Counted from the whole stretch's first letter, positions 1 to 63,991 are shown. The stretch is DNA of 63,991 nucleotides, filler included, from an uncultured bacterium (GCA_964449065.1; 7 parts of 7 records of this genome joined end to end with filler, not necessarily neighbours in it); one strand, 5' to 3'. Numbers and translations are program-made. The notes: a model not told the origin generated them from the sequence alone.

Positions 1-328
1 GGATTTAAAGCTCGCAACAATACCTACCGTATAGAATTTTGCGTAACATGAGTTACTCTTATAGAATAACACGATTTTACCTTAATCAATACGAATAATT
101 TCTTTCCAATTCCACTGTTTATTCTGTCATTCAAATTCAATGTTTAACCGGTCACCGAAATTGAAGCGTTTTGATATCTTCACCAATTGATTTACGGTTT
201 TCTTGGTTTAAGCCGTTCAACCAATCACGCACCGGTTCCCGCCCAGAGTCGAGCCGTAAGAAAACAACTTGAATTGCTTTCATCATAAGTGCATTGCACC
301 TATTTTGGTACGCTTTTCAATATAAAGA

Positions 329-907
329 TTATTCATCTCTCCAACTTCTGCCTTGGTTGTCGAAGTAAATCATTCCTTCACTATTCATCCCATTGGATGG
401 AGCAAAATAATAGTCCGGTTTTGGTTCAAAATATACATAAGTCGAATCGATCCAATGACTGTTGAAATAGGTTTGGATGTCTTTTTCGCTTTCACGGTTC
501 CTAACCACAAAGACTCCTATCGGGACATCCATATCCATGCTTAATTCGTCCGGTTTGACGATATGGTCCATACCCAAATAAACAATCATTAAAAATTCAC
601 CTTGTTCTAACTGAAAATCATACTGGTCATCAGGGAAATGGGCGGCAATCCCCGGCGCTTCACCAATATAATGGTTCATAGGATTATTAGGAAACTTCTG
701 AATCATTTGGAATAGATACTTTCGAAAAGCATGTCCCGGTTGTTGTATGGCTTCAAGCATTTCCTTCAATTCCCCCTCATTTTTTTTAATCCGAGCCAAT
801 TCTTGATTTTCAAAAAACCGGGGGACCATCACCGCACATAAAATGCTCAGGATTAAAACAACGATGCCGCTTTCGAACAGGAGTTTTTTATTGGTTATGA
901 TCTTCAT
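329..907 (-). CDS. Divergent pilin/pseudopilin-like membrane protein
   Basis: N-terminal hydrophobic helix (LLFESGIVVLILSILCAVMVPRF); C-terminal YFAPSNGMNSEGMI resembles the C-termini of the pilins at 8484 and 51337. Confidence 0.55.
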   Translation of the reverse strand: MKIITNKKLLFESGIVVLILSILCAVMVPRFFENQELARIKKNEGELKEMLEAIQQPGHAFRKYLFQMIQKFPNNPMNHYIGEAPGIAAHFPDDQYDFQLEQGEFLMIVYLGMDHIVKPDELSMDMDVPIGVFVVRNRESEKDIQTYFNSHWIDSTYVYFEPKPDYYFAPSNGMNSEGMIYFDNQGRSWRDE

Positions 908-1029
908 CAGCGTTCTGTACCTATAACGTTTTGTTTTACTTTGGATATCGTATCACTTTCCATGTAGGCTGAAAATATCTCTCTCACCCCAATGACACAC
1001 GATCATCTTGATGATATTTTCCTACTATT

Positions 1030-1209
1030 GTGGAACACAAAGAGCGGGACAGCAGAGAAGCGCGGGAAGCGTTTGAAAAGAAGTACCTCAAAAAGCTGCT
1101 GGAAATGAACGACGGGAATGTCACCCAATCCGCGCAACTCGCGGGCATCAGCAGGCGGCACTTGCAAGAGTTGATGAAAAAATACGGTCTGCGCCCGAAG
1201 GATGAGTAA
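1030..1209 (+). CDS. Small Fis-type HTH protein or C-terminal remnant of an NtrC-family regulator (59 aa, below ORF-track cutoff)
   Basis: Hand translation from GTG1030: ...REAREAFEKKYLKKLLEMNDGNVTQSAQLAGISRRHLQELMKKYGL..., typical HTH_8 pattern. Confidence 0.65.
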   Translation: MEHKERDSREAREAFEKKYLKKLLEMNDGNVTQSAQLAGISRRHLQELMKKYGLRPKDE

Positions 1210-1351
1210 GGAGTGATGAATGATGGATTAAAATGAAGTGAGTTCTATTTTAAAACCGGCTATTTGAAAATGTCTATCGAAAGTAAAACCCGTATTGATT
1301 TTGTGTTATTTCATCAATACAATTAATTTCTTTCAAATTCTACTGTTTATT

Positions 1352-1636
1352 CTAACATTCAAATTCAATTTTTAACCGTCCGCCCAATGCATGTGCCGCG
1401 CTTTGCAAGGTTTGTAATGTGACCGAAGGATTTTCCGGGTCGAGCAGTCTGTCCAACGCGGAACGGCTTGTCGCCATACGTCTTGCCATTTCCGCTTTGC
1501 TGAGGCGCTCTTCCGACATCTTTTCCGCTAGATGCAGAGCGATGCAGCGTTGAATGGCGACTGCGGTTACCTCTTCCAGGATACCTTCCTCTTCCTGAAA
1601 ATCGTCGAAGTTGCTGCCAAGGTTTTTCTTGCTCAT
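1352..1636 (-). CDS. XRE/HigA-like HTH antitoxin
   Basis: GSNFDDF-EEEGILEEV...SKAEMARRMATSRSALDRLLDPENPSVTLQTL; lies downstream of a RelE-like gene. Confidence 0.85.
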   Translation of the reverse strand: MSKKNLGSNFDDFQEEEGILEEVTAVAIQRCIALHLAEKMSEERLSKAEMARRMATSRSALDRLLDPENPSVTLQTLQSAAHALGGRLKIEFEC

Positions 1637-1637
1637 G

Positions 1638-1832
1638 TTATACCCTTAATTTCTTTAAACGGCGTTTCGCAATCGTTAATTCCTTGAGTGGAGTCGTCTG
1701 TGATTTCTTGATTAAGCCATGTAAAAGGACAATCTTCTCGTCAAAAGTGGTAAAGAATATCCTGGCGATTCCTAAATCGATATGAGATCGTAATTCCCAA
1801 AGATTCTCCTCCATTTTACGCATAAGCGGCAT
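1638..1832 (-). pseudogene. RelE/HigB (Gp49-like) toxin, N-terminally truncated
   Basis: MPL-RKMEENLWELRS...ARIFF...IVLLHGLIKKSQTTP motif; in-frame TAA a few codons upstream removes the usual N-terminal part. Confidence 0.65.
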
Positions 1833-2138
1833 TCCTGCCGACCACTGGAGTTACCGCTTCTTGAATGCGTATTCCATCACTCGATTTTGGCCACGGATTG
1901 CCTGTAGTATCCGGCTTGAAACATGGACATGGTGTAAGCCTATCTATATAGAAACAATGGATTTAGGTAGCATACCCTTCCCCAAGCATAATGTAACGTT
2001 TCTATTCATTATAAACGTTTCAAAAAAAACCCGCAAAAAAAATTCAATATCCGCACCCGGTTTGCCGATATATCAAGCAACGGACTTAATAGATTTACTT
2101 GAATTGATTTTATTTTATTTGAGAGCGATGAGAGCATC

Positions 2139-2831
2139 ATGAACCGAAACTACACGGATGTAGACACGCTAGAGGTCTATCTCGACAGTGCCGCATTGGC
2201 TGTACGCAGTGGATCCCGCAATGCCGCGGAAAAACTCTATACCAAAGCCCTACAAGAAGCCGAACTCTTAGGCAAAAAAGACCCGCGCCTGGTGCAGGTT
2301 TTGGATACCGCCGCTTCCTTCTTCGAAAAAACCGGTAGATTGAACCATGCGGAACAACTCTACCGCCGCGCGCTGCAACTCAATTACAACTACCGCGAAC
2401 ACGAGCATCCCGAAGTCATTGCGTCGGTCAACAATCTCGCCTCCATCTTAATCAAACTCCACCGGTTTAACGAAGCCGAATCGCTGCTGCGGGTAGCGGT
2501 CGGTATGTTAAAGATGTACCCCGGCAGCATGCAGGATTTGCTCATTGAAACCATGTGCAACCGTGCCGCTTTGCTGATGGAGCAAGAGCAGTACACCGAA
2601 GCCGAAACCCACTTGACCCAAGCATTGCGCAAAGCGGAGCAGGTGATGGGCGACTGCCACCCCACCGTGGCGTGCATTATGGAACAATATGCGGATCTCT
2701 TAAAACGCTCGAACCGCAGTCTCGAATCCGAACGCGTGCATTCCGACGCGCTGAAGTTAATCCGCAATTTTAAATTTACCAAGGCAGACCCGCCGGCTGG
2801 GTACACGCCCCCCGCGTACGCGGCCGGCTAA
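2139..2831 (+). CDS. Tetratricopeptide repeat protein (kinesin-light-chain-like TPRs)
   Basis: Repeated AE-LY-RAL, HPEVIASVNNLA and HPTVA motifs. Confidence 0.85.
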   Translation: MNRNYTDVDTLEVYLDSAALAVRSGSRNAAEKLYTKALQEAELLGKKDPRLVQVLDTAASFFEKTGRLNHAEQLYRRALQLNYNYREHEHPEVIASVNNLASILIKLHRFNEAESLLRVAVGMLKMYPGSMQDLLIETMCNRAALLMEQEQYTEAETHLTQALRKAEQVMGDCHPTVACIMEQYADLLKRSNRSLESERVHSDALKLIRNFKFTKADPPAGYTPPAYAAG

Positions 2832-3822
2832 CATACCCCAACGTATTGGATTTAGCCCCCAATACCCCTCTCTTACCCTCCTGCACCCCCTCGCAGGAGG
2901 TTTTTTTTGCTATCACAATTCCCTGGGTGCATGTCATCTCTCTCAGTAAAAGAGATCGTTCCAGAGAAACCATAGGATTGAAGTGCGCTGATAAGTATAT
3001 CGATCTCCCCTACCCTCCCTTGACAATCTGAAGTTTACCCAAAAGTTTTCTTTGGTTTTGTTTTATACCCCAGCGGGGTGTATTCGAACTGAATTTGTGG
3101 GTAAAGATTAGCTTAACAAGGGGGGGGGAGCCGCAGGCTCCAGGGGATTTGCGCCGTTGGGTTCCGCTTCCATCTCCACTGCTTCGCCAACCCAATCGGA
3201 AATTGGTTACGCGGCATAACCGGTGAGAGATGTAACATGCACCCCAATTCCCTTGCAATTCCCTTGCTTATTTGATTTTTATCCCCATTCTAGTTAGGAT
3301 TGGTTCATTACCGGTGTGATTGAGGAATATCGGGAAAGAAAGGCGCTAAGTCTTTCTTTCGCTGCGGCTTTTCGCCGCGCTAAATGAACAATCCTAAATG
3401 AAAATGCTATAACATTTATCTTCATTAATTCTCGTGTATTCGCGTTCACTCGCGGTTACAAAAATTGATCACGCTCAAATTGTTACTATAAACCTAAAAA
3501 AAGCAGATGCTATTGAAAAGTATGCCATAACTTTTTAAATATAATATAATTATGAAATGCGGAGCAGTTGAAAAATATTTACCAAAAGGGTGAGAGCGAT
3601 CAATCGTAGAATTTCTTGAATTCGTTGGACTTATCACTCGTCACTCCTAAGAAACACTTTTGTAAGTCTAGTCGTATGAGCATCTTGCTAAATCACTCAA
3701 TTTCAGGCTGGAAGCCTGTGCTACAAGATTCCAAGTGTTTCATTTTCGGTCTATCCCTCAAGGCTTTTTTGAGGGTTCGGTGCTTGTCACTAATCACTGT
3801 TTTTAGGATAAAGGATTCCCCA

Positions 3823-5187
3823 ATGCCCAAGAGCCAACCAAACCGCGAACAAGGCGATACCAATATCTCTCCAGAACGCCAAAAATATTGGGAACGCAAC
3901 CTCACCGGCGAAACCAAACACTGGTTTGATGAAGACTGCAAATACTTCCTGAAACAGAACCTTTCCACCCCGGTTTTGAACGTCATCCAAAAAGCCTACG
4001 GCCCGTACATTGAAGACCTCAACGGCAAACGCTATCTCGATATGCACGGCAACGGCGTTCACAACGCGGGGTTCAACAACCCCAACGTGATTGAAGCGGT
4101 CCAAAAGCAAATGGAGGATCAAATGACCTTCTGCCCCCGCCGCTATACCAACATCCCCGCCATTCAGCTCGCGAAAAAACTGGCGAAAATCACCCCCGGC
4201 GGACTGGGCAAATCCCTCTTTGCCCCCGGCGGTTCCGAAGCCGTTGAAATGGCCATCTCGCTCGCCAAACAAATCACCGGCAACTGGAAAACCATCTCCT
4301 TTTGGGATTCTTACCACGGCACCGGTTTTGCCGCCGCCAGTGTCAGCGGGGAAGAACTTTTTCACGGCGGCCTCGGCCCCCTCGTTCCCGGCGCTTATCA
4401 TGTCGAGTTCCCCAACTACTACCGCAATCCCTGGAACTTCAAAACCGAAGAAGAAGTAGACGCCGAATGCATCCGCCAAATGAAGATCCTCCTGGAAAAA
4501 GAACCCGACATCGCCTGCATCATCGGTGAACCCATTTCCGCCACCCCTGTCGTCCCCAGCCAAAACTACTGGCGGCAGGTCAAAGACCTTTGCGAAGATC
4601 ACGGCGCTCTGCTCATCTTCGATGAAATCATCGAAGGCTTCGGGCGTACGGGAACCATGTTCGCCAGCCAACAGTTTGTCACACCCGATGTATTGGTCTT
4701 AGGCAAATCGTTAGGAGGCGGTCTTGTCCCCTTCGCGGGAATCGTGACCCACGAAAAGTACGACACCCTCCCTCACCGCTCCATCGGCCATTACACGCAT
4801 GAAAAAAACGCCCTCTGCTCCGCCGCGGCCTTGGCGGAAATCGAATACATCGAAGAACATAACCTCTGCGAACACGCCGCCAAGTTGGGAACGTACACGC
4901 TGAACCGCTTGAATGAAATGAAAGAGAACTATGAGATCATCGGCAACGTGGCCGGCAAAGGACTTCACATCGGTATCGATTTGGTCAAAAACCGCGAGAC
5001 CAAAGAAAAAGCGGTCGATGAAGCCGAACGCATCCTCTTCCGCAGCATGGAACGCGGCCTCGCCTTCAAAACCATCGAAGGAAGCGTTATCACCCTGCGC
5101 CCTTCCCTCGTCATCACCCAACCCCAAATGGACGAAGCCCTCTCCATCCTCGAAGAATCCATCGCCGAAGAGGTAAGTACCAAGTAG
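3823..5187 (+). CDS. Class III PLP aminotransferase-fold enzyme, PbfA-like (hydroxy-aminoethylphosphonate ammonia-lyase family)
   Basis: LIFDEIIEGFGRTG and LGKSLGGG PLP motifs; GDTNISPER, QNLSTP, DMHGNGVH and GHYTHEK resemble PbfA; likely ATG at 3823 after AAGGA. Confidence 0.8.
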   Translation: MPKSQPNREQGDTNISPERQKYWERNLTGETKHWFDEDCKYFLKQNLSTPVLNVIQKAYGPYIEDLNGKRYLDMHGNGVHNAGFNNPNVIEAVQKQMEDQMTFCPRRYTNIPAIQLAKKLAKITPGGLGKSLFAPGGSEAVEMAISLAKQITGNWKTISFWDSYHGTGFAAASVSGEELFHGGLGPLVPGAYHVEFPNYYRNPWNFKTEEEVDAECIRQMKILLEKEPDIACIIGEPISATPVVPSQNYWRQVKDLCEDHGALLIFDEIIEGFGRTGTMFASQQFVTPDVLVLGKSLGGGLVPFAGIVTHEKYDTLPHRSIGHYTHEKNALCSAAALAEIEYIEEHNLCEHAAKLGTYTLNRLNEMKENYEIIGNVAGKGLHIGIDLVKNRETKEKAVDEAERILFRSMERGLAFKTIEGSVITLRPSLVITQPQMDEALSILEESIAEEVSTK

Positions 5188-5208
5188 TTGTTGCACCCTT
5201 ATTAAGGG

Positions 5209-5372
5209 CAATGGCATTGACTGAAGGAACTCAACCTAAAAAACAACGCTTTGCCTCCCCCAAAGTATTTGGGGGAAATGTCCAACGCAAGCAGGACAGA
5301 GGGGGGGTGAAGAACGCAATCACTTATTTTATTACACAAATCCCCCGGATTTTCTTTATGTCAATGCCATTG
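5209..5372. mobile_element. MITE family A (13-bp terminal inverted repeats CAATGGCATTGAC)
   Basis: Perfect IR at 5209-5221 / 5360-5372; internal sequence shared with 57743-57888. Confidence 0.65.
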
Positions 5373-5429
5373 GGATAAGGGGGATCAAAGACAATCTCTT
5401 TCTATCTAATCAAACCTGAATGACTCCAA

Positions 5430-6191
5430 TTAAAATAATTCTTGGATTAGATCATTCAATTTATCTTTGTATCTTCGGCTCATCCCCATGGTTTTGCCGT
5501 TCTTTAGGCGAACGACGAAGTCATAACCATCGGGTTGGATATCGACGACGCGGTCTAAATTTACAATGGCGGTGCGGTGGACTCGGATGAATTGTTCCGG
5601 ATTGAGTTTGGCTTCCATATTGGCCATGGTTTCGCGGATTAAATGGGTTTGATCTCCGGTATGAATGTCCACATAATTTCCTGCCGATTCAATCCAATCG
5701 ATTTCATTGACCTGCAAAAAATAAATACGCGAAGTGGAACGGATGGCCAAGCGCTTCACGGTTTTCTTTTCCGGCTCGATTTGCCGCAACACGTCCACCA
5801 ACTGTTCGGATGAGGGTTTGTCCTTTTGCTGCTCCACAAACTGCAACACCCGGTTTACGGCATCACGAAAGCGTTTGGGAGAGAAGGGTTTCAGCAAATA
5901 ATCGAAGGCGTGTTTTTCAAACGCATCGATGGCGTATTGGTTGTATGCGGTGACAAAGATGATAAACGGCATCTGATCCGTGCCGATGGTGTTAATGACT
6001 TCCATGCCGTCCATTTCCGGCATGTGGATATCCAAGAACACCACATCCGGCTTGTGGTCAACAATGGCCTGTACGGTTTCGATACCGTTGGTGCATTCCG
6101 CGCAAACCTGAATATCTTCAAATTCCTTTAACGCATTGACGATTTGTCTGCGTGCCAAGGGTTCATCGTCTGCTATGATTACTTGAATCAT
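5430..6191 (-). CDS. LytTR-family response regulator
   Basis: REC domain (IIADDEPLAR, FLDIHMP, FVTAY, DYLLKP) plus LytTR domain (FIRVHRTAIVN). Confidence 0.95.
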   Translation of the reverse strand: MIQVIIADDEPLARRQIVNALKEFEDIQVCAECTNGIETVQAIVDHKPDVVFLDIHMPEMDGMEVINTIGTDQMPFIIFVTAYNQYAIDAFEKHAFDYLLKPFSPKRFRDAVNRVLQFVEQQKDKPSSEQLVDVLRQIEPEKKTVKRLAIRSTSRIYFLQVNEIDWIESAGNYVDIHTGDQTHLIRETMANMEAKLNPEQFIRVHRTAIVNLDRVVDIQPDGYDFVVRLKNGKTMGMSRRYKDKLNDLIQELF

Positions 6192-7366
6192 GTTTCCTCT
6201 TGCCGATTTTTATTGAATTGACCGGATGTCTTTATGGGGATAACAATCACCGCTTCGGTTTCCTGGTTTTCATTTTTACTCAATTGCATATCAAATTCAT
6301 CTCCATACAAATGCTCAAGCCGTTTTAAAGTATTTTGCAATCCCACTCCTTTTTCAAAGGCTCCCTGCAAATCATCTTCGGTGCAAGGGCCGTTATCGAT
6401 CACCCGCATCTCCAACCGGTCATCCCGTTTGCAGATGCGGATTCGAACCATCCCCGGTCCGGCGTGCTGCAAGTTGCCGTGGCGAATGGCGTTTTCTACC
6501 AGCGGCTGCAGGATAAACGCGGGAACTTCAATCGTTCCCAAACCGGAGTCAATTTCTTTTTCAATCGTTAAGCGGTCGGAAAAGCGTACCAATTCGATCT
6601 CCAAATAATTCTCCAAAAACGCGAGTTCTTCACGCAGGGATATCAACTGCACATCCGCGGTTTGCAGGGTGTGGCGAAACATTTCGCTGAGATTGGTAAT
6701 CATTTCGTCGGCGGTTTCCATATTTGCTTGTAAATTATGGGGATCGGTTTTTTCACGGAGTAAGGTTGAGATGGAGTTTAGCGTATTGAATAAAAAGTGC
6801 GGCTGCAACTGCATTTTTAACGCGCTGAGTTGCGCGTTCGCCAGCTCCGACTGCATCTGGGATTGCTCGATATCCCGTTCCTTTAACAATTGGCTGTATC
6901 GAAGCGCGTACATTGTCCCCAGGATAAACCAAAAAATAAGGGATTCGATCATGACTTTTCTTGAGATCATAAAATGGAAAATATTTTGCAGGGAAGGTTC
7001 TCCCCCCCATGGTCTCGGAAAAAACATGGGAGAAAGATATTCCAAAAAAAAGCCTTTGTATAATACCACAAGCCCGGTTCCCAATAGGATATACAACACA
7101 GCCTGCCAAACTTTGCTGTTTTCATCCAGATGCTTTTTTACGACCCAATAGGCCACGGGAACGGTTGGTACCCAACTGTTCCAACCCCATAACGAACGCC
7201 ATAAGCCATTCCATACATTCCCCTGTCTTCTAGAGTCACCGACAAAATCTTCCAATTCACTGATGACGCCGAACATCGTGAAAAAGAGCAATGCCCCTGC
7301 GATATAAACCAGCAAACTATATTTTTGAGGGATACGCAAGATAAAGTGCCTCCCGGTTGCAGCCAA
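6188..7366 (-). CDS. LytS/YehU-family sensor histidine kinase
   Basis: N-terminal TM helices; LKMQLQPHFLFNTLNSI, LQPLVENAIRHG, GVGLQNT; 4-nt overlap with the regulator. Confidence 0.93.
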   Translation of the reverse strand: MAATGRHFILRIPQKYSLLVYIAGALLFFTMFGVISELEDFVGDSRRQGNVWNGLWRSLWGWNSWVPTVPVAYWVVKKHLDENSKVWQAVLYILLGTGLVVLYKGFFLEYLSPMFFPRPWGGEPSLQNIFHFMISRKVMIESLIFWFILGTMYALRYSQLLKERDIEQSQMQSELANAQLSALKMQLQPHFLFNTLNSISTLLREKTDPHNLQANMETADEMITNLSEMFRHTLQTADVQLISLREELAFLENYLEIELVRFSDRLTIEKEIDSGLGTIEVPAFILQPLVENAIRHGNLQHAGPGMVRIRICKRDDRLEMRVIDNGPCTEDDLQGAFEKGVGLQNTLKRLEHLYGDEFDMQLSKNENQETEAVIVIPIKTSGQFNKNRQEET

Positions 7367-7651
7367 TCATACGAGTGGATATATTCGAATGGAATCGAAA
7401 AAAATTAACATGGATCAATGCTGTGTCAATGCTGTAAATTGATCATTGTATCTCAGGTAAAATACAAAGAGAAAAAAAATGACGGAGAGCTTCTGGGAAG
7501 AAAGTAACGCTCTCTATTCGTCAATAGAGTGAGGATACATACTCTCCGTCATCAATGTTCAACAGTTTTAACAGTAGGCTATTCGTTCACCTATTGTCAT
7601 TTGTTTTGTGATCAACGGATATATGTTGGGTTAAACCCAACATCGTAGGGA

Positions 7652-8182
7652 TCATCCGCTTTTTGCCGACCCATTCACTTTTACATCATTCAGCAAATGC
7701 AGCGGAATCTGTTCTTTATCCCCTACTTGAAACGCGAATACCCCGTCGTTCCTGGCCACCAGCCCGCTTTGATACAATCCGCCGGAATTCAGAAACACCA
7801 GACTGGTTTCGTGATCGCGGTATCCCAACACGGAACGGCGGATGCCTTTTTCGTCATATACATGAAATCCGTTGGATTGAGGCTCGGAAAACAGGGCATT
7901 TCGGGGGACGCCATGCCGGTCAAACATCGCAAAGAGGGTCATATCATTGCGTGTTGATAGTTCGGAACGAACCGCTCCCGATTCATCTTGCAGGATAAAT
8001 TTTTCCGCCCGGACAACCTTGGGACGGAATAGATCCACTCCCATATATTGCGCGATAAAAATGCACAAGAACAAGATGGAAAGGCAATAGGTGACAGTCA
8101 GGATTTTGCGCTGTGATTTCAGCTTTTGATCCAACTTGTTGATTCTGGAAACTAACTCATTCATATCGTGTTGAGAATGCAT
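7652..8182 (-). CDS. Hypothetical single-TM protein with beta-rich repeats
   Basis: Coiled coil + TM helix + VVRAEKFILQDESG and repeated D-x-x-G-x-x-R turns; GGAG RBS. Confidence 0.7.
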   Translation of the reverse strand: MHSQHDMNELVSRINKLDQKLKSQRKILTVTYCLSILFLCIFIAQYMGVDLFRPKVVRAEKFILQDESGAVRSELSTRNDMTLFAMFDRHGVPRNALFSEPQSNGFHVYDEKGIRRSVLGYRDHETSLVFLNSGGLYQSGLVARNDGVFAFQVGDKEQIPLHLLNDVKVNGSAKSG

Positions 8183-8483
8183 CTAAAACTCCTTTCGATA
8201 CCAAGGGCTATAGGAATATGGATTCGTTTTGCGATCGGGTCTATCAAACACATCCGTTTTCACGTTATATTACGTTACGAAGACGAAAATGGTTCATGTT
8301 TTGTGACGTGTGGATACAACTTGGGTTGAACTGTAAATAAGTGGGATGAAAACGAAAACCACCAATTACCTGACAGTTGATGCCTACATAAATGTTTCCC
8401 ATATTCATCTAATCTAAACAAAGTTCCTGTATAAAGTAACATTCCACTGAATCAGTAACCCATGGCAGAAAGGTGTTTATCGT

Positions 8484-9092
8484 ATGAACCGGGCATTTAC
8501 GCTTATTGAACTGCTAATCGTGGTGGCCATCATCGGCATTCTTGCCGCCATTGCAGTCCCCAACTTTTTAAACGCGCAAATCCGCGCGAAAGTGGCGAAA
8601 GTCTATGCCGACCAGCAGGCCTACGGCACCGCGTTTGAAGTGTACTTTCTCGATTGGAACCGTTATCCCTTCGAGCGTGACTGCGGCTGTACCTATGTCC
8701 AGTACCTGAAAGGCTTAACCACTCCGGTCGCGTATATGACCAGTGTTGAACGGCCTGACCCATTTGAACCCCCGCCTTCGCAATACGCGAACGGCTGTCC
8801 GGATTGGAAATCTACCTATCACTATGTCAACTATAACGGAGTATGGGGTCATTGTGTTTATGCAGACTTTAACCCCAACGCCTACACCGTTATGAGTTAC
8901 GGCCCCGACCAGCATCAAGATGGAGCCGAGCACTACATTCGATGCTTTAAATTTGGAAACTGTGGTTCGGGTACCCCATCGGGAGCGCGGGGGAACAATC
9001 TGTTGTATCACTCATCCAACGGTCTCATCAGCGGGGGAGACATTGCGCGCACCGGTGGAGAATCCGGCACCCCAACGATCATCGGCGGTTGA
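8484..9092 (+). CDS. Prepilin-type N-terminal cleavage/methylation domain protein
   Basis: [56 protein letters not shown]. Confidence 0.92.
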   Translation: MNRAFTLIELLIVVAIIGILAAIAVPNFLNAQIRAKVAKVYADQQAYGTAFEVYFLDWNRYPFERDCGCTYVQYLKGLTTPVAYMTSVERPDPFEPPPSQYANGCPDWKSTYHYVNYNGVWGHCVYADFNPNAYTVMSYGPDQHQDGAEHYIRCFKFGNCGSGTPSGARGNNLLYHSSNGLISGGDIARTGGESGTPTIIGG

Positions 9093-9252
9093 TGCAGTTA
9101 CGTCTCTCTTATTTAGAAGAATTTATTTAGAAGAATTTAGGGGGACCGAAAAAACGGTACGCTTTCAGCAACCGTTCTAATTTTCACCCGGCCGTTGACA
9201 TTTACCTCCGGTTTCATGGTATGATGTAAGAATTAAACAGCAGGAGAAAATC

Positions 9253-9395
9253 ATGGAATTTATTTACACTAAAATGCATCCCCACAAAATCATGCGGCAG
9301 TTATTTTTTGGTATTGTGACTTTCATTACTCTACTATTCATTCAATGGATATTTACATTTTATGTGATGGCAGCTGACAATACCAAAATCAAATT
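9253..9395 (+). CDS. Partial exported/membrane protein, truncated by contig end
   Basis: AGGAG RBS, signal-like hydrophobic stretch; TTGACA(9195)...TGGTATGAT promoter-like motif upstream. Confidence 0.45.
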
Positions 9396-9495
9396 NNNNN
9401 NNNNNNNNNNNNNNNNNNNNNNNNNNNNNNNNNNNNNNNTTAATTAATTAANNNNNNNNNNNNNNNNNNNNNNNNNNNNNNNNNNNNNNNNNNNN
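9396..9495. other. Artificial contig linker
   Basis: N44-TTAATTAATTAA-N44, stop codons in all frames. Confidence 0.97.
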
Positions 9496-9660
9496 AGAGA
9501 GATTTCCCCTCCCAAGCCTGGGAGGGGTTAGGGGAGGGTTGATCCGGTTTCGTAAGAGAGTGTCTTACCCCTTTTTACCCCCCTCCTAACCTCCCCCATT
9601 GCATTGGGGGAGGAATAAGGAACCTCTTTTTGATTTATTACTTCACACCGCTGACCTGTT
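9496..9660. repeat. MITE/REP family B (GGTCAGCG...GCTGACC ends; CCTCCCCCA-TGCA-TGGGGGAGG hairpin), partial
   Basis: Same hairpin and end motifs at 56797-56961 and 63909-63991. Confidence 0.6.
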
Positions 9661-10080
9661 ACGTTTCTTCTTCGCTATATCCCTTAAGGCTTTTTTTGAG
9701 GGTTCGTTGCTTGTCTCTAATCACTGTTTTCAGGATAATATCGCAAGCATCTTGCCTGCAAAAGCCATTGTCTCCCACAAAGATATTGTCTCCCCCAAAG
9801 CATTTGGGGGAGATGTCCGACGCAAGGAGGGCAGAGGGGGCGCGAAGAGAACCATAAACCAGAATGATTCAACCGATTGTTTAGAAGTAGTTTCCTGGGC
9901 AATCAAACGAAGCAATCGGTTAAGCCGTTTTGTTTTTAGTGAACAATCCAAATTGGAAAAGGAAATATACCGATTGCAAATAGAAAAATCAAGAAAAAAA
10001 AAGCCCACATGTGTGCAGGCAAGATGCCTGCACCACAACGATTTCTAGGCTGTATTGTAGTGCAGGCGTCCCGCCTGCTA

Positions 10081-10380
10081 ATGTTGTTTTCTCGGAAATC
10101 CAAATTGCAAACGGTATTACTCCGCCATTTTGCAGAACAGGAACCGGTGTCGCGAATTTGTGAGGAATTAAATCTGCGCCCCACGATGTTTTACCGTTGG
10201 CAGAAGAAGTTTTTTGAGAACAGAGCCGTTGCCTTTCAAGCGAATTGAAAGGGCAATACCACCATCGGCAACCGAAAGATTTCCGTCTTGGAAAAAAACT
10301 CAAGCGAAAAAATGAAACCGTGGCGAAGCTCATGGAAATGCATATTCAGTTAAAAAAAGTCTTGGAAAGCGTTAACCGGA
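10081..10380 (+). pseudogene. IS3-family transposase OrfA remnant
   Basis: LLRHFAEQEPVSRICEELNLRPTMFYRWQKKFFEN HTH, then a broken KLKRKNETVAKLMEMHIQLKK leucine zipper and an A7G slippery site; OrfB absent. Confidence 0.7.
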
Positions 10381-10388
10381 ACAAGGTC

Positions 10389-11010
10389 TTACAAATCGTC
10401 AAATAAACTTTGTTGATATTTCTCTTCTTGTCTCTGTTTTTTCTCCTTAGCCTTTTTGCGGTTGATTTCCGCGCGTCTTTCTTTTTCCTCTAGGATTTTT
10501 TGTTCTTTAATTCTTCGCTGCTCGGCTTGGTATCTTTCTAATTCCTCAGATTCTTCCCCCTCAACACAACCAACCACAATCTTGGGGGGGGCGTAACGCG
10601 TTTTTTGGAATAACAAAACCACCGGGAAGTTGAATCAATGTAAGCGAATCAGAGATTCCCTTGCTGCATAAGCCTTTTGTGCCGAAACCAATCTTATAAT
10701 TCTTTTCAATCTCATTGGCTTTATTGCTGACGGTCGATTTTTTGGTATGAAAAAAATCGAATATCGTATCCGATGAAAGAAAATACGCGTTATCCCGGTC
10801 AAACAAAAAATTCAAGCGCGCGATTACATACACAATTGCTGCCGCCCAAATTTCCGTTTTGCCCCGGCTATTGGATATGTCTTTTTTGCGCTCCAGCATG
10901 TCAAACAGGTTCAACGTATAATTCATCAATTCGTCATTAAGATGCTGAGTAGAAAACTCCGTCAGCAAATATCTCACTTGATCAGGCCGGTTCATATTAT
11001 TGATCATCAT
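10389..11010 (-). pseudogene. DUF6398-like protein split by a frameshift in a C8 tract
   Basis: RGKTEIWAAAIVYVIARLNFLFD motif; removing one base from the G8 run (10584-10591) fuses ORF 10561-11010 to the charged tail ORF 10389-10622. Confidence 0.6.
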
Positions 11011-11242
11011 TCCCTTGTTCTCCTTTTAGAATTATTTTTTCTTGGCATCCGTCCAGCCATTGGAAGTCGGTTCCTTCACCGGTCTTGGAGAGAGGCTTTG
11101 CCCTCGTAGCCTGTACCGCCATCAATAATATCCTTTCGAATATCCCAACCGTTACAGGCACTAAAAGTGCAGTGGTGTTAGCCAAGGAATTATTTATCTG
11201 ATGTTACGCAATTGATGATTGACCCCTGCGCAATTGGTATTA

Positions 11243-11273
11243 AAAAGCCCCTCATGAAAAACATGAAGGGCTT
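11243..11273 (-). terminator. Probable intrinsic terminator
   Basis: AAAAGCCCCTCATG-AAAAA-CATGAAGGGCTT imperfect hairpin; T-tract on the minus strand. Confidence 0.45.
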
Positions 11274-11555
11274 CAATGATTTTTACCATCCACCAACCTA
11301 GTGGTTCATCAGAGTTGATCTGATGGGTGATAACTTAACCACCCACATGAAACGAGTAGGATCAGTCATTCACAAGCGTTAGCGCAGTGTTGTACCCCCT
11401 TGCATAAGGGGGGGGAGCCGTAGGCCCGGGGGATTTTGCGTAGTTGGAAGCTTGCTTCAATCCCCCTACCCCCCGTAACAAGGGGGCAAAAATAACAGAC
11501 TCCTTAACAATGGGTGAATAAATTTACCTACCATCATTTCATTGTTGAAAGACCA

Positions 11556-13103
11556 CTAGAATATCGGCCAATTCTCAACCGAAACGGGCTCCGGCTCTTC
11601 CACAGTCGATAAATCCAAATCGATATTATCCGTAATACCAATCCAATCGGCACGGGCACCCGGTTCACGCGTGTGCAAATTAATCACATGTGATCCTGCA
11701 TCCAACGGATAATCCACAATTTCATTGTTCAATGCTTCACTGGTGACATACTGACGGTGGAACGTTCCATCATCTGGTCCTAAATTAAATCGGAAAAAAT
11801 TATCATTGAACGCCTCATCATCAATCCCAACAAAAAATGAATCATCCGATCCGCTGGTGGATGAAAAGTTACCGAATAAGTAATAGGTTCCAGCTTGTTC
11901 AATATTTACGAAAAACTGCAAATCATCTTCATCCCGGAACGGATCAACCCGGCCGTCGATCAACGAACGGACTACAATACCGCTGGGCACTGAATCATCT
12001 CCCTCTAACAAAAAGTTTGGTGAATCGGTTTTCGGAGTACCGTTTTCCACTTGAATGACTACCACTTCTCCCGGAGCAACGTTTACCTCACCAATCGGAT
12101 TAAACGGCGGAGAGAACACCGCACGGGAATCACCGGTTGTAAAGAACTGATCGTCTAAAATACCGGCAATCTCGATGCTTGGTTGAGAATCGGATGGTGC
12201 GGTGATGTTATACGTTAATGTAGATGTCCCGGTAAATCCGGTTAAATTCCAGGTCACTTCACCGTTGGCAAATGAACCACCATTGCTGATATTGCTGGCA
12301 CTCCAACGTTCCGGCAGTGTCTCGACAACCGTTACATCGGCACCAGCCCCTTCCAATGTCACTTCAAGAGATACATTCAATACATCGCCATCGATATAAC
12401 GGGTTGGCATAATGGAACGGGTGGCCACAGGCGCGATACCTTCTGTGATAACGGTTAACCGGGGACGGCCGCTGGAGGCTTCGCTGGAGCTGAACTCCAA
12501 ACCGTCCCCACCGCCGGGGCGGATGATCCATCCCAAGTTTTCAGCCCCCCCTTGATACTTCACAATGCTGGATGTTACATCCAGCTCCAAAATGTTTCCC
12601 GCTGAAATCGTACCGCTGCCATCCGGTGCCAACAATGTCACAACCGGATCAGCCTCATGGTCAGCGCCAAACAACGGCTCCGCGCCGGAACCGTCGCCGA
12701 ATGTGAAAAAGTCGCCTTCTTCGTCAAACGGCTGTAACAATTCAAACATCTCTGCGCCGCTGCTGCCGTTACCAACAACTTCTAGTGTCAGGAACGCGCT
12801 GATAATTGTAGCATCCGGTGGTACCTGTCCTGGATTGGTACCGAAAATATCTTCAAAGCGAATCATCGCAAAGTTCTGTCCACCCGCATCAGAACTATCC
12901 GTTTCAAATCGTCCTTGATCTCCACGAATATTTAGAGGAGCACCGGTTTGGAAGGTCGTATCGAATGTCCCTTCATACCCGCCTATACCGTTCTCAAAGA
13001 TATACTCAATATCTGTATGGCCAACAGTAGCTCCCATAATAAGTGATGACAACACTATCCCTTGAAATGCCGCTTTCAACTCTGACGAAAACATAATAAC
13101 CAC
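11556..13103 (-). CDS. Secreted multidomain acidic protein (DNRLRE-like, Ig-like and CBM-like modules) with C-terminal W-x-x-F tail
   Basis: Signal peptide; YEGTFDT...AMIRFEDIFG...ATIISAFLTL...NLGWII...FSSSE...RPRLTV; ends PVSVENWPIF. Confidence 0.75.
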   Translation of the reverse strand: MVIMFSSELKAAFQGIVLSSLIMGATVGHTDIEYIFENGIGGYEGTFDTTFQTGAPLNIRGDQGRFETDSSDAGGQNFAMIRFEDIFGTNPGQVPPDATIISAFLTLEVVGNGSSGAEMFELLQPFDEEGDFFTFGDGSGAEPLFGADHEADPVVTLLAPDGSGTISAGNILELDVTSSIVKYQGGAENLGWIIRPGGGDGLEFSSSEASSGRPRLTVITEGIAPVATRSIMPTRYIDGDVLNVSLEVTLEGAGADVTVVETLPERWSASNISNGGSFANGEVTWNLTGFTGTSTLTYNITAPSDSQPSIEIAGILDDQFFTTGDSRAVFSPPFNPIGEVNVAPGEVVVIQVENGTPKTDSPNFLLEGDDSVPSGIVVRSLIDGRVDPFRDEDDLQFFVNIEQAGTYYLFGNFSSTSGSDDSFFVGIDDEAFNDNFFRFNLGPDDGTFHRQYVTSEALNNEIVDYPLDAGSHVINLHTREPGARADWIGITDNIDLDLSTVEEPEPVSVENWPIF

Positions 13104-13293
13104 TCCTTTTCCTAAAAAATTTAGTATATTTCTCAGGGTTACATAATTATGTTAATCAGGGATTAAGAATTCTATAGGAAAGAATTAATAAAATATTTAA
13201 GACGTGTAAATGTCTTTTTTTGAACAAAAACTGGGTTAGAAAACGGGTGTCAGATTTTGCGGATTGATTAAGAACAGCCGAACCGTAGATAGG

Positions 13294-14172
13294 TTAATTC
13301 GTCACCACATCACGGGCAAACAAGGCAATCACATTCGCTACCGCGCGTTCCACACCCGGTTTGCCGGCAAGCGCAAAGTCGGAGGGATGATTGACAACCT
13401 CATTGTTGATGACCATGGTCGAGGATCCCCCACCGTCTAAATTCAGCGCATCCCTCGCTCCCAGCTCCAAAAACATATTCGCGAACTCATCCAAGGTGAC
13501 GCCGACGCTCCATTCGGTTTGCCGGCCGTCCACCACAATCAAAATGACTTGCCCCTCGCCGGTTTTTCCAATGCCGGTTCGCGGATGCTTTTGCGTGTAG
13601 AAGGGATCGTCAATCGGTTTGACCAGATTCAGCGTGTTTTTCAGCAAAATCGGCCCCGCCCCCAACGCGGCGTGGCATTCATTCCAGCCCTCTTTTTCAG
13701 TTGAGATAGAATATCCCTTCACATCGCTTTCTTCGATTTTATCAATCAACAAACCGCTGGAATGAAACCCTACCGTCCCCGTGAATTTCGGAAACAAGGG
13801 CGGATACAATATTCGTCCATGCGCCATAACCAACCCGCTGGCACGGCTGGGACGCGTGCTGAAGAATCCCCCGTTGATCGTGACGAGCGCCTGCGACTGC
13901 TTGGCGAATTCCGTGGGACGAATATGCGTTCCAAAACTCCCCAACACGCCGAAGATGTAATCCGATGCCAAACCGGTAGCGCTGATGACATGCGCCCGCA
14001 CCGGTTCGTTCGGCATGGTTGTAAATAAAATCCGTTGGTACGTAATTCCTTTCGCAACCGTCCGCGTTTCCTGCACGCTGAGGTTCGACCACCATGCTTC
14101 CGCGTAGCTGACCAGTGAAAAGGATAAGTGGATAACAATGAATAAAGAAAGGAAGTAGCGAACCATTTGCAT
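13294..14172 (-). CDS. Phosphodiester glycosidase (NAGPA) family protein
   Basis: INGGFF, HPRTGIG, VVDGRQ, ALNLDGGGSSTM motifs; signal peptide. Confidence 0.92.
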   Translation of the reverse strand: MQMVRYFLSLFIVIHLSFSLVSYAEAWWSNLSVQETRTVAKGITYQRILFTTMPNEPVRAHVISATGLASDYIFGVLGSFGTHIRPTEFAKQSQALVTINGGFFSTRPSRASGLVMAHGRILYPPLFPKFTGTVGFHSSGLLIDKIEESDVKGYSISTEKEGWNECHAALGAGPILLKNTLNLVKPIDDPFYTQKHPRTGIGKTGEGQVILIVVDGRQTEWSVGVTLDEFANMFLELGARDALNLDGGGSSTMVINNEVVNHPSDFALAGKPGVERAVANVIALFARDVVTN

Positions 14173-14396
14173 CTCTTAAAATTATTATATCTGAAATATA
14201 ACGGATCATCCCGATTTGAAAAGTGAAACCATCCCCATTGCTTGTGTCTGCCTGCATGATAAAAGTATACACGATTCTGTTTTAATCTTGTTATGGTCAA
14301 ACAAAATTTCGTACAAATCTTGTCCAGAATGGCTCTATACTACTATAATAAAAAAATGCAAATTCGTTCAGCAAAAATCGGTTGAGGAAAAGTCTC

Positions 14397-15785
14397 ATGG
14401 TTATGTCTCCCCCTTCGGTTCCCAAAGTGTTCTTTTACTCCAAATGCATCTCCTGCGGAAAAGAATACCCGACGGACCGCTTTACCTATGTCTGCACAGC
14501 GGAAGGTTGCGGCGGTCTGTTGATGATCGAACGCGACGAAGACGCCATTCAATGCTCCATTGGCAGCGGCCGCGCGGCACAAAATTACCTCGATCATATC
14601 CGCTGGAGCGAACTCTCGCGCAAATACCCCACCGGTTCGGGCGTGTTCGGCTGGAAAGACTTTATCCTCCCCGGCTTTCCGGATGAGGCCTGTATGGCGC
14701 TGAACGAAGGCTGCACGGATTTATACGAAGTGCCGCACTGGCTGCAAAAAGAACTAGGCTTGGGCAAGACCTTTATCAAGTTGGAAGGCCAAAACCCCAG
14801 CGGCAGTTTTAAAGACCGCGGCATGTCCGTCGCCGTCAGCGAGACCTTGCGCTTGCAAATGAATTACCCTGAATTAAAGATCGAAGGCATCTGCTGCGCT
14901 TCCACCGGCGATACCTCCGCCGCCGCCGCGGCTTACGCGGGCTATGCCCGCGACCGTTTGTACTGCATCATCCTTGTGCCGCACAACAACATATCCATGG
15001 CGCAGCTTTCGCAGGCGTTGCAGTTTGGCGCGCAGGTCATCGCGGTGGATCACGAAGACGGTTTCGACGGCTGTATGCGCATCATTCAAGAGTTCAGCCA
15101 ATCGCACGATTCCTTGGTGCTGGTGAATTCCAAAAACGCGTTTCGCATTGTCGGACAAGAAACCATCGGCCTGGAAATCTGCCAAGACCTGCATTGGAAC
15201 ACCCCCGATTGGATCGCCATCCCTGTCGGCAACGCAGGCAACCTCACCGCGTTGCTTTCCGGCTTAAAACGCGCGCGTTATCACGGCCTGATCGATCGCT
15301 TGCCTGGAATCTTGATCGGCCAGGGATCACACAGCGATACCCTCGTCCGTTGGGATCGAGGCGGTAGACAGCCGCAAGCCTATCAACCCGGCAAGTTTAA
15401 ACCCAGCGTGGCCTCCGCCGCCAACATCAGCGACCCGGTCTCATTCCCACGGGTTGCCAAGTTGCTGAAGGATTTTAATGCTCATTTCTATACGGTTCCC
15501 GAAGAAGAAATCCAAAACGCGCAAATGTCCGTGACCCGCGGCGGGGTGGATATCTGCCCCCAAACCGGGATTGCTCTTTCGGCGCTCTTCCAAGCCCGCG
15601 ATGCCAATGTGGTATCCGAAAACGATGTTTCCGCCGTCATCAGCACCGCCACCGGCCTCAAGTTCGCTGAAACATCCGTGAAATACCACGGCGCGGAAAT
15701 CAAAAAGAAATTCAGCAACATGTTCAAAATCGCCCAAGGCTCCATTGATGATGTCGAACGCCTCCTGCATGAGTGGGATGGGTAA
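14397..15785 (+). CDS. thrC: Threonine synthase
   Basis: KLEGQNPSGSFKDRGM, CASTGDTSAA, PVGNAGN, TATGLKF; N-terminal Cys ribbon. Confidence 0.92.
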   Translation: MVMSPPSVPKVFFYSKCISCGKEYPTDRFTYVCTAEGCGGLLMIERDEDAIQCSIGSGRAAQNYLDHIRWSELSRKYPTGSGVFGWKDFILPGFPDEACMALNEGCTDLYEVPHWLQKELGLGKTFIKLEGQNPSGSFKDRGMSVAVSETLRLQMNYPELKIEGICCASTGDTSAAAAAYAGYARDRLYCIILVPHNNISMAQLSQALQFGAQVIAVDHEDGFDGCMRIIQEFSQSHDSLVLVNSKNAFRIVGQETIGLEICQDLHWNTPDWIAIPVGNAGNLTALLSGLKRARYHGLIDRLPGILIGQGSHSDTLVRWDRGGRQPQAYQPGKFKPSVASAANISDPVSFPRVAKLLKDFNAHFYTVPEEEIQNAQMSVTRGGVDICPQTGIALSALFQARDANVVSENDVSAVISTATGLKFAETSVKYHGAEIKKKFSNMFKIAQGSIDDVERLLHEWDG

Positions 15786-16145
15786 TTTCTTGAAAGACTG
15801 AGAACGGAATATAACGTTCTTCAAAATACGGTCTTGGATATACCATTGATTCAAAATTGTGCATGATATCATTGGAGCAAAATCATATATCAAAAAGTCA
15901 GTGTAATCTTTCGGGTATTGAAAAAAATATCCGCTGGGGTGCCGGTAATGAAAATCGCGGTTCGCGCCGTTTTGACCGGACAGACAATCTTTGAAAGTCT
16001 TCGTTCTCTACACTCAAATTTGCGTTTATTCACGGTCACATATTATCTCTCTGACCTCTTTGGCTCTGTGGGGCGAATCCTTCGTCCTATTTATCCTAAT
16101 ACGTCCTGCCTGTCATGATTCAGGCAATGGATATCTTTATAAACT

Positions 16146-16373
16146 TTATTCTTTTTTAAAACCCTCTCTTGATTCTATTACTGCGTCAATTATATCTTGG
16201 GTAGTTGCTTTTGTTTTTATTCCATGCACATCAAATGGGGATGAAGATTCCTTCCGGAATGTCACAGAAAAAGATTCCCCACCTCTTCTGGTGATAATCA
16301 CTTCTTCATTGAGGGCCGTATTCAATACTTCGGCTAACCGCTGTCTCGCTTCCGAATAGTTGTATACTTTCAT
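16146..16373 (-). CDS. Phd/YefM-family antitoxin
   Basis: MKVYNYSEARQRLAEVLNTALNEEVIITRRGG; ATG overlaps the toxin stop codon. Confidence 0.85.
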   Translation of the reverse strand: MKVYNYSEARQRLAEVLNTALNEEVIITRRGGESFSVTFRKESSSPFDVHGIKTKATTQDIIDAVIESREGFKKE

Positions 16374-16768
16374 TTCTCGTACTCCAGTGTTGTGATTCCA
16401 ATTGTCTTGGCAATCCGTTTCATCCGCCGATCCAGGGTTAATATTGGACATCGAAGACGCTTTGCGCATTCAAGAAAATAGGCATCATACGCGTAAATAT
16501 GATGTTCACCAGCAATGTCTAGCGCGTCTTCCATCTCAATTTTTCTTAACTCAACCGGAATAGTTTGTGCGGCTTTCCAAGCCGTGTTCATTTCTTCTTT
16601 CATTAAAATGTTTTTTTTCAACATCGCAGTCAAAGCATTACCAATCTCGAATGGTAAAATTTCAGGTGCGGCCAAATGAAAACCTTTGGTTATACCGATA
16701 ATGGATTCCTTTTCCGGTTCGTTAAGAGCAACCGCAATGAATGTATTTGTATCTGCTATGATCTTCAT
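16370..16768 (-). CDS. VapC/PIN-domain toxin
   Basis: IIADTN, EIGNAL, YAYDAYFL, ILTLDRRM acidic PIN motif. Confidence 0.9.
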   Translation of the reverse strand: MKIIADTNTFIAVALNEPEKESIIGITKGFHLAAPEILPFEIGNALTAMLKKNILMKEEMNTAWKAAQTIPVELRKIEMEDALDIAGEHHIYAYDAYFLECAKRLRCPILTLDRRMKRIAKTIGITTLEYEK

Positions 16769-16928
16769 GAGTACAATTGTACCTGTGTATATTTAAAAAA
16801 ACAATATCTTTTTTTTAAAATACCATATTCAACCTGATGCAGATATTGAAAATCCTCAACTTCAGCAAGATAGGTCAAAAATCTCTTGTTTCTCACATCA
16901 TGCCTAATACAATAGGCATAAGGTAATT

Positions 16929-16956
16929 CCGGCTCGGCGGGAGCCTCGCTCTCCCA
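16929..16956. repeat. REP-like palindrome family GGGAGGGCGAGGCTCCCGCCGAGCC
   Basis: Near-identical copies at about 18705, 27990, 56308 and 56339. Confidence 0.75.
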
Positions 16957-17000
16957 AATTAAAGTAATTCTGAAATGTAGACTGGAAAAATGAGAATCGG

Positions 17001-17561
17001 ATGAATTCACAAGCCCATATCCGTAAAGCACACACCAAAGATGTCCCTCGAATGAAGCATCTCATCGAACAGCACATGACTGAGGGCTTTCTGCTACCGC
17101 GCCCGCTTTCGGAACTGTACGAAAACCTGCGCGATTTCTTTGTTGTGGAAGAAGACGGCACTGTGCATGGCTGTGCGGGTCTTCATTTGGTGTGGGGCGA
17201 CCTGGCCGAGATCAAATCGCTGGTGGTCGATCACCACGGCCGCGGCAAAGGCTGGGGCGCAATGCTCATCAACGCCTGCCTCGATGAAGCGCGTGAGATG
17301 AACATCACCCACGTGTTTGCCCTCACCCAGGTTACCGGATTTTTTGAGCGCATGGGCTTCTCAGAGATTGATAAATCCGAACTCCCGCATAAAGTATGGA
17401 CAGAGTGTGTGCGCTGCCCCAAGTTCACCGAGTGCGATGAAGTGGCGGTGCGCGTTCAAGTGTGTGAGCCGAACCCGAACATTGTGCACCCGCCCAGCGG
17501 CGGGGCGCCCCGGATGGTGCAAATTCCCCAGCCGGCCCACGCGGATTCCGTAAAACCATAA
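17001..17561 (+). CDS. GNAT N-acetyltransferase, short ArgA-like (amino-acid N-acetyltransferase)
   Basis: LLPRPLSELYENLRDF, LAEIKSL, VFALT, ELPHKVWTECVRCPKF-ECDEVA. Confidence 0.85.
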   Translation: MNSQAHIRKAHTKDVPRMKHLIEQHMTEGFLLPRPLSELYENLRDFFVVEEDGTVHGCAGLHLVWGDLAEIKSLVVDHHGRGKGWGAMLINACLDEAREMNITHVFALTQVTGFFERMGFSEIDKSELPHKVWTECVRCPKFTECDEVAVRVQVCEPNPNIVHPPSGGAPRMVQIPQPAHADSVKP

Positions 17562-17576
17562 ACGATTGGAAAACCC

Positions 17577-17897
17577 ATGTTCTTAGGCAAAGTTGTTGGA
17601 ACCGTTGTTTCCACCCAAAAAGACCCGAAACTCTCCGGCCTGAAACTGCTGTTGGTGCAGCAAATTCGCGCCGAAGACCTTGAACCGCGCGACCTTTTTC
17701 ACGTCGTGGCAGATAGCGTTGGCGCGGGAAAAGGCGAGATCGTCGTCGTCGTGGGCGGTTCTTCCGCGCGCCTGACCGAAACCACCGATAAACTTCCCGT
17801 CGATTCGGCGATCATTTCGATTGTCGATACCCTGGAAATCGACGGCAAAACCGTATACTCCAAATCCGAATCCCATGAACCGGCAGGCGTATCATGA
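17577..17897 (+). CDS. EutN/CcmL microcompartment vertex protein (BMC-P)
   Basis: MFLGKVVGTVVSTQKD...VADSVGAGKGEIV...GSSAR...PVDSAIISIVD. Confidence 0.93.
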   Translation: MFLGKVVGTVVSTQKDPKLSGLKLLLVQQIRAEDLEPRDLFHVVADSVGAGKGEIVVVVGGSSARLTETTDKLPVDSAIISIVDTLEIDGKTVYSKSESHEPAGVS

Positions 17898-18166
17898 ATC
17901 TCGCGAAAGTCGTCGGCTCGTTATGGTCTACCCGCAAAGACAAGAACTTTAACGGCATGCAGTTCTGCGTGATTCAACGGGTGGACCAAAATGAAGTCCC
18001 CTGCGGCGAACCGTTAATTGCGGTCGATCCGGAAAACAAATCGGGCAAAGGCGAGTTGGTCTTTTATGTCGATGGAGGCGATGCCACCATGGTATGCAAA
18101 GGCCATCAAATGCCGTCGGACGCCACCATCGTCGGAATTGTCGATACGCTGTATACAAGAGATTAA
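17894..18166 (+). CDS. EutN/CcmL microcompartment vertex protein (BMC-P)
   Basis: MNLAKVVGSLWSTRKD...IAVD...GELV...PSDATIVGIVD. Confidence 0.9.
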   Translation: MNLAKVVGSLWSTRKDKNFNGMQFCVIQRVDQNEVPCGEPLIAVDPENKSGKGELVFYVDGGDATMVCKGHQMPSDATIVGIVDTLYTRD

Positions 18167-18264
18167 ATTGTAGAGGCACTCCCCCTGGCTGCCCTGCGTA
18201 AAGAAAAATATGTATCATCAGGCAAGCAAAAGGGCTTGCCGCTTCGAATGATTAGGAACATCGA

Positions 18265-18567
18265 ATGAAACTTGGACGCATTGTCGGCAACGCTGTCGCG
18301 ACGTTAAAACATGAGGCGTACCAAAGCAAAGCACTGCTGCTGGTTGAACCGGTGAATCCCAATGGCGAATCCATCGGACCCGCGACCGTGGCGGTCGACT
18401 ACGTTGGCGCGGGAATCGGCGAATACGTTCTTTTGGGCGGAGCTCCCGGCCAGGCCAAGGATGTGTTCAGCCTTGAAATCGCCCCTATTAAAGAAATGGT
18501 CATGGGCATCATCGACGAAGTCGTCATCGATGGCCAGATCACCCTCAGCGCTTCCAACCTGCGGTAA
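18265..18567 (+). CDS. EutN/CcmL microcompartment vertex protein (BMC-P)
   Basis: MKLGRIVGNAVATLKH...VAVDYVGAGIGEYVL...MGIID. Confidence 0.9.
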   Translation: MKLGRIVGNAVATLKHEAYQSKALLLVEPVNPNGESIGPATVAVDYVGAGIGEYVLLGGAPGQAKDVFSLEIAPIKEMVMGIIDEVVIDGQITLSASNLR

Positions 18568-18777
18568 GAATGAACTCCCAACCCCGCTCTGCCCGCAAAC
18601 TTGTTTAAAAAACCTTGCCATTATTCCCCGCCCCTTAAAAAAGATTCTCTCCGTACACAACCGGGCAGCACCATCTCCCAGCCGGTAAATGAATGCGCAA
18701 CCCTGGGAGGGCGAGGCTCCCGCCGAGCCAGCGGCACGTTATCCTCCTCAAACATTCGAAATAAAACCGGTATAAAA

Positions 18778-18877
18778 NNNNNNNNNNNNNNNNNNNNNNN
18801 NNNNNNNNNNNNNNNNNNNNNTTAATTAATTAANNNNNNNNNNNNNNNNNNNNNNNNNNNNNNNNNNNNNNNNNNNN
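18778..18877. other. Artificial contig linker
   Basis: N44-TTAATTAATTAA-N44. Confidence 0.97.
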
Positions 18878-19129
18878 CAAAGGGAGAAGACGATAGACAC
18901 TGCGTTTGACTGAGAATAGTTGGCTCACAACTAAAACCATTTTTCAAGCAGTCGCCAATTCATGGATTGCGTAACATCAGTAACTAATTTGACTGTTTTT
19001 CGTAAATAAATTGACAGAAAGGCTTGGGCCTTACCGTGTGGAATGGCGATTAACCCTTTACTGAAGAACGGTTAAAGAAACAATATACCCCTATATTGAT
19101 AGCAATGATCCGGATGGGAGTGTAGGATT

Positions 19130-19825
19130 TTGAGCGTTGAATCAAAAACAAAAAAATACTTTACGGTGTGTTTGGATATCGAAGGCAAATCAGCCGTGGT
19201 TTTCGGCGGTGGAGATGTGGCACGCCGCAAAGCCGCTACTCTGAAAGATGCCGGAGCTGATGTGCTTGTCGTCAGTCCTCAACTGGATCCGGTTTTGGAA
19301 TACATGTCATTTCAAAAAGAAATTACGTGGAAGCAGCGCGACTATCAAGAACAAGATATCGACGGCAAAGAAATCGTTGTGGCTGCCACCAATAATAGAG
19401 AGGTCAACCAAGAGATTGGAAAAATATGTCAACAACGGGGAATCCTCTGCAATATTGTCGATGAGCCGGAAGAAGGTTCATACATTGTCCCGACAACATT
19501 GGAGCGCGGCCTCTTTTCGATTTCCATCGGCACATCCGGCATCAGCCCCACGTTGGCCGCCAGCATTCGCCAAGAGTTGGAAATGGCATACGGGGAAGAA
19601 TACGGCATGTTTTTGGAACTGATGGCCCCGTTGCGGGAGATCGTAAAAGATGAGTTTCCCTCGCCGCAGCAGCGCCAAAAGGTATTTGACCGCATGGTCT
19701 CCTCCCGCGCGCTTTCCTTACTGCGCAGCGGCATGCAGGAACAGGCGGAAAAAGAACTGCGGGAAATTATTTACAACGCCAAACAAGAGGGAGGCGGTAA
19801 CGCCCTTCCCGTCATCAATTCCTAA
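19130..19825 (+). CDS. Precorrin-2 dehydrogenase/sirohydrochlorin ferrochelatase (SirC / CysG N-terminal type)
   Basis: VFGGGDVARRK, VAATNNREVN, CNIVDEP, ISIGTSGISPTLA. Confidence 0.9.
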   Translation: MSVESKTKKYFTVCLDIEGKSAVVFGGGDVARRKAATLKDAGADVLVVSPQLDPVLEYMSFQKEITWKQRDYQEQDIDGKEIVVAATNNREVNQEIGKICQQRGILCNIVDEPEEGSYIVPTTLERGLFSISIGTSGISPTLAASIRQELEMAYGEEYGMFLELMAPLREIVKDEFPSPQQRQKVFDRMVSSRALSLLRSGMQEQAEKELREIIYNAKQEGGGNALPVINS

Positions 19826-20361
19826 TGATCTTCCGAACCGTTTTTATCATTTTTATAGTGTTTTCTTTTGGTTTTGTTGGCTGTGGAGAACAAAACAGAC
19901 CCTCAAGTATCCCGCAAGAATATCGGCTGCGCGTAGGTGATAGTGAACTTACGTTCGAGCAACAGATGTACTACCTCGCTGCCGCTCTCGAAATTTACCG
20001 CCTGCATGTCGGCGATTATCCTTCCCAAGAGAACAACCTGGAAGCATTGATTGCCAAACCGGTTATATTAGAAGGAACGGGGAGTTGGTACGGCCCATAC
20101 GCGGAATCGGAGGCGTTTTTTTATGATCCCTGGTCAAACCGGATTGTTTATTCCATGGAACCGCGACAAGCGTATGATTTGCGTAGTTTGGGAAAAGATG
20201 GAGAACACAGCGGAGATGATGTAATTGCGAGAGAAATGATGCCGGAATTGTTCCGGGAAATCGATAAACTGGCCGCGTTTGGCCCGGTATCAAAAGCCGT
20301 TAACTCGATGACACCTTCAATGCAATCCATTCCTAATTCAAGTGATAACGGGGAAAAGTAA
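19825..20361 (+). CDS. GspG-like (T2SS major pseudopilin) globular domain with a lipoprotein-type N-terminus
   Basis: ALEIYRLHVGDYP...LEALIAKP...WYGPY...DPWSN...YDLRSLGKDG; FGFVGC lipobox-like motif. Confidence 0.7.
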   Translation: MIFRTVFIIFIVFSFGFVGCGEQNRPSSIPQEYRLRVGDSELTFEQQMYYLAAALEIYRLHVGDYPSQENNLEALIAKPVILEGTGSWYGPYAESEAFFYDPWSNRIVYSMEPRQAYDLRSLGKDGEHSGDDVIAREMMPELFREIDKLAAFGPVSKAVNSMTPSMQSIPNSSDNGEK

Positions 20362-21043
20362 AAGTTTTGGTGTTTGTAATGATCGTGTGATTTCCATATG
20401 AGTATTGCACATTTAGCGTTTTTTCCAGATGTTCGATTACATATTTCGCTCTTTGACAAGCATTGGTTTCGTGCAGCAGATGGATCATATCGTCAACCGG
20501 CATTCCAATTCCCGCTGCGACAGAATCTGCCAATCTTCCCAACGACATTTCCATGTGTGATAAGGTTGGGAGGTGTTTTTTCTGACCGGCCAGTTCGATT
20601 GCCATTTCGCCGTAGAGTTCCAGCAATGTTTCGCGCAAGTGCAGGATATGGTCTTGAGTAAACCCTTGGGTTGAGTCTTTGATCAGTGCTACGGATGCTT
20701 TGCGGTAAGGTTTGGGTTGGATTACGTTGGTGATGCGGGCGCGTTTTAATCCCAATAATACAATATTGCTTTTGCCGTCCGGCAGGGGTTCGTGTTGGAT
20801 GATTTGTCCCACACAGGCGATGGGATGAACGGCCGGGTTGCCCGCGTACTTAGATTCCCAACCCGGTTTCAGGGCACACATGGCGATGAGTTTTTCGCCG
20901 CCCATTGCTTCTTTGAGCATAATGCGGTAGCGTTTTTCAAAAATATGCAGGGGGATCATGGTTTTGGGGAATAGTACAATGTTGGGCAGGGGAAACAAAG
21001 GAACCACGCCCGAAAAATGTTTTAATGGGTTTTTATCTATCAT
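20333..21043 (-). CDS. LON peptidase substrate-binding domain protein
   Basis: VPLFPLPNIVLFP...PLHIFEKRYR...LPDGKSNIVLLG. Confidence 0.9.
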   Translation of the reverse strand: MIDKNPLKHFSGVVPLFPLPNIVLFPKTMIPLHIFEKRYRIMLKEAMGGEKLIAMCALKPGWESKYAGNPAVHPIACVGQIIQHEPLPDGKSNIVLLGLKRARITNVIQPKPYRKASVALIKDSTQGFTQDHILHLRETLLELYGEMAIELAGQKKHLPTLSHMEMSLGRLADSVAAGIGMPVDDMIHLLHETNACQRAKYVIEHLEKTLNVQYSYGNHTIITNTKTFTFPRYHLN

Positions 21044-21153
21044 TATGATTGCTTAACCTGATCTCGTGTTTTGTTATGACATTTTACCCTATTTTAGGGA
21101 ACGTCAAATAGAATTTTCGTAAAAATATTGTAAGAAATGATGAATGACTGAAT

Positions 21154-22131
21154 ATGACCAAAAGCGCGATCCCATCCAAAAAACTAAAAGTTGCCGCCGT
21201 GCAATTTCAACATAGCAATGCCGATCCGTCTGCCAATTTACAGACCATAAATGATTTTATCCATCTGGCCCGTCAACAGGATGTCGAACTGATTTCCTTT
21301 CCGGAATGCTGTATTTCCGGCTATTGGGGATTGCGGCATTACAGCAAAGAGCAATTAACCGAATTGGCTGAACTTTATCCTTCCGGACCGTCCATCCAAA
21401 CACTGATCCAATGGGCGAGTGAATATCTAATGACGATTGGAGCGGGATTTATTGAGGTGGATGAAAATGGGAATCTGTATAATTCGTACATGGTTGCATT
21501 GCCGAATGGAAAAACTCACTGCCACCGCAAACTGCACACGTTTGTGAATCCGCATTTATCCAGCGGCGGTGACTATACGGTGTTTGACTTACCGCACGGC
21601 TGGAAAGTAGGGGTATTGACCTGCTATGACAATAACATCTTTGAAAATGTGCGCCAAACCGCTTTGTTGGGGGCGGATGTTTTGCTTTCACCGCATCAAA
21701 CCGGCGGAACGCAATCGCGCAGCAAATTTGGGTTGAAACCGATTGACGTGGAACTCTGGCAAAACCGGGAACAGGACCCGGAAGCGATTGAAGCCGAATT
21801 TCGCGGACCGAAGGGGCGGGAATGGCTGATGCGCTGGCTGCCTTCTCGCGCGCATGATAACGGACTGTTTTTGGTCTTCAGCAACGGAGTGGGACAGGAT
21901 GATGACGAAGTGCGCACGGGCAACGCGATGATTATTGATCCTTATGGGCGTATCATCACCGAAACCTGGAAAGCACAAAATGAAATGCTCATTGCCGATT
22001 TAGACCCTCAATTGTTGGACAACTGCACTGGCAGGCGGTGGATGCGCGCGCGGCGACCGGAATTGTATACTTTGCTGACTAAACCAACCGGAAACGAAAC
22101 GGATATTTTTACCGCGCGCTTTGGAGAGTAA
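21154..22131 (+). CDS. Carbon-nitrogen hydrolase (nitrilase family)
   Basis: E-K-C triad: FPEC, HRKLH, LTCYD; RRPELY. Confidence 0.92.
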   Translation: MTKSAIPSKKLKVAAVQFQHSNADPSANLQTINDFIHLARQQDVELISFPECCISGYWGLRHYSKEQLTELAELYPSGPSIQTLIQWASEYLMTIGAGFIEVDENGNLYNSYMVALPNGKTHCHRKLHTFVNPHLSSGGDYTVFDLPHGWKVGVLTCYDNNIFENVRQTALLGADVLLSPHQTGGTQSRSKFGLKPIDVELWQNREQDPEAIEAEFRGPKGREWLMRWLPSRAHDNGLFLVFSNGVGQDDDEVRTGNAMIIDPYGRIITETWKAQNEMLIADLDPQLLDNCTGRRWMRARRPELYTLLTKPTGNETDIFTARFGE

Positions 22132-22136
22132 TCCGG

Positions 22137-22724
22137 CTATTCTTCTAATACAGATTCTAGAGCGGATAAATCGAAAACCACCGGCAATGGCAGTTCAAGG
22201 TGTTCAATCGAATGGAGTGGAATTGCATCTTCTCCCGCATAAACCTTGCCTTTCGAAAATGAATTTGCATCAGTCAAAACGTATTGTTCTACATATTTCC
22301 CATCTTGATCGATAAGCAGATATTCTTTCACGCCATTTCTTTCATAAAGTATTTTTTTGTCCCAACGGTCACGTTTGCTGGAATAAGAACTCATGATTTC
22401 GATCACCAAATCAGGTGCCCCCATGATCGCCCGTTTTTCCACTTTGCTTTTGTCACAGACAACGAATACATCAGGTTGAACCACGTCGTCTTCAGAAAAA
22501 ACAATATCCGTAGGAGCGGAAAAGGGTATGCATTTTTTTCCTTTCAGTTTATTCACTAAAAATGTTGTAACATTTAAGGATATTTGTTGATGAACTGTTG
22601 TCGGAGCTGGCGACATATTGTAGGGAATACCATCGATCAGTTCCCAGCGTTCATCATCATCCCACTGTAAGTAATCTTGATAGGTGTATCGTTGGTTTGG
22701 CTGAATGAGCGGCATGGTTTCCAT
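22137..22724 (-). CDS. Uma2-family endonuclease
   Basis: WELIDG-MSPAP-HQ, VQPDVFVVCD, GAPDLVIEI, K--LYE--GVKEY. Confidence 0.9.
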   Translation of the reverse strand: METMPLIQPNQRYTYQDYLQWDDDERWELIDGIPYNMSPAPTTVHQQISLNVTTFLVNKLKGKKCIPFSAPTDIVFSEDDVVQPDVFVVCDKSKVEKRAIMGAPDLVIEIMSSYSSKRDRWDKKILYERNGVKEYLLIDQDGKYVEQYVLTDANSFSKGKVYAGEDAIPLHSIEHLELPLPVVFDLSALESVLEE

Positions 22725-22776
22725 CCTAAAGTTTTTTATCCTAGTATAAACGGTTTTTGCAAGAGATAAATCCAAC

Positions 22777-23397
22777 TTAAGAAATAAGGTTGACGATGGC
22801 TTGGCATAATTGCGGCGTTCCGCTTTTTTTGATGGTTGAGGTATCGATGACCGGCTCCTCCGGGGGGATTTCTAGTGTAGAAGCAATGAGTTTTTTGGAT
22901 TTGGTCAGTTGATTCTTCGAGAGTTTATCCGTTTTGGTTAACACCGTTATGCAGGTGACGCCCTTATAGTTAATCCATTCCCGCATGTCTTCATCCAACG
23001 CGCTGGGTTTGTGGCGGCAATCCAGCAAATGCAATATCCCGTTTTGTGTTTCCCGTTGTTCTAAAAAGTCGCCGATAAGCTTTCCCCATTTTTGCTGCTG
23101 CTTGAGACCTGCTTTCGCGTACCCATATCCAGGCAGATCGACCAAATAAAAATAAAGGGAATTCGGCTCCATTCGTATTTTGAAGTAATTGATTAATTGA
23201 GTTTTTCCGGGCGTGTTAGAAGTTTTCGCTAAATTCTTGCGGTTGCAAATCATGTTAATGAGACTTGATTTGCCGACGTTTGATCGTCCCGCAATGGTGA
23301 TTTCCGGAAGATCAGGAGACGGGCAGTCTTTGACTTGAGCGGCACTGATCAGGTACTCCGCTTCGACTATTCGGAAGCCTTCATGTGTTTGGCTCAT
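22777..23397 (-). CDS. engB: Ribosome biogenesis GTPase YihA/YsxC
   Basis: GRSNVGKSS, TSNTPGKTQ, DLPGYG, TKTDK. Confidence 0.95.
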   Translation of the reverse strand: MSQTHEGFRIVEAEYLISAAQVKDCPSPDLPEITIAGRSNVGKSSLINMICNRKNLAKTSNTPGKTQLINYFKIRMEPNSLYFYLVDLPGYGYAKAGLKQQQKWGKLIGDFLEQRETQNGILHLLDCRHKPSALDEDMREWINYKGVTCITVLTKTDKLSKNQLTKSKKLIASTLEIPPEEPVIDTSTIKKSGTPQLCQAIVNLIS

Positions 23398-23509
23398 ATG
23401 TTATCCAAGTAAAATTTATACGGTATTAATATAAATCTAATTGTATTTAATCGATTCTTAATTATTTTGTTGGACAATTACTGAGATTGTATTACTCATT
23501 TCTTATGGG

Positions 23510-24112
23510 ATGGTACTCATGAATGCTATCGTTATTCATAGGGTTAAGGTTTTATTTTTATTTTCTGTGATCGGATATATCTGTTTTTCAACCTACCAAT
23601 CGATCAAATTCGTGAGTAAAGATGTTCAACTGGATGAGGTTCCAGCCCGGGTGAAGTCGTTGATTTATAAACAAGCTCATCCCGGAGTGATTTTATCATT
23701 ATGTTTGAATAACGAAGACGGGTATTTGAATTATAAGGCGAAAATTTTTAAGAATAAAACTATTGAAGAACTGATTGTCTCTCCTTTGGGTCAATTAATT
23801 GATGTTCAAACCCATCCCAATCACGAACTGTTATATAATTTGGATGACCTAATAGCAAAAAAGGAAATTCTGGAACATCAGGAAATCTCTTACTTCGTTG
23901 CGGAAAGGCTGTTGACCGAAGAGGTGTCACTCGCATTGCACAATCAGTTTCCTTTAGCGGAAATTCAGGGGTTTGAAATAATCCAACCGGTGCAGTACAA
24001 AGTGGTGTTAGAGCAAAACGGGGAAACAGCTGAATGTGTATTTTCACCGGAAGGTGAACTGATTTCGGTAGAATCTTCATTGACATCATCTGTTGCAATA
24101 TCTCAACCATAG
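23510..24112 (+). CDS. Membrane-anchored PepSY-like hypothetical protein
   Basis: N-terminal TM helix; two 'P-G-LI' ending modules (VQLDEVPARVK..., FSPEGELI). Confidence 0.55.
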   Translation: MVLMNAIVIHRVKVLFLFSVIGYICFSTYQSIKFVSKDVQLDEVPARVKSLIYKQAHPGVILSLCLNNEDGYLNYKAKIFKNKTIEELIVSPLGQLIDVQTHPNHELLYNLDDLIAKKEILEHQEISYFVAERLLTEEVSLALHNQFPLAEIQGFEIIQPVQYKVVLEQNGETAECVFSPEGELISVESSLTSSVAISQP

Positions 24113-24126
24113 TTGCGTGTATTTTT

Positions 24127-25647
24127 ATGGAAACATCCCGCTCGATTATCTGGTTTTGGGTTTTATTCGGATTCGGTATTCTGTTTCGATTGATCTATGT
24201 GGCATCGGATATTACCGATTTGGCGTCGGATGAAGCGTATTATTGGCAATGGTCTAGACTGTTGGATTGGAGTTATTTCAGCAAAGGGCCGTTAATTGCC
24301 TATTTGATTCACAGCGGAACGTTTGTACTTGGTGATACGGAACTTGGGGTTCGAATCCATACGATCCTGCTCTCTGCGTTCACGCTGTATTTGTCTTATG
24401 TGTTGTACAAACGGTTGTTTCCCAATAACTTAACCGGAGTTTTTTTGTTGGCGGTATTTTACAATTGCATCCCGCTCATGATGGTGGGCAGCATGATTTC
24501 CACCATTGATCCGCCACTCATTGCCTGTTGGATTACCGGGACATGGGCTCTCCATAAAGCGGTGCATGAAGGCGGCATGTTTGCTTGGGTGGCGTTGGTT
24601 TTTGCAATTGGATTGGGCATCTTGGCGAAGTATACCATGTTGTTGTTTTTCTTTGTGGTGATTTTGTATTTGATTCTTTCGCCGGTTGGCAGAAAATGGT
24701 TCATGCACCCGGCACCGTATTTGGTGATTGTGGGAGGGCTGTTATTCTTGCTCCCTCCGCTCATTTGGAACTGGCAGAACAACTGGGTGACATTTCATCA
24801 TACATCCGATATCAGTCAATTGGATTCGCCGTTTTCGTGGCAGAAGAATTTGTTGTATTTCCCGGAAATGATTGCGGTTCAAGCGGGATTGATATCCCCC
24901 ATTATTTTTGTGTTGCTAGCCATAGCGATGTTTGTTCATATCCGAAAATCATTCGGAGCCAATTGGAGTGACGCTTCTTTGCTATTGATGTGTTCCTTTC
25001 TCCCGGTTTTTGTGTTGTACATAGGCGTATCCTTGAAACGTTCGATCAATGGCAATTGGCTGGCGGCGATGTACCCGGCGATGATTGTATGCGCCGCGCA
25101 GTACTGGGGAAAAGAACTGGATGATGGCAAAGGGAAAGCGTGGGTCACGGCCGGTGCTGGTTTGGGTGTTGTGATGTGTTTGTTCATGTTGTTTTCGGAC
25201 GTTGTCTATCTGGCTGGAATTTCACAATCGTATGAGTATGATCCGGCGGCACGCATAAAAGGGTGGGAAGAAACGGCAGCCATCGCGCAAGTATCCGCAC
25301 AAAAACTGCCGGATGATGCACCGTTTTTTTATTTCAGCATCCGCTATCAAATCCCCAGCCAGTTGGCGTTTTATGTGGAAAGGCAGCCCATGACCTATTC
25401 GGTCCCGCATCCCTATCCCGACACGCAATATGATATCTGGGGTGGGAGTGAAACACGGATTGGTCAAAACGCGGTTTTTGTGCGCAGAGAAAAGCCGGGT
25501 CAGGAAACAGGCGTGCCAAACAATGTGAAAGATTCATTCGAACGGATAGAAAAAGACACTTCACAAGTAATTGAACGGTTGGGGGAGCCTCTTGTAGAAG
25601 TGCATACTTGGCATTGTTTTGGGTTTAAGGGATGGATGCTTCAATAA
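24127..25647 (+). CDS. ArnT/PMT-like GT-C glycosyltransferase (GT83/GT39-like)
   Basis: DEAYYWQWS-LDWSYFSKGP, TIDPP, LAKYT; many TM helices. Confidence 0.88.
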   Translation: METSRSIIWFWVLFGFGILFRLIYVASDITDLASDEAYYWQWSRLLDWSYFSKGPLIAYLIHSGTFVLGDTELGVRIHTILLSAFTLYLSYVLYKRLFPNNLTGVFLLAVFYNCIPLMMVGSMISTIDPPLIACWITGTWALHKAVHEGGMFAWVALVFAIGLGILAKYTMLLFFFVVILYLILSPVGRKWFMHPAPYLVIVGGLLFLLPPLIWNWQNNWVTFHHTSDISQLDSPFSWQKNLLYFPEMIAVQAGLISPIIFVLLAIAMFVHIRKSFGANWSDASLLLMCSFLPVFVLYIGVSLKRSINGNWLAAMYPAMIVCAAQYWGKELDDGKGKAWVTAGAGLGVVMCLFMLFSDVVYLAGISQSYEYDPAARIKGWEETAAIAQVSAQKLPDDAPFFYFSIRYQIPSQLAFYVERQPMTYSVPHPYPDTQYDIWGGSETRIGQNAVFVRREKPGQETGVPNNVKDSFERIEKDTSQVIERLGEPLVEVHTWHCFGFKGWMLQ

Positions 25648-27233
25648 AACAATCACCGGGTACGATGTGTCCCGTTCTTACCCGGCATCTGACACCCACG
25701 CAGATGCTTTGGGGAATTCATGCAATAATGTTGATATTGTTGATTGCATTGGATGGCTATTTGTTTACCGGATTCCATCAATTGTGGGACTATATAACGG
25801 ATCACCCGTTCTTTCTCTTCGATGAAATGACCAAACACCGCCATTGGGAATTTATAAAAAGTTACGGCTCGGTGTGGACGGCGGTGGTCGCATGGATTGT
25901 GATATCGAAGTTTGATCCGCATAAGCGTCGTTTGTTTTGGCGGTTTTTATTCGCTATATTGATTTCCACGCTCGCGTATACTGTACTCAAACACATCATT
26001 GGAAAAATTCGCCCCGAAGCCAACGATTGGCAGCCCTTTTATTATCCATTGTTTTTAGGCTGGAATTTGGATGGAGGCATGGCGTTTCCATCCGGCCACG
26101 CGACCTTTGCGTTTGCCTTCGCGACCTGCATGGCTTTGTTTTATCCACAGCTGCGGCATTTGTTTTATACCTTGGCGGCGTTGTGCGCACTGTCCCGCGT
26201 GATATCGCAAGCGCACTTCTTTTCCGACATCTACGCCGGGGCGCTTTTGGGGTGCGGAGTGATGAGCGGAATGATGAAGCCTTCTTTGATTCAACCTAGT
26301 AAGGGACTGGAAAAAAAGGCGCATTGTGATTCGATCAGCCAGGCGGATAACCTATCTATGGCGCCGCTTTTTTTTGTGAAGCCATTCAACCCAAATGCCA
26401 CGCAGAACCCCATCGATATATCTATCGTCATTCCAGTGATGAATGAAGAGGAAAACATCACGCTGTTGGCGGATGAAATTGACCGGGCGCTTGCATCATT
26501 TTCTTGGACATTTGAAGTCATTTGGGTGAACGATGGTTCAAACGACCGGACGCCTCAATTGCTGGATGCCCTGCACAATAATCATCCCGTTCATGTTCCA
26601 TTGCACTTGCCGCACAATATGGGGCAATCGGCGGCGATGTGGGCCGGGTTCCGCTACAGCCGTGGTGCGATTGTGGTAACATTGGATGGAGACCGGCAAA
26701 ACGACCCGCAAGATATCCCCAAACTGGTTCAGCATGTTTTAAGCGGCGAAACCGATGTGGCTAACGGCTACCGCGTGCAGCGCCAGGATGTCTTTCAGCG
26801 CCGGATCGCGTCGCGGATCGCCAACCGGTTCCGAAATTCGGTGACAGGCAAGACGGTGCGAGATGTGGGATGTTCCATTCGCGCCATGCGGCGTGAGTGT
26901 TTGGAGCATTTACCTTTATTTCATGGAATGCACCGCTTTTTGCCGACGATCTTTAAAATGCAGGGATTCCGCATCGATGAACAGCCTGTCAACCACCGCC
27001 TCCGCGAGCACGGTAAAACCAAGTATACGATCAATAAGCGCCTGTGGGTTGGATTGTATGATGTCTTTGGGATAATTTGGCTGCGCCACCGCGGTTTGTA
27101 CCATAACCTGCCTCATTTGAGTGCGTCTAATCCCCATCACAGCAATGAAGCCAACACAATGCAGGAATCATCAGTTCATAAAGATGAGAGTGAATTGGTA
27201 AGTGTATCAAAAGAAGATTCGGATATCCGCTAA
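25632..27233 (+). CDS. PAP2 phosphatase fused to a GT2 polyprenyl-phosphate glycosyltransferase (ArnC/DPM1-like)
   Basis: K---GKIRP, FPSGHA, SRV---AHFFSD; then VIPVMNEEEN, VNDGSND, LDGDRQNDP, HRFLP. Confidence 0.85.
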   Translation: MDASIKQSPGTMCPVLTRHLTPTQMLWGIHAIMLILLIALDGYLFTGFHQLWDYITDHPFFLFDEMTKHRHWEFIKSYGSVWTAVVAWIVISKFDPHKRRLFWRFLFAILISTLAYTVLKHIIGKIRPEANDWQPFYYPLFLGWNLDGGMAFPSGHATFAFAFATCMALFYPQLRHLFYTLAALCALSRVISQAHFFSDIYAGALLGCGVMSGMMKPSLIQPSKGLEKKAHCDSISQADNLSMAPLFFVKPFNPNATQNPIDISIVIPVMNEEENITLLADEIDRALASFSWTFEVIWVNDGSNDRTPQLLDALHNNHPVHVPLHLPHNMGQSAAMWAGFRYSRGAIVVTLDGDRQNDPQDIPKLVQHVLSGETDVANGYRVQRQDVFQRRIASRIANRFRNSVTGKTVRDVGCSIRAMRRECLEHLPLFHGMHRFLPTIFKMQGFRIDEQPVNHRLREHGKTKYTINKRLWVGLYDVFGIIWLRHRGLYHNLPHLSASNPHHSNEANTMQESSVHKDESELVSVSKEDSDIR

Positions 27234-27323
27234 CCCATGCAAGCAGTTTGTCTACTATGAAATGATGGTAGAAAAATGCATTTCCTCATTAAGGAGTCTG
27301 TCGTTGTTTCCCCCCTTGATTTA

Positions 27324-27749
27324 GGGCTACTCTCCGTACATATCTAGTGGCAAAATGAACGTGCGAGGCGCCATCCTTCTATTTGCTGGTAAGATCGCTC
27401 CAAGCCTCGTTTGAGAGTAATGACCCCAGGCGGTTTGGTTTTAGAATAGTAGGTTTTCCATCCCCCCAGCCGGGCGATAATCCAGGTAGACCACGCTAAA
27501 TTCGAGCGGGAATACGGATTCTTCTGCTTGGCGGTATTGCCCTCCAGCCGGGGCAGCCACTCCTCTTGAAACGTCAACTCGTCCTCCGTAAACACGCGTT
27601 CCGGTGCCACCTCAAATCGACGGTCTACGAACAGCCCTTCGTAAAATTTTGCATTGTCTTGCCCTCAACCTCATATAAATATATCCTTATTTTCTATTCT
27701 CCTCTTCTCTGGGGCTACCCCACCTCACGTTGTGTACGGAGAGTAGCCC
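27324..27749 (-). mobile_element. Internally deleted IS4-family element with transposase C-terminal fragment (27344-27610)
   Basis: WIIARLGGWK...PPGVITLKRGL Tn5-like C-terminus; perfect 17-bp IR GGGCTACTCTCCGTACA at 27324-27340 / 27733-27749. Confidence 0.75.
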
Positions 27750-28145
27750 TTTGGGAAAAGATAAGAGATGAGGGCGAAGAGAGCGATTGCTCCCCATGAC
27801 GCAGTAGCGTCATTAGAGGTTTATTCCTCCCGAACCCTCACCCCGTCCCTCTCCCGGTGGGCTAAGATTTACCCACAACTATTGTCAGGGTGTTGCCCTG
27901 TGTTATGTCAGAGTGCCCATTTGGGGATTTTTTGTTTTTTTTTAGCGGCGTTGCCAAAAATGCGTTCGGATTAGGATAGAGCGTACTTCCGGCTCGGCGG
28001 GTGCCTCGCCCTCCCAAAAAGCCGCCCTCCCAAAATATATTGTTTGGACAACTTTTTTTTCGGGATTATTTACATTGAGTTATATGGGTTGACGCACCGG
28101 CTGGAAGCCGATGCTACCCGGCTATTCAACTCTGAAACGCTCTAG

Positions 28146-28245
28146 NNNNNNNNNNNNNNNNNNNNNNNNNNNNNNNNNNNNNNNNNNNNTTAATTAATTA
28201 ANNNNNNNNNNNNNNNNNNNNNNNNNNNNNNNNNNNNNNNNNNNN
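28146..28245. other. Artificial contig linker
   Basis: N44-TTAATTAATTAA-N44. Confidence 0.97.
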
Positions 28246-29573
28246 GATATTATTCCGGATTTACCCGGCATCGACAAAGACTTAATCCTCATGCGAAATA
28301 CACTAATTAATATGGGGGTAAAAGAATCCATGATTCGAATCATGGAAGACGATCAAAGCACCGAGATGAGTATTTCCAACGAAATACTTCATTGGTTAAG
28401 CAACGATCTCTCCAAAGACGACCGGGTATTTATTTATTTTAGCGGGCATGGGTCACAAGTGATGGATGAATCCAACGACGAAAAAGACGACAATAAGGAT
28501 GAACTTTTCGTCCTCTATGACACCGAATTATCTAAAGATACATTGACAAACACATTGCTTGACGATTCTATGGAAACACTTTTAACTTCTATCCCATCTG
28601 ATCATGTCTTTGTTATAATTGATGCATGTCATAGCGGATCATCCCATCGCCGTTTTTCCCAAGATGTTTCGAAGTTTGTCGATTTTGAAGTGCCGAATTT
28701 AAAAGCATCCAAAGGATTTGGCGGCGGGTCCCGCGGACGGTTTCGTCCCGCGCAATCCCCCCCCTCTTCCTCTTCGTCTAGTCGAATCAATTATGTTTTA
28801 CTCAGTGCCTGTCAAGACGATGAAGAAGCACAGGCAAGCCCAAACGGCAGTTACTTTACCCTTGGCATCGCCGAAGCAGTTGAAAAAGCAAAACAAGACA
28901 ATCAATCCATCTCAATGGATGATTTGCTGAACTACACGACTGACTACATTCAGGAAAATGTATCCGACCCAAACAGCCGTTATAAACCCAACCTGAGTGG
29001 GAGTAAGAATCTCCGTTCTACAAATTTATTTGAAACCGGCAGCGGTCAAACGGAACCGAATGTAGGGAATGTCAGTGCGTTTTGGAAGCAACTGGAACAA
29101 TCCGTGGAAGAAGCCAACTATGCCGTTCCCCTTACCACGAATAAACGTCAATATTATCCGGGTGAACTACTGGAAATCTATGTCGATGTGCCGAAAGACG
29201 GTTATGTATATGTGTTCAATATCAGCGAAGAAGATACCGAAAAGGATATGCTGGTTTTGTATCCGAACGCGTATGATAGAGACAACAAAGTTCGGCAAGG
29301 AACAACGGTCACCATCCCTCCCAGCGACGCGTTCACGTTACCGGCATCGCCTCCCTATTCGTCGAGTTTACTTGTGGTCTTTATCCTCCCAAAAGCGCTT
29401 CCCTTGTCGATGGACGAGGACGAGATGATCGCGGGGATTTTCCCTCAATTTCAGGGGGGAGGGTTTACCCATGAATTGGAATCCCAGAAGTCCTCAAGGG
29501 GCAAGTTCGCGGTTGAACCGGGAAGACCGCTGGAAGAAAAAGTAATCGGAGCAGGCAAAACAACAGTCGAAGT
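28246..29573 (+). CDS. Caspase family (peptidase C14) + DUF4384 protein; 5' and 3' partial
   Basis: FSGHGSQ / IIDACHSG dyad; frame open from the contig edge (DIIPDLPGIDKD); C-terminal YYPGELLEI..DGYVYVFNI..VLYPN DUF4384 pattern. Confidence 0.88.
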
Positions 29574-29673
29574 NNNNNNNNNNNNNNNNNNNNNNNNNNN
29601 NNNNNNNNNNNNNNNNNNNNNNNNNNNNNNNNNNNNNNNNNNNNNNNNNNNNNNNNNNNNNNNNNNNNNNNNN
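29574..29673. other. Scaffold gap (100 N, no linker core)
   Basis: Pure N run inside a contig. Confidence 0.9.
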
Positions 29674-29674
29674 T

Positions 29675-30223
29675 GATGAGATCGCCAAACTCTTTTATTA
29701 TGCTGATAAAACCGAGCAGTTAGCATCTGGGGCGGTTGAACATGGCCAAAAACATTACAATTTGTTGATCGAACAGTTAAATGTATCGATCGCGAAAATG
29801 ACGTTAGAAAATCGAGAACAACTGCTCAACGAATTGGATGAATTATCCAGCAGAGAATTCAGCGAAGAAGAAAAGAATTTAATTGAAGAAGCCCTGAAAC
29901 AGCTGGCGGTGAGCCGGGAATTGGCGGGAAAAACACTCTTTGCGGCCGGTCAAATGATATTTACATCTACCAAATTGCCGAAAGAAGTGGAAAGCAATCC
30001 TTTGAAATATGGTTTGAATGCCCCCAAATATTTAAAAGATACGCCCGGGATGCTGAAAGATTTAAAAGGCATTCAAGAAAACGTCGGTGATTACATCAAA
30101 GTGAACAATGCGGTTTCGAAAAAATTGGCGGAAATGGCAAATATTGAAGTTCCGGAGGCGGAAAGCGAAGCCGTCGAAGAAGCCGGGGAAGGCATTTTGG
30201 GATCCGAAATTGAAATCTCGTAA
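29675..30223 (+). CDS. Helical hypothetical protein, 5' partial
   Basis: Frame open from the gap edge (DEIAKLFYY...); acidic C-terminal tail. Confidence 0.7.
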   Translation, partial: DEIAKLFYYADKTEQLASGAVEHGQKHYNLLIEQLNVSIAKMTLENREQLLNELDELSSREFSEEEKNLIEEALKQLAVSRELAGKTLFAAGQMIFTSTKLPKEVESNPLKYGLNAPKYLKDTPGMLKDLKGIQENVGDYIKVNNAVSKKLAEMANIEVPEAESEAVEEAGEGILGSEIEIS

Positions 30224-30274
30224 TGAACATGAGCAATCGACTCCGGTTTAAATCAATCGTTTTAATCATTAAAG

Positions 30275-32029
30275 GTGTATCAAATGCTTATTTGGTTTTC
30301 ATATCGTTTCTTATTGGTTCTCGTAAGTTCATTTATTTTCATGCAGGCGAATCATCCGTCCGTATGGTCACAAAATGATTCCGGTTCCCGTGGACGGTTT
30401 AATGTCGAGCCCGCGGAAGAATCGGAGATTATCGGGAAATCCAACAAATACGCAGTGATTGTCGGGGTCAATGAATACGGCGAATATGTCAGTGATTTAA
30501 GTGGATGTATAAACGACGCGAAAGCGTTGGCAAAAGCGTTTCAAGAAAAAGGATTTGAAGTCACTCTTCTAACCGACGATTCCGCAATCAAGCCGACAAA
30601 ACAAACAATCGAAAAAGCTGTTAATGAAATGTGCCAAAAGGCCAAACCGACCGATACCATCTTGTTTAGTTTTGCCGGGCACGGGGCCGTTTCTCCTGAT
30701 TCCCTGAAAAAAAGCGGCCAACTTCCGGAGGGATATCTGCTGCCGCGCAATTTTAGTAACACATCCAGTTTTGAAGATGAGGGCGTGCCGATTCAATACA
30801 TCAAAGAACAGTTCTATTCGGCCAAGGCGCAATTCCGGCTGATGTTTATGGATGCGTGCCAATCCGGCAGTCAGTTAATTATTCTTCCCGGCCGCAATGA
30901 CGACGGAACCATGAGTGAAAATATGCTGGCGTCCATCCGGGGCGCGGATCAAGAAGAAAGTCAAGAACGGGGAATCTATATTTTTTCTTCCTGCCTGCAA
31001 AATCAATTGGCCTATGAAAGCAAAAGCATCAATCACGGTTATTTCACCAATTTTGTCGTCGAAGGCTTGGAGGGGAAAGCCGCGGATTATGAAGGCGAAG
31101 TATCTGTATACAGCTTGGTGGATTATGTAAGCAAGCATACCCAACAAACGGTCATGGAGGAAAAGAAAAAACGGCAAACACCACAGTTGCTATCGGAAGG
31201 GATTCGCATGGTTTTGGGGCAAGTTCCTCCCAGCCAGGTTCCGTACCCCAAACCAACCGATGTCGTCACCGTTACCGCGCTGGGGTATTCGTATTTATCC
31301 GACGGCGTTCTCGCGAAATACAACGCGATTCACGATGCGTATGCAACCGCTGTTTATCAGGTGTTATCCGAAGTCAACAATGAAGTGGAAAACTATCCGA
31401 AATCCCTGGACTATGTCTTAAACCGGGCGAGTCAATTTATCATCAACAAACGGTCGGAAAATAAAATCACCTCCACGCAAACCGTTGATGACCAATATTA
31501 TGAAGTGGAAATTCAAGCCGAAGTGGATAAGAAACATTTGCTATCTGTAGCGGCACAGCAAGGGCTAATCCCATACGATGTCATGAGAGAGCACGATTTA
31601 ATTCATGAAATCAAAGCGGGGCTGTACATTCCAGAATCCTCACGCCAACCCGAATATGACGAACGCCTGCGGGAAAACATATCCGCTATATTTGATCGAC
31701 TTAAAATCCCTTTTGTCCGCAATTTACATGATCCGGTACAGGATGCGCAAGCTAAAGACTGCAATCTCATTATTGAAACCACCTATAAATTAGAAGCCAT
31801 CGCAAAACGGGGGAAACTATTTCAAAGTTCATTGACAATGGGCATTAAGTCCTTTCCGGCATCCAGCCAAAGCGTTTCAAACCGCGAGTGGATCGCCTCA
31901 ATGGACACGGAAACCGTGACCGGATTGGGAATTTCACAAGGAGAAGCGGACGACGAAGCCTTCAACAAAATGAGCGATTCCGTGGAATCGTTTGTGAATC
32001 AGACCATCCATAACCTTATGCAGCAATAG
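30275..32029 (+). CDS. Exported caspase family (C14) protease with C-terminal FlgT-N/LPP20-like region
   Basis: Signal peptide; YAVIVGVNEY, LSGCINDA, FAGHG, MDACQSG, HGYFT, QTP; then VTVTALG..AKYNAIHDAY..YEVEIQAEVD. Confidence 0.88.
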   Translation: MYQMLIWFSYRFLLVLVSSFIFMQANHPSVWSQNDSGSRGRFNVEPAEESEIIGKSNKYAVIVGVNEYGEYVSDLSGCINDAKALAKAFQEKGFEVTLLTDDSAIKPTKQTIEKAVNEMCQKAKPTDTILFSFAGHGAVSPDSLKKSGQLPEGYLLPRNFSNTSSFEDEGVPIQYIKEQFYSAKAQFRLMFMDACQSGSQLIILPGRNDDGTMSENMLASIRGADQEESQERGIYIFSSCLQNQLAYESKSINHGYFTNFVVEGLEGKAADYEGEVSVYSLVDYVSKHTQQTVMEEKKKRQTPQLLSEGIRMVLGQVPPSQVPYPKPTDVVTVTALGYSYLSDGVLAKYNAIHDAYATAVYQVLSEVNNEVENYPKSLDYVLNRASQFIINKRSENKITSTQTVDDQYYEVEIQAEVDKKHLLSVAAQQGLIPYDVMREHDLIHEIKAGLYIPESSRQPEYDERLRENISAIFDRLKIPFVRNLHDPVQDAQAKDCNLIIETTYKLEAIAKRGKLFQSSLTMGIKSFPASSQSVSNREWIASMDTETVTGLGISQGEADDEAFNKMSDSVESFVNQTIHNLMQQ

Positions 32030-32117
32030 ATATTGTGTGGTATTCAACGGCGGGGGATATTCAAACCGTTGCTTCTTTCATCGATAAATTCAATTCACTC
32101 TATTAAAAGGAATACCC

Positions 32118-34484
32118 ATGAAATATTTCTGTAAACCCATCGGCGTTTTGATTGCACTTCTTTTTTGTCTTTCATCATCCAACGCGCAAGTGGCATTGCG
32201 TTGGAATCCGGTCGTGACCGATACGATAGCAGAAACACCCTTTGTGGATTTAGCCCGTTTTCAAAACGCGGTCAAAGACATGCAGCCCGGCCTGGAATCC
32301 AGCATGTATAGCGGCAATACGTTTGCGCGGTTGGAAGAAGTCACTAACAAAGACGAATTGCTGCTCGCGTTTATCACGGTCAGCAATCTCAATCTACAGC
32401 AGTGGTCTTCAACAGAAAATTTATCGCATCTCGTCTTTTTTCGCATCGCGGCAAATCTTCAAATTGTGGACCCCGTATCCGGCCAAGTTGTCTTCTCGAT
32501 ATCGGATTATCTATTTCGTGAAGACTGGGATCACAACGGCAATCCAGCCTTGAATCGTGAATTCCAAGAGCTGATCATGTTTAAGAAAGAACGAGACAGC
32601 GGCGCCATCACGCAATTAAATTACAACCTACAAACAAAATCACGGGAAGAAGTGCCTGTAAACGCAACCGATGTGTTTGCCGATCTCCTGCGCTTGGGCG
32701 CGCAAGAAATGATTCAACAGGCAAAAAAACAATTTCAGCCTGCCCGAATCGAAGCCCAGGTCGCTTTCGCTCCCAAGTCATTGCCCGGACGCCGGCGCGT
32801 CCGCGGAACAAGCACGGAACCGTACGTTTTAAACAAAGGCAGACAAGACGGTCTATTTCCCGAAATGCTCTTGTATTCCCAGGATAAAAATACATTCCTC
32901 CGAGTAACCGAATCATACCCCACCTATTCCCTGGCCCTTATGGAATCGGGAGGAACGGTGCAACAGTGGGATTCGTTTCAATCGTTTAAGATGGATATGG
33001 GCACGCCGGACGCGCAAGCGTTGGCATCCGTAACCCGCGTGTTATTTACGGACAGCGTATTGCAGCACGAAGACACCCGATTTTTGCGGGAAAGTGAAAA
33101 CGCTCTTCAAAAGGAATTCGGAGAACGAAATTCGTCCACCCTCAACATTCCCGCGTATCACATCTCCTACGCCAGTTTGTTGAATAGCGCGGTGTTGCGA
33201 ACAGGTAACGTTCGCATGACGTATCCGTTAATCGGTTTGGTTGAGTTGGATAACGCCAAGATTGAAATGCAGGATTTACGCAATCAACTTGACTTTGACC
33301 GGTTTAGTTCCTATCTCCGGCCGGATTTTGGTTTGACAGCCATTGTTTCGAATTTATCCAAGCACACGATTGAAATTCCGGGAGGCCATCGAATTACATA
33401 CAGTCTATTGGTGAGTGTGCATTTGTATGATTTACGAACAGGCGAAATTGTGGCTTCCGGTACGTCACAAAAAAGCCGGCGCTACGACCGAATTGCGGCT
33501 ATGGGAATCACGGTGCAAGAATTGGATACACCGGCTGTCCTCATCAACCGCATCATTCGGGATGCGCTGCAAGACGCGTCCGCTCAATTGGGCGGTACGT
33601 ATCAACCCAAGACGGTTACGGCAAACGCTTCCTTTGTGAATGCTGCCGCCGTGGACTTGGAATTTCATGAAGAAGATGGTTTGTACATAGGCAAACGGCT
33701 GACCCTTTCTACACAATGGACCGAAGCAGCGATGTCCGAACAATCCGGAGCGAAACATCCCATTTACCGTCAACGGGGAGAATTGCTGTTAACCGGGCGC
33801 AAAGGTAAAGCTAAGAAATGGAACGCGTTGGTCAACTTTGCCAACTTAAAGCTGCCTGAAATCCAGTCTTCGTTTGTACCGTTATACGGCGTCAATCAAG
33901 TGGATACAAAGGCACCCAAATTATCACACGCCATTCGTTCTTTCATAACACAAACCGGTACGAATCTAAAACGGGCTGTTACCAATGATGACCTGTCGAT
34001 GCTGGTATTTGCCCAGCTTTCCCGTTATCCAAATCTTCCTCTTCACATTCCAAAAAGTATGCAGGAACAATTGTTAGAATTTAACGCGCAAAAATATGCT
34101 TACGAAGCCGTGTTTGAAGAGGTAGAAGAGTTCGCGGAAGATACGCAAAGCATTGAAATGCAAGCCGTTAATTCTCTTCTTAATTGGGACATGCGAGAAA
34201 ATCAAGAGTATCAAATTTTGATTCAAGTACCGTCGGCAATTGCCAGGCGGATTTCCAGTGATGATTACAAAACAAAGAAAAAATTAGATGTAAATATTCA
34301 GTTGCAAATCGCGTTATTGGATGAAAACCGTAAACCAATTTACGAACCGGTGGAACTGAAAGTAAAAACCAAACAATCCGTAAAATACAACTCCATTGAA
34401 GGAGACGATTTTGTTCGTCAAGTATTCTACGATTACATTCCCAAAGTGATGGATGTGTTTTGTACCAAAAAGATCAAAGGATAA
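32118..34484 (+). CDS. Large exported protein with CsgG/FlgT-like modules
   Basis: Signal peptide (SSSNA|Q); LQIVDPVSGQVV and VHLYDLRTGEIVASG (CsgG-like); VLNKGRQDGL (FlgT-C-like). Confidence 0.65.
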   Translation: MKYFCKPIGVLIALLFCLSSSNAQVALRWNPVVTDTIAETPFVDLARFQNAVKDMQPGLESSMYSGNTFARLEEVTNKDELLLAFITVSNLNLQQWSSTENLSHLVFFRIAANLQIVDPVSGQVVFSISDYLFREDWDHNGNPALNREFQELIMFKKERDSGAITQLNYNLQTKSREEVPVNATDVFADLLRLGAQEMIQQAKKQFQPARIEAQVAFAPKSLPGRRRVRGTSTEPYVLNKGRQDGLFPEMLLYSQDKNTFLRVTESYPTYSLALMESGGTVQQWDSFQSFKMDMGTPDAQALASVTRVLFTDSVLQHEDTRFLRESENALQKEFGERNSSTLNIPAYHISYASLLNSAVLRTGNVRMTYPLIGLVELDNAKIEMQDLRNQLDFDRFSSYLRPDFGLTAIVSNLSKHTIEIPGGHRITYSLLVSVHLYDLRTGEIVASGTSQKSRRYDRIAAMGITVQELDTPAVLINRIIRDALQDASAQLGGTYQPKTVTANASFVNAAAVDLEFHEEDGLYIGKRLTLSTQWTEAAMSEQSGAKHPIYRQRGELLLTGRKGKAKKWNALVNFANLKLPEIQSSFVPLYGVNQVDTKAPKLSHAIRSFITQTGTNLKRAVTNDDLSMLVFAQLSRYPNLPLHIPKSMQEQLLEFNAQKYAYEAVFEEVEEFAEDTQSIEMQAVNSLLNWDMRENQEYQILIQVPSAIARRISSDDYKTKKKLDVNIQLQIALLDENRKPIYEPVELKVKTKQSVKYNSIEGDDFVRQVFYDYIPKVMDVFCTKKIKG

Positions 34485-34594
34485 ATTTATATTTCAGGGT
34501 AAACAAAACGATGGATGCGCTTTTTTGCCAAAATACATCTTTGCCAAAGCACATCCATCTTATTCCAAATTGTTTTGCCGTCGCGCTGTAGACA

Positions 34595-35983
34595 TTATTC
34601 CACTATTTCGACGATGATTTTTCCCGCGGAATAACCGGATTGCTTGGTTTCTTCTACACCGAAACTTTTGGATACTTCATCCACTGTCACGCTTTTAAAT
34701 AAGGAATCGAATTCGAACTGTTCTCCTTTTTGATTCAGTATTGGTTTCGGGGTGATTACGGCGACGATCATGGATTTTCCGGTAGGCCGGTTTGCCGGAA
34801 GCCGAAATTCATTAGACACTGGAGGTAAGGTAACAACCATACCGCTTGGAACCCGGTTGTTGGAATCGTATTGATTCGGGAACAACATGGTATAGTCGGA
34901 GTCTTTATCAGTCATGTTGAGTATATAAAGATAACCCGGTCGGGGGGACGTTAAACGAATGTTAAGTTCCTCTCCCAAACGAAATTGGACCTGATTAGCC
35001 TCGAGTGTAATGTTGTCGGCGGCTTGTGCCACGACGTTCTCTAATTTCTGCCAAGCGGACGATTCCGACCGGTTGGTTAACACCATTCCCCGTTGAATCA
35101 AATGGTTATGACCTGAAAGATTGGGTGTATGATGCATCGTAGGATTGGAAAGATTTTGACGAATATATTGCTCGCTTGTTTCTACCAAATCTATAAGAGA
35201 TTTGGTATCTGCTCCTTCACGAATTGCTTTCTGAATACCGTGCAATAAGCCTCGGGTAAAAAAACCGCCTTCAGGATTCCCAACGGCGGATTCATCATCT
35301 TGGCATGCCGATAGTACCGCGTACATTTTCCCCGACCGCTGTTGAGGTATATCTTTACTTTGAGATGTGTTTAAGCCGCGCTGTTGTAATAATTGGCTTA
35401 ATTGATTTGTTGATATGTCTGCATTCACGGGTGGAATGTATCGGGTTTGAATGCCATCCGACTCCAAACTTTTATACATCGTTCCACTGTGACAAGAATC
35501 GATGATAATATAGGTTTCTTTTGCTTGGATTTTGTTTAGCATTATACTTATGATATCATCCGTAATCGCTCCATACAGCATATTATCTTTTACCTCATAC
35601 CAGTTATATAAACAAAGAGTTTCGTCTTTTTTATCATCCGTTTCATCTCCATTTGTATCCGGAATTTGAGACCCGTGACCGGAAAAGTAGAAATACGCTT
35701 TCTCTCCAGGATTATCCATTAACCAAATCATGCCATCCACAACATTTTTATCGGTGACTTGGCTGTCTTGCAGAATTGTTATATCGCTTGGCTTCAAGCC
35801 CAATTGCTGCAACAGTTTCTGCATATTTTCCACATCCTTCTCGACACCGTTCAGATCGGTTACCGAATCGGATTGATAATCCCGTACACCAATCAATAAC
35901 GCTTTATCTGCCTGGACGGATACCATACCAATAAACACAACTCCCATAATCATACATAGTTGTAAAAGCGGTTTTTGAATCAT
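34595..35983 (-). CDS. Exported caspase family (C14) + DUF4384 protein
   Basis: Signal peptide (VQA|DKALLIGV); FSGHGSQ / IIDSCHSG; FRLGEEL..PGYLYILNM..MLFPN; paralog of 28246. Confidence 0.9.
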   Translation of the reverse strand: MIQKPLLQLCMIMGVVFIGMVSVQADKALLIGVRDYQSDSVTDLNGVEKDVENMQKLLQQLGLKPSDITILQDSQVTDKNVVDGMIWLMDNPGEKAYFYFSGHGSQIPDTNGDETDDKKDETLCLYNWYEVKDNMLYGAITDDIISIMLNKIQAKETYIIIDSCHSGTMYKSLESDGIQTRYIPPVNADISTNQLSQLLQQRGLNTSQSKDIPQQRSGKMYAVLSACQDDESAVGNPEGGFFTRGLLHGIQKAIREGADTKSLIDLVETSEQYIRQNLSNPTMHHTPNLSGHNHLIQRGMVLTNRSESSAWQKLENVVAQAADNITLEANQVQFRLGEELNIRLTSPRPGYLYILNMTDKDSDYTMLFPNQYDSNNRVPSGMVVTLPPVSNEFRLPANRPTGKSMIVAVITPKPILNQKGEQFEFDSLFKSVTVDEVSKSFGVEETKQSGYSAGKIIVEIVE

Positions 35984-35987
35984 TTGT

Positions 35988-37509
35988 TTACTCCTCTATA
36001 TTAGTATTTTGGTTTGACATTTGAGATAGCAACAAGTTCCATACCCGGTCAAAATTCATATTCCGGCTTTGCCTTTCATTTTTTGCCACACGAATTTGGA
36101 TTCCAACTTTATTCGCAAACAACCCTTTTGATGGTGCGATAAAGTAATCGTTTTCTAACGAGCCATAGAGTTGCGTTTGGGTGGCATTGTGAATGCCCCG
36201 CAGCCCCAGTCCGGAATATTTGAATTCTCTGGAATACAGTTCCTTCATTTTCCCTTCATATTCTCCCATCGAGGTTTGACTCAATTCAATCAATTTTTGC
36301 AATGTCTCTCCGCTAATAATTTGTTCTTTCTCATCTGTGCTTTCCAGCCGCAAGTCAAACGCAACTGGTTTCGGCAATTCTTGTGAACCCGGATACGGAA
36401 AACGAATTCTCAATCCATTGATATATCCATTCATTGTTCCGGTCAGTTTTCCATAATTGTAAACACGGGTGAGTTCTTCCAAATCAATACCGTTTAACTT
36501 GACATCCATTCCCATGATTCTTGAATCCGGCTCGTAGAATACATTTTCTATGGACAATTGCCCTGAGAAGGCATTCCACGTTACCCTGCCCTGCAGCGAA
36601 AACTGTTCTCCGATCCAAATCAATTCCGTCGCATCCAACGATATCGTTCCCACATCCCCCACATAAGGAACAATTTCATTGACTTTCTTCATTTCCATAT
36701 TCCGTATTTTGATATCGCCGCGAACAACCGGATATCCGCCTTTCCACTCTTGAAATTCAAGATCGTGAACCCGCAATTCGCCCCCCAGACAAGGGATATT
36801 TAGGGCATAAGGCAGACGAATCGCTTCGTCATAGAACTCAACAATAGAATCCACATTGGAATAAAAATTCTCGTCCCACATCACCATATCCGATTGAAAT
36901 TTCACGGTAGGATGAGGAAACCCGCTTACCATAAGCGGGTACGCGAATGGAACAGTAATCGTTGCATCTTGTATTCCCAAAGCCGGGGCTTCATCCCGGC
37001 GCCAGGAATCAATTCGAAGAACCGTTTCTCCTTGGAACGTCGTCAGGCCTTTTGCCCATCCGCTGGAACGCCCTTTCACAGGAGGAAGTAAACCAATATC
37101 AATTGGCGAATAATTTTTTACCATCGGCAATGCAATTTCCTGCATGTCAATGTTATTCCATGTTAAATCGATCCCATCTGAAACATTGTATGTACCGGCA
37201 ATTCGGCCTTCTTCCGGCAATTGGACATGATAGGAATAATGGCTCAGAGGATCCTTGCTATGAATTTCGGCTTGAAATCCTTCTACCGGCAAGTCCAAAA
37301 CATACCACATATACTCACCATACGTTGTGGCCGCTTGAATGGTTGATGAAACTTGATTCCAGTCTTGAATCGTGATGGTTCCGGATACATCATCACTTTC
37401 AATGCCCATATAAGGATCAGAATCCACATAACGTAACGACACCCGGTCGCTTTTAAAACCGGCCGTTACTTGCTCTAAATTTCCTTGTATGTCAAATTCA
37501 AGATCCCCC
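35988..37509 (-). CDS. Beta-rich envelope protein (YdbH/AsmA-like C-terminus), 5' partial
   Basis: Frame open to the contig end; IDLEELTRVYNYGKLTGTMNGYINGL and FKYSGLGL beta-strand patterns; stop 4 nt before the caspase start. Confidence 0.55.
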
Positions 37510-37609
37510 NNNNNNNNNNNNNNNNNNNNNNNNNNNNNNNNNNNNNNNNNNNNTTAATTAATTAANNNNNNNNNNNNNNNNNNNNNNNNNNNNNNNNNNN
37601 NNNNNNNNN
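37510..37609. other. Artificial contig linker
   Basis: N44-TTAATTAATTAA-N44. Confidence 0.97.
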
Positions 37610-39183
37610 TTGCGTTTGCCGAATAGGTATTTCGCGGCTTCTTTGTAATGCGTTATGGCATCAGAATGCTTGCCTTCCTCTTCCAAAAGTTTTGCCAGGT
37701 TGTAGTGTGCTGTGCCGTAGCGGGGATCGATTTCCAACGCGTTTTGATAGTGCCGCTTTGCCGCTTCCGTATCGCCTTCTTCCTTTTTGGCGAGCCCCAT
37801 GTTGAGCCAGACTTCTTTGTATTGGGGGTCAAGTTCCAGCGCCTTTTGCCATTGCTGATGAGCCTCGTCGAGTTGCCCATGATCCCAATAATAATTGCCC
37901 AGATTAAAGTAGGCCGAAGGTTTGTTGGGGTAGATTTCCATCACCGAGTTCCACAGGCTTTGTTCGTCATGCCAATCCAAACTTCGGTCTACTGTGCGTA
38001 GGGATAATCCAATCAAGATTAAGGCAATCATTACCGGAAAAAGTTTTTGAGTGGATTGCGAGGCAAGATTGGAAATGCTTGCGCACACGTTTTGAATGAT
38101 GATCACAATAAACAAACAAAAACCAACGCATGGGATGTATAAATACCGGTCAGCCATCAAATACCCAATGGGCAGGATGCCGGATAGGGGAAACCATGTA
38201 ATAACAAACCATAGCACCCCGAATAGCAACGCGGGGGATGAATAAAGATTGCGAAAGGAAATTAGTGTCAGGATTATCAGCCATAGCAAACCGCTTATCC
38301 AGCGCCAATCCATCAAACCAACGACCGGCTCTACTTCACGGTCGATAATCAAATCATAAGGGAACAACAACAACTGCCACGATTTGAGGAAGGTCATGAA
38401 CGGTGTCAGTATGGCGGAAAGCGTAGTATACTTCACATCCACCGCGGAGGGATCATAAAACGTTCCCCGCTCCTCTACAATCCCCAAAACCTCGAAGATG
38501 TTGAAATAAAAAAAGAGCGAAGCGAGTGAGATTAAGATGAATGGCAATACCCGCATAACATCGCGTTTCCATTCACTCCAATGCCTGTCTTGAATACGGA
38601 ACCACAACACGCATAGGATCATTAAACCCGGAAGCATGATGGCCACTTGTTTGGATAACAGCGCCAAAATGAACGCGGCACAGGCCCCGATGTATTTCCA
38701 GCACATTGCAAATGTGTTATAGGCCTGCACAAACCAAATCAGCGCCAACAATTCAAAAAACAGACAAAGCAGCTCTTTGCGGCCGGATACCCAGGCAACC
38801 GCTTCGGTGTTGATGGGATGCACCGCGAATACCAACGCGCACCAAAAGGCTGTTTGTTTGTCTATCCGCAAGGATACCAGCAATACGGCAATCATCCAGC
38901 AGTTCGCGCTATGCCAGATCAGGTTTTGCAGATGATATCCAAATGGATGAAAGCCCCAAAGCAGATGATCCAACTTGTAGGTAAATTCCCGCAATGGGCG
39001 GTCCCAAAACAGCACCTCCCATGCCGGTACATCGCCGTGCAAGAAGGGGTTGTTCAGCACCGTGATGGCGACATCGTCATAGACAAAGCCGGCTTGCAGC
39101 GTGTACGCGTATACCAGCAGCGGGATAAAAACGATGAGTGCCATCTGCCAAGTGGGCAGCGGTTTCCAAGCGTTGGTATTCAT
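37610..39183 (-). CDS. TMTC-like GT-C membrane glycosyltransferase with C-terminal TPRs, 3' partial
   Basis: FVYDD, RPL, FAVHPINTEAVAWVSGRKELL, LLSKQ, ADRYLYIP, W-DE-SLW; TPR repeats. Confidence 0.88.
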
Positions 39184-39192
39184 AGCTACAGT

Positions 39193-40659
39193 TTAATTCG
39201 TTGCGGCGGTATTGCTTAGGATGCCGGGACTCGCGCTCTGCACGGTTCCGGTTGCCGATTGTGGATTGGTAAAGCGCTCCAGCACCGAACTGGGAATAGC
39301 GGGCGGGGGTGGCGCAGAACCCGATTCTCCCTGCAAGATGGGCTGCGGCCTGGATAACCGTGGTCCGGCATCATCCAATAAACCCACATTATCGCTATCG
39401 CGTGCCGGGAGGTCTTCGGATGACACCACCGGTGTGGGCGTTGGGGTTGGTATCAGCCAGCGGCGGTTTAGCAAGCTGCCGCCCGGTACTTCCAGCACCG
39501 GCAGCAAGACGGGAGTGGGGGACGGTGTTGGCGTTTGCCGCGGCGTGGGTGTAAAAATGATCACCGGTTGTTTTTGCTGCTGCTCTTGCAGGGCGGTTTG
39601 CTGCTGCGCTTGTTCCTCTTCGGCTTTTTCTTGTTGCTGACGCACCCAGGTATCATAATTTTGCATACGCTGTTGGATGGATTGCGCCAGTTCCTGCATG
39701 TGGGCTTCTTCTTGCGGCGAGACTTCTCCTTGATCGTTGGTGCGCTGCCAAAGCCGTTCTTTCTTCTTATAGTCGCGCTCGGGTTTATAGCCTATCAACA
39801 TCGACTTAAGTTCGCCGGTTTCTTCTTGCAGCGGATCAACGATTTCTTGCGGTTCGTCATGCGCGTTTAAAAACGCCTCCGCTTGGTCAACGATTTGTTG
39901 ATAGAGTTCCCTCTCCTGTTCGATTCGTTCTTTCAGCGAATCTTGCCGGCGCATTTCTTCTTCTAACCGTGAGGCCAATTCCGCTTCCCGTGCTTGGTTG
40001 ATGGAGTTGGCGGCTTGTTGAAAGGCCGCGCCGATGTTATCCGCGATGTCAACCAACGCGTCTTTTTCCGCCTTGAGATAAACGGCGCGCTCGCCGAACC
40101 AGGGGACATCCTCTAAATAGCGGTTGTTGTATAAAGGCCGGCCGAAATCCAGTTCAAACGCACCGACTTTCATGCCGATCAACAGGCGTTTTTCGTCGCC
40201 TTTCCACACTTGGTTATAGTGGGTGCGTTCCATCAAGATGACGACATCCACATTCAAAAAAGGAACCCCGTCGAACAAGGTTTGGGGATTGATCGTGCCC
40301 TGCTGTTCCCATTCATCCATTAATTGTGCAAGGATATTTTCGACCACTTGTCTGCGGGTGGGGTCATTAAACGAGTTTAGGGTGAATACATGTTCGCAAA
40401 AATAGCCGAGATATGCAGACATTTGGTCGTGCAGCCGCGCATCGACAGAACGGTTTTCCCTCTCTTGTGGTGGGAGATAAAACAACGCGCGGATGCCCCG
40501 CTGCTGCTGCTGTTCTGGATCCCAAAAAGTGATGGGGCCGTATTTTGGATCAGGGGGATCGGTATCCTTGCCGAAAAGGCCGCCGAAATTGAACTGGGCG
40601 GCAGCCGGCAAGCAGGCGATAAGCAAGACAACCAAAAGTGAGTTGATTTTCACAAGCAT
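39193..40659 (-). CDS. Secreted hypothetical protein with coiled coil and Pro/Thr-rich tail
   Basis: Signal peptide (LPAAA|Q); Q-rich helix; TPTPRQTPTPSPTP. Confidence 0.75.
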   Translation of the reverse strand: MLVKINSLLVVLLIACLPAAAQFNFGGLFGKDTDPPDPKYGPITFWDPEQQQQRGIRALFYLPPQERENRSVDARLHDQMSAYLGYFCEHVFTLNSFNDPTRRQVVENILAQLMDEWEQQGTINPQTLFDGVPFLNVDVVILMERTHYNQVWKGDEKRLLIGMKVGAFELDFGRPLYNNRYLEDVPWFGERAVYLKAEKDALVDIADNIGAAFQQAANSINQAREAELASRLEEEMRRQDSLKERIEQERELYQQIVDQAEAFLNAHDEPQEIVDPLQEETGELKSMLIGYKPERDYKKKERLWQRTNDQGEVSPQEEAHMQELAQSIQQRMQNYDTWVRQQQEKAEEEQAQQQTALQEQQQKQPVIIFTPTPRQTPTPSPTPVLLPVLEVPGGSLLNRRWLIPTPTPTPVVSSEDLPARDSDNVGLLDDAGPRLSRPQPILQGESGSAPPPPAIPSSVLERFTNPQSATGTVQSASPGILSNTAATN

Positions 40660-40723
40660 GATAATCCTCAACCAAAACAGTATCGTCTTATTATAGCCGC
40701 TTCTTGAATAGCGGCACAAAAGA

Positions 40724-40751
40724 AAAAGGGATGCCGTTTGACACCCCTTTT
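40724..40751 (-). terminator. Probable intrinsic terminator after the 40774 gene
   Basis: AAAAGGG(A)TG...CACCCCTTTT hairpin with A/T tracts on both sides. Confidence 0.5.
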
Positions 40752-40773
40752 CGAAGCCGTTGGTTTTGACGGC

Positions 40774-43434
40774 TTATTCAAATGTAACTGTTCGATTTCC
40801 GGCACTTTCGATGGACAGGCCGGAATCCGGATTGACGGCTCGCAAACGGTATTCACCCGGCGGCACGGTTTCCGGTTCGATGTCGAGAAAAATTTCATCC
40901 TGTGTCAACAAAGCATCTCCGATTTCCGGAGGAATAATGGGGAAGGAAAACGGATCCACTTCCGGCAACGCGACAGGCTCACTGCCGTCAACCGGCAGCA
41001 AGAAGAATTGCGTAAAGCCGTCCAATTCTACCCCTGAAGGTCCGTAGCCCCTAAAGTTGTCGCCCACAATTCTCATCTGTACCGGCTCTGAAGAGCTGAA
41101 CGGCTGGCCATCGTTTGTCCAGTCCGGATTCGAATCGATATCATCTGCCGGCCGTTCATACAACACCGGCGGCAATGGAGCCAAGATGTCAAACTCCCGC
41201 AAGACTGGTTCGCCGTTTCCAAATTGGATGGAAGCGGTTACCGTTCCGGTCGCTTCAATGATGTTCGGGGCAAGGAATACCGTAATGCTGTTTTGGGTTT
41301 CAAATACATCGACGCGGGTTGGTTCGGCAATTCCAGCCGCTGCTTGACTGCCGGTGATGATATCCTTGCCTTCGACCGAGAAGTTCAAACTGCCCGGCGA
41401 GAAACCGGAACCGTCAAAACCGAACGTAATGGCGTGATCGGTTTGCAGCGGGAAGTTTTGCGAGTCCGGATTGTAAGTGAAACCGTTGGTAAAGTCATCG
41501 GGATTTCCGACGGAAATAATAAAGTTATCAACAGAAACCGCGCCGGAGCCGCCAAAGAGTGAAATAAAGAAGGTGTTGCTTTCCAAGCCGGAGAGTTCAT
41601 TGCGCACTCTGACTTCGGCGAAATCTTCCGCCCGGAACCCGGCATCTTGCAGGCCGGAGATATCGGCAACCAGGGCATTGCCGTTTACAGATAACAAATC
41701 AGAAGCCGGGATGGTTAATTCAGCCGTGCCTTGGGTGATGATGACGGTACTGCCGTTTTCTCTTGAGGCGTCTTCTAGCAGCGGGCGGAAGTGATTACCG
41801 GTAATGGTGAGTTCGGCATCGCTGCTTTCAATAAAGAACTGTTCGGGATTGAGACCGGTGATTTCCGGGGCCGGGGCCGCGTTCAAAACCACTTCAAACG
41901 GAGCGGTGGTGCGGCCGTCCGCCAGGTTGACAACCAGGCTTGCGGTTACATCGATTGCGATATCGGCCGGTCGCGGCAGGGTGGCTTGAACCGCGCCATT
42001 CACCACTTGAATTTCCGTAATTTCCGTCGATGTGTCACCCACATTAAAGTTGACGGAACTCGCACCGCCCAAGGCTTGCCCTTCAATAAGGATGGGATTC
42101 TCTGTATCCGCGAACAATTCATCACCCGCACGGCTGCTGACCTGAGCTATCACCGGATCACCGCCGCCGGATGCCGCGTCAAAAATTTGCAGGTTATCTA
42201 AATAGCCGCCTTCAAAGAAGGATTGTGATCCATCGCTTTGGAAGCGAATTGAAACCAAAAGACCTGCATCTTGAGGTAAAACAGCTTCGATGTGGATAAA
42301 GTCCTCTGTCGTAATATCCTCAAACTTATCCTTGCCGGGTGTGGAACTATCGTAGAGCGCGTCGAATGCCCCTTCGCTTTGGAAGCCGAGTGCGGAATCC
42401 GTATTGGCAGCCTTTAACCCAACATCGCTTACCACTTCACCATCGCCGTTTAGGTCTATCAGTTCCCACGTATCGGAATCTTGGCGTTTGACTTCAACCG
42501 TGATGTAATCCCCGGCAATACCCACGGGGTCATCCAGCACAAACGCGATATCAAACGCGATTCTTGGCGCAACGGCTCTGCTGGTGTTGAACGTTTTATC
42601 GATTTGCAAAATAGATGCTTGATCGTTCTCATAAAAGAACAAGTCGGGATCATTGTTAAACGTGATGCTCTTCGGGGCGCTTTCGGCAATGCCGCGGTCG
42701 CCCGCTTGGTTTGCGGAGGTATCCACAATGACCCAAGGGAACACCTCAAACGTATTCGGTGCCACTCTGTCTTGATTTTGTAAATCAGCGGTATCGCCGT
42801 TGGTGAATGTAAAGACATCGTCTGTTACGTCGTCAATGTCGTTTGCGACGGCTTCTAATTCATCAAAATTTTGTTCAAAAGGTTCAAAGTCGCCGGGGCC
42901 GGGGGTAAAGGTTGGCGTGGGTGTTGCCGTTGGTTCCGGTGTATTGGTTAAAGTTGGCGTATTCGTTGGCGTTGGCGTGGGGGATGGCTCTAGCGTATTG
43001 GTTGGCGTGGGCGTAGGCGGCTCAACTATTGGTGTATTCGTGGCTGTAGGAGTAGCCGGTGCAACCGTTGCCGTTGGTGTTGGTGTGGCATCCCCTACTG
43101 TCGGTGTCGGTGTTGGAGTCGGCTGTTGAAATTCAAAATGAAACGACTCACTAAATATCAACAAATCCAGCGCATTAAATGTGCCGTCACCGGTAAAATC
43201 GTTGGTGGTGGGTTCGGTGGCACTGCCAACACGCCATTCATTGCTTAGCAAAAATAGGTCTCTGGCATCAAGCCGGGCGGTGTCGTCTATAAAGATGTCT
43301 TCATCAAGACGCTGCGCGAAAGAGTTTTGGCCGCTTACCAATAAGAGCGTCACCAATGCGAACAATGTAAACACGCTCACAAAAGTTTGTTTTGCTTTTT
43401 CCCAACATGCTGCTTGCATCCCTTTTCCATTCAT
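40774..43434 (-). CDS. Large secreted acidic surface protein (dockerin/EF-hand-like N-terminus, PT linker, IPT/TIG-like domains)
   Basis: Signal peptide; DFTGDGTFNALDLL; about 80-aa PT repeat; APEITGLNP..LTITGNHF. Confidence 0.8.
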   Translation of the reverse strand: MNGKGMQAACWEKAKQTFVSVFTLFALVTLLLVSGQNSFAQRLDEDIFIDDTARLDARDLFLLSNEWRVGSATEPTTNDFTGDGTFNALDLLIFSESFHFEFQQPTPTPTPTVGDATPTPTATVAPATPTATNTPIVEPPTPTPTNTLEPSPTPTPTNTPTLTNTPEPTATPTPTFTPGPGDFEPFEQNFDELEAVANDIDDVTDDVFTFTNGDTADLQNQDRVAPNTFEVFPWVIVDTSANQAGDRGIAESAPKSITFNNDPDLFFYENDQASILQIDKTFNTSRAVAPRIAFDIAFVLDDPVGIAGDYITVEVKRQDSDTWELIDLNGDGEVVSDVGLKAANTDSALGFQSEGAFDALYDSSTPGKDKFEDITTEDFIHIEAVLPQDAGLLVSIRFQSDGSQSFFEGGYLDNLQIFDAASGGGDPVIAQVSSRAGDELFADTENPILIEGQALGGASSVNFNVGDTSTEITEIQVVNGAVQATLPRPADIAIDVTASLVVNLADGRTTAPFEVVLNAAPAPEITGLNPEQFFIESSDAELTITGNHFRPLLEDASRENGSTVIITQGTAELTIPASDLLSVNGNALVADISGLQDAGFRAEDFAEVRVRNELSGLESNTFFISLFGGSGAVSVDNFIISVGNPDDFTNGFTYNPDSQNFPLQTDHAITFGFDGSGFSPGSLNFSVEGKDIITGSQAAAGIAEPTRVDVFETQNSITVFLAPNIIEATGTVTASIQFGNGEPVLREFDILAPLPPVLYERPADDIDSNPDWTNDGQPFSSSEPVQMRIVGDNFRGYGPSGVELDGFTQFFLLPVDGSEPVALPEVDPFSFPIIPPEIGDALLTQDEIFLDIEPETVPPGEYRLRAVNPDSGLSIESAGNRTVTFE

Positions 43435-43693
43435 AGCATTATCCTTTTCCGGTTTCAGAAAAATTGGTCAAAAAATTCACGGATTAGAGTTGAAATTGTA
43501 TTAATACTTTGTTGATTGAATAGATATATAGCACAATCAATCGATACTGTCAGATTCTATTTTCTCTTACTCATTGAGACTGCACTATAGCAAAGTTAGG
43601 ATAGTTTGTCATGACTTATGAATACAAGGATTGCCCCTTTTCCGAGATGCCGTTTTTACTATTCTTTACAGACAATACATATTTATAAATAAA

Positions 43694-44200
43694 ATGATGA
43701 TGAAATCAAAAAAACAAACGACAATCGGTGTAATAGCGGATACGCATATTCCGGATGAGTCGGATCAAATTCCGGCGCAAATTCTGGAGGATTTTCAATC
43801 CGTGGATGTCATTTTCCATTTAGGCGATTTTAACGATTTTCATTCGTACAAAATTTTACAAAGCATAAAACCGGTTGTGGCCGTTTATGGAAATACAGAT
43901 GAACTCGATGTTCGCGACGCGCTTCCGCCCAAACGAAAACTGGAAATGCACGGCTATCAAATCGGCCTGACTCACGGTTGGGGGCCGCCGGAAAAAATTG
44001 AAACACGGGTTTATGAAAAGATGAAGCATCTGGATTTGATCGTGTTTGGGCATTCACATGTTCCATTGTTCACCCAATACAATGGAGTGTATTTGTTTAA
44101 TCCGGGCAGCCCGTTTTTAAACCGAAGCGGTACGGGAACGTATGGCATCCTGGAAGTGGGAGAGACGATCCAGCACCGCATCATAGAATTGAATCTATAG
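43694..44200 (+). CDS. YfcE/MJ0936-family metallophosphoesterase
   Basis: ADTH, HLGD, YGNTD, THG, FGHSH, NPGS. Confidence 0.92.
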   Translation: MMMKSKKQTTIGVIADTHIPDESDQIPAQILEDFQSVDVIFHLGDFNDFHSYKILQSIKPVVAVYGNTDELDVRDALPPKRKLEMHGYQIGLTHGWGPPEKIETRVYEKMKHLDLIVFGHSHVPLFTQYNGVYLFNPGSPFLNRSGTGTYGILEVGETIQHRIIELNL

Positions 44201-44275
44201 GATAACGGTGCTGGAGACGTTTGGCTGTTGTTTATTGGGCTTCACCAGGATGGTTTGTCATCCCAGCGGGTGTTC

Positions 44276-44511
44276 TTAATAGCGGTAGTGTTCCGGTTTA
44301 TAGGGGCCTTCGACCGGGACGCCGATGTAGTCGGCTTGCTCTTTGGAAAGCTGGGTGAGTTTGGCTCCCAACTTGCCAAGGTGCAGGCGCGCGACTTCTT
44401 CGTCCAACTCTTTGGAGAGACAGGTCACGCCGATCTCTTTGTCGTTTTGCCACAAGTCGAGTTGTGCCATCACCTGGTTGGTGAAGGAGTTCGACATTAC
44501 AAAGGACGGGT
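44276..44511 (-). pseudogene. ahcY: Duplicated 3' end of adenosylhomocysteinase
   Basis: (Y)[16 protein letters not shown]...[37 protein letters not shown]; no upstream ahcY sequence. Confidence 0.9.
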
Positions 44512-44674
44512 AGCAAAAGCAAGAGCAGACTGCCTTTAATCAAGGAAAGGAATAGTGTTTGCATTGGTATTTACAAGGCATTCAAAAATTGGTACATTTC
44601 AAGCGTGCTCAAATACAGGTTGATTTTGTGGTTAAATTATATATAATATAACTTAAAACATTCAGGTGGGTTAA

Positions 44675-45157
44675 ATGGAGAAAAGATTAATTACTTTAAA
44701 GCTTGTGCTTGATAGTATTGATGTTGAACCGAACATCTCTACCATTGACGATAGAAAAAAAATTCAGAAAGCAGTATATCTGAGTCAATTAACAGGTGTT
44801 GATTTAGGATATCGCTTTGGGTGGTATTTGATGGGACCGTATTGTCCATCTCTAACATCAGATTATTATGCTTTAAAAGAATCTATCGAATCTAAAGATG
44901 ATGAACATAAAAAATTTGAACTTAAAAAATCGATTAAAATACCACTAGAAAAAATAAAGCCATTGTTTGAAGTGCCAAAAAATGTCGACTTATCAGTTGA
45001 GAGTTGGTTAGAATTAATTGCTTCATATCATTTTTTGAGGTCGATAAGTGACCTGTCAGTTGAGGAAACAAAAAAAACATTAAAGGAAAAGAAAAGTGAA
45101 TTATTTCCATATATAAAAGAAGCAGAAAAAGCATTAAAAAAGCATTCACTCATTTGA
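44675..45157 (+). CDS. YwgA-like / Panacea-like winged-helix protein
   Basis: RKKIQKAVYL...GYRFGWYLMGPYCPSLTSD...WLELIASYHF; AT-rich. Confidence 0.65.
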   Translation: MEKRLITLKLVLDSIDVEPNISTIDDRKKIQKAVYLSQLTGVDLGYRFGWYLMGPYCPSLTSDYYALKESIESKDDEHKKFELKKSIKIPLEKIKPLFEVPKNVDLSVESWLELIASYHFLRSISDLSVEETKKTLKEKKSELFPYIKEAEKALKKHSLI

Positions 45158-46606
45158 TTGATGAAAGATATTGATTTTAATTTTAAAAGAATTACAGATC
45201 CCGTTCATGGAACCATTGGTTTAAGTGAACTCGAATCGAAAATTATTAATGTAAAACCTTTTCAACGATTAAGAAATATTAAACACCTAGGTTTAGCCCA
45301 CCTTGTTTTCCCTGGATCAGATTTTTCTCGCTTTTCTCATTCCATTGGTGTGTGTAGTACAACAGGTCTTATACTTCAATCATTACGAGATTATTTTGGT
45401 GAAAAGATAGATGATAAAGAAATTCAAGAGTATAGACTTGCAGCGCTGTTACATGACATAGGGCATTATCCATTTTCTCACGCCATGGAAAAAGCAATTA
45501 AAAATTATTATGCTGGTACATTTATCACAAAGAAAAATACAAAGAGAACAAAATCTAGTGAAGAAAATGAAGAGTTTTTTGATCATGAAAGATTAGGAAA
45601 AGAAATAATTATCAGTGACCCTGAATTAAATCAAATATTAAATAAATATAAAATAAAACCCGATAGTATATATAGTGTATTTATGAGAGAGAAACCGTTA
45701 AAGTTTGTAAACATAATAAGTTCAGACTTGGATGCAGACAGGCTTGATTATTTATTAAGAATGGCACATCACACCGGGATGCCGTATGGAAATGTAGATA
45801 TAAATTATTTACTGAGTCAAATAAAACTCGATAAAGATAACCGACTTTGTATTAGTTCTAAGTCGATTAGAACCGCTGATCATTTATTATTATCAAGATA
45901 TTTTGCTTATCAACAAGTTGTTTATCACAAAACAGTCTTTATATTTGAGCATATTTTAAATGAACTTATAGGGGAACTTTTTAAAAAGAATAAAATAAAT
46001 GGATCTAAAAAGTGGGTGACTAAGGCAGTATTAAATCAACAAGAATGGCTAGAGTTTGATGATTCTTTTGTTACAAATAAAATAAGAGAATTATATAAAT
46101 CCTCACGAGACAATATTTTAAAAGCAAAAATAAATTCAGTTTTAAATCGAAACCCTCCAAAACTAGTGGCAGAATATGAGGCTTTAGAGGCACGTGAATC
46201 TAAATCAGAATTTCGGAGCAAAAAAAGTTACTTGTTAGACAAGATAAATAAATGGAGTAGAGATTTTAATATAGATAAAAGACTGTGGTATTGTTTAGAT
46301 ATACCAGGTATGCCTTTAACAAAGATTGGATCTCATCTTAACGTATCAAGTTTAGAAGAAAATCATTCCGAAGAAAAAGATAAATATGAACAATCTATAA
46401 GGGTATTGAATGATTTAGATAATACATCTAAACCTATAATGGAAATGCCACAATCTCTGATGAAAGTACTTTCAGATAACTCACTTTATACATTAAGATT
46501 ATATGTTTTATTTCCTGAAAATATGGCTTCAAATGAAAAAAGTTCAAAGAGCTCACAGATAAGAAAAAAAATACAATCTGACTTGCCGGATATTCAATGG
46601 AAATAA
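45158..46606 (+). CDS. HD-domain phosphohydrolase, SAMHD1/YwfO-like (putative dNTP triphosphohydrolase)
   Basis: DPVHG, FQRLRNIKHLG, SRFSHSIG, ALLHDIGHYPFSH, DLDADRLDYLLR, QVVYHK. Confidence 0.9.
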   Translation: MMKDIDFNFKRITDPVHGTIGLSELESKIINVKPFQRLRNIKHLGLAHLVFPGSDFSRFSHSIGVCSTTGLILQSLRDYFGEKIDDKEIQEYRLAALLHDIGHYPFSHAMEKAIKNYYAGTFITKKNTKRTKSSEENEEFFDHERLGKEIIISDPELNQILNKYKIKPDSIYSVFMREKPLKFVNIISSDLDADRLDYLLRMAHHTGMPYGNVDINYLLSQIKLDKDNRLCISSKSIRTADHLLLSRYFAYQQVVYHKTVFIFEHILNELIGELFKKNKINGSKKWVTKAVLNQQEWLEFDDSFVTNKIRELYKSSRDNILKAKINSVLNRNPPKLVAEYEALEARESKSEFRSKKSYLLDKINKWSRDFNIDKRLWYCLDIPGMPLTKIGSHLNVSSLEENHSEEKDKYEQSIRVLNDLDNTSKPIMEMPQSLMKVLSDNSLYTLRLYVLFPENMASNEKSSKSSQIRKKIQSDLPDIQWK

Positions 46607-46657
46607 AAAAGTCTCGAAGATTGCTATTCATTGCTATTGGATTTTCATTGTAAAAAA

Positions 46658-46685
46658 GTAGGGGCACGCTGCAACGTGCCCCTAC
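46658..46685. repeat. GTAG-type REP palindrome
   Basis: GTAGGGGCACG-CTGCAA-CGTGCCCCTAC; related copies at about 18170 and 57696. Confidence 0.7.
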
Positions 46686-46728
46686 GTGTGTTTGCGAGAA
46701 TTCGTGGTTTAACCCCTAGAATATCGGC

Positions 46729-46782
46729 TTAATAGCGGTAGTGTTCCGGTTTATAGGGGCCTTCGACCGGGACGCCGATGTA
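46729..46782 (-). CDS. ahcY: Adenosylhomocysteinase 3' end (gene presumably continues beyond the contig)
   Basis: Encodes [17 protein letters not shown]; identical to 44276-44329. Confidence 0.75.
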   Translation of the reverse strand, partial: YIGVPVEGPYKPEHYRY

Positions 46783-46882
46783 NNNNNNNNNNNNNNNNNN
46801 NNNNNNNNNNNNNNNNNNNNNNNNNNTTAATTAATTAANNNNNNNNNNNNNNNNNNNNNNNNNNNNNNNNNNNNNNNNNNNN
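46783..46882. other. Artificial contig linker
   Basis: N44-TTAATTAATTAA-N44. Confidence 0.97.
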
Positions 46883-46883
46883 G

Positions 46884-49052
46884 GGAGCCTATCCCGTAAC
46901 CCAAGCGCAATGGAACGCGTTGGTGTCCAACAATCCATCCGCGTTTTCCGGTTCACCCAACCTGCCGGTGGATTCCATCTTGTGGGTGGAAACGCTGGAG
47001 TTTCTCCAAGGCTTGAATGATCTGGATATCGGCGAGTTCCGCCTGCCCACCGAAGCCGAGTGGGAATACGCCTGCCGCGCTGGAACCACCACCCGCTTTT
47101 ATTGGGGGGATGATCCCAACCATGCCGAGTTCGATCAATTCGCCTGGAACTTCTTCAACGCCAACCAAAGACCGCAGCCCGTGGGGCAAAAGAATCCCAA
47201 CGCCTGGGGGCTGTTTGACATGAGCGGCAACATGCAGGAATGGTGTTTCGACTGGTACGGCGCCTACCCCAATGATGCGCGGATAGATCCCACCGGCCCC
47301 ATTGGAGGAGAGGAACGGGTCATTCGCGGCGGCTTTTGGGGAGGTTCGCATGGCGGAATGCGCTCGGCATCGCGCGGACATATTCCACCGACGTTTCGGT
47401 CGAACACGGTTTCGTTCCGTGTGGTGATGGAAGTGCCGTCGTCAGACCTCCCCGGTGAAAATCCCGGCAGCGTGCAAACCGTATCGTCCACGCAATTCGG
47501 CGCGAACATTCAAAGCTTCGTCTCCAATGCCATCGATACGGAAAGTTTGAAGATCATGAATTCGGATAACCTCAAAGTGATCCGCTATTTCGCGCAGGAG
47601 TCGGTCGCCGATAACATTAACATGATGCAGCAGGCGCTCCAAAACGGGATGCAGGTGATCATGACCTTCGGCACCAGCACAACAGAGTATGGCATCGACT
47701 GCAATGTAGAACCCTGCACCAACGCGAATCCATCCAACTGCTGCAACACCTGCTGGTGGAATTTGGATTTGCTTTCCTTTGATCCACAGCGCGGGCAATT
47801 CGAGCGGCGGTATACCTGCACGCCGGAAGGCTATGCCAAGTGGATCGATTTTCGCATCTCGCAAATCGAACAGGCCGTTCCCGGCGTGATCGGTAATGTG
47901 CTGATCGGCGTGCAAATCGGCAATGAAGAAGAAGAGAAATGGGGATTCAGTTTCGATCAAGGCTTTTCCGCCGGACGGGCGTATGCGGATTACTATTTGG
48001 CGGCGGAAGAAACGCTCACAATGAAATGGCCGGACTTGTTGATACTTGGAGGAAGCATCGAAAGCCACCGCTCGTTGGATTTCAGTGAAGGGGGTGAACC
48101 CAGCCGCTTCTTGCCGGATAACGGCCGGGGAGGCAGAGGCTTTCTCAACGGCTTTGTGCAAAAGGTGATGGAACAAGACAATTTTGAGACAGACCGCTTA
48201 CCGGACGCGATTGCGTTAAATGGTTATCCCGGAGAAGCCCCGCCCGAGTTTCTTAACCAAGGCCCCGGCACCAAAGAGTGGATCCAGCGATTGAATACCC
48301 TGGACGCAATCTTTCAGGTCTATGATTACCACCCCCGCTATGCCAATATGGAATACGGCTTCAGCCCGCGTGAATCCAGCGTGTATGGAACGCAAGGCGC
48401 GGATGAACGAACGCAGGCGGTGTACTATCTACGTTACAACCTGATGAACGCCACCATGCAATCCAACCGAGGCAGCATTTGGGATTATGTGCTGTATTGG
48501 GTGCATCCGTTTAATGGAGAAACGGTATTTGATACCGGCTGGTTCGGCGATCCGAATAAAACCGAATCCTCCAGCAGACCCCTCCGCAAAGTCGGGCAAA
48601 TCATGCATGGAAGCGTTGAAGTCAATGAAGTAGAATTGGGATTGAACGGTGATTATGAAATCTGGCTCCCGGCACAAAGCCAACGCGGCGAAGGAACAAC
48701 ACCGCGCGATGACAACAAAATGACCTGCGGCTGGATCGATGCATCCGGCCAACGGTGGGCAGCCGTGTGGCGGTATAAAAACAATGTAGAGTTTTACTAC
48801 GAAACCCAACCGCAGCCGGAAGAGTTTATTGTGGATGGCGGCAATCCTGGACCGGTTCACTTATACAAATTCGTATTCGATGAACCGTTCGCATACAGCA
48901 ACACCCGTTTCATCCAAATCACGGAGACACCGATTGAAGGGACATTTATTCCTTCACAAAATCAAACCGTTTATGATTTGCCATCTTTCATTCAAACAAA
49001 TAATAGGGTGTTTCCCGTGGTAAATGAGAATCCGGTGTTGTTGAAGTTTTAA
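46884..49052 (+). CDS. FGE-sulfatase (SUMF1) domain fused to a GH-A-like TIM-barrel domain, 5' partial
   Basis: YPVTQAQW, FRLPTEAEWEYACRAG, NAWGLFDMSGNMQEWC, RVIRGG; then QIGNEE and NMEYG putative catalytic Glu pair. Confidence 0.8.
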   Translation, partial: GAYPVTQAQWNALVSNNPSAFSGSPNLPVDSILWVETLEFLQGLNDLDIGEFRLPTEAEWEYACRAGTTTRFYWGDDPNHAEFDQFAWNFFNANQRPQPVGQKNPNAWGLFDMSGNMQEWCFDWYGAYPNDARIDPTGPIGGEERVIRGGFWGGSHGGMRSASRGHIPPTFRSNTVSFRVVMEVPSSDLPGENPGSVQTVSSTQFGANIQSFVSNAIDTESLKIMNSDNLKVIRYFAQESVADNINMMQQALQNGMQVIMTFGTSTTEYGIDCNVEPCTNANPSNCCNTCWWNLDLLSFDPQRGQFERRYTCTPEGYAKWIDFRISQIEQAVPGVIGNVLIGVQIGNEEEEKWGFSFDQGFSAGRAYADYYLAAEETLTMKWPDLLILGGSIESHRSLDFSEGGEPSRFLPDNGRGGRGFLNGFVQKVMEQDNFETDRLPDAIALNGYPGEAPPEFLNQGPGTKEWIQRLNTLDAIFQVYDYHPRYANMEYGFSPRESSVYGTQGADERTQAVYYLRYNLMNATMQSNRGSIWDYVLYWVHPFNGETVFDTGWFGDPNKTESSSRPLRKVGQIMHGSVEVNEVELGLNGDYEIWLPAQSQRGEGTTPRDDNKMTCGWIDASGQRWAAVWRYKNNVEFYYETQPQPEEFIVDGGNPGPVHLYKFVFDEPFAYSNTRFIQITETPIEGTFIPSQNQTVYDLPSFIQTNNRVFPVVNENPVLLKF

Positions 49053-49132
49053 ACAATAGAAATGAATGTGTTCATCTATTCGTGGCGTTTAAACCGTTTT
49101 CATGAAGCCGCGGTAAACTTTCGCAATGAGAA

Positions 49133-50479
49133 TTATCGTGGAAGACCATGCTTCTTTTGCCTGCATGATACAACACGGCTGAGCAGGTAAATCGGAAAAC
49201 CGGTTAAGACAATGCCGAAACCGATCCACGCTCCATACGGGGTGATGCTGTTGCCGTAGTTAAAACTGCTGTAAAGAAGCAGTATGCACATAGCAACATA
49301 GATAATTGGAATGATGGGGTACAGCGGAACCCGGTAGGGTCTCTCTACATACGGTTCACGAGACCGAAGCACGAAAAGCGAAATGCCGACCATGCCCATA
49401 AACAGCCAATGCGCCGCGGATGTGTAAATGACCAAATCTTCGAAAGTCCCAATCATCAATAATACGCAGGAAATTGCCGCCTGGACTAAAAACGATGCGG
49501 TGGGTGTGGATGAAGTCTCATCCCATCTGGAAAGCATTTTAAACATTGTGTGATCTCTGCCAAAGGCATGGTAGATTCTGCCGCCAACGATGATCATGCC
49601 GTTGACGGAACCCAGCGCGCAGATTACCGCGATGACGGAAATAAAGTAGCCGCCGGTATTCCCCGCCGTTTCGCGCATAACATTGGCCATGATGCTGGGC
49701 GATTCCGCCATGCCTTCCGCTCCCAAGGCGTAAAGCAGTGCGGCATTTACCAGGCAATAAACCAAAGTGACAATGCCGACTCCCAGCATCAATGACCGGA
49801 AAATATTTTTGTGCGGATGCCGGATTTCCGCCGCGACAAACGCGCAGTCGCTCCACCCGCCGAACGAAAGTTGTACAAACACAGAAGCCAAGAAGAAAGC
49901 GCCTAAGCCCACTGCGGGAATCTCAACCGCTTCTCTCACTTCAACCGCGGGCGCGGCCAAAAAAAACGCGACGAAAATGACCGTCCCCAACCCCAAGACT
50001 TGCGCGGTGGCTAAGAGATTTTGGGTCCACTTGCCTTGGGTCAAACCCATACAGTTGATCCAAGTGAACAACAAAACCGCAAGGATGGAAAATATCTTTT
50101 GCGCGTAAGAAAATGAAAAAACTTCCGCCAAATAGGAACCGGCGATAAAGGCCATCATGGCGATGTTGCCGCTGTGAATAACCCACAGACGCCCCCAGGC
50201 ATACAAAAAGCCCGCCCATGAGCCATACGTATGATGAAGGAAGAAATAATCGCCGCCTTCTTTGGGATAGGCGCTTGCCAATTCGGCGTAACAAAGAGCT
50301 CCAATGAACGCGAGCACACCGCCAAGTATCCAGGCGGCCATGATCCACCAGCCGGATCCGAGGAGCCCGGCGATATCGGTGGGGGTACGGTAAATGGCGC
50401 TGCCGATGATAATGCCGACAATAATGCAAACGACATCAAAAAGGCCTAAGCTGCGGGGAAGCGAAGAGGTTGTGTTCAT
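49133..50479 (-). CDS. APC-family amino acid permease
   Basis: GIIIGSAIY, YAELASAYPKEGGDY, AAEIRHP, RPYRVPLYP. Confidence 0.93.
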   Translation of the reverse strand: MNTTSSLPRSLGLFDVVCIIVGIIIGSAIYRTPTDIAGLLGSGWWIMAAWILGGVLAFIGALCYAELASAYPKEGGDYFFLHHTYGSWAGFLYAWGRLWVIHSGNIAMMAFIAGSYLAEVFSFSYAQKIFSILAVLLFTWINCMGLTQGKWTQNLLATAQVLGLGTVIFVAFFLAAPAVEVREAVEIPAVGLGAFFLASVFVQLSFGGWSDCAFVAAEIRHPHKNIFRSLMLGVGIVTLVYCLVNAALLYALGAEGMAESPSIMANVMRETAGNTGGYFISVIAVICALGSVNGMIIVGGRIYHAFGRDHTMFKMLSRWDETSSTPTASFLVQAAISCVLLMIGTFEDLVIYTSAAHWLFMGMVGISLFVLRSREPYVERPYRVPLYPIIPIIYVAMCILLLYSSFNYGNSITPYGAWIGFGIVLTGFPIYLLSRVVSCRQKKHGLPR

Positions 50480-50654
50480 ATTGTTTCGTAGTTTTCCATC
50501 AACGAAATGGGAAGCCTCATCTCTTCACCGGTATGACCTGCCGACCATCCCCGCGGCGTGTTTTTGCGTACAAACAGCAGACGAGTCTATGAGGGAACAC
50601 GGCGTTGCCGATTGTGAAAAGACAGTTCACCTTTCAACCAATAGAGGGTCGGCG

Positions 50655-51329
50655 TTACTCATCCAACTGTATTTTGATTTGTCTTGCTACTTCTTTACCC
50701 AAGAGGGTTGAGCCTTCATCCGTAAAATGCACATTCTCCGGTCGTTGAATTTCATCCAAGCGCGGCTTGGCGAATGTGTATAGGTCGTTGATCGCGATGC
50801 CGTGCTTTTTCATGATTTTTTCAGCGGCTTGATTGTATTGAACTTCGTCCCCCGGTACACGTTTGGGGCGCAGGTCGCCTTCCGGAACAGGCGTGGTGCT
50901 GCACCAAATCAGTTTCGCTCCGGTTTGCTTTAAGCGTTTCACCAAGCGTTCTAAGTTCAGCTTGTATTGCTCTAATAGTACTTGATGATGTCCATCCGGC
51001 ATGTACTTTAAATCATGTAATCCCCAATTGAAGTGAATGACATCCCATTTGGATTTGCCCAGCCATTCTTCAATGCGTTCCAGGCCGCGAAAGGTGGGGC
51101 CGCCGTTGGTGGGGATGCGGTGCACATTGGCAATGCCCTGCAACGCTTGCCGCACCGGTACGGTATATCCGATTGAAATTGAATCCCCAATCAGCAGCAC
51201 ACGGGGCAGACTGGGGATATCCGCAATGTCTTCAAACGCGGGGTTTTGCGCGCTCACATAAAGGGAACCAAGAAAAATCACTGCCGCAAGTAATATTCGT
51301 ATAAGGTATTTTCCGGGACGATATTTCAT
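50655..51329 (-). CDS. SGNH/GDSL hydrolase, exported
   Basis: LIGDSIS, FNWGLHD, NVHF; signal peptide. Confidence 0.9.
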
Positions 51330-51336
51330 GAAGCAA

Positions 51337-51951
51337 TCAGTTTAATCCCCTCTGCTTTGAATTCTTGCTGTAATACGCTTCGCCGCGGAAGATATCCCCC
51401 ACCGAGTTCAACCCGTTGGTGGAATCATACGAGACCCCGCCCAGCCATCCGGCCCCAGGAATTCCTTGATTGGCATTCACGTACGATAAATCCGGCCCCG
51501 GGCTGCCGATTTTCCACGTGGAATCCCGCCATGCTTTATACCACCCGTGATTCGGATTGCCGTCATAGCCGTGAAATTCTTCTGTGCCATAATCATAAGA
51601 CAGTGGGCCGTTGGGGCCGCCAATCCGATGGTGGGGAGAACCTTCTAACACATCCTGAGCTTGAAACACATCTGGAATCACATTACTCATGTAGGATACC
51701 GGGGTGGTTAACATCACATACGAATACACCCAGCCATGACTTGGCGTGCCCACATCGCCGGGAGGTCTTCCGTTATCGACACGGTACATGGTCAATGCCG
51801 TCGCTAACGAACGCAAATCCGATTCCACTCTGGATAACTTCGCCCGCACCTGAGCGTTTAAGAAATTCGGCACGGCAATCGCCGCAAGAATACCAATAAT
51901 GGCAACTACTATCAACAATTCAATCAGGGTAAAACCGTTTCTCTTCATCAC
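51337..51951 (-). CDS. Prepilin-type N-terminal cleavage/methylation domain protein
   Basis: [56 protein letters not shown]. Confidence 0.92.
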
Positions 51952-52040
51952 TTTTCTCCCATATAAATATCAGTTTATCCGTATCCTATCACAAATTTAT
52001 GCTATGGGAAATCCTATGATTCAATTTTACACTTTCTAAC

Positions 52041-52073
52041 AAAAAGGCTCCCAGCCGAAGCCAAGAGCCTTTC
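52041..52073 (-). terminator. Probable intrinsic terminator
   Basis: AAAAAGGCTC...GAGCCTTT hairpin just downstream of the 52096 stop. Confidence 0.55.
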
Positions 52074-52095
52074 CCAATTCATCTTTAGTATCACT

Positions 52096-52944
52096 TTAGT
52101 ACAACGACCAGGATGCCACTCCCGTACCGCCGCCGGTCGGGGTTCTGTTTGGATCAACATCCCCGTGGATTGAATATTCAACCGCGTTGGCAATCATTTT
52201 CAATCCATCTTCCGAATAATTTTCGAACAAAATAACTCCCGCGCCATCATCTTCAAAATAGCGCAGCAGTGAGAAGAAAACGATACGGTTTTCATGAGAA
52301 GCGGTACCGCCGTCAAAGAACAACCCCGGCTCGCTCCAGTCCACAATCGCGGAGAGAAACGTTAAATCCGTCTCGGCCACCAACACACCGTTGCCGACAT
52401 CCCCCGCTGTATCCAAGGCGTTGATATCCATCGGCACACCTTCATCAAACATACGCGCAAGATTCCCGTCTATGGTAACATCGGTCATGATGGGATGATC
52501 CATTTGATCATCAACGACCCACAAGAATTCCGTGTTGTCCGTTGCTTGCCCGCCCGGAATCCACTGCCAACGGCTGTCACGCGGTGTAAACGAACTGCCG
52601 TTCAACATAGGAACCGTCAAACCGTTCCACTGCTCAATCCCGTCGCCAAAGTCGCCGCTATTGGTAGAACGGTGAAACAAAACCAAGTCATGGCTCTCTA
52701 AAGTAGCCACTTGGTCAGCCGATAACACGCCGTGAAACGCGCTGTCGTCATCCATCCGCTCGCCCGGCGCTTCAATGCCCGGGTCAACAGCCACTGCATA
52801 CCCCAAATCCCGCAAAAAATCCCCCAGATTGCCTTCACCCGGCTGTTCCAATTGCGGGTCGTCAGTCACAATAAAGATCGACTGACTTTGCACCATCGAT
52901 ACCGTCGCCAACAATACACTTACTGCCAACAAAGTTCTTTTCAT
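52096..52944 (-). CDS. Secreted acidic hypothetical protein with C-terminal W-x-L-Y tail
   Basis: GGAGGA RBS; MKRTLLAVSVLL signal peptide; ends GGGTGVASWSLY. Confidence 0.8.
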   Translation of the reverse strand: MKRTLLAVSVLLATVSMVQSQSIFIVTDDPQLEQPGEGNLGDFLRDLGYAVAVDPGIEAPGERMDDDSAFHGVLSADQVATLESHDLVLFHRSTNSGDFGDGIEQWNGLTVPMLNGSSFTPRDSRWQWIPGGQATDNTEFLWVVDDQMDHPIMTDVTIDGNLARMFDEGVPMDINALDTAGDVGNGVLVAETDLTFLSAIVDWSEPGLFFDGGTASHENRIVFFSLLRYFEDDGAGVILFENYSEDGLKMIANAVEYSIHGDVDPNRTPTGGGTGVASWSLY

Positions 52945-53540
52945 AATACTTCCTCCCAAAATATATGTTTTTAATTGGATTATTACCCTAACAAAATCTG
53001 AATCCAATTTCTAGGGAAAAATCGGTTTATCTATAAAAAAAACTCCCGGCGAATCCCGAAAGCCCTTTTCGTTTTGGATATTTACCGATTTAGTGAATAA
53101 CCCATTCCATAACATCCGCCAAAAAGATATCCGCAAAGTCCCATTAACGTTGAGGATGAATGAGGCGCTTTCACGGTCATTCCCATTGCAGCCGGTTTGA
53201 GATTTCACCAAGATAATTCAGATAATCCTATATATAGAAGCCAGGAAAATTAAGAATAAAGTATTGAAAAAATTATACTAATAAAATTACATCATATTAA
53301 AAAGATAATGCTATGTAATGAAATATCTCTCCAGTATTATTGTCGTCATAAAACATTTTTTTTTGATATTTCAATTACAATTCTCTATAAATTATGATAA
53401 TATAGGCAATCTCCCTATGATTATTTTCTAGCATCTGGAGTTGCGGAATCTTTTCGTATTTATACATTTGAGCGAATCATTATGTTTACACAAAACGGTT
53501 CCGTAGGAATTTTGCTGAACGGTTCAATCTCTTTTAAAGC

Positions 53541-54986
53541 GTGAATGAAACGATGGCAAATAATCAAGGCTATATCCAAGAATTAATGCAGGCCTACAGC
53601 ATCGAAGACCTGACCAACTTGGATGACGAATTAAATAAGTTGGGTGTCATGGAGGATGAAAATGCCTCCTCGAAAGTCGAACATCCTTTGTTGCAGCAAC
53701 TTCTTCCCAAAGTCAAAGAAGGGTTAGACCTGCGCGAAATCATCCGCGAAGAAATCCACAAACGCGTGCAGGCCAACTTCGCCGGCCAGCAGGGCTTAAG
53801 CCATCCCAGCACCAAACAAAAAGTTTTTGAGAAAAAGTTAGAACTCTACGATATTCTCGATCATCTGGACGAACACATCGCCGGCAAAAGCGTCGAAGAA
53901 ATCGCCGCCTTCTTCTCTTCCCTCATGGAAATCGTCAGCCAATTGTGTTTACAGCAAACCGATGGCGTGGTTGTGGTCAAAACCCGTTTGCAAAACTTCT
54001 TCGACCCCGCTTCCGTTTCGCAAACCATCCCCCGCGAGTTCATGCAGGAAATCAACCTCATCTTTTCGCCGGAAGAAATCACATCCTTGCACATGAAACT
54101 CCCGGATATCCCCGAGAGCGACCCCTTCAAGCCGCTGTTCACCACCATCCTGGATCAGTCCTATGATATGGTGCGCTTCAATGAACTCAGCGGCCAGCTG
54201 CTCATCTTTATGACGAAATATTTCATCAAAAAGCTGGAAGATGAGGGCTATGGCAGCGACGCCAAAGTGCTTGAATTCGCCGAACGCCATGTGCGCTCTA
54301 AACAAGCGTTTCAAAAGGCGCTCAACGATCTGAAAGTGCTGGAAGAAGTCATCGAAAAGCATTTAACCGACCGTCCCATCCTCAACGAGTTCCCCAAATA
54401 TTTACGCATTTTACTTCAAATTAAAGCGGGGCTGGTACAAGCAACCTATTTGCAGCGGGTGCTGGTCAGCATCCAAAAAAAATGCGCCGAGTACGCCAAA
54501 GCCCGAAAATCGGTTGCCTTTGATTTCAACAAGCTCCCCAACTATCAGCATGAACTGCACCTGCGCCAGGCGATCATCCTCTCGCTGCAAAAGGATGCGC
54601 TGAAATACACCATGAAACACCTGCAAGCGGAATTCGCCGCCGTCCAGGAAGAGTTGCAACGTTTGTTGGGAGATATCGAAGTCATGTCGGAAACGCTTGA
54701 TCCCTCCTCCCCGGAATACCAGGCGCTGCTGGAAAAGAAAAACAAGCTGCAAACCAAGTTGGAACACGCGCGCAAAAAGATGGATATCGTCAAAAGCCAA
54801 TACAAGTTGGTGGATGTGCAGCACATGCTGGTCAAAGAATCCATCCAGCGCTTTAAAGAGCAGCAAAGTTCCACCGCGGAAACACCCGAAATCCGCCCCT
54901 CCGCCAAAATCAAGACCGGCACCACCCCGCAAAAGCAAAAGAAAAAGCCCCAGCGCATGGTCATGGCCCGCAACCTGCGCTCGTAA
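53541..54986 (+). CDS. Hypothetical coiled-coil protein
   Basis: Long helical ORF with host-like codon usage and a basic C-terminal tail. Confidence 0.75.
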   Translation: MNETMANNQGYIQELMQAYSIEDLTNLDDELNKLGVMEDENASSKVEHPLLQQLLPKVKEGLDLREIIREEIHKRVQANFAGQQGLSHPSTKQKVFEKKLELYDILDHLDEHIAGKSVEEIAAFFSSLMEIVSQLCLQQTDGVVVVKTRLQNFFDPASVSQTIPREFMQEINLIFSPEEITSLHMKLPDIPESDPFKPLFTTILDQSYDMVRFNELSGQLLIFMTKYFIKKLEDEGYGSDAKVLEFAERHVRSKQAFQKALNDLKVLEEVIEKHLTDRPILNEFPKYLRILLQIKAGLVQATYLQRVLVSIQKKCAEYAKARKSVAFDFNKLPNYQHELHLRQAIILSLQKDALKYTMKHLQAEFAAVQEELQRLLGDIEVMSETLDPSSPEYQALLEKKNKLQTKLEHARKKMDIVKSQYKLVDVQHMLVKESIQRFKEQQSSTAETPEIRPSAKIKTGTTPQKQKKKPQRMVMARNLRS

Positions 54987-55498
54987 GAAGCCGGCAACAA
55001 TCGGTTTGTTTTGGTGAGCATCCGTTTGCAGCCGGTAAATCTATTGGATTTTTTCAAAAACACAATAACCGCAAAAAACAGCCTTGACCAAGCATGGGCT
55101 TGCAAAAACATGTAACCCATTGATATATTGAATGTTACTGTATGAGTGTGGTCAAATCTACAACAAGGATTGCCGTATATTTAACCACATATATATATTA
55201 TTTTTATGGCAGACAATCACATTTTTTTCTGCTATGATGTCTTCTTATTTTGCACGCTTTAATTGAAAAAACGTGTTGAAATGAGCAAGACACAAGAAAA
55301 AAAACAAAATATATTATCAGCGAAAGAGAGGTATTATGGGGCGCAGGAGATCAAATTTATTTGTTGGTTTNNNNNNNNNNGGCAGACAAATATATTTTTT
55401 CTGCTATGATACATTCTAATTTTGCATGCTTAAATTGAAAAACGTATTGAAATGATCAAATCACAAGAAAAATATATTATCAGCGAAGGAGAAATATC

Positions 55499-55954
55499 AT
55501 GGGACGCAGGAGATCAAATTTATTTGTTGGTTTGGCTGTATTCGTTTTGTTCGGGATGGCAGGGTGGCAGGGGCATGACGCTTGCAGTCAAACCACCACC
55601 CGCGTGAGCGTGGATAGCAGCGGGGTTCAAGGGAATAGTCACAGTGGGGAACCCTCAATCTCAGCGGATGGCAGGTTTGTGGCATTTGAATCATGGGCCA
55701 ACAATTTAGTGGCAGGGGATACCAATTTAACATCAGATATTTTTGTGCGTGATACCTTGCTGAACACCACCACCCGCGTGAGCGTGGATAGCAGCGGGGT
55801 TCAAGGGAATAGTAACAGTTGGGTACCCTCAATCTCAGCGGATGGCAGGTTTGTGGCATTTGAATCTTTTGCCAACAATTTAGTGGCAGGGGATAGCAAT
55901 GTTAGTATAGATGTTTTTGTGCGTGATACCTTGTTGAACACCACCACCCTCGTG
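55499..55954 (+). CDS. Secreted TolB/PD40-like beta-propeller repeat protein, 3' partial
   Basis: Signal peptide; 58-aa repeats TTRVSVDSSG...PSISADGRFVAFES.ANNLVAGD.N...D.FVRD. Confidence 0.85.
55592..55954 (+). repeat. 174-bp coding tandem repeat
   Basis: Units start at 55592, 55766 and 55940. Confidence 0.9.
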
Positions 55955-56054
55955 NNNNNNNNNNNNNNNNNNNNNNNNNNNNNNNNNNNNNNNNNNNNTT
56001 AATTAATTAANNNNNNNNNNNNNNNNNNNNNNNNNNNNNNNNNNNNNNNNNNNN
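55955..56054. other. Artificial contig linker
   Basis: N44-TTAATTAATTAA-N44. Confidence 0.97.
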
Positions 56055-56501
56055 AAAAACCATTTTTCAAGCAATCGTCAATCATGGATTGCGTAACATC
56101 AGTGAATAATTCATACCAAACATAGGTGGGATCATTCCGTTTTGGCATTTCCCACCTATGTAAAATATTTAAATGCTCTAAACATACAAACGGATTGAGA
56201 TGAGCGGATTAAGATGAACGGATTAACGCATCGGCTTCCAGCCGGTACGTCATTCCGTCCAACTTAATGTGAATATACTTGAAAGTAGTTGTTCCAACAA
56301 TGTTTTTGGGAGGGCGAGGCTCCCGCCGAGCTAGGTTTTGGAGGGCGAGGCTCCCGCCGAGCCGGAAGTACGCATCATTCCAATCCAAAAGCATTTTTGG
56401 CAACATCGCTTTAAATAATCAAAAAGCCCAAAATGGGCACCGTATTAGTCTGTCAATCTAAAAATGATGGCTAGCCATCCTTTGTTTCCCCCCTTGTTAA
56501 G

Positions 56502-56969
56502 CTACTCTCTGTACATATCTTTATGTTACGCAAAGTTCTAAAAGTGGCGGGGAGCATCGGCTTCCAGCCGGTGTGTCAATCTCTATGCCATAGCGGTACA
56601 CTTGCCCGATTCAAACAAACCCTATTTCATGAAATAGAAAATATCCCTGCATATTCGCGTCCATGATAGACGATATAGTTGTTAAAATCCGATGGACCGA
56701 AATCGGTAAAGTCGTTATTCGCGTATATTGGCGTGTATTCGCGGTTTTAATCATTCAGGGACATCTGTAACTCAAGATGATTTGTGTACGGCGAGTAGGT
56801 CAGCGATATGAAGTGCGCTTTCAAAAAATCGAATCGATTTACTCATGCCTCCCCCAATGCAATGGGGGAGGCTAGGTGGGGGTTAAACGCTCAGTGCTTC
56901 AAACCCTTCCCAAACCCCTCCCACCTTTGGAAGGAGATATTTCTCTTCAAGCGGCTGACCTATTACTAG
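56502..56969. mobile_element. Composite non-autonomous IS4-end element with nested family-B MITE
   Basis: Ends CTACTCTCTGTACA (56502) and TGTACGGCGAGTAG (56785-56798); 9-bp direct repeat CTTGTTAAG at 56493-56501 and 56970-56978. Confidence 0.6.
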
Positions 56970-57097
56970 CTTGTTAAGGGGGGCTAAGGGGGATCGATAC
57001 CCGTCAATAAAACGTTGACACTATACTAGACTTCAAAATAGCAGCAGTATAAAATTCGACCGCCACTGTAAAAATCGTACGGGATAAAGGAGGCAAA

Positions 57098-57487
57098 GTG
57101 GAATTTGTAAAGGTTTTATGTCTTTTCATTCTTACCGCGTTAGCGGAGATTGTCGGCTGTTATCTCCCGTATCTCTGGCTCAAGCAAGGGTACGGTGCCT
57201 GGCTGCTTGTTCCGGCCGCGTTCAGCCTCGCGGCATTCGCTTTTCTGCTCACACTTCACCCGCACGCGGCGGGCCGGGTATATGCCGCGTATGGTGGGGT
57301 CTACATTGGTGTTGCGCTTTTATGGCTTTGGGCCGTTGATTCGGTTCGGCCCACCATCACAGATTTCGTCGGCGTTGCCGTATGCCTGTTTGGTATGGCC
57401 ATCATCATGTTGGGACCGCGTCATGAACAACCAATCACTCCAACCGAAGTCCCTGCCGCTGCTTCAAAGAGCCAAGACCACCCTTAA
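57098..57487 (+). CDS. ynfA: YnfA (UPF0060) SMR-like membrane protein
   Basis: [40 protein letters not shown]. Confidence 0.9.
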
Positions 57488-57742
57488 CGCTGACCATTAG
57501 GCTGACTTTAATACCAGTACTGTGTCAACGATTGATTGAAGGGAGGCGATCCCCCCTACCCCAATTTCATTGCCTTAATGACTGATGTTACGCAAAAATT
57601 GATTAACTATTGCTTGATAAACGATTTTTGTTGTGATCCAACTATTCCAATACCAAGTTGCAGTGAAAATAGTATTTATACATTGCCTTACGATTGTAGG
57701 GGCCGCCCCCCGTGCCTGCCTTGTGTGGGGTAACCACGGGGG

Positions 57743-57888
57743 CAAAGTCATTGATTTAAGGTATTAAACTTGAAAACGCAACATCTTCTCCCCCAAGTTT
57801 GGAGAAGACACAGAGGGGGTTGTGAAGAACGCAATCACTAATTTTTATTACACAAATCCCCCGGAATTTTTTTAAGTCAATGGCATTG
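57743..57888. mobile_element. MITE family A, second copy
   Basis: CAAAGTCATTGA...TCAATGGCATTG ends; flanked by ACCACGGGGG / ACCACGGTGG; body similar to 5209-5372. Confidence 0.6.
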
Positions 57889-58557
57889 ACCACGGTGGGG
57901 GGGGTACCCCTACAAACGAAAAGGAGAAATCACTCACTTTCTTTTTGCAACCTGGTATCAGTCAAACGCAAGGTCTATCGTCTTCTCCCTTAGGAAGAGG
58001 ATAAGAATTGAGGGCGATGAGAGCGATTGCTCCCAATGAAGTAAATCGTGTCCGTAGAGGGCATTGTCTTCATAAGCCCTCACCCCAGCCCTCTCCCGGT
58101 GGGCGAGGGCGTTAAACCCAGCAAAAGATCAGAAAAACCAATATATCATAACCTATGCGTAAGGTGAGGTGCATTTAATACCGCTTTTCTGCAAACAATT
58201 CACAACAAGTAGGGAAGCATAAAAACGATCACCGGCAGTATCCGGCAGGGTGGTCATTTTCATGCGGCACCGCCCCGTGATTCGCGCTTGGCGCCTTTCC
58301 TGCAGGAAGCCGGAAACAAAACTGGGGATGGTTTTCGTTTCCACTCACGGGGAACCGGTTTGATGGCATGTTTGGCGGCATTCCATAAGCCCGCATGATT
58401 CCCAAAATCTGCCGAAAGCAACACCAGGGGCGCCCCTGAATAAAGTTTGAATAAATTATGGTGATAAGAACAGTAAAAAAAAATCAGGTTGAGGCCGTTC
58501 GCGAACCCCATTAATCAATTATCACGGTGTTTTCTGTGTCTCTGTGGTGAAAGAAAT

Positions 58558-59013
58558 ATCGAATAGGGGAAAAAACAAGATCAATCCTATCTGATCCCTC
58601 TCACAGAACCGTACATATGGGTCTCGTATACGGCTCCTGTTGATTCTTCTTCATGGAAGTAAAACAGAAATACCGACATCAACGGTGTTCCTGCGCTTAC
58701 TGCCGCGTCTTTCCCCGATTCACGTTCGGGTCTTCGCTTGAGGTTTCCCGTCTTTTATCCTTTCGGCAATGTACGATGAACGTTCCAATCTATTCCGTTG
58801 TGCATCCGCAAGCCCCAGATTCCCTTTCACAGGTTTCCGCAACTCCTTGCCACACCCCGTCGGGTGTCTTGCCTGTGTTCCGCTTCCTTCCTACCACTTC
58901 CTTCAGACCCCACCGTTGCCAGTGACGCCCTTGCCAGTCGGACTGTCTTCCCCTTGGCCGGGGTGACGTCCGCTTCTTTCAACAAACCAGGTTGCCCGCT
59001 TCGCTGGGCAAAC
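58558..59013 (-). ncRNA. ORF-less group II intron (IIC-like)
   Basis: Minus strand: 5' GTTTGCCC; domain V GAGCCGTATACGAGACCCATATGTACGGTTC; domain VI TGTGAGAGGGA...TCCCCTATTCGAT; starts immediately after a terminator U-tract. Confidence 0.8.
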
Positions 59014-59042
59014 AAAAAAGGAGGGTGTGATCCCTCCTTTTT
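59014..59042 (-). terminator. Intrinsic (bidirectional-type) terminator of the 59068 gene
   Basis: A6-GGAGGG-TGTGAT-CCCTCC-T5. Confidence 0.85.
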
Positions 59043-59067
59043 AGTTGTGAAACCGGTTAACGACTAA

Positions 59068-60651
59068 TTATTGCGCTTCAGAGATACCCTTGAACGCGGC
59101 TGTTACATCACGGAAATTAGGTGCGATGTTTCTATCAAATATTTGGCTTCCAACACGGAACTTGTTCACACCCGGTTGTCCCGGAACCAAAATCGGTTCC
59201 ACTTCCAAGGATCGGAAAACATCGTTCCCAATAGAAATGCTTCTTCCGTTATTTCCGGTACGGGAGATGTTAAAGTCTTCGGCCAAGCCCGCTGTATGAA
59301 CATTTCCAAAACCATCCAATACGGCAATACCAACCGGTGCGCGGTTTTCTTCCAAGCCTAGTGACGGATTGCCTTGGTTGGAAATAACCGCCAAATCACG
59401 GGCAATAGGAATACCAAAGAAAGGCGTAACCGAGTCGGTTTCGATTACTGTACCATCTTCTGTGATTTTCGGTGGGAAAGAGAACTTCGCGTCGCCCACG
59501 GCAAACACCCCGCCAAATTGATCCAGCAAATAAAATCCTTTACCAGATGGTGTAATCTCGATATCCGCGGCCGCGTCAAATCCAAAGAACGGTAAATCAT
59601 CGGGTTCCAAATCCCAAGATGGAGCAATCGGCGCGTTGTTGATCGGGCGTCCAAAATCAGGATTCAACTCGTTTTCTTCAAAGTTTGTGTAGACATCTTC
59701 GAAAGTGACTTGACCATCGTTATTTGTATCAAAATCAAGCGGCAAGCGGGAAGCGTGAACGGCACCAAACCCATCCAGAATGTAATAGCCATTGGTCATT
59801 TTGATTTCACGGGTTTCAATTGCGCCGGCAAATTGACGGGACGGTATGGTAACTTGCGTGGATTGAATGGAAATTTCTAAATCCTTCGCAAGATCAGACC
59901 CGAATCCAAAGTAAGTGAATATCGGAGTCACACTATTTACATTTTGCGCGCCGAACAGGGTGTTCATTGGAATGTTCAAAGGACCGCGCTGCAGTAAGGC
60001 TTCGGGTGTAATCGTGGAGCCGGTGGTGTCGATAGTTTCCGGATACGGGCGGAACACGATTGTGGCGTTGCTGATATCCGTAGAGCTCGGATCGGAATGA
60101 TAAACATATTGGGGAAGGTTGGTGTTTCCCAACGAGTGGACTACACCGTCGGAATCCAGCAAGAAATACCCCTTGAAACCGTTCGTCGTTTCCCGCCAGT
60201 CGGGTGCAATCTCGATATCGCGAACTACATCAAATCCAAAAAATACAGGGACGTTAAACAGCTCGCTGTTGGAACCGACCTCAGCCGGTGAAGAAACCCG
60301 GGCCGGTAAGGGTGCGGTAGCGGGCAAGCCGGGATCCTGCGCCGTGAGAGCGAACTGTCCCCCGCGGTTGTCCACAACATAAGCACCTTTGACGCTGCCG
60401 TCAGGGTTTGCCACCAGTTCAACATCCCGGATGATATCAGAAACAAATCCCAATTTCTGAGAGTTGTCCACCAATTCATCAAACAGGATTGTTCCTACTC
60501 CATCTGCGTCCGCACTAAAAAACCGTCCCAGACCATCCGTCACCAAAATTCGGTTTTGGTTGGCACCGGCAGGTTGAAATTGTGCCGTTGCAATGTTCCC
60601 CGTGAGAACCACCACACATGAAATGCCGAGGAGAAGCCTACTTAGGGCCAT
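59068..60651 (-). CDS. Secreted beta-propeller-like repeat protein
   Basis: AAGGAGGT RBS; signal peptide; repeated FFGFD..RDIEI / GY.LLD.FG.VH motifs. Confidence 0.75.
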   Translation of the reverse strand: MALSRLLLGISCVVVLTGNIATAQFQPAGANQNRILVTDGLGRFFSADADGVGTILFDELVDNSQKLGFVSDIIRDVELVANPDGSVKGAYVVDNRGGQFALTAQDPGLPATAPLPARVSSPAEVGSNSELFNVPVFFGFDVVRDIEIAPDWRETTNGFKGYFLLDSDGVVHSLGNTNLPQYVYHSDPSSTDISNATIVFRPYPETIDTTGSTITPEALLQRGPLNIPMNTLFGAQNVNSVTPIFTYFGFGSDLAKDLEISIQSTQVTIPSRQFAGAIETREIKMTNGYYILDGFGAVHASRLPLDFDTNNDGQVTFEDVYTNFEENELNPDFGRPINNAPIAPSWDLEPDDLPFFGFDAAADIEITPSGKGFYLLDQFGGVFAVGDAKFSFPPKITEDGTVIETDSVTPFFGIPIARDLAVISNQGNPSLGLEENRAPVGIAVLDGFGNVHTAGLAEDFNISRTGNNGRSISIGNDVFRSLEVEPILVPGQPGVNKFRVGSQIFDRNIAPNFRDVTAAFKGISEAQ

Positions 60652-61165
60652 ATCGACCTCCTTAAAGCGCATGAAATTTCATCCCTGATTGTGAAGAAAA
60701 TCACCTGAAACATGTACTCTCCAGGAACCCTCATTCAACTCAAAGACTGGATTGTTAACGTATCCTAAAATACTAAAAAACAAGTATATGCAAAAGAAAC
60801 ATACACTTATAATCATTGGCAGTATAGGTATATCGACTACCAATGTCAAGAGAAAATCTCTTGTCCCAAAAACAAAAGTTGAATAAATCCAGCGGCAAAA
60901 ACTTCAAGGATTTTCATCCGGTATGCCTGACCGCAATCCGCTGCGCCTTATCTTTCATTCTTTGGGTTACAATTTACACTATCTAGTTTATAAATAGAAT
61001 GTAAGATTCGGTCAAGTTTCAGGCAACTTAATTTTAGATTATTTTCGGCTAAACCATACAAAGATTGCTTCGTATATAGTTTCGGCAGATAAATACCAAT
61101 GTAAAATTCTTTTCTGCGTGAAACACATTTCAATCCTTTTATCTTTAAAGGTATTCTGAACGTTC

Positions 61166-61765
61166 ATGCTTATGGTGATTCGGCGCAAACAGAATCCGGT
61201 AAAAAATGACCGGGTCTATATCGGCAAACTTTTAAAACCTCACGGCTTAAAAGGGGAATTAAAATTCCGTCCCTACGGTTGTCCGGCCGGTCTCTTAGAC
61301 CGGTTACAGGTTTTCTATTGCGAATCTTCCGGCAATGGGTTGGAGTTGGAAGCCATTCGCGGAACGGAAGAGACCCCGATTTTAAAATTTAAATCCATCG
61401 ATGACCGTAATGCCTCGGATCGTTTGTGCGGCGAAACACTTTGGGTTCCCGAAACCGACCTCCCTGAATTGGAAGAAGGCTTTATGTACGAATCCGATAT
61501 TCTGTACGCGGAGGTTGAAACGCAGGACGGCACACGAATCGGCCAGGTCACCGACATCATGCAGACCGGAGCCAATGATGTTATGGTCATCAAGGGAAAG
61601 GGACAGGAGTGGCTGTTGCCCATCATCGATGAGGTACTGATCAACATCGACAAATCCAGAAAACGGATAGTGGTAAAATTATTAGAATTCGAAGACGCGC
61701 AATCATCGGATCCAGCACCGCGACAAAAAAACAAAAAACACCCCTCCTCAATACGTGCATCATGA
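61166..61765 (+). CDS. rimM: Ribosome maturation factor RimM
   Basis: IGKLLKPHGLKGELK, LPELEEG, TGANDV; first gene of the trmD-rplS cluster. Confidence 0.93.
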   Translation: MLMVIRRKQNPVKNDRVYIGKLLKPHGLKGELKFRPYGCPAGLLDRLQVFYCESSGNGLELEAIRGTEETPILKFKSIDDRNASDRLCGETLWVPETDLPELEEGFMYESDILYAEVETQDGTRIGQVTDIMQTGANDVMVIKGKGQEWLLPIIDEVLINIDKSRKRIVVKLLEFEDAQSSDPAPRQKNKKHPSSIRAS

Positions 61766-62484
61766 AAATCGATATCCTCACAACATTCCCGGAAATGTTC
61801 TCCGGACCGTTCGATGAAAGTATTGTAAAACGGGCACAGGATTTCGGCTTGATCGAACTGAACATCCACAATCTGCGAGACTGGACACACGATATTCATC
61901 ACAAGACCGATGATGAACAATACGGCGGCGGCGAAGGGATGGTCATGCTGGCCGAACCGATTCTGGAAGCGGCGGATGCGCTCCAAGCCAATACCGGCTG
62001 CGATACCCATGTGATTCTAACGACGCCGCAAGGAAGACTCTATCAACAGCAGGATGCGGAAGAATTCAGCCGAAAAGAACATCTTTTAATTCTGTGCGGC
62101 CATTATAAAGGGATAGACGAGCGGGTAGTCGAATACATTCAGCCCCATGAAATTTCAATTGGCGATTATGTACTAACCGGAGGAGAATTACCGGCAATGG
62201 TCATTGTTGATAGTGTCGTCAGGCTGATCCCCGGTGTGGTGGGTTCCCATTCGTCCGTAGAAGGCGACTCCTTCACCTGCGGGCTGTTGGATGCCCCCCG
62301 CTATACCAGGCCGAGAGAAGTCCGCGGCCTGAAAGTCCCGGATGTTCTTTTAGGCGGACATCACAAACAGATTGAAGAGTGGCGCCATCAACAAGCACTG
62401 GAACGCACCCAAAAACGCCGTCCCGATTTATACCGTCACTATATACAGTCGCAAGACCGTAATCCCCAAAAGGAAAGCGAATGA
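61762..62484 (+). CDS. trmD: tRNA (guanine37-N1)-methyltransferase
   Basis: DD-QYGGGEGMV, LCGHYKGIDER, SIGDYVLTGGELPA. Confidence 0.97.
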   Translation: MKIDILTTFPEMFSGPFDESIVKRAQDFGLIELNIHNLRDWTHDIHHKTDDEQYGGGEGMVMLAEPILEAADALQANTGCDTHVILTTPQGRLYQQQDAEEFSRKEHLLILCGHYKGIDERVVEYIQPHEISIGDYVLTGGELPAMVIVDSVVRLIPGVVGSHSSVEGDSFTCGLLDAPRYTRPREVRGLKVPDVLLGGHHKQIEEWRHQQALERTQKRRPDLYRHYIQSQDRNPQKESE

Positions 62485-63068
62485 ACGATCCGAAAAATCT
62501 GAAATATAAAGCCCCGTTATATGTAGCCTTACTTCACTATCCGGTCTACAAAAAAGACAAATCCGTCATCTCCACCAGCATTACCCCGCTGGATTTGCAC
62601 GATATCGCCCGTTCATGCCTAACATTCGGCGTGAAAAAATATTATGTCATTAACCCAATGAATACCATGCAATATCTTGCCAACCGCATGAAAGGCTTTT
62701 GGGAAAGTGATTACGGACGCAACTACAACAAGACCCGCACCGACGCCTTTGAAATCATGGAGTTTTTCTATCATATTGATGATAGCATTGAAGACATCGA
62801 AAAACAGGACGGCCAAAGACCCTTGTTAATCGCGACAAGCGCGAAACCGTGGCCCAATTCGGTAAACTTTGCATGGGCGAGAGATCGCTTGCAAAATCAC
62901 GACCGCCCCCTTTTGCTCTTGTTGGGCACCGGCTATGGCCTCATACACGAATTTATTAAGCGTTGCGACTACATTTTAGAGCCTATAGACGGTGCGGGAG
63001 AGTACAATCACCTTTCCGTTCGCAGCGCGGCGGCGATTATGCTCGATAGGCTTTGCAATCCCCGGTGA
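62481..63068 (+). CDS. SPOUT RNA methyltransferase (DUF2168-type, TrmD-associated)
   Basis: [41 protein letters not shown]. Confidence 0.88.
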
Positions 63069-63123
63069 TGTGGCTATACTTCCCTTTCTGTGCTCAGGAA
63101 ATTTCTTGCAAAGGTTGACGATC

Positions 63124-63615
63124 ATGGAACACGCAGCATTAAAACTGTTTGAAGAACAACAAATAAAAAAGAACTTGCCGCACTTTCAACCGGGCGATAC
63201 CGTGTGCGTAAATACCCGCGTTATTGAAGGCGATAAAGAGCGGATTCAGGCCTTTGAAGGTTATGTGATTGCCCGGCAAGGCAGTGGACTGGGTGAAACC
63301 TTTACCGTACGCAAAATCTCCTCCGGCATCGGTGTTGAGCGTACGTTTCCCCTTCATTCCACCAAAATTGAATCCATTACTGTAGTACGCCGTGGGCATG
63401 TGCGCCGCGCCAAGTTGTTCTATCTGCGTGATCGGGTCGGAAAGGCCACCCGCATCAAAGCCCGCAAGAAAAACTTGAAAGTAGAATACGCGCAAATGGG
63501 TATGTCGGAAGTCAAAACCAAAACCAAACAATCCCGCAAAAAGAAACGCAAAGAAGCCAAACGCGCCAAAGCCGCTGCCGACGCGGAAGCAGCCAAATCT
63601 GCACAATCCGAATAG
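63124..63615 (+). CDS. rplS: 50S ribosomal protein L19 with Lys/Ala-rich C-terminal extension
   Basis: [42 protein letters not shown]. Confidence 0.97.
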
Positions 63616-63637
63616 TATTTCACCTTTATTGAACGCG

Positions 63638-63664
63638 AAAAGGGTGGTTTTCCCACCCTTTTTT
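63638..63664 (+). terminator. Intrinsic terminator after rplS
   Basis: AAAAGGGTGG-TTTTC-CCACCCTTTTTT. Confidence 0.85.
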
Positions 63665-63991
63665 ATTTGCTTCACTTTTCTTTCGCTATATTCATTATTA
63701 TCCCAATTCCGATTTAGGATTGTTCAGATAGGCAATCTCTAAGTCGTTCTTCCGCTGGGGGTTATCGCCGCGCTTGCCAGTCCCTATTTTTTGAAAATGG
63801 TATAATTATCAGTATAATACCAACGGAAGGCAGCATTTTCGGGAAAGCGTCATTGAACTAAGGTTGACTCGCGTCAGCCCCCACCCCACATTTCTGGCCA
63901 AAATGTAACAGGTCAGCGATATGAAGTGCATATTCAAAAAAAATCGAACAGATTTTCTCATTCCTCCCCCAATGCAATGGGGGAGGCTAGG

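Follow-up and report, generated by a model that had tools for sequence, protein, structure and literature searches.

Three putatively exported C14B proteases encoded beside a predicted FlgT/CsgG-fold envelope scaffold in an uncultured microbial-mat bacterium

The locus occupies a contig (28246-37509) of the window, that is, the whole 63,991-nucleotide stretch of DNA analysed, and belongs to the genome (5.2 Mb, 87% complete) of an uncultured microbial-mat bacterium. Its genes form two units, A-B-C-D on the plus strand facing E-F on the minus strand (Table 1), and being convergent these are not a single operon. The spacer between D and E folds into a stem-loop (-25.3 kcal/mol, z -2.63, equalled by one of 200 shuffles) that is absent from the terminator-scan calls; over the contig, promoter-like sites are fewer than in shuffled sequence and terminator-like sites equally frequent. 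Only 4 nt separate the end of F from the start of E. Genome-wide Pfam searches place every C14 match (three) and every DUF4384 match (two) on this one contig, which rules out chance as the explanation, and the contig is mildly atypical in composition, with a GC content of 44.2% against 47.5% and a tetranucleotide rank of 110 of 127.

Table 1. Genes, gap, spacer and candidate cut sites of the contig, numbered from the first letter of the window
Feature	Position	Strand	Description
Gene A	28246..29573	+	C14B protease with DUF4384 (Pfam); 5' end missing at contig edge
SRGRF, linker of A catalytic domain	28729..28743	+	Candidate cut site
SRGKF, loop ahead of last DUF4384 strand of A	29494..29508	+	Candidate cut site
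100-N scaffold gap	29574..29673		Stop of A and start of B fall inside
Gene B, 3' part	29675..30223	+	Lipoprotein (predicted), no Pfam family
Gene C	30275..32029	+	C14 with FlgT_N-like tail
SRGRF, N-terminal extension of C	30386..30400	+	Candidate cut site; ARGRF in homologue P0037
Gene D	32118..34484	+	788 aa, FlgT/CsgG fold, signal-like N-terminus
Spacer between convergent units	34485..34594		Stem-loop, possible terminator
Gene E	34595..35983	-	C14B with DUF4384, signal-like N-terminus
Gene F, 3' part	35988..37509	-	YdbH-like envelope protein

An earlier note on this DNA had made its reading depend on the scaffold join at 29574. On the left, contigs of run X1 reach 76 bases into this gap, and on the right 146; read by eye these extensions close the frame of A and continue that of B. 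None of the contigs examined spans the gap or extends the contig ends. The 100 Ns are a placeholder for a gap that is probably longer than 200 bases, judging by these extensions and by full-length B homologues of 257-259 aa, against 182 aa of B that are visible.

Three C14 domains exceed the Pfam cut-off (E 6.6e-18, 1.6e-27 and 2.1e-21), each with the complete His-Cys dyad that had been reported for it: SGHG/DACH in A (His 28447 and Cys 28627, or His68/Cys128 of the 442-aa fragment), AGHG/DACQ in C (His 30680 and Cys 30857, or His136/Cys195) and SGHG/DSCH in E (His103/Cys164). By Pfam match and dyad, and in the case of E also by fold, all three are peptidases of the C14B (metacaspase/orthocaspase) type. 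Two aspartates (Asp50 and Asp162 in E) are shared by all three enzymes and alignable to yeast metacaspases and GSU0716, indicative of the acidic S1 pocket that accommodates Arg or Lys at P1, and the three enzymes are likely to cleave after these residues. A metacaspase-type acidic insertion, which aligns with those same proteins, is present in A and E and missing from C. A and E, which are 34% identical, also both have the C-terminal DUF4384 that the earlier note assigned to two of the proteases, here above the Pfam cut-off. Close to its C-terminus E carries an SKSFGVE motif, and its structure search returned a caspase fold with a Foldseek match to MALT1 paracaspase (E 6.5e-12). C is laid out differently: a signal-like N-terminus is followed by an extension of ~25 aa containing SRGRF, the C14 domain, and a tail (aa ~326-584) made up of an FlgT_N-like and an alpha/beta part. 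On a crude Kyte-Doolittle heuristic, the N-termini of C, D and E combine a basic residue, a hydrophobic stretch (best 11-residue mean 2.7-3.2) and a small-X-small site; further inside, none of the three has a segment resembling a transmembrane helix. The signal peptides claimed for two proteases thus reappear as signal-like N-termini in C and E, A runs off the contig as stated, and all three are likely to be exported proteases.

D has no match in Pfam or NCBIfam. Its AF2 model (pLDDT 77.7, pTM 0.80) consists of three CsgG/FlgT-M-type alpha/beta domains (24-207, 298-495 and ~600-788) separated by two small beta domains (209-291 and 497-593), and agrees with the earlier description of an exported CsgG/FlgT-like protein: Foldseek matched it to FlgT (8z5n, E 4.4e-11; 3w1e, E 1.6e-9) and CsgG (E 5e-4). 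The folds of the M and C domains of FlgT are both matched, with a low global TM because the domain arrangement differs. Structure comparison also found a likeness to PelC; VIA Z scores for D reach at most 9.0 and are not decisive. Neither D nor its homologue P0038 has a lipobox. B, by comparison with its full-length homologues P0055 (75%) and P0057 (62%), each of which has one, is predicted to be a lipid-anchored lipoprotein. Together with the signal-like N-termini of C, D and E, these lipoboxes uphold the proposed envelope location.

The FlgT-N-like tail claimed for C stands in part. Pfam finds no match in the C tail itself and FlgT_N in homologue P0037 at E 0.01, while a profile of Planctomycete FlgT_N proteins recognises the tail at E 3e-5. 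Comparison with Planctomycete C-like proteins by hhalign gave a probability of 5.9%, and the case for homology is made by the HMM match together with gene order. Atlas matches of the tail all score below 0.9 and are treated as leads. A complex model of D (24-600) with C (326-584) scored 0.37 against 0.01 for the best of three controls, with at least 51% of contacts shared between runs and a partner pLDDT of at least 78. Of 157 solved complexes 116 pass the mark used, as do two of 215 mismatches, but at scores of 0.60 or less only 18 of the 157 and both mismatches do so, so that the model lends weak support to binding of D by the C tail; the pass may reflect resemblance to solved FlgT/CsgG rings.

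Gene F matches the YdbH-like family PF11739 below the Pfam cut-off (E 0.006) and has a paralogue on contig C301 with 48% identity. YdbH is found elsewhere in a ydbH-ynbE-ydbL context. An F-type gene gives one match in 18 of 19 family genomes, and in the 17 family loci read its neighbours vary and never include C14. F is therefore probably a second copy of a family-wide, single-copy YdbH-like gene and a bystander. The earlier note had counted it as a cluster partner flanked, like D, by the proteases; D is so flanked, F is not, and we discard F as a specific partner.

B, the C tail and D have homologues in the same order in an uncharacterised lipoprotein/FlgT_N/D-like/DUF6844 operon found in six Planctomycete-type loci (L031-L036). 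There a C-like gene lies immediately upstream of the D-like gene in 6/6 loci and a B-like gene upstream in five, the sixth being cut; B itself matches the first gene of the operon by hhalign (91.5%, E 8.5e-7). None of the six loci contains C14, nor do two host genomes, both incomplete, contain a PF00656 match, and in C the C14 domain occupies the place where the Planctomycete protein has its own N-terminal domain. The locus scan covered the ten-row Planctomycete-type subgroup, the nine-row D alignment being too divergent for it; the contexts of P0038, P0039, P0040 and P0043 fall outside the loci read. A scaffold of this kind thus exists without caspases, the proteases do not define the function of the B/C-tail/D core, and the locus likely represents an envelope scaffold to which proteases were recruited, rare as a variant but of a kind of gene cluster that is widespread. 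The small lipoprotein, the DUF6844 protein and the last gene of the Planctomycete operon have no match in the present genome.

Among 34 other genomes of the phylum neither B nor D was found. D occurs at full length in one of 401 genomes of the phylum of genome G042, namely G042 itself, beside two weak partial matches; searches of genome contigs and plasmids with D alone, and of viral contigs with the B homologue, gave no match. Homologues of B, D and E (P0057, P0038 and P0002) each come from a Logan contig with a length of 23,916 bases; for those of B and C (P0055 and P0037) the length is 21,287 bases in both cases, the equal sizes suggesting that two relatives keep B-D-E (50-62% identity) and B-C linked. 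No C homologue appeared on the former among proteins of 321-1022 aa, and no E homologue was found on the latter. No orthologue of A was found in other genomes, and none was seen with A, C and E together. The co-occurrence that the earlier note looked for is accordingly seen for one triplet and one pair, by inference from contig size, and not for the three-protease set. E-like proteins elsewhere have unrelated partners, such as clostripain-C14 in family f5, and on plasmids adjoin OmpA, trypsin/serpin or S-layer genes.

A and C have in common the motif SRG[RK]F, a candidate cut site that occurs four times in the 1.3 M residues of the genome's long reading frames, three of them in these two proteins. 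A broader pattern (S/T-R/K-G/S-hydrophobic), picked after the sequences had been looked at and in some matches (FTRG) part of a structural helix, was counted 65 times among 30 dereplicated homologues of the C14 proteins, where shuffles give 18.0+/-3.8, and 56 of the 65 lie outside the Cys+7 site. It is not enriched in 18 proteins of the Planctomycete operon (9 vs 8.7 in shuffles) or in 400 ORFs of the host (180 vs 168), and the motif is absent from D and from what is visible of B. Of 37 members of the C14 subfamily, 26 have a basic residue at Cys+7.

Our leading explanation, tentative and somewhat short of an even chance, is that the proteases were recruited to a lipoprotein-anchored envelope scaffold of predicted FlgT/CsgG fold, where they would mature one another and then process envelope proteins. 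C, D and E would leave the cytoplasm via Sec, with B lipid-anchored, and the C tail would dock onto D, as the weakly supported complex model predicts. By analogy with FlgT, CsgG and PelC folds, D may oligomerise near the outer membrane and concentrate C. A and E, as presumed Ca2+-binding, metacaspase-like zymogens with an Ig-like tail, would cleave at S/T-R/K-G/S-hydrophobic motifs, and cuts after Arg or Lys in the linkers of A and E and in the N-terminal extension of C would relieve auto-inhibition. Rather than killing the cell, the proteases would most likely process or turn over envelope or surface proteins in a regulated manner. A cascade among A, C and E is plausible. A more specific version, which we regard as unlikely, has D and B form a periplasmic ring of FlgT/CsgG type beneath the outer membrane that clusters C by way of its FlgT-like tail, while A and E as Ca2+-triggered initiators cut the SRGRF propeptide of C in an ordered extracytoplasmic cascade; such a platform would parallel, in the envelope, scaffolds of the apoptosome or CBM kind, and its shared cleavage code could be read from sequence. 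The scaffolded multi-protease cascade of the earlier note accordingly keeps the fusion of C to a scaffold-type module and the motif common to A and C, and is weakened by the protease-free occurrence of the core.

The closest competitor, with roughly one chance in three, is a loose island of independent exported proteases beside a truncated envelope operon, self-maturing and without a cascade, C perhaps tethered, that serves nutrient scavenging or general clean-up of the envelope in the mat. The convergent layout, the housekeeping nature of the duplicate F, the changing partners of C14-DUF4384 genes between genomes, the mildly atypical composition of the contig and the lack of matches to the downstream Planctomycete operon genes are all consistent with it, and since the basic Cys+7 residue is general in the subfamily, self-processing alone could account for many of the motifs. 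It is at odds with the specific SRG[RK]F form in A and C, kept in the C homologue, with the scaffold subunit fused to C, and with the B-D-E linkage apparently kept in a relative at 50-62% identity.

Caspases take part in bacterial immunity, and the best-characterised caspase-like systems of bacteria (gasdermin-associated proteases, CRISPR-linked CHAT/PCaspase) are cytoplasmic. Envelope defence, in which the scaffold detects a breach by phage, predator or injection system and the proteases destroy invader proteins or the cell, would fit the sporadic distribution of B and D, typical of defence genes, yet appears doubtful: PADLOC returned a generic caspase model and nothing for D, F or P0055 (standing in for B), the NCBIfam EACC1-type caspase scored under its cut-off, PADLOC and NCBIfam showed no effector or sensor gene on the contig, which is cut at both ends, no effector gene lies beside D in the six related loci, and the signal-like N-termini of C and E (by the heuristic) contrast with the cytoplasmic protease of caspase anti-phage systems. 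A surface or secreted weapon, with D as a CsgG-like channel or platform exporting or displaying proteases against neighbours, is improbable: D resembles CsgG and PelC in fold, and surface or fratricidal roles have been speculated for extracellular metacaspases (PMC3501461), but D is far closer to periplasmic FlgT, lacks a lipobox and a CsgG Pfam match, and is not accompanied by genes for cargo or immunity. A protease-bearing accessory of the flagellar H-ring is the least credible, FlgT being the top fold match of D and the host having an FlgH gene, but with that gene on a separate contig (C176), no flagellar gene recognised on the contig (ends cut) or in the six Planctomycete-type loci, and a domain order in D (M-C-M-C-M) unlike the N-M-C of FlgT.

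Outside subscription journals we found no published description of this system, and Dataset S1 and Table S2 of PMC3501461 may list similar operons. Its weight is limited by its rarity and the uncultured host; its three intact enzymes, two of which share exact candidate cut sites, and its candidate scaffold make up a small test set for which the protease-free Planctomycete scaffold is a natural control, and the locus adds in B and D a lipoprotein family and a tandem FlgT-type protein without a Pfam model. A, C and E resemble C14B metacaspases (Geobacter GSU0716, 3BIJ; yeast Yca1, 4F6O; TbMCA2, 4AFR; Microcystis MaOC1) in dyad, acidic S1 pair and fold, A and E keeping the acidic insertion of the yeast enzyme, and differ in their signal-like N-termini (C and E) and DUF4384 or FlgT-like tails. 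The contrast that the earlier note drew with cytoplasmic systems was overstated, as Asplund-Samuelsson had in 2012 already counted exported metacaspases as well as operons with as many as three (PMC3501461); in the literature found, none of the exported members has a known activity, activator or substrate. MALT1 resembles E in joining an Arg-specific C14B domain to a beta-sandwich, and is described as escaping an auto-inhibition exerted by Ig3 (PMC4357240), a domain to which DUF4384 may be analogous; unlike the locus proteases it is eukaryotic, cytoplasmic and CARD-scaffolded. A caspase-trypsin-serpin-DUF4384 operon of Rhizobium and the three-caspase/DUF4384/OmpA cluster of Azospirillum p2 likewise group several C14 genes with DUF4384 and envelope partners. 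The present locus differs in having a lipoprotein and proteins of FlgT/CsgG fold as partners, and in the fusion of one C14 to a scaffold module. D shares with the CsgG curli channel the fold alone, and not its lipoprotein nature, Pfam match or csg neighbours. The Vibrio FlgT H-ring (3W1E, 8Z5N) and the Helicobacter HP1454-HP1456 (Lpp20) proteins, among which Lpp20 and HP1454 belong to an operon of unclear function (PMC11756786), also have FlgT-N-like and M/C-like domains in exported proteins, but at this locus the domains are split and duplicated across C and D, the N-like one lying on C, proteases are attached and flagellar neighbours are lacking. The Planctomycete operon has homologous, colinear B, C tail and D, and the present locus is set apart from it by its C14 proteases.

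The window consists of contigs unrelated to one another, separated by N spacers, and one of these (9,264 bases), which derives from the microbial-mat metagenomes of one study, holds the whole finding; the genome comprises 5.2 Mb and is 87% complete. The genes are organised as two convergent units, A-B-C-D (+) and F-E (-), with a stem-loop between D and E. A cluster of three C14 (caspase-family) proteases on one contig, as proposed in the earlier note, is real, since A, C and E exceed the Pfam cut-off, and a genome-wide Pfam search returned no C14 or DUF4384 matches beyond those in these genes. The 100-N gap between A and B is entered from both sides by contigs of sequencing run X1, by 76 bases on the A side (left) and by 146 on the B side (right). 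Read by eye, A closes after three further codons in the left piece, and in the right piece the B frame goes on into a stretch resembling B homologues. Full-length B homologues have 257-259 aa and the visible part of B has 182 aa, so the true gap probably exceeds 200 bases. None of the X1 contigs examined bridges it. The A-B join is nonetheless credible, because contig depth is similar across the gap (5.5 vs 6.05), A and C share a rare motif, and a mis-join placing one of three C14 genes beside the other two would be unlikely.

Genes of the convergent C14 locus, in window positions
Gene	Position	Strand	Assignment
A	28246 to gap	+	C14 + DUF4384, Pfam above cut-off
B	gap to 30223	+	Lipoprotein-like, by homologues
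C	30275-32029	+	C14, Pfam above cut-off
D	32118-34484	+	FlgT/CsgG fold, by model
F	37509-35988	-	YdbH-like
E	35983-34595	-	C14 + DUF4384, Pfam above cut-off

All three proteases keep the His, the Cys and two Asp (3/3), residues of which the latter pair forms an Arg/Lys pocket in metacaspases and MALT1 according to an excerpt of PMC4357240. The closest solved relatives of E are Geobacter GSU0716 and yeast metacaspases, and its model (pLDDT 79) structurally matches plant metacaspases and the MALT1 caspase-Ig3. A and E (34% identity) have an acidic insertion, absent in C, which aligns with yeast metacaspase and, judging from sequence, probably binds Ca2+; metacaspases are described as calcium-dependent in a section of PMC5756287, and part of PMC8283722 lists DUF4384 in 23 cyanobacterial orthocaspases. 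A crude hydrophobicity test identified signal-like N-termini in C, D and E, and likewise in 20 of the 34 homologues of E. One E homologue, P0017 (780 aa), contains PF14528 and PF14890 alongside its C14 domain, which we take to be LAGLIDADG and intein families, suggesting an intein in this caspase gene.

A candidate cut site, SRG[RK]F, occurs 4 times in total among 1.3 M residues of long six-frame stretches from the genome: A has two copies, the N-terminal extension of C has one, and the fourth lies elsewhere. It is kept in the homologue of C. Where A has its second copy, E and its homologue show S/T-K-S-F. Approximately 7 residues after the catalytic Cys, a basic, then a small, then a hydrophobic residue follow in 26 of the 37 C14 proteins scored. 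The broader form (S/T-R/K-G/S-hydrophobic), a pattern chosen post hoc after looking and with part of its matches being structural helix, has 65 occurrences, 56 of them away from the Cys+7 site, in the 30 proteins left after removal of 6 near-duplicates, as compared to 18.0+/-3.8 in shuffles, and is at chance level in host ORFs and in the protease-free operon of the Planctomycete type. The motif is absent from D and from B as far as B is visible, suggesting that the proteases act on one another and not on the scaffold.

D has no Pfam or NCBIfam match, and a search of 1.84 billion cluster representatives retrieved just 8 relatives. Its model (pLDDT 77.7, pTM 0.80) comprises three alpha/beta and two small beta domains and best matches FlgT (E 4e-11, 2e-9), followed by CsgG, HpaA and PelC; an excerpt of PMC11756786 ties Lpp20/HP1454 to FlgP/FlgT folds. 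Modelling D(24-600) together with the C tail gave a complex score of 0.37 (best control 0.01), on a scale where passes at or below 0.60 were obtained for 18 of 157 solved complexes and also for both of the 2 mismatches passing among 215. Runs share at least 51% of contacts, with a partner pLDDT of at least 78. Likeness to solved FlgT/CsgG rings may account for part of this score, and the model weakly supports binding of the C tail to D.

A search of 34 other genomes of the phylum detected neither B nor D. Full-length E-like genes are present in 5 of 7 genomes of another family (f5) and in 0 of 19 of the own family, two of which give weak partial matches. In four f5 genomes of one group (g24) the E-like gene is next to another exported C14, which some of these genomes have as a clostripain fusion, and D is not adjacent. 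The f5 loci L022:8283-12343, L021:8199-10963, L023/L024 and L025:7994-12104 encode an exported C14-DUF4384 protein then a second exported C14. In L022, and apparently also in L023/L024 and L025, the latter is joined to clostripain (C11), a fusion of two clan-CD proteases. In f5 loci L070 and L071, exported C14 genes are divergent from exported DUF4384-like genes that stand alone. Close homologues of B (62%), D (52%) and E (50%) are each on a Logan contig with a length of 23,916 bases, and those of B (75%) and C (66%) are each on one with a length of 21,287 bases; from the equal lengths we infer two related loci. Our searches detected neither an orthologue of A nor another three-protease locus of this type. 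Of 19 family genomes, 18 have a single match to F and the host has two, and none of 17 family loci read has a C14 gene beside it; F is probably an insertion neighbour. The two YdbH-like copies of the host (C301:3384-6515 and window 35988-37509) share 48% identity, and have at most 32% identity to other genomes. E-like domains are found in 184 plasmid records, and three plasmid regions read hold multi-caspase clusters with DUF4384 plus OmpA, trypsin/serpin or S-layer/TPR genes, indicating that C14 genes commonly cluster in multiples, with partners that vary. The Azospirillum plasmid p2 cluster (L037:10840-25876) has three caspase-family, two DUF4384, three OmpA and one tubulin-like gene, and adjoins a type IV secretion cluster.

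Elsewhere in the window, a low-GC (35%) stretch (44675-46606) contains a 160-aa gene without Pfam match, reminiscent of SocA/Panacea-type antitoxins, directly upstream of an HD-domain gene; the two may form a defence or toxin-antitoxin pair. At 39193-43434, a TPR membrane protein is flanked by genes for two large proteins that are apparently exported and contain PT-repeat linkers; one of the two also has a weak dockerin-like domain (E 4e-5).

We tentatively favour a reading in which exported Arg/Lys proteases would be held by a lipoprotein-anchored FlgT/CsgG-fold scaffold, would mature themselves and one another through cuts at the shared motifs, and would then process envelope proteins. A close rival, conceivable if somewhat doubtful, is a loose island of proteases each maturing itself. 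A defence role is unlikely and has little direct support, PADLOC and NCBIfam returning generic caspase matches only. There is similarly little direct support for a secreted weapon, which we consider improbable, or for a flagellar accessory, which is more improbable still; the host FlgH is on another contig.

Six loci of a single D subgroup were fetched (L031-L036). Two come from genomes that bear the labels Phycisphaerales and Isosphaeraceae; the other four are metagenome contigs, and one of these encodes a protein clustering with a Phycisphaerae entry. Their gene order is lipoprotein, FlgT_N protein, D-like, small glycine-zipper lipoprotein, DUF6844 and a sixth gene (e.g. L035:865-9181), with a separate FlgT_N-like gene close by. 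The FlgT_N-containing protein is directly upstream of D in 6/6 loci, a B-like lipoprotein upstream in 5/6 (the sixth contig ends there), and the small lipoprotein and DUF6844-type protein downstream in 5/6 (the sixth contig ends within D). C14 is absent from all six loci and PF00656 has no match in the two Planctomycete genomes, both incomplete; the downstream operon genes were not found in the host genome. B is homologous to the upstream lipoprotein (hhalign 91.5%), and the C tail shows weak homology to the FlgT_N protein (HMM E 3e-5; hhalign just 5.9%). Literature searches returned no description of this operon or of a C14-FlgT/CsgG scaffold. Based on the gene-by-gene likeness to the Planctomycete loci, B, the C tail and D thus represent the upstream half of an uncharacterised envelope operon, with a caspase as the first domain of C.
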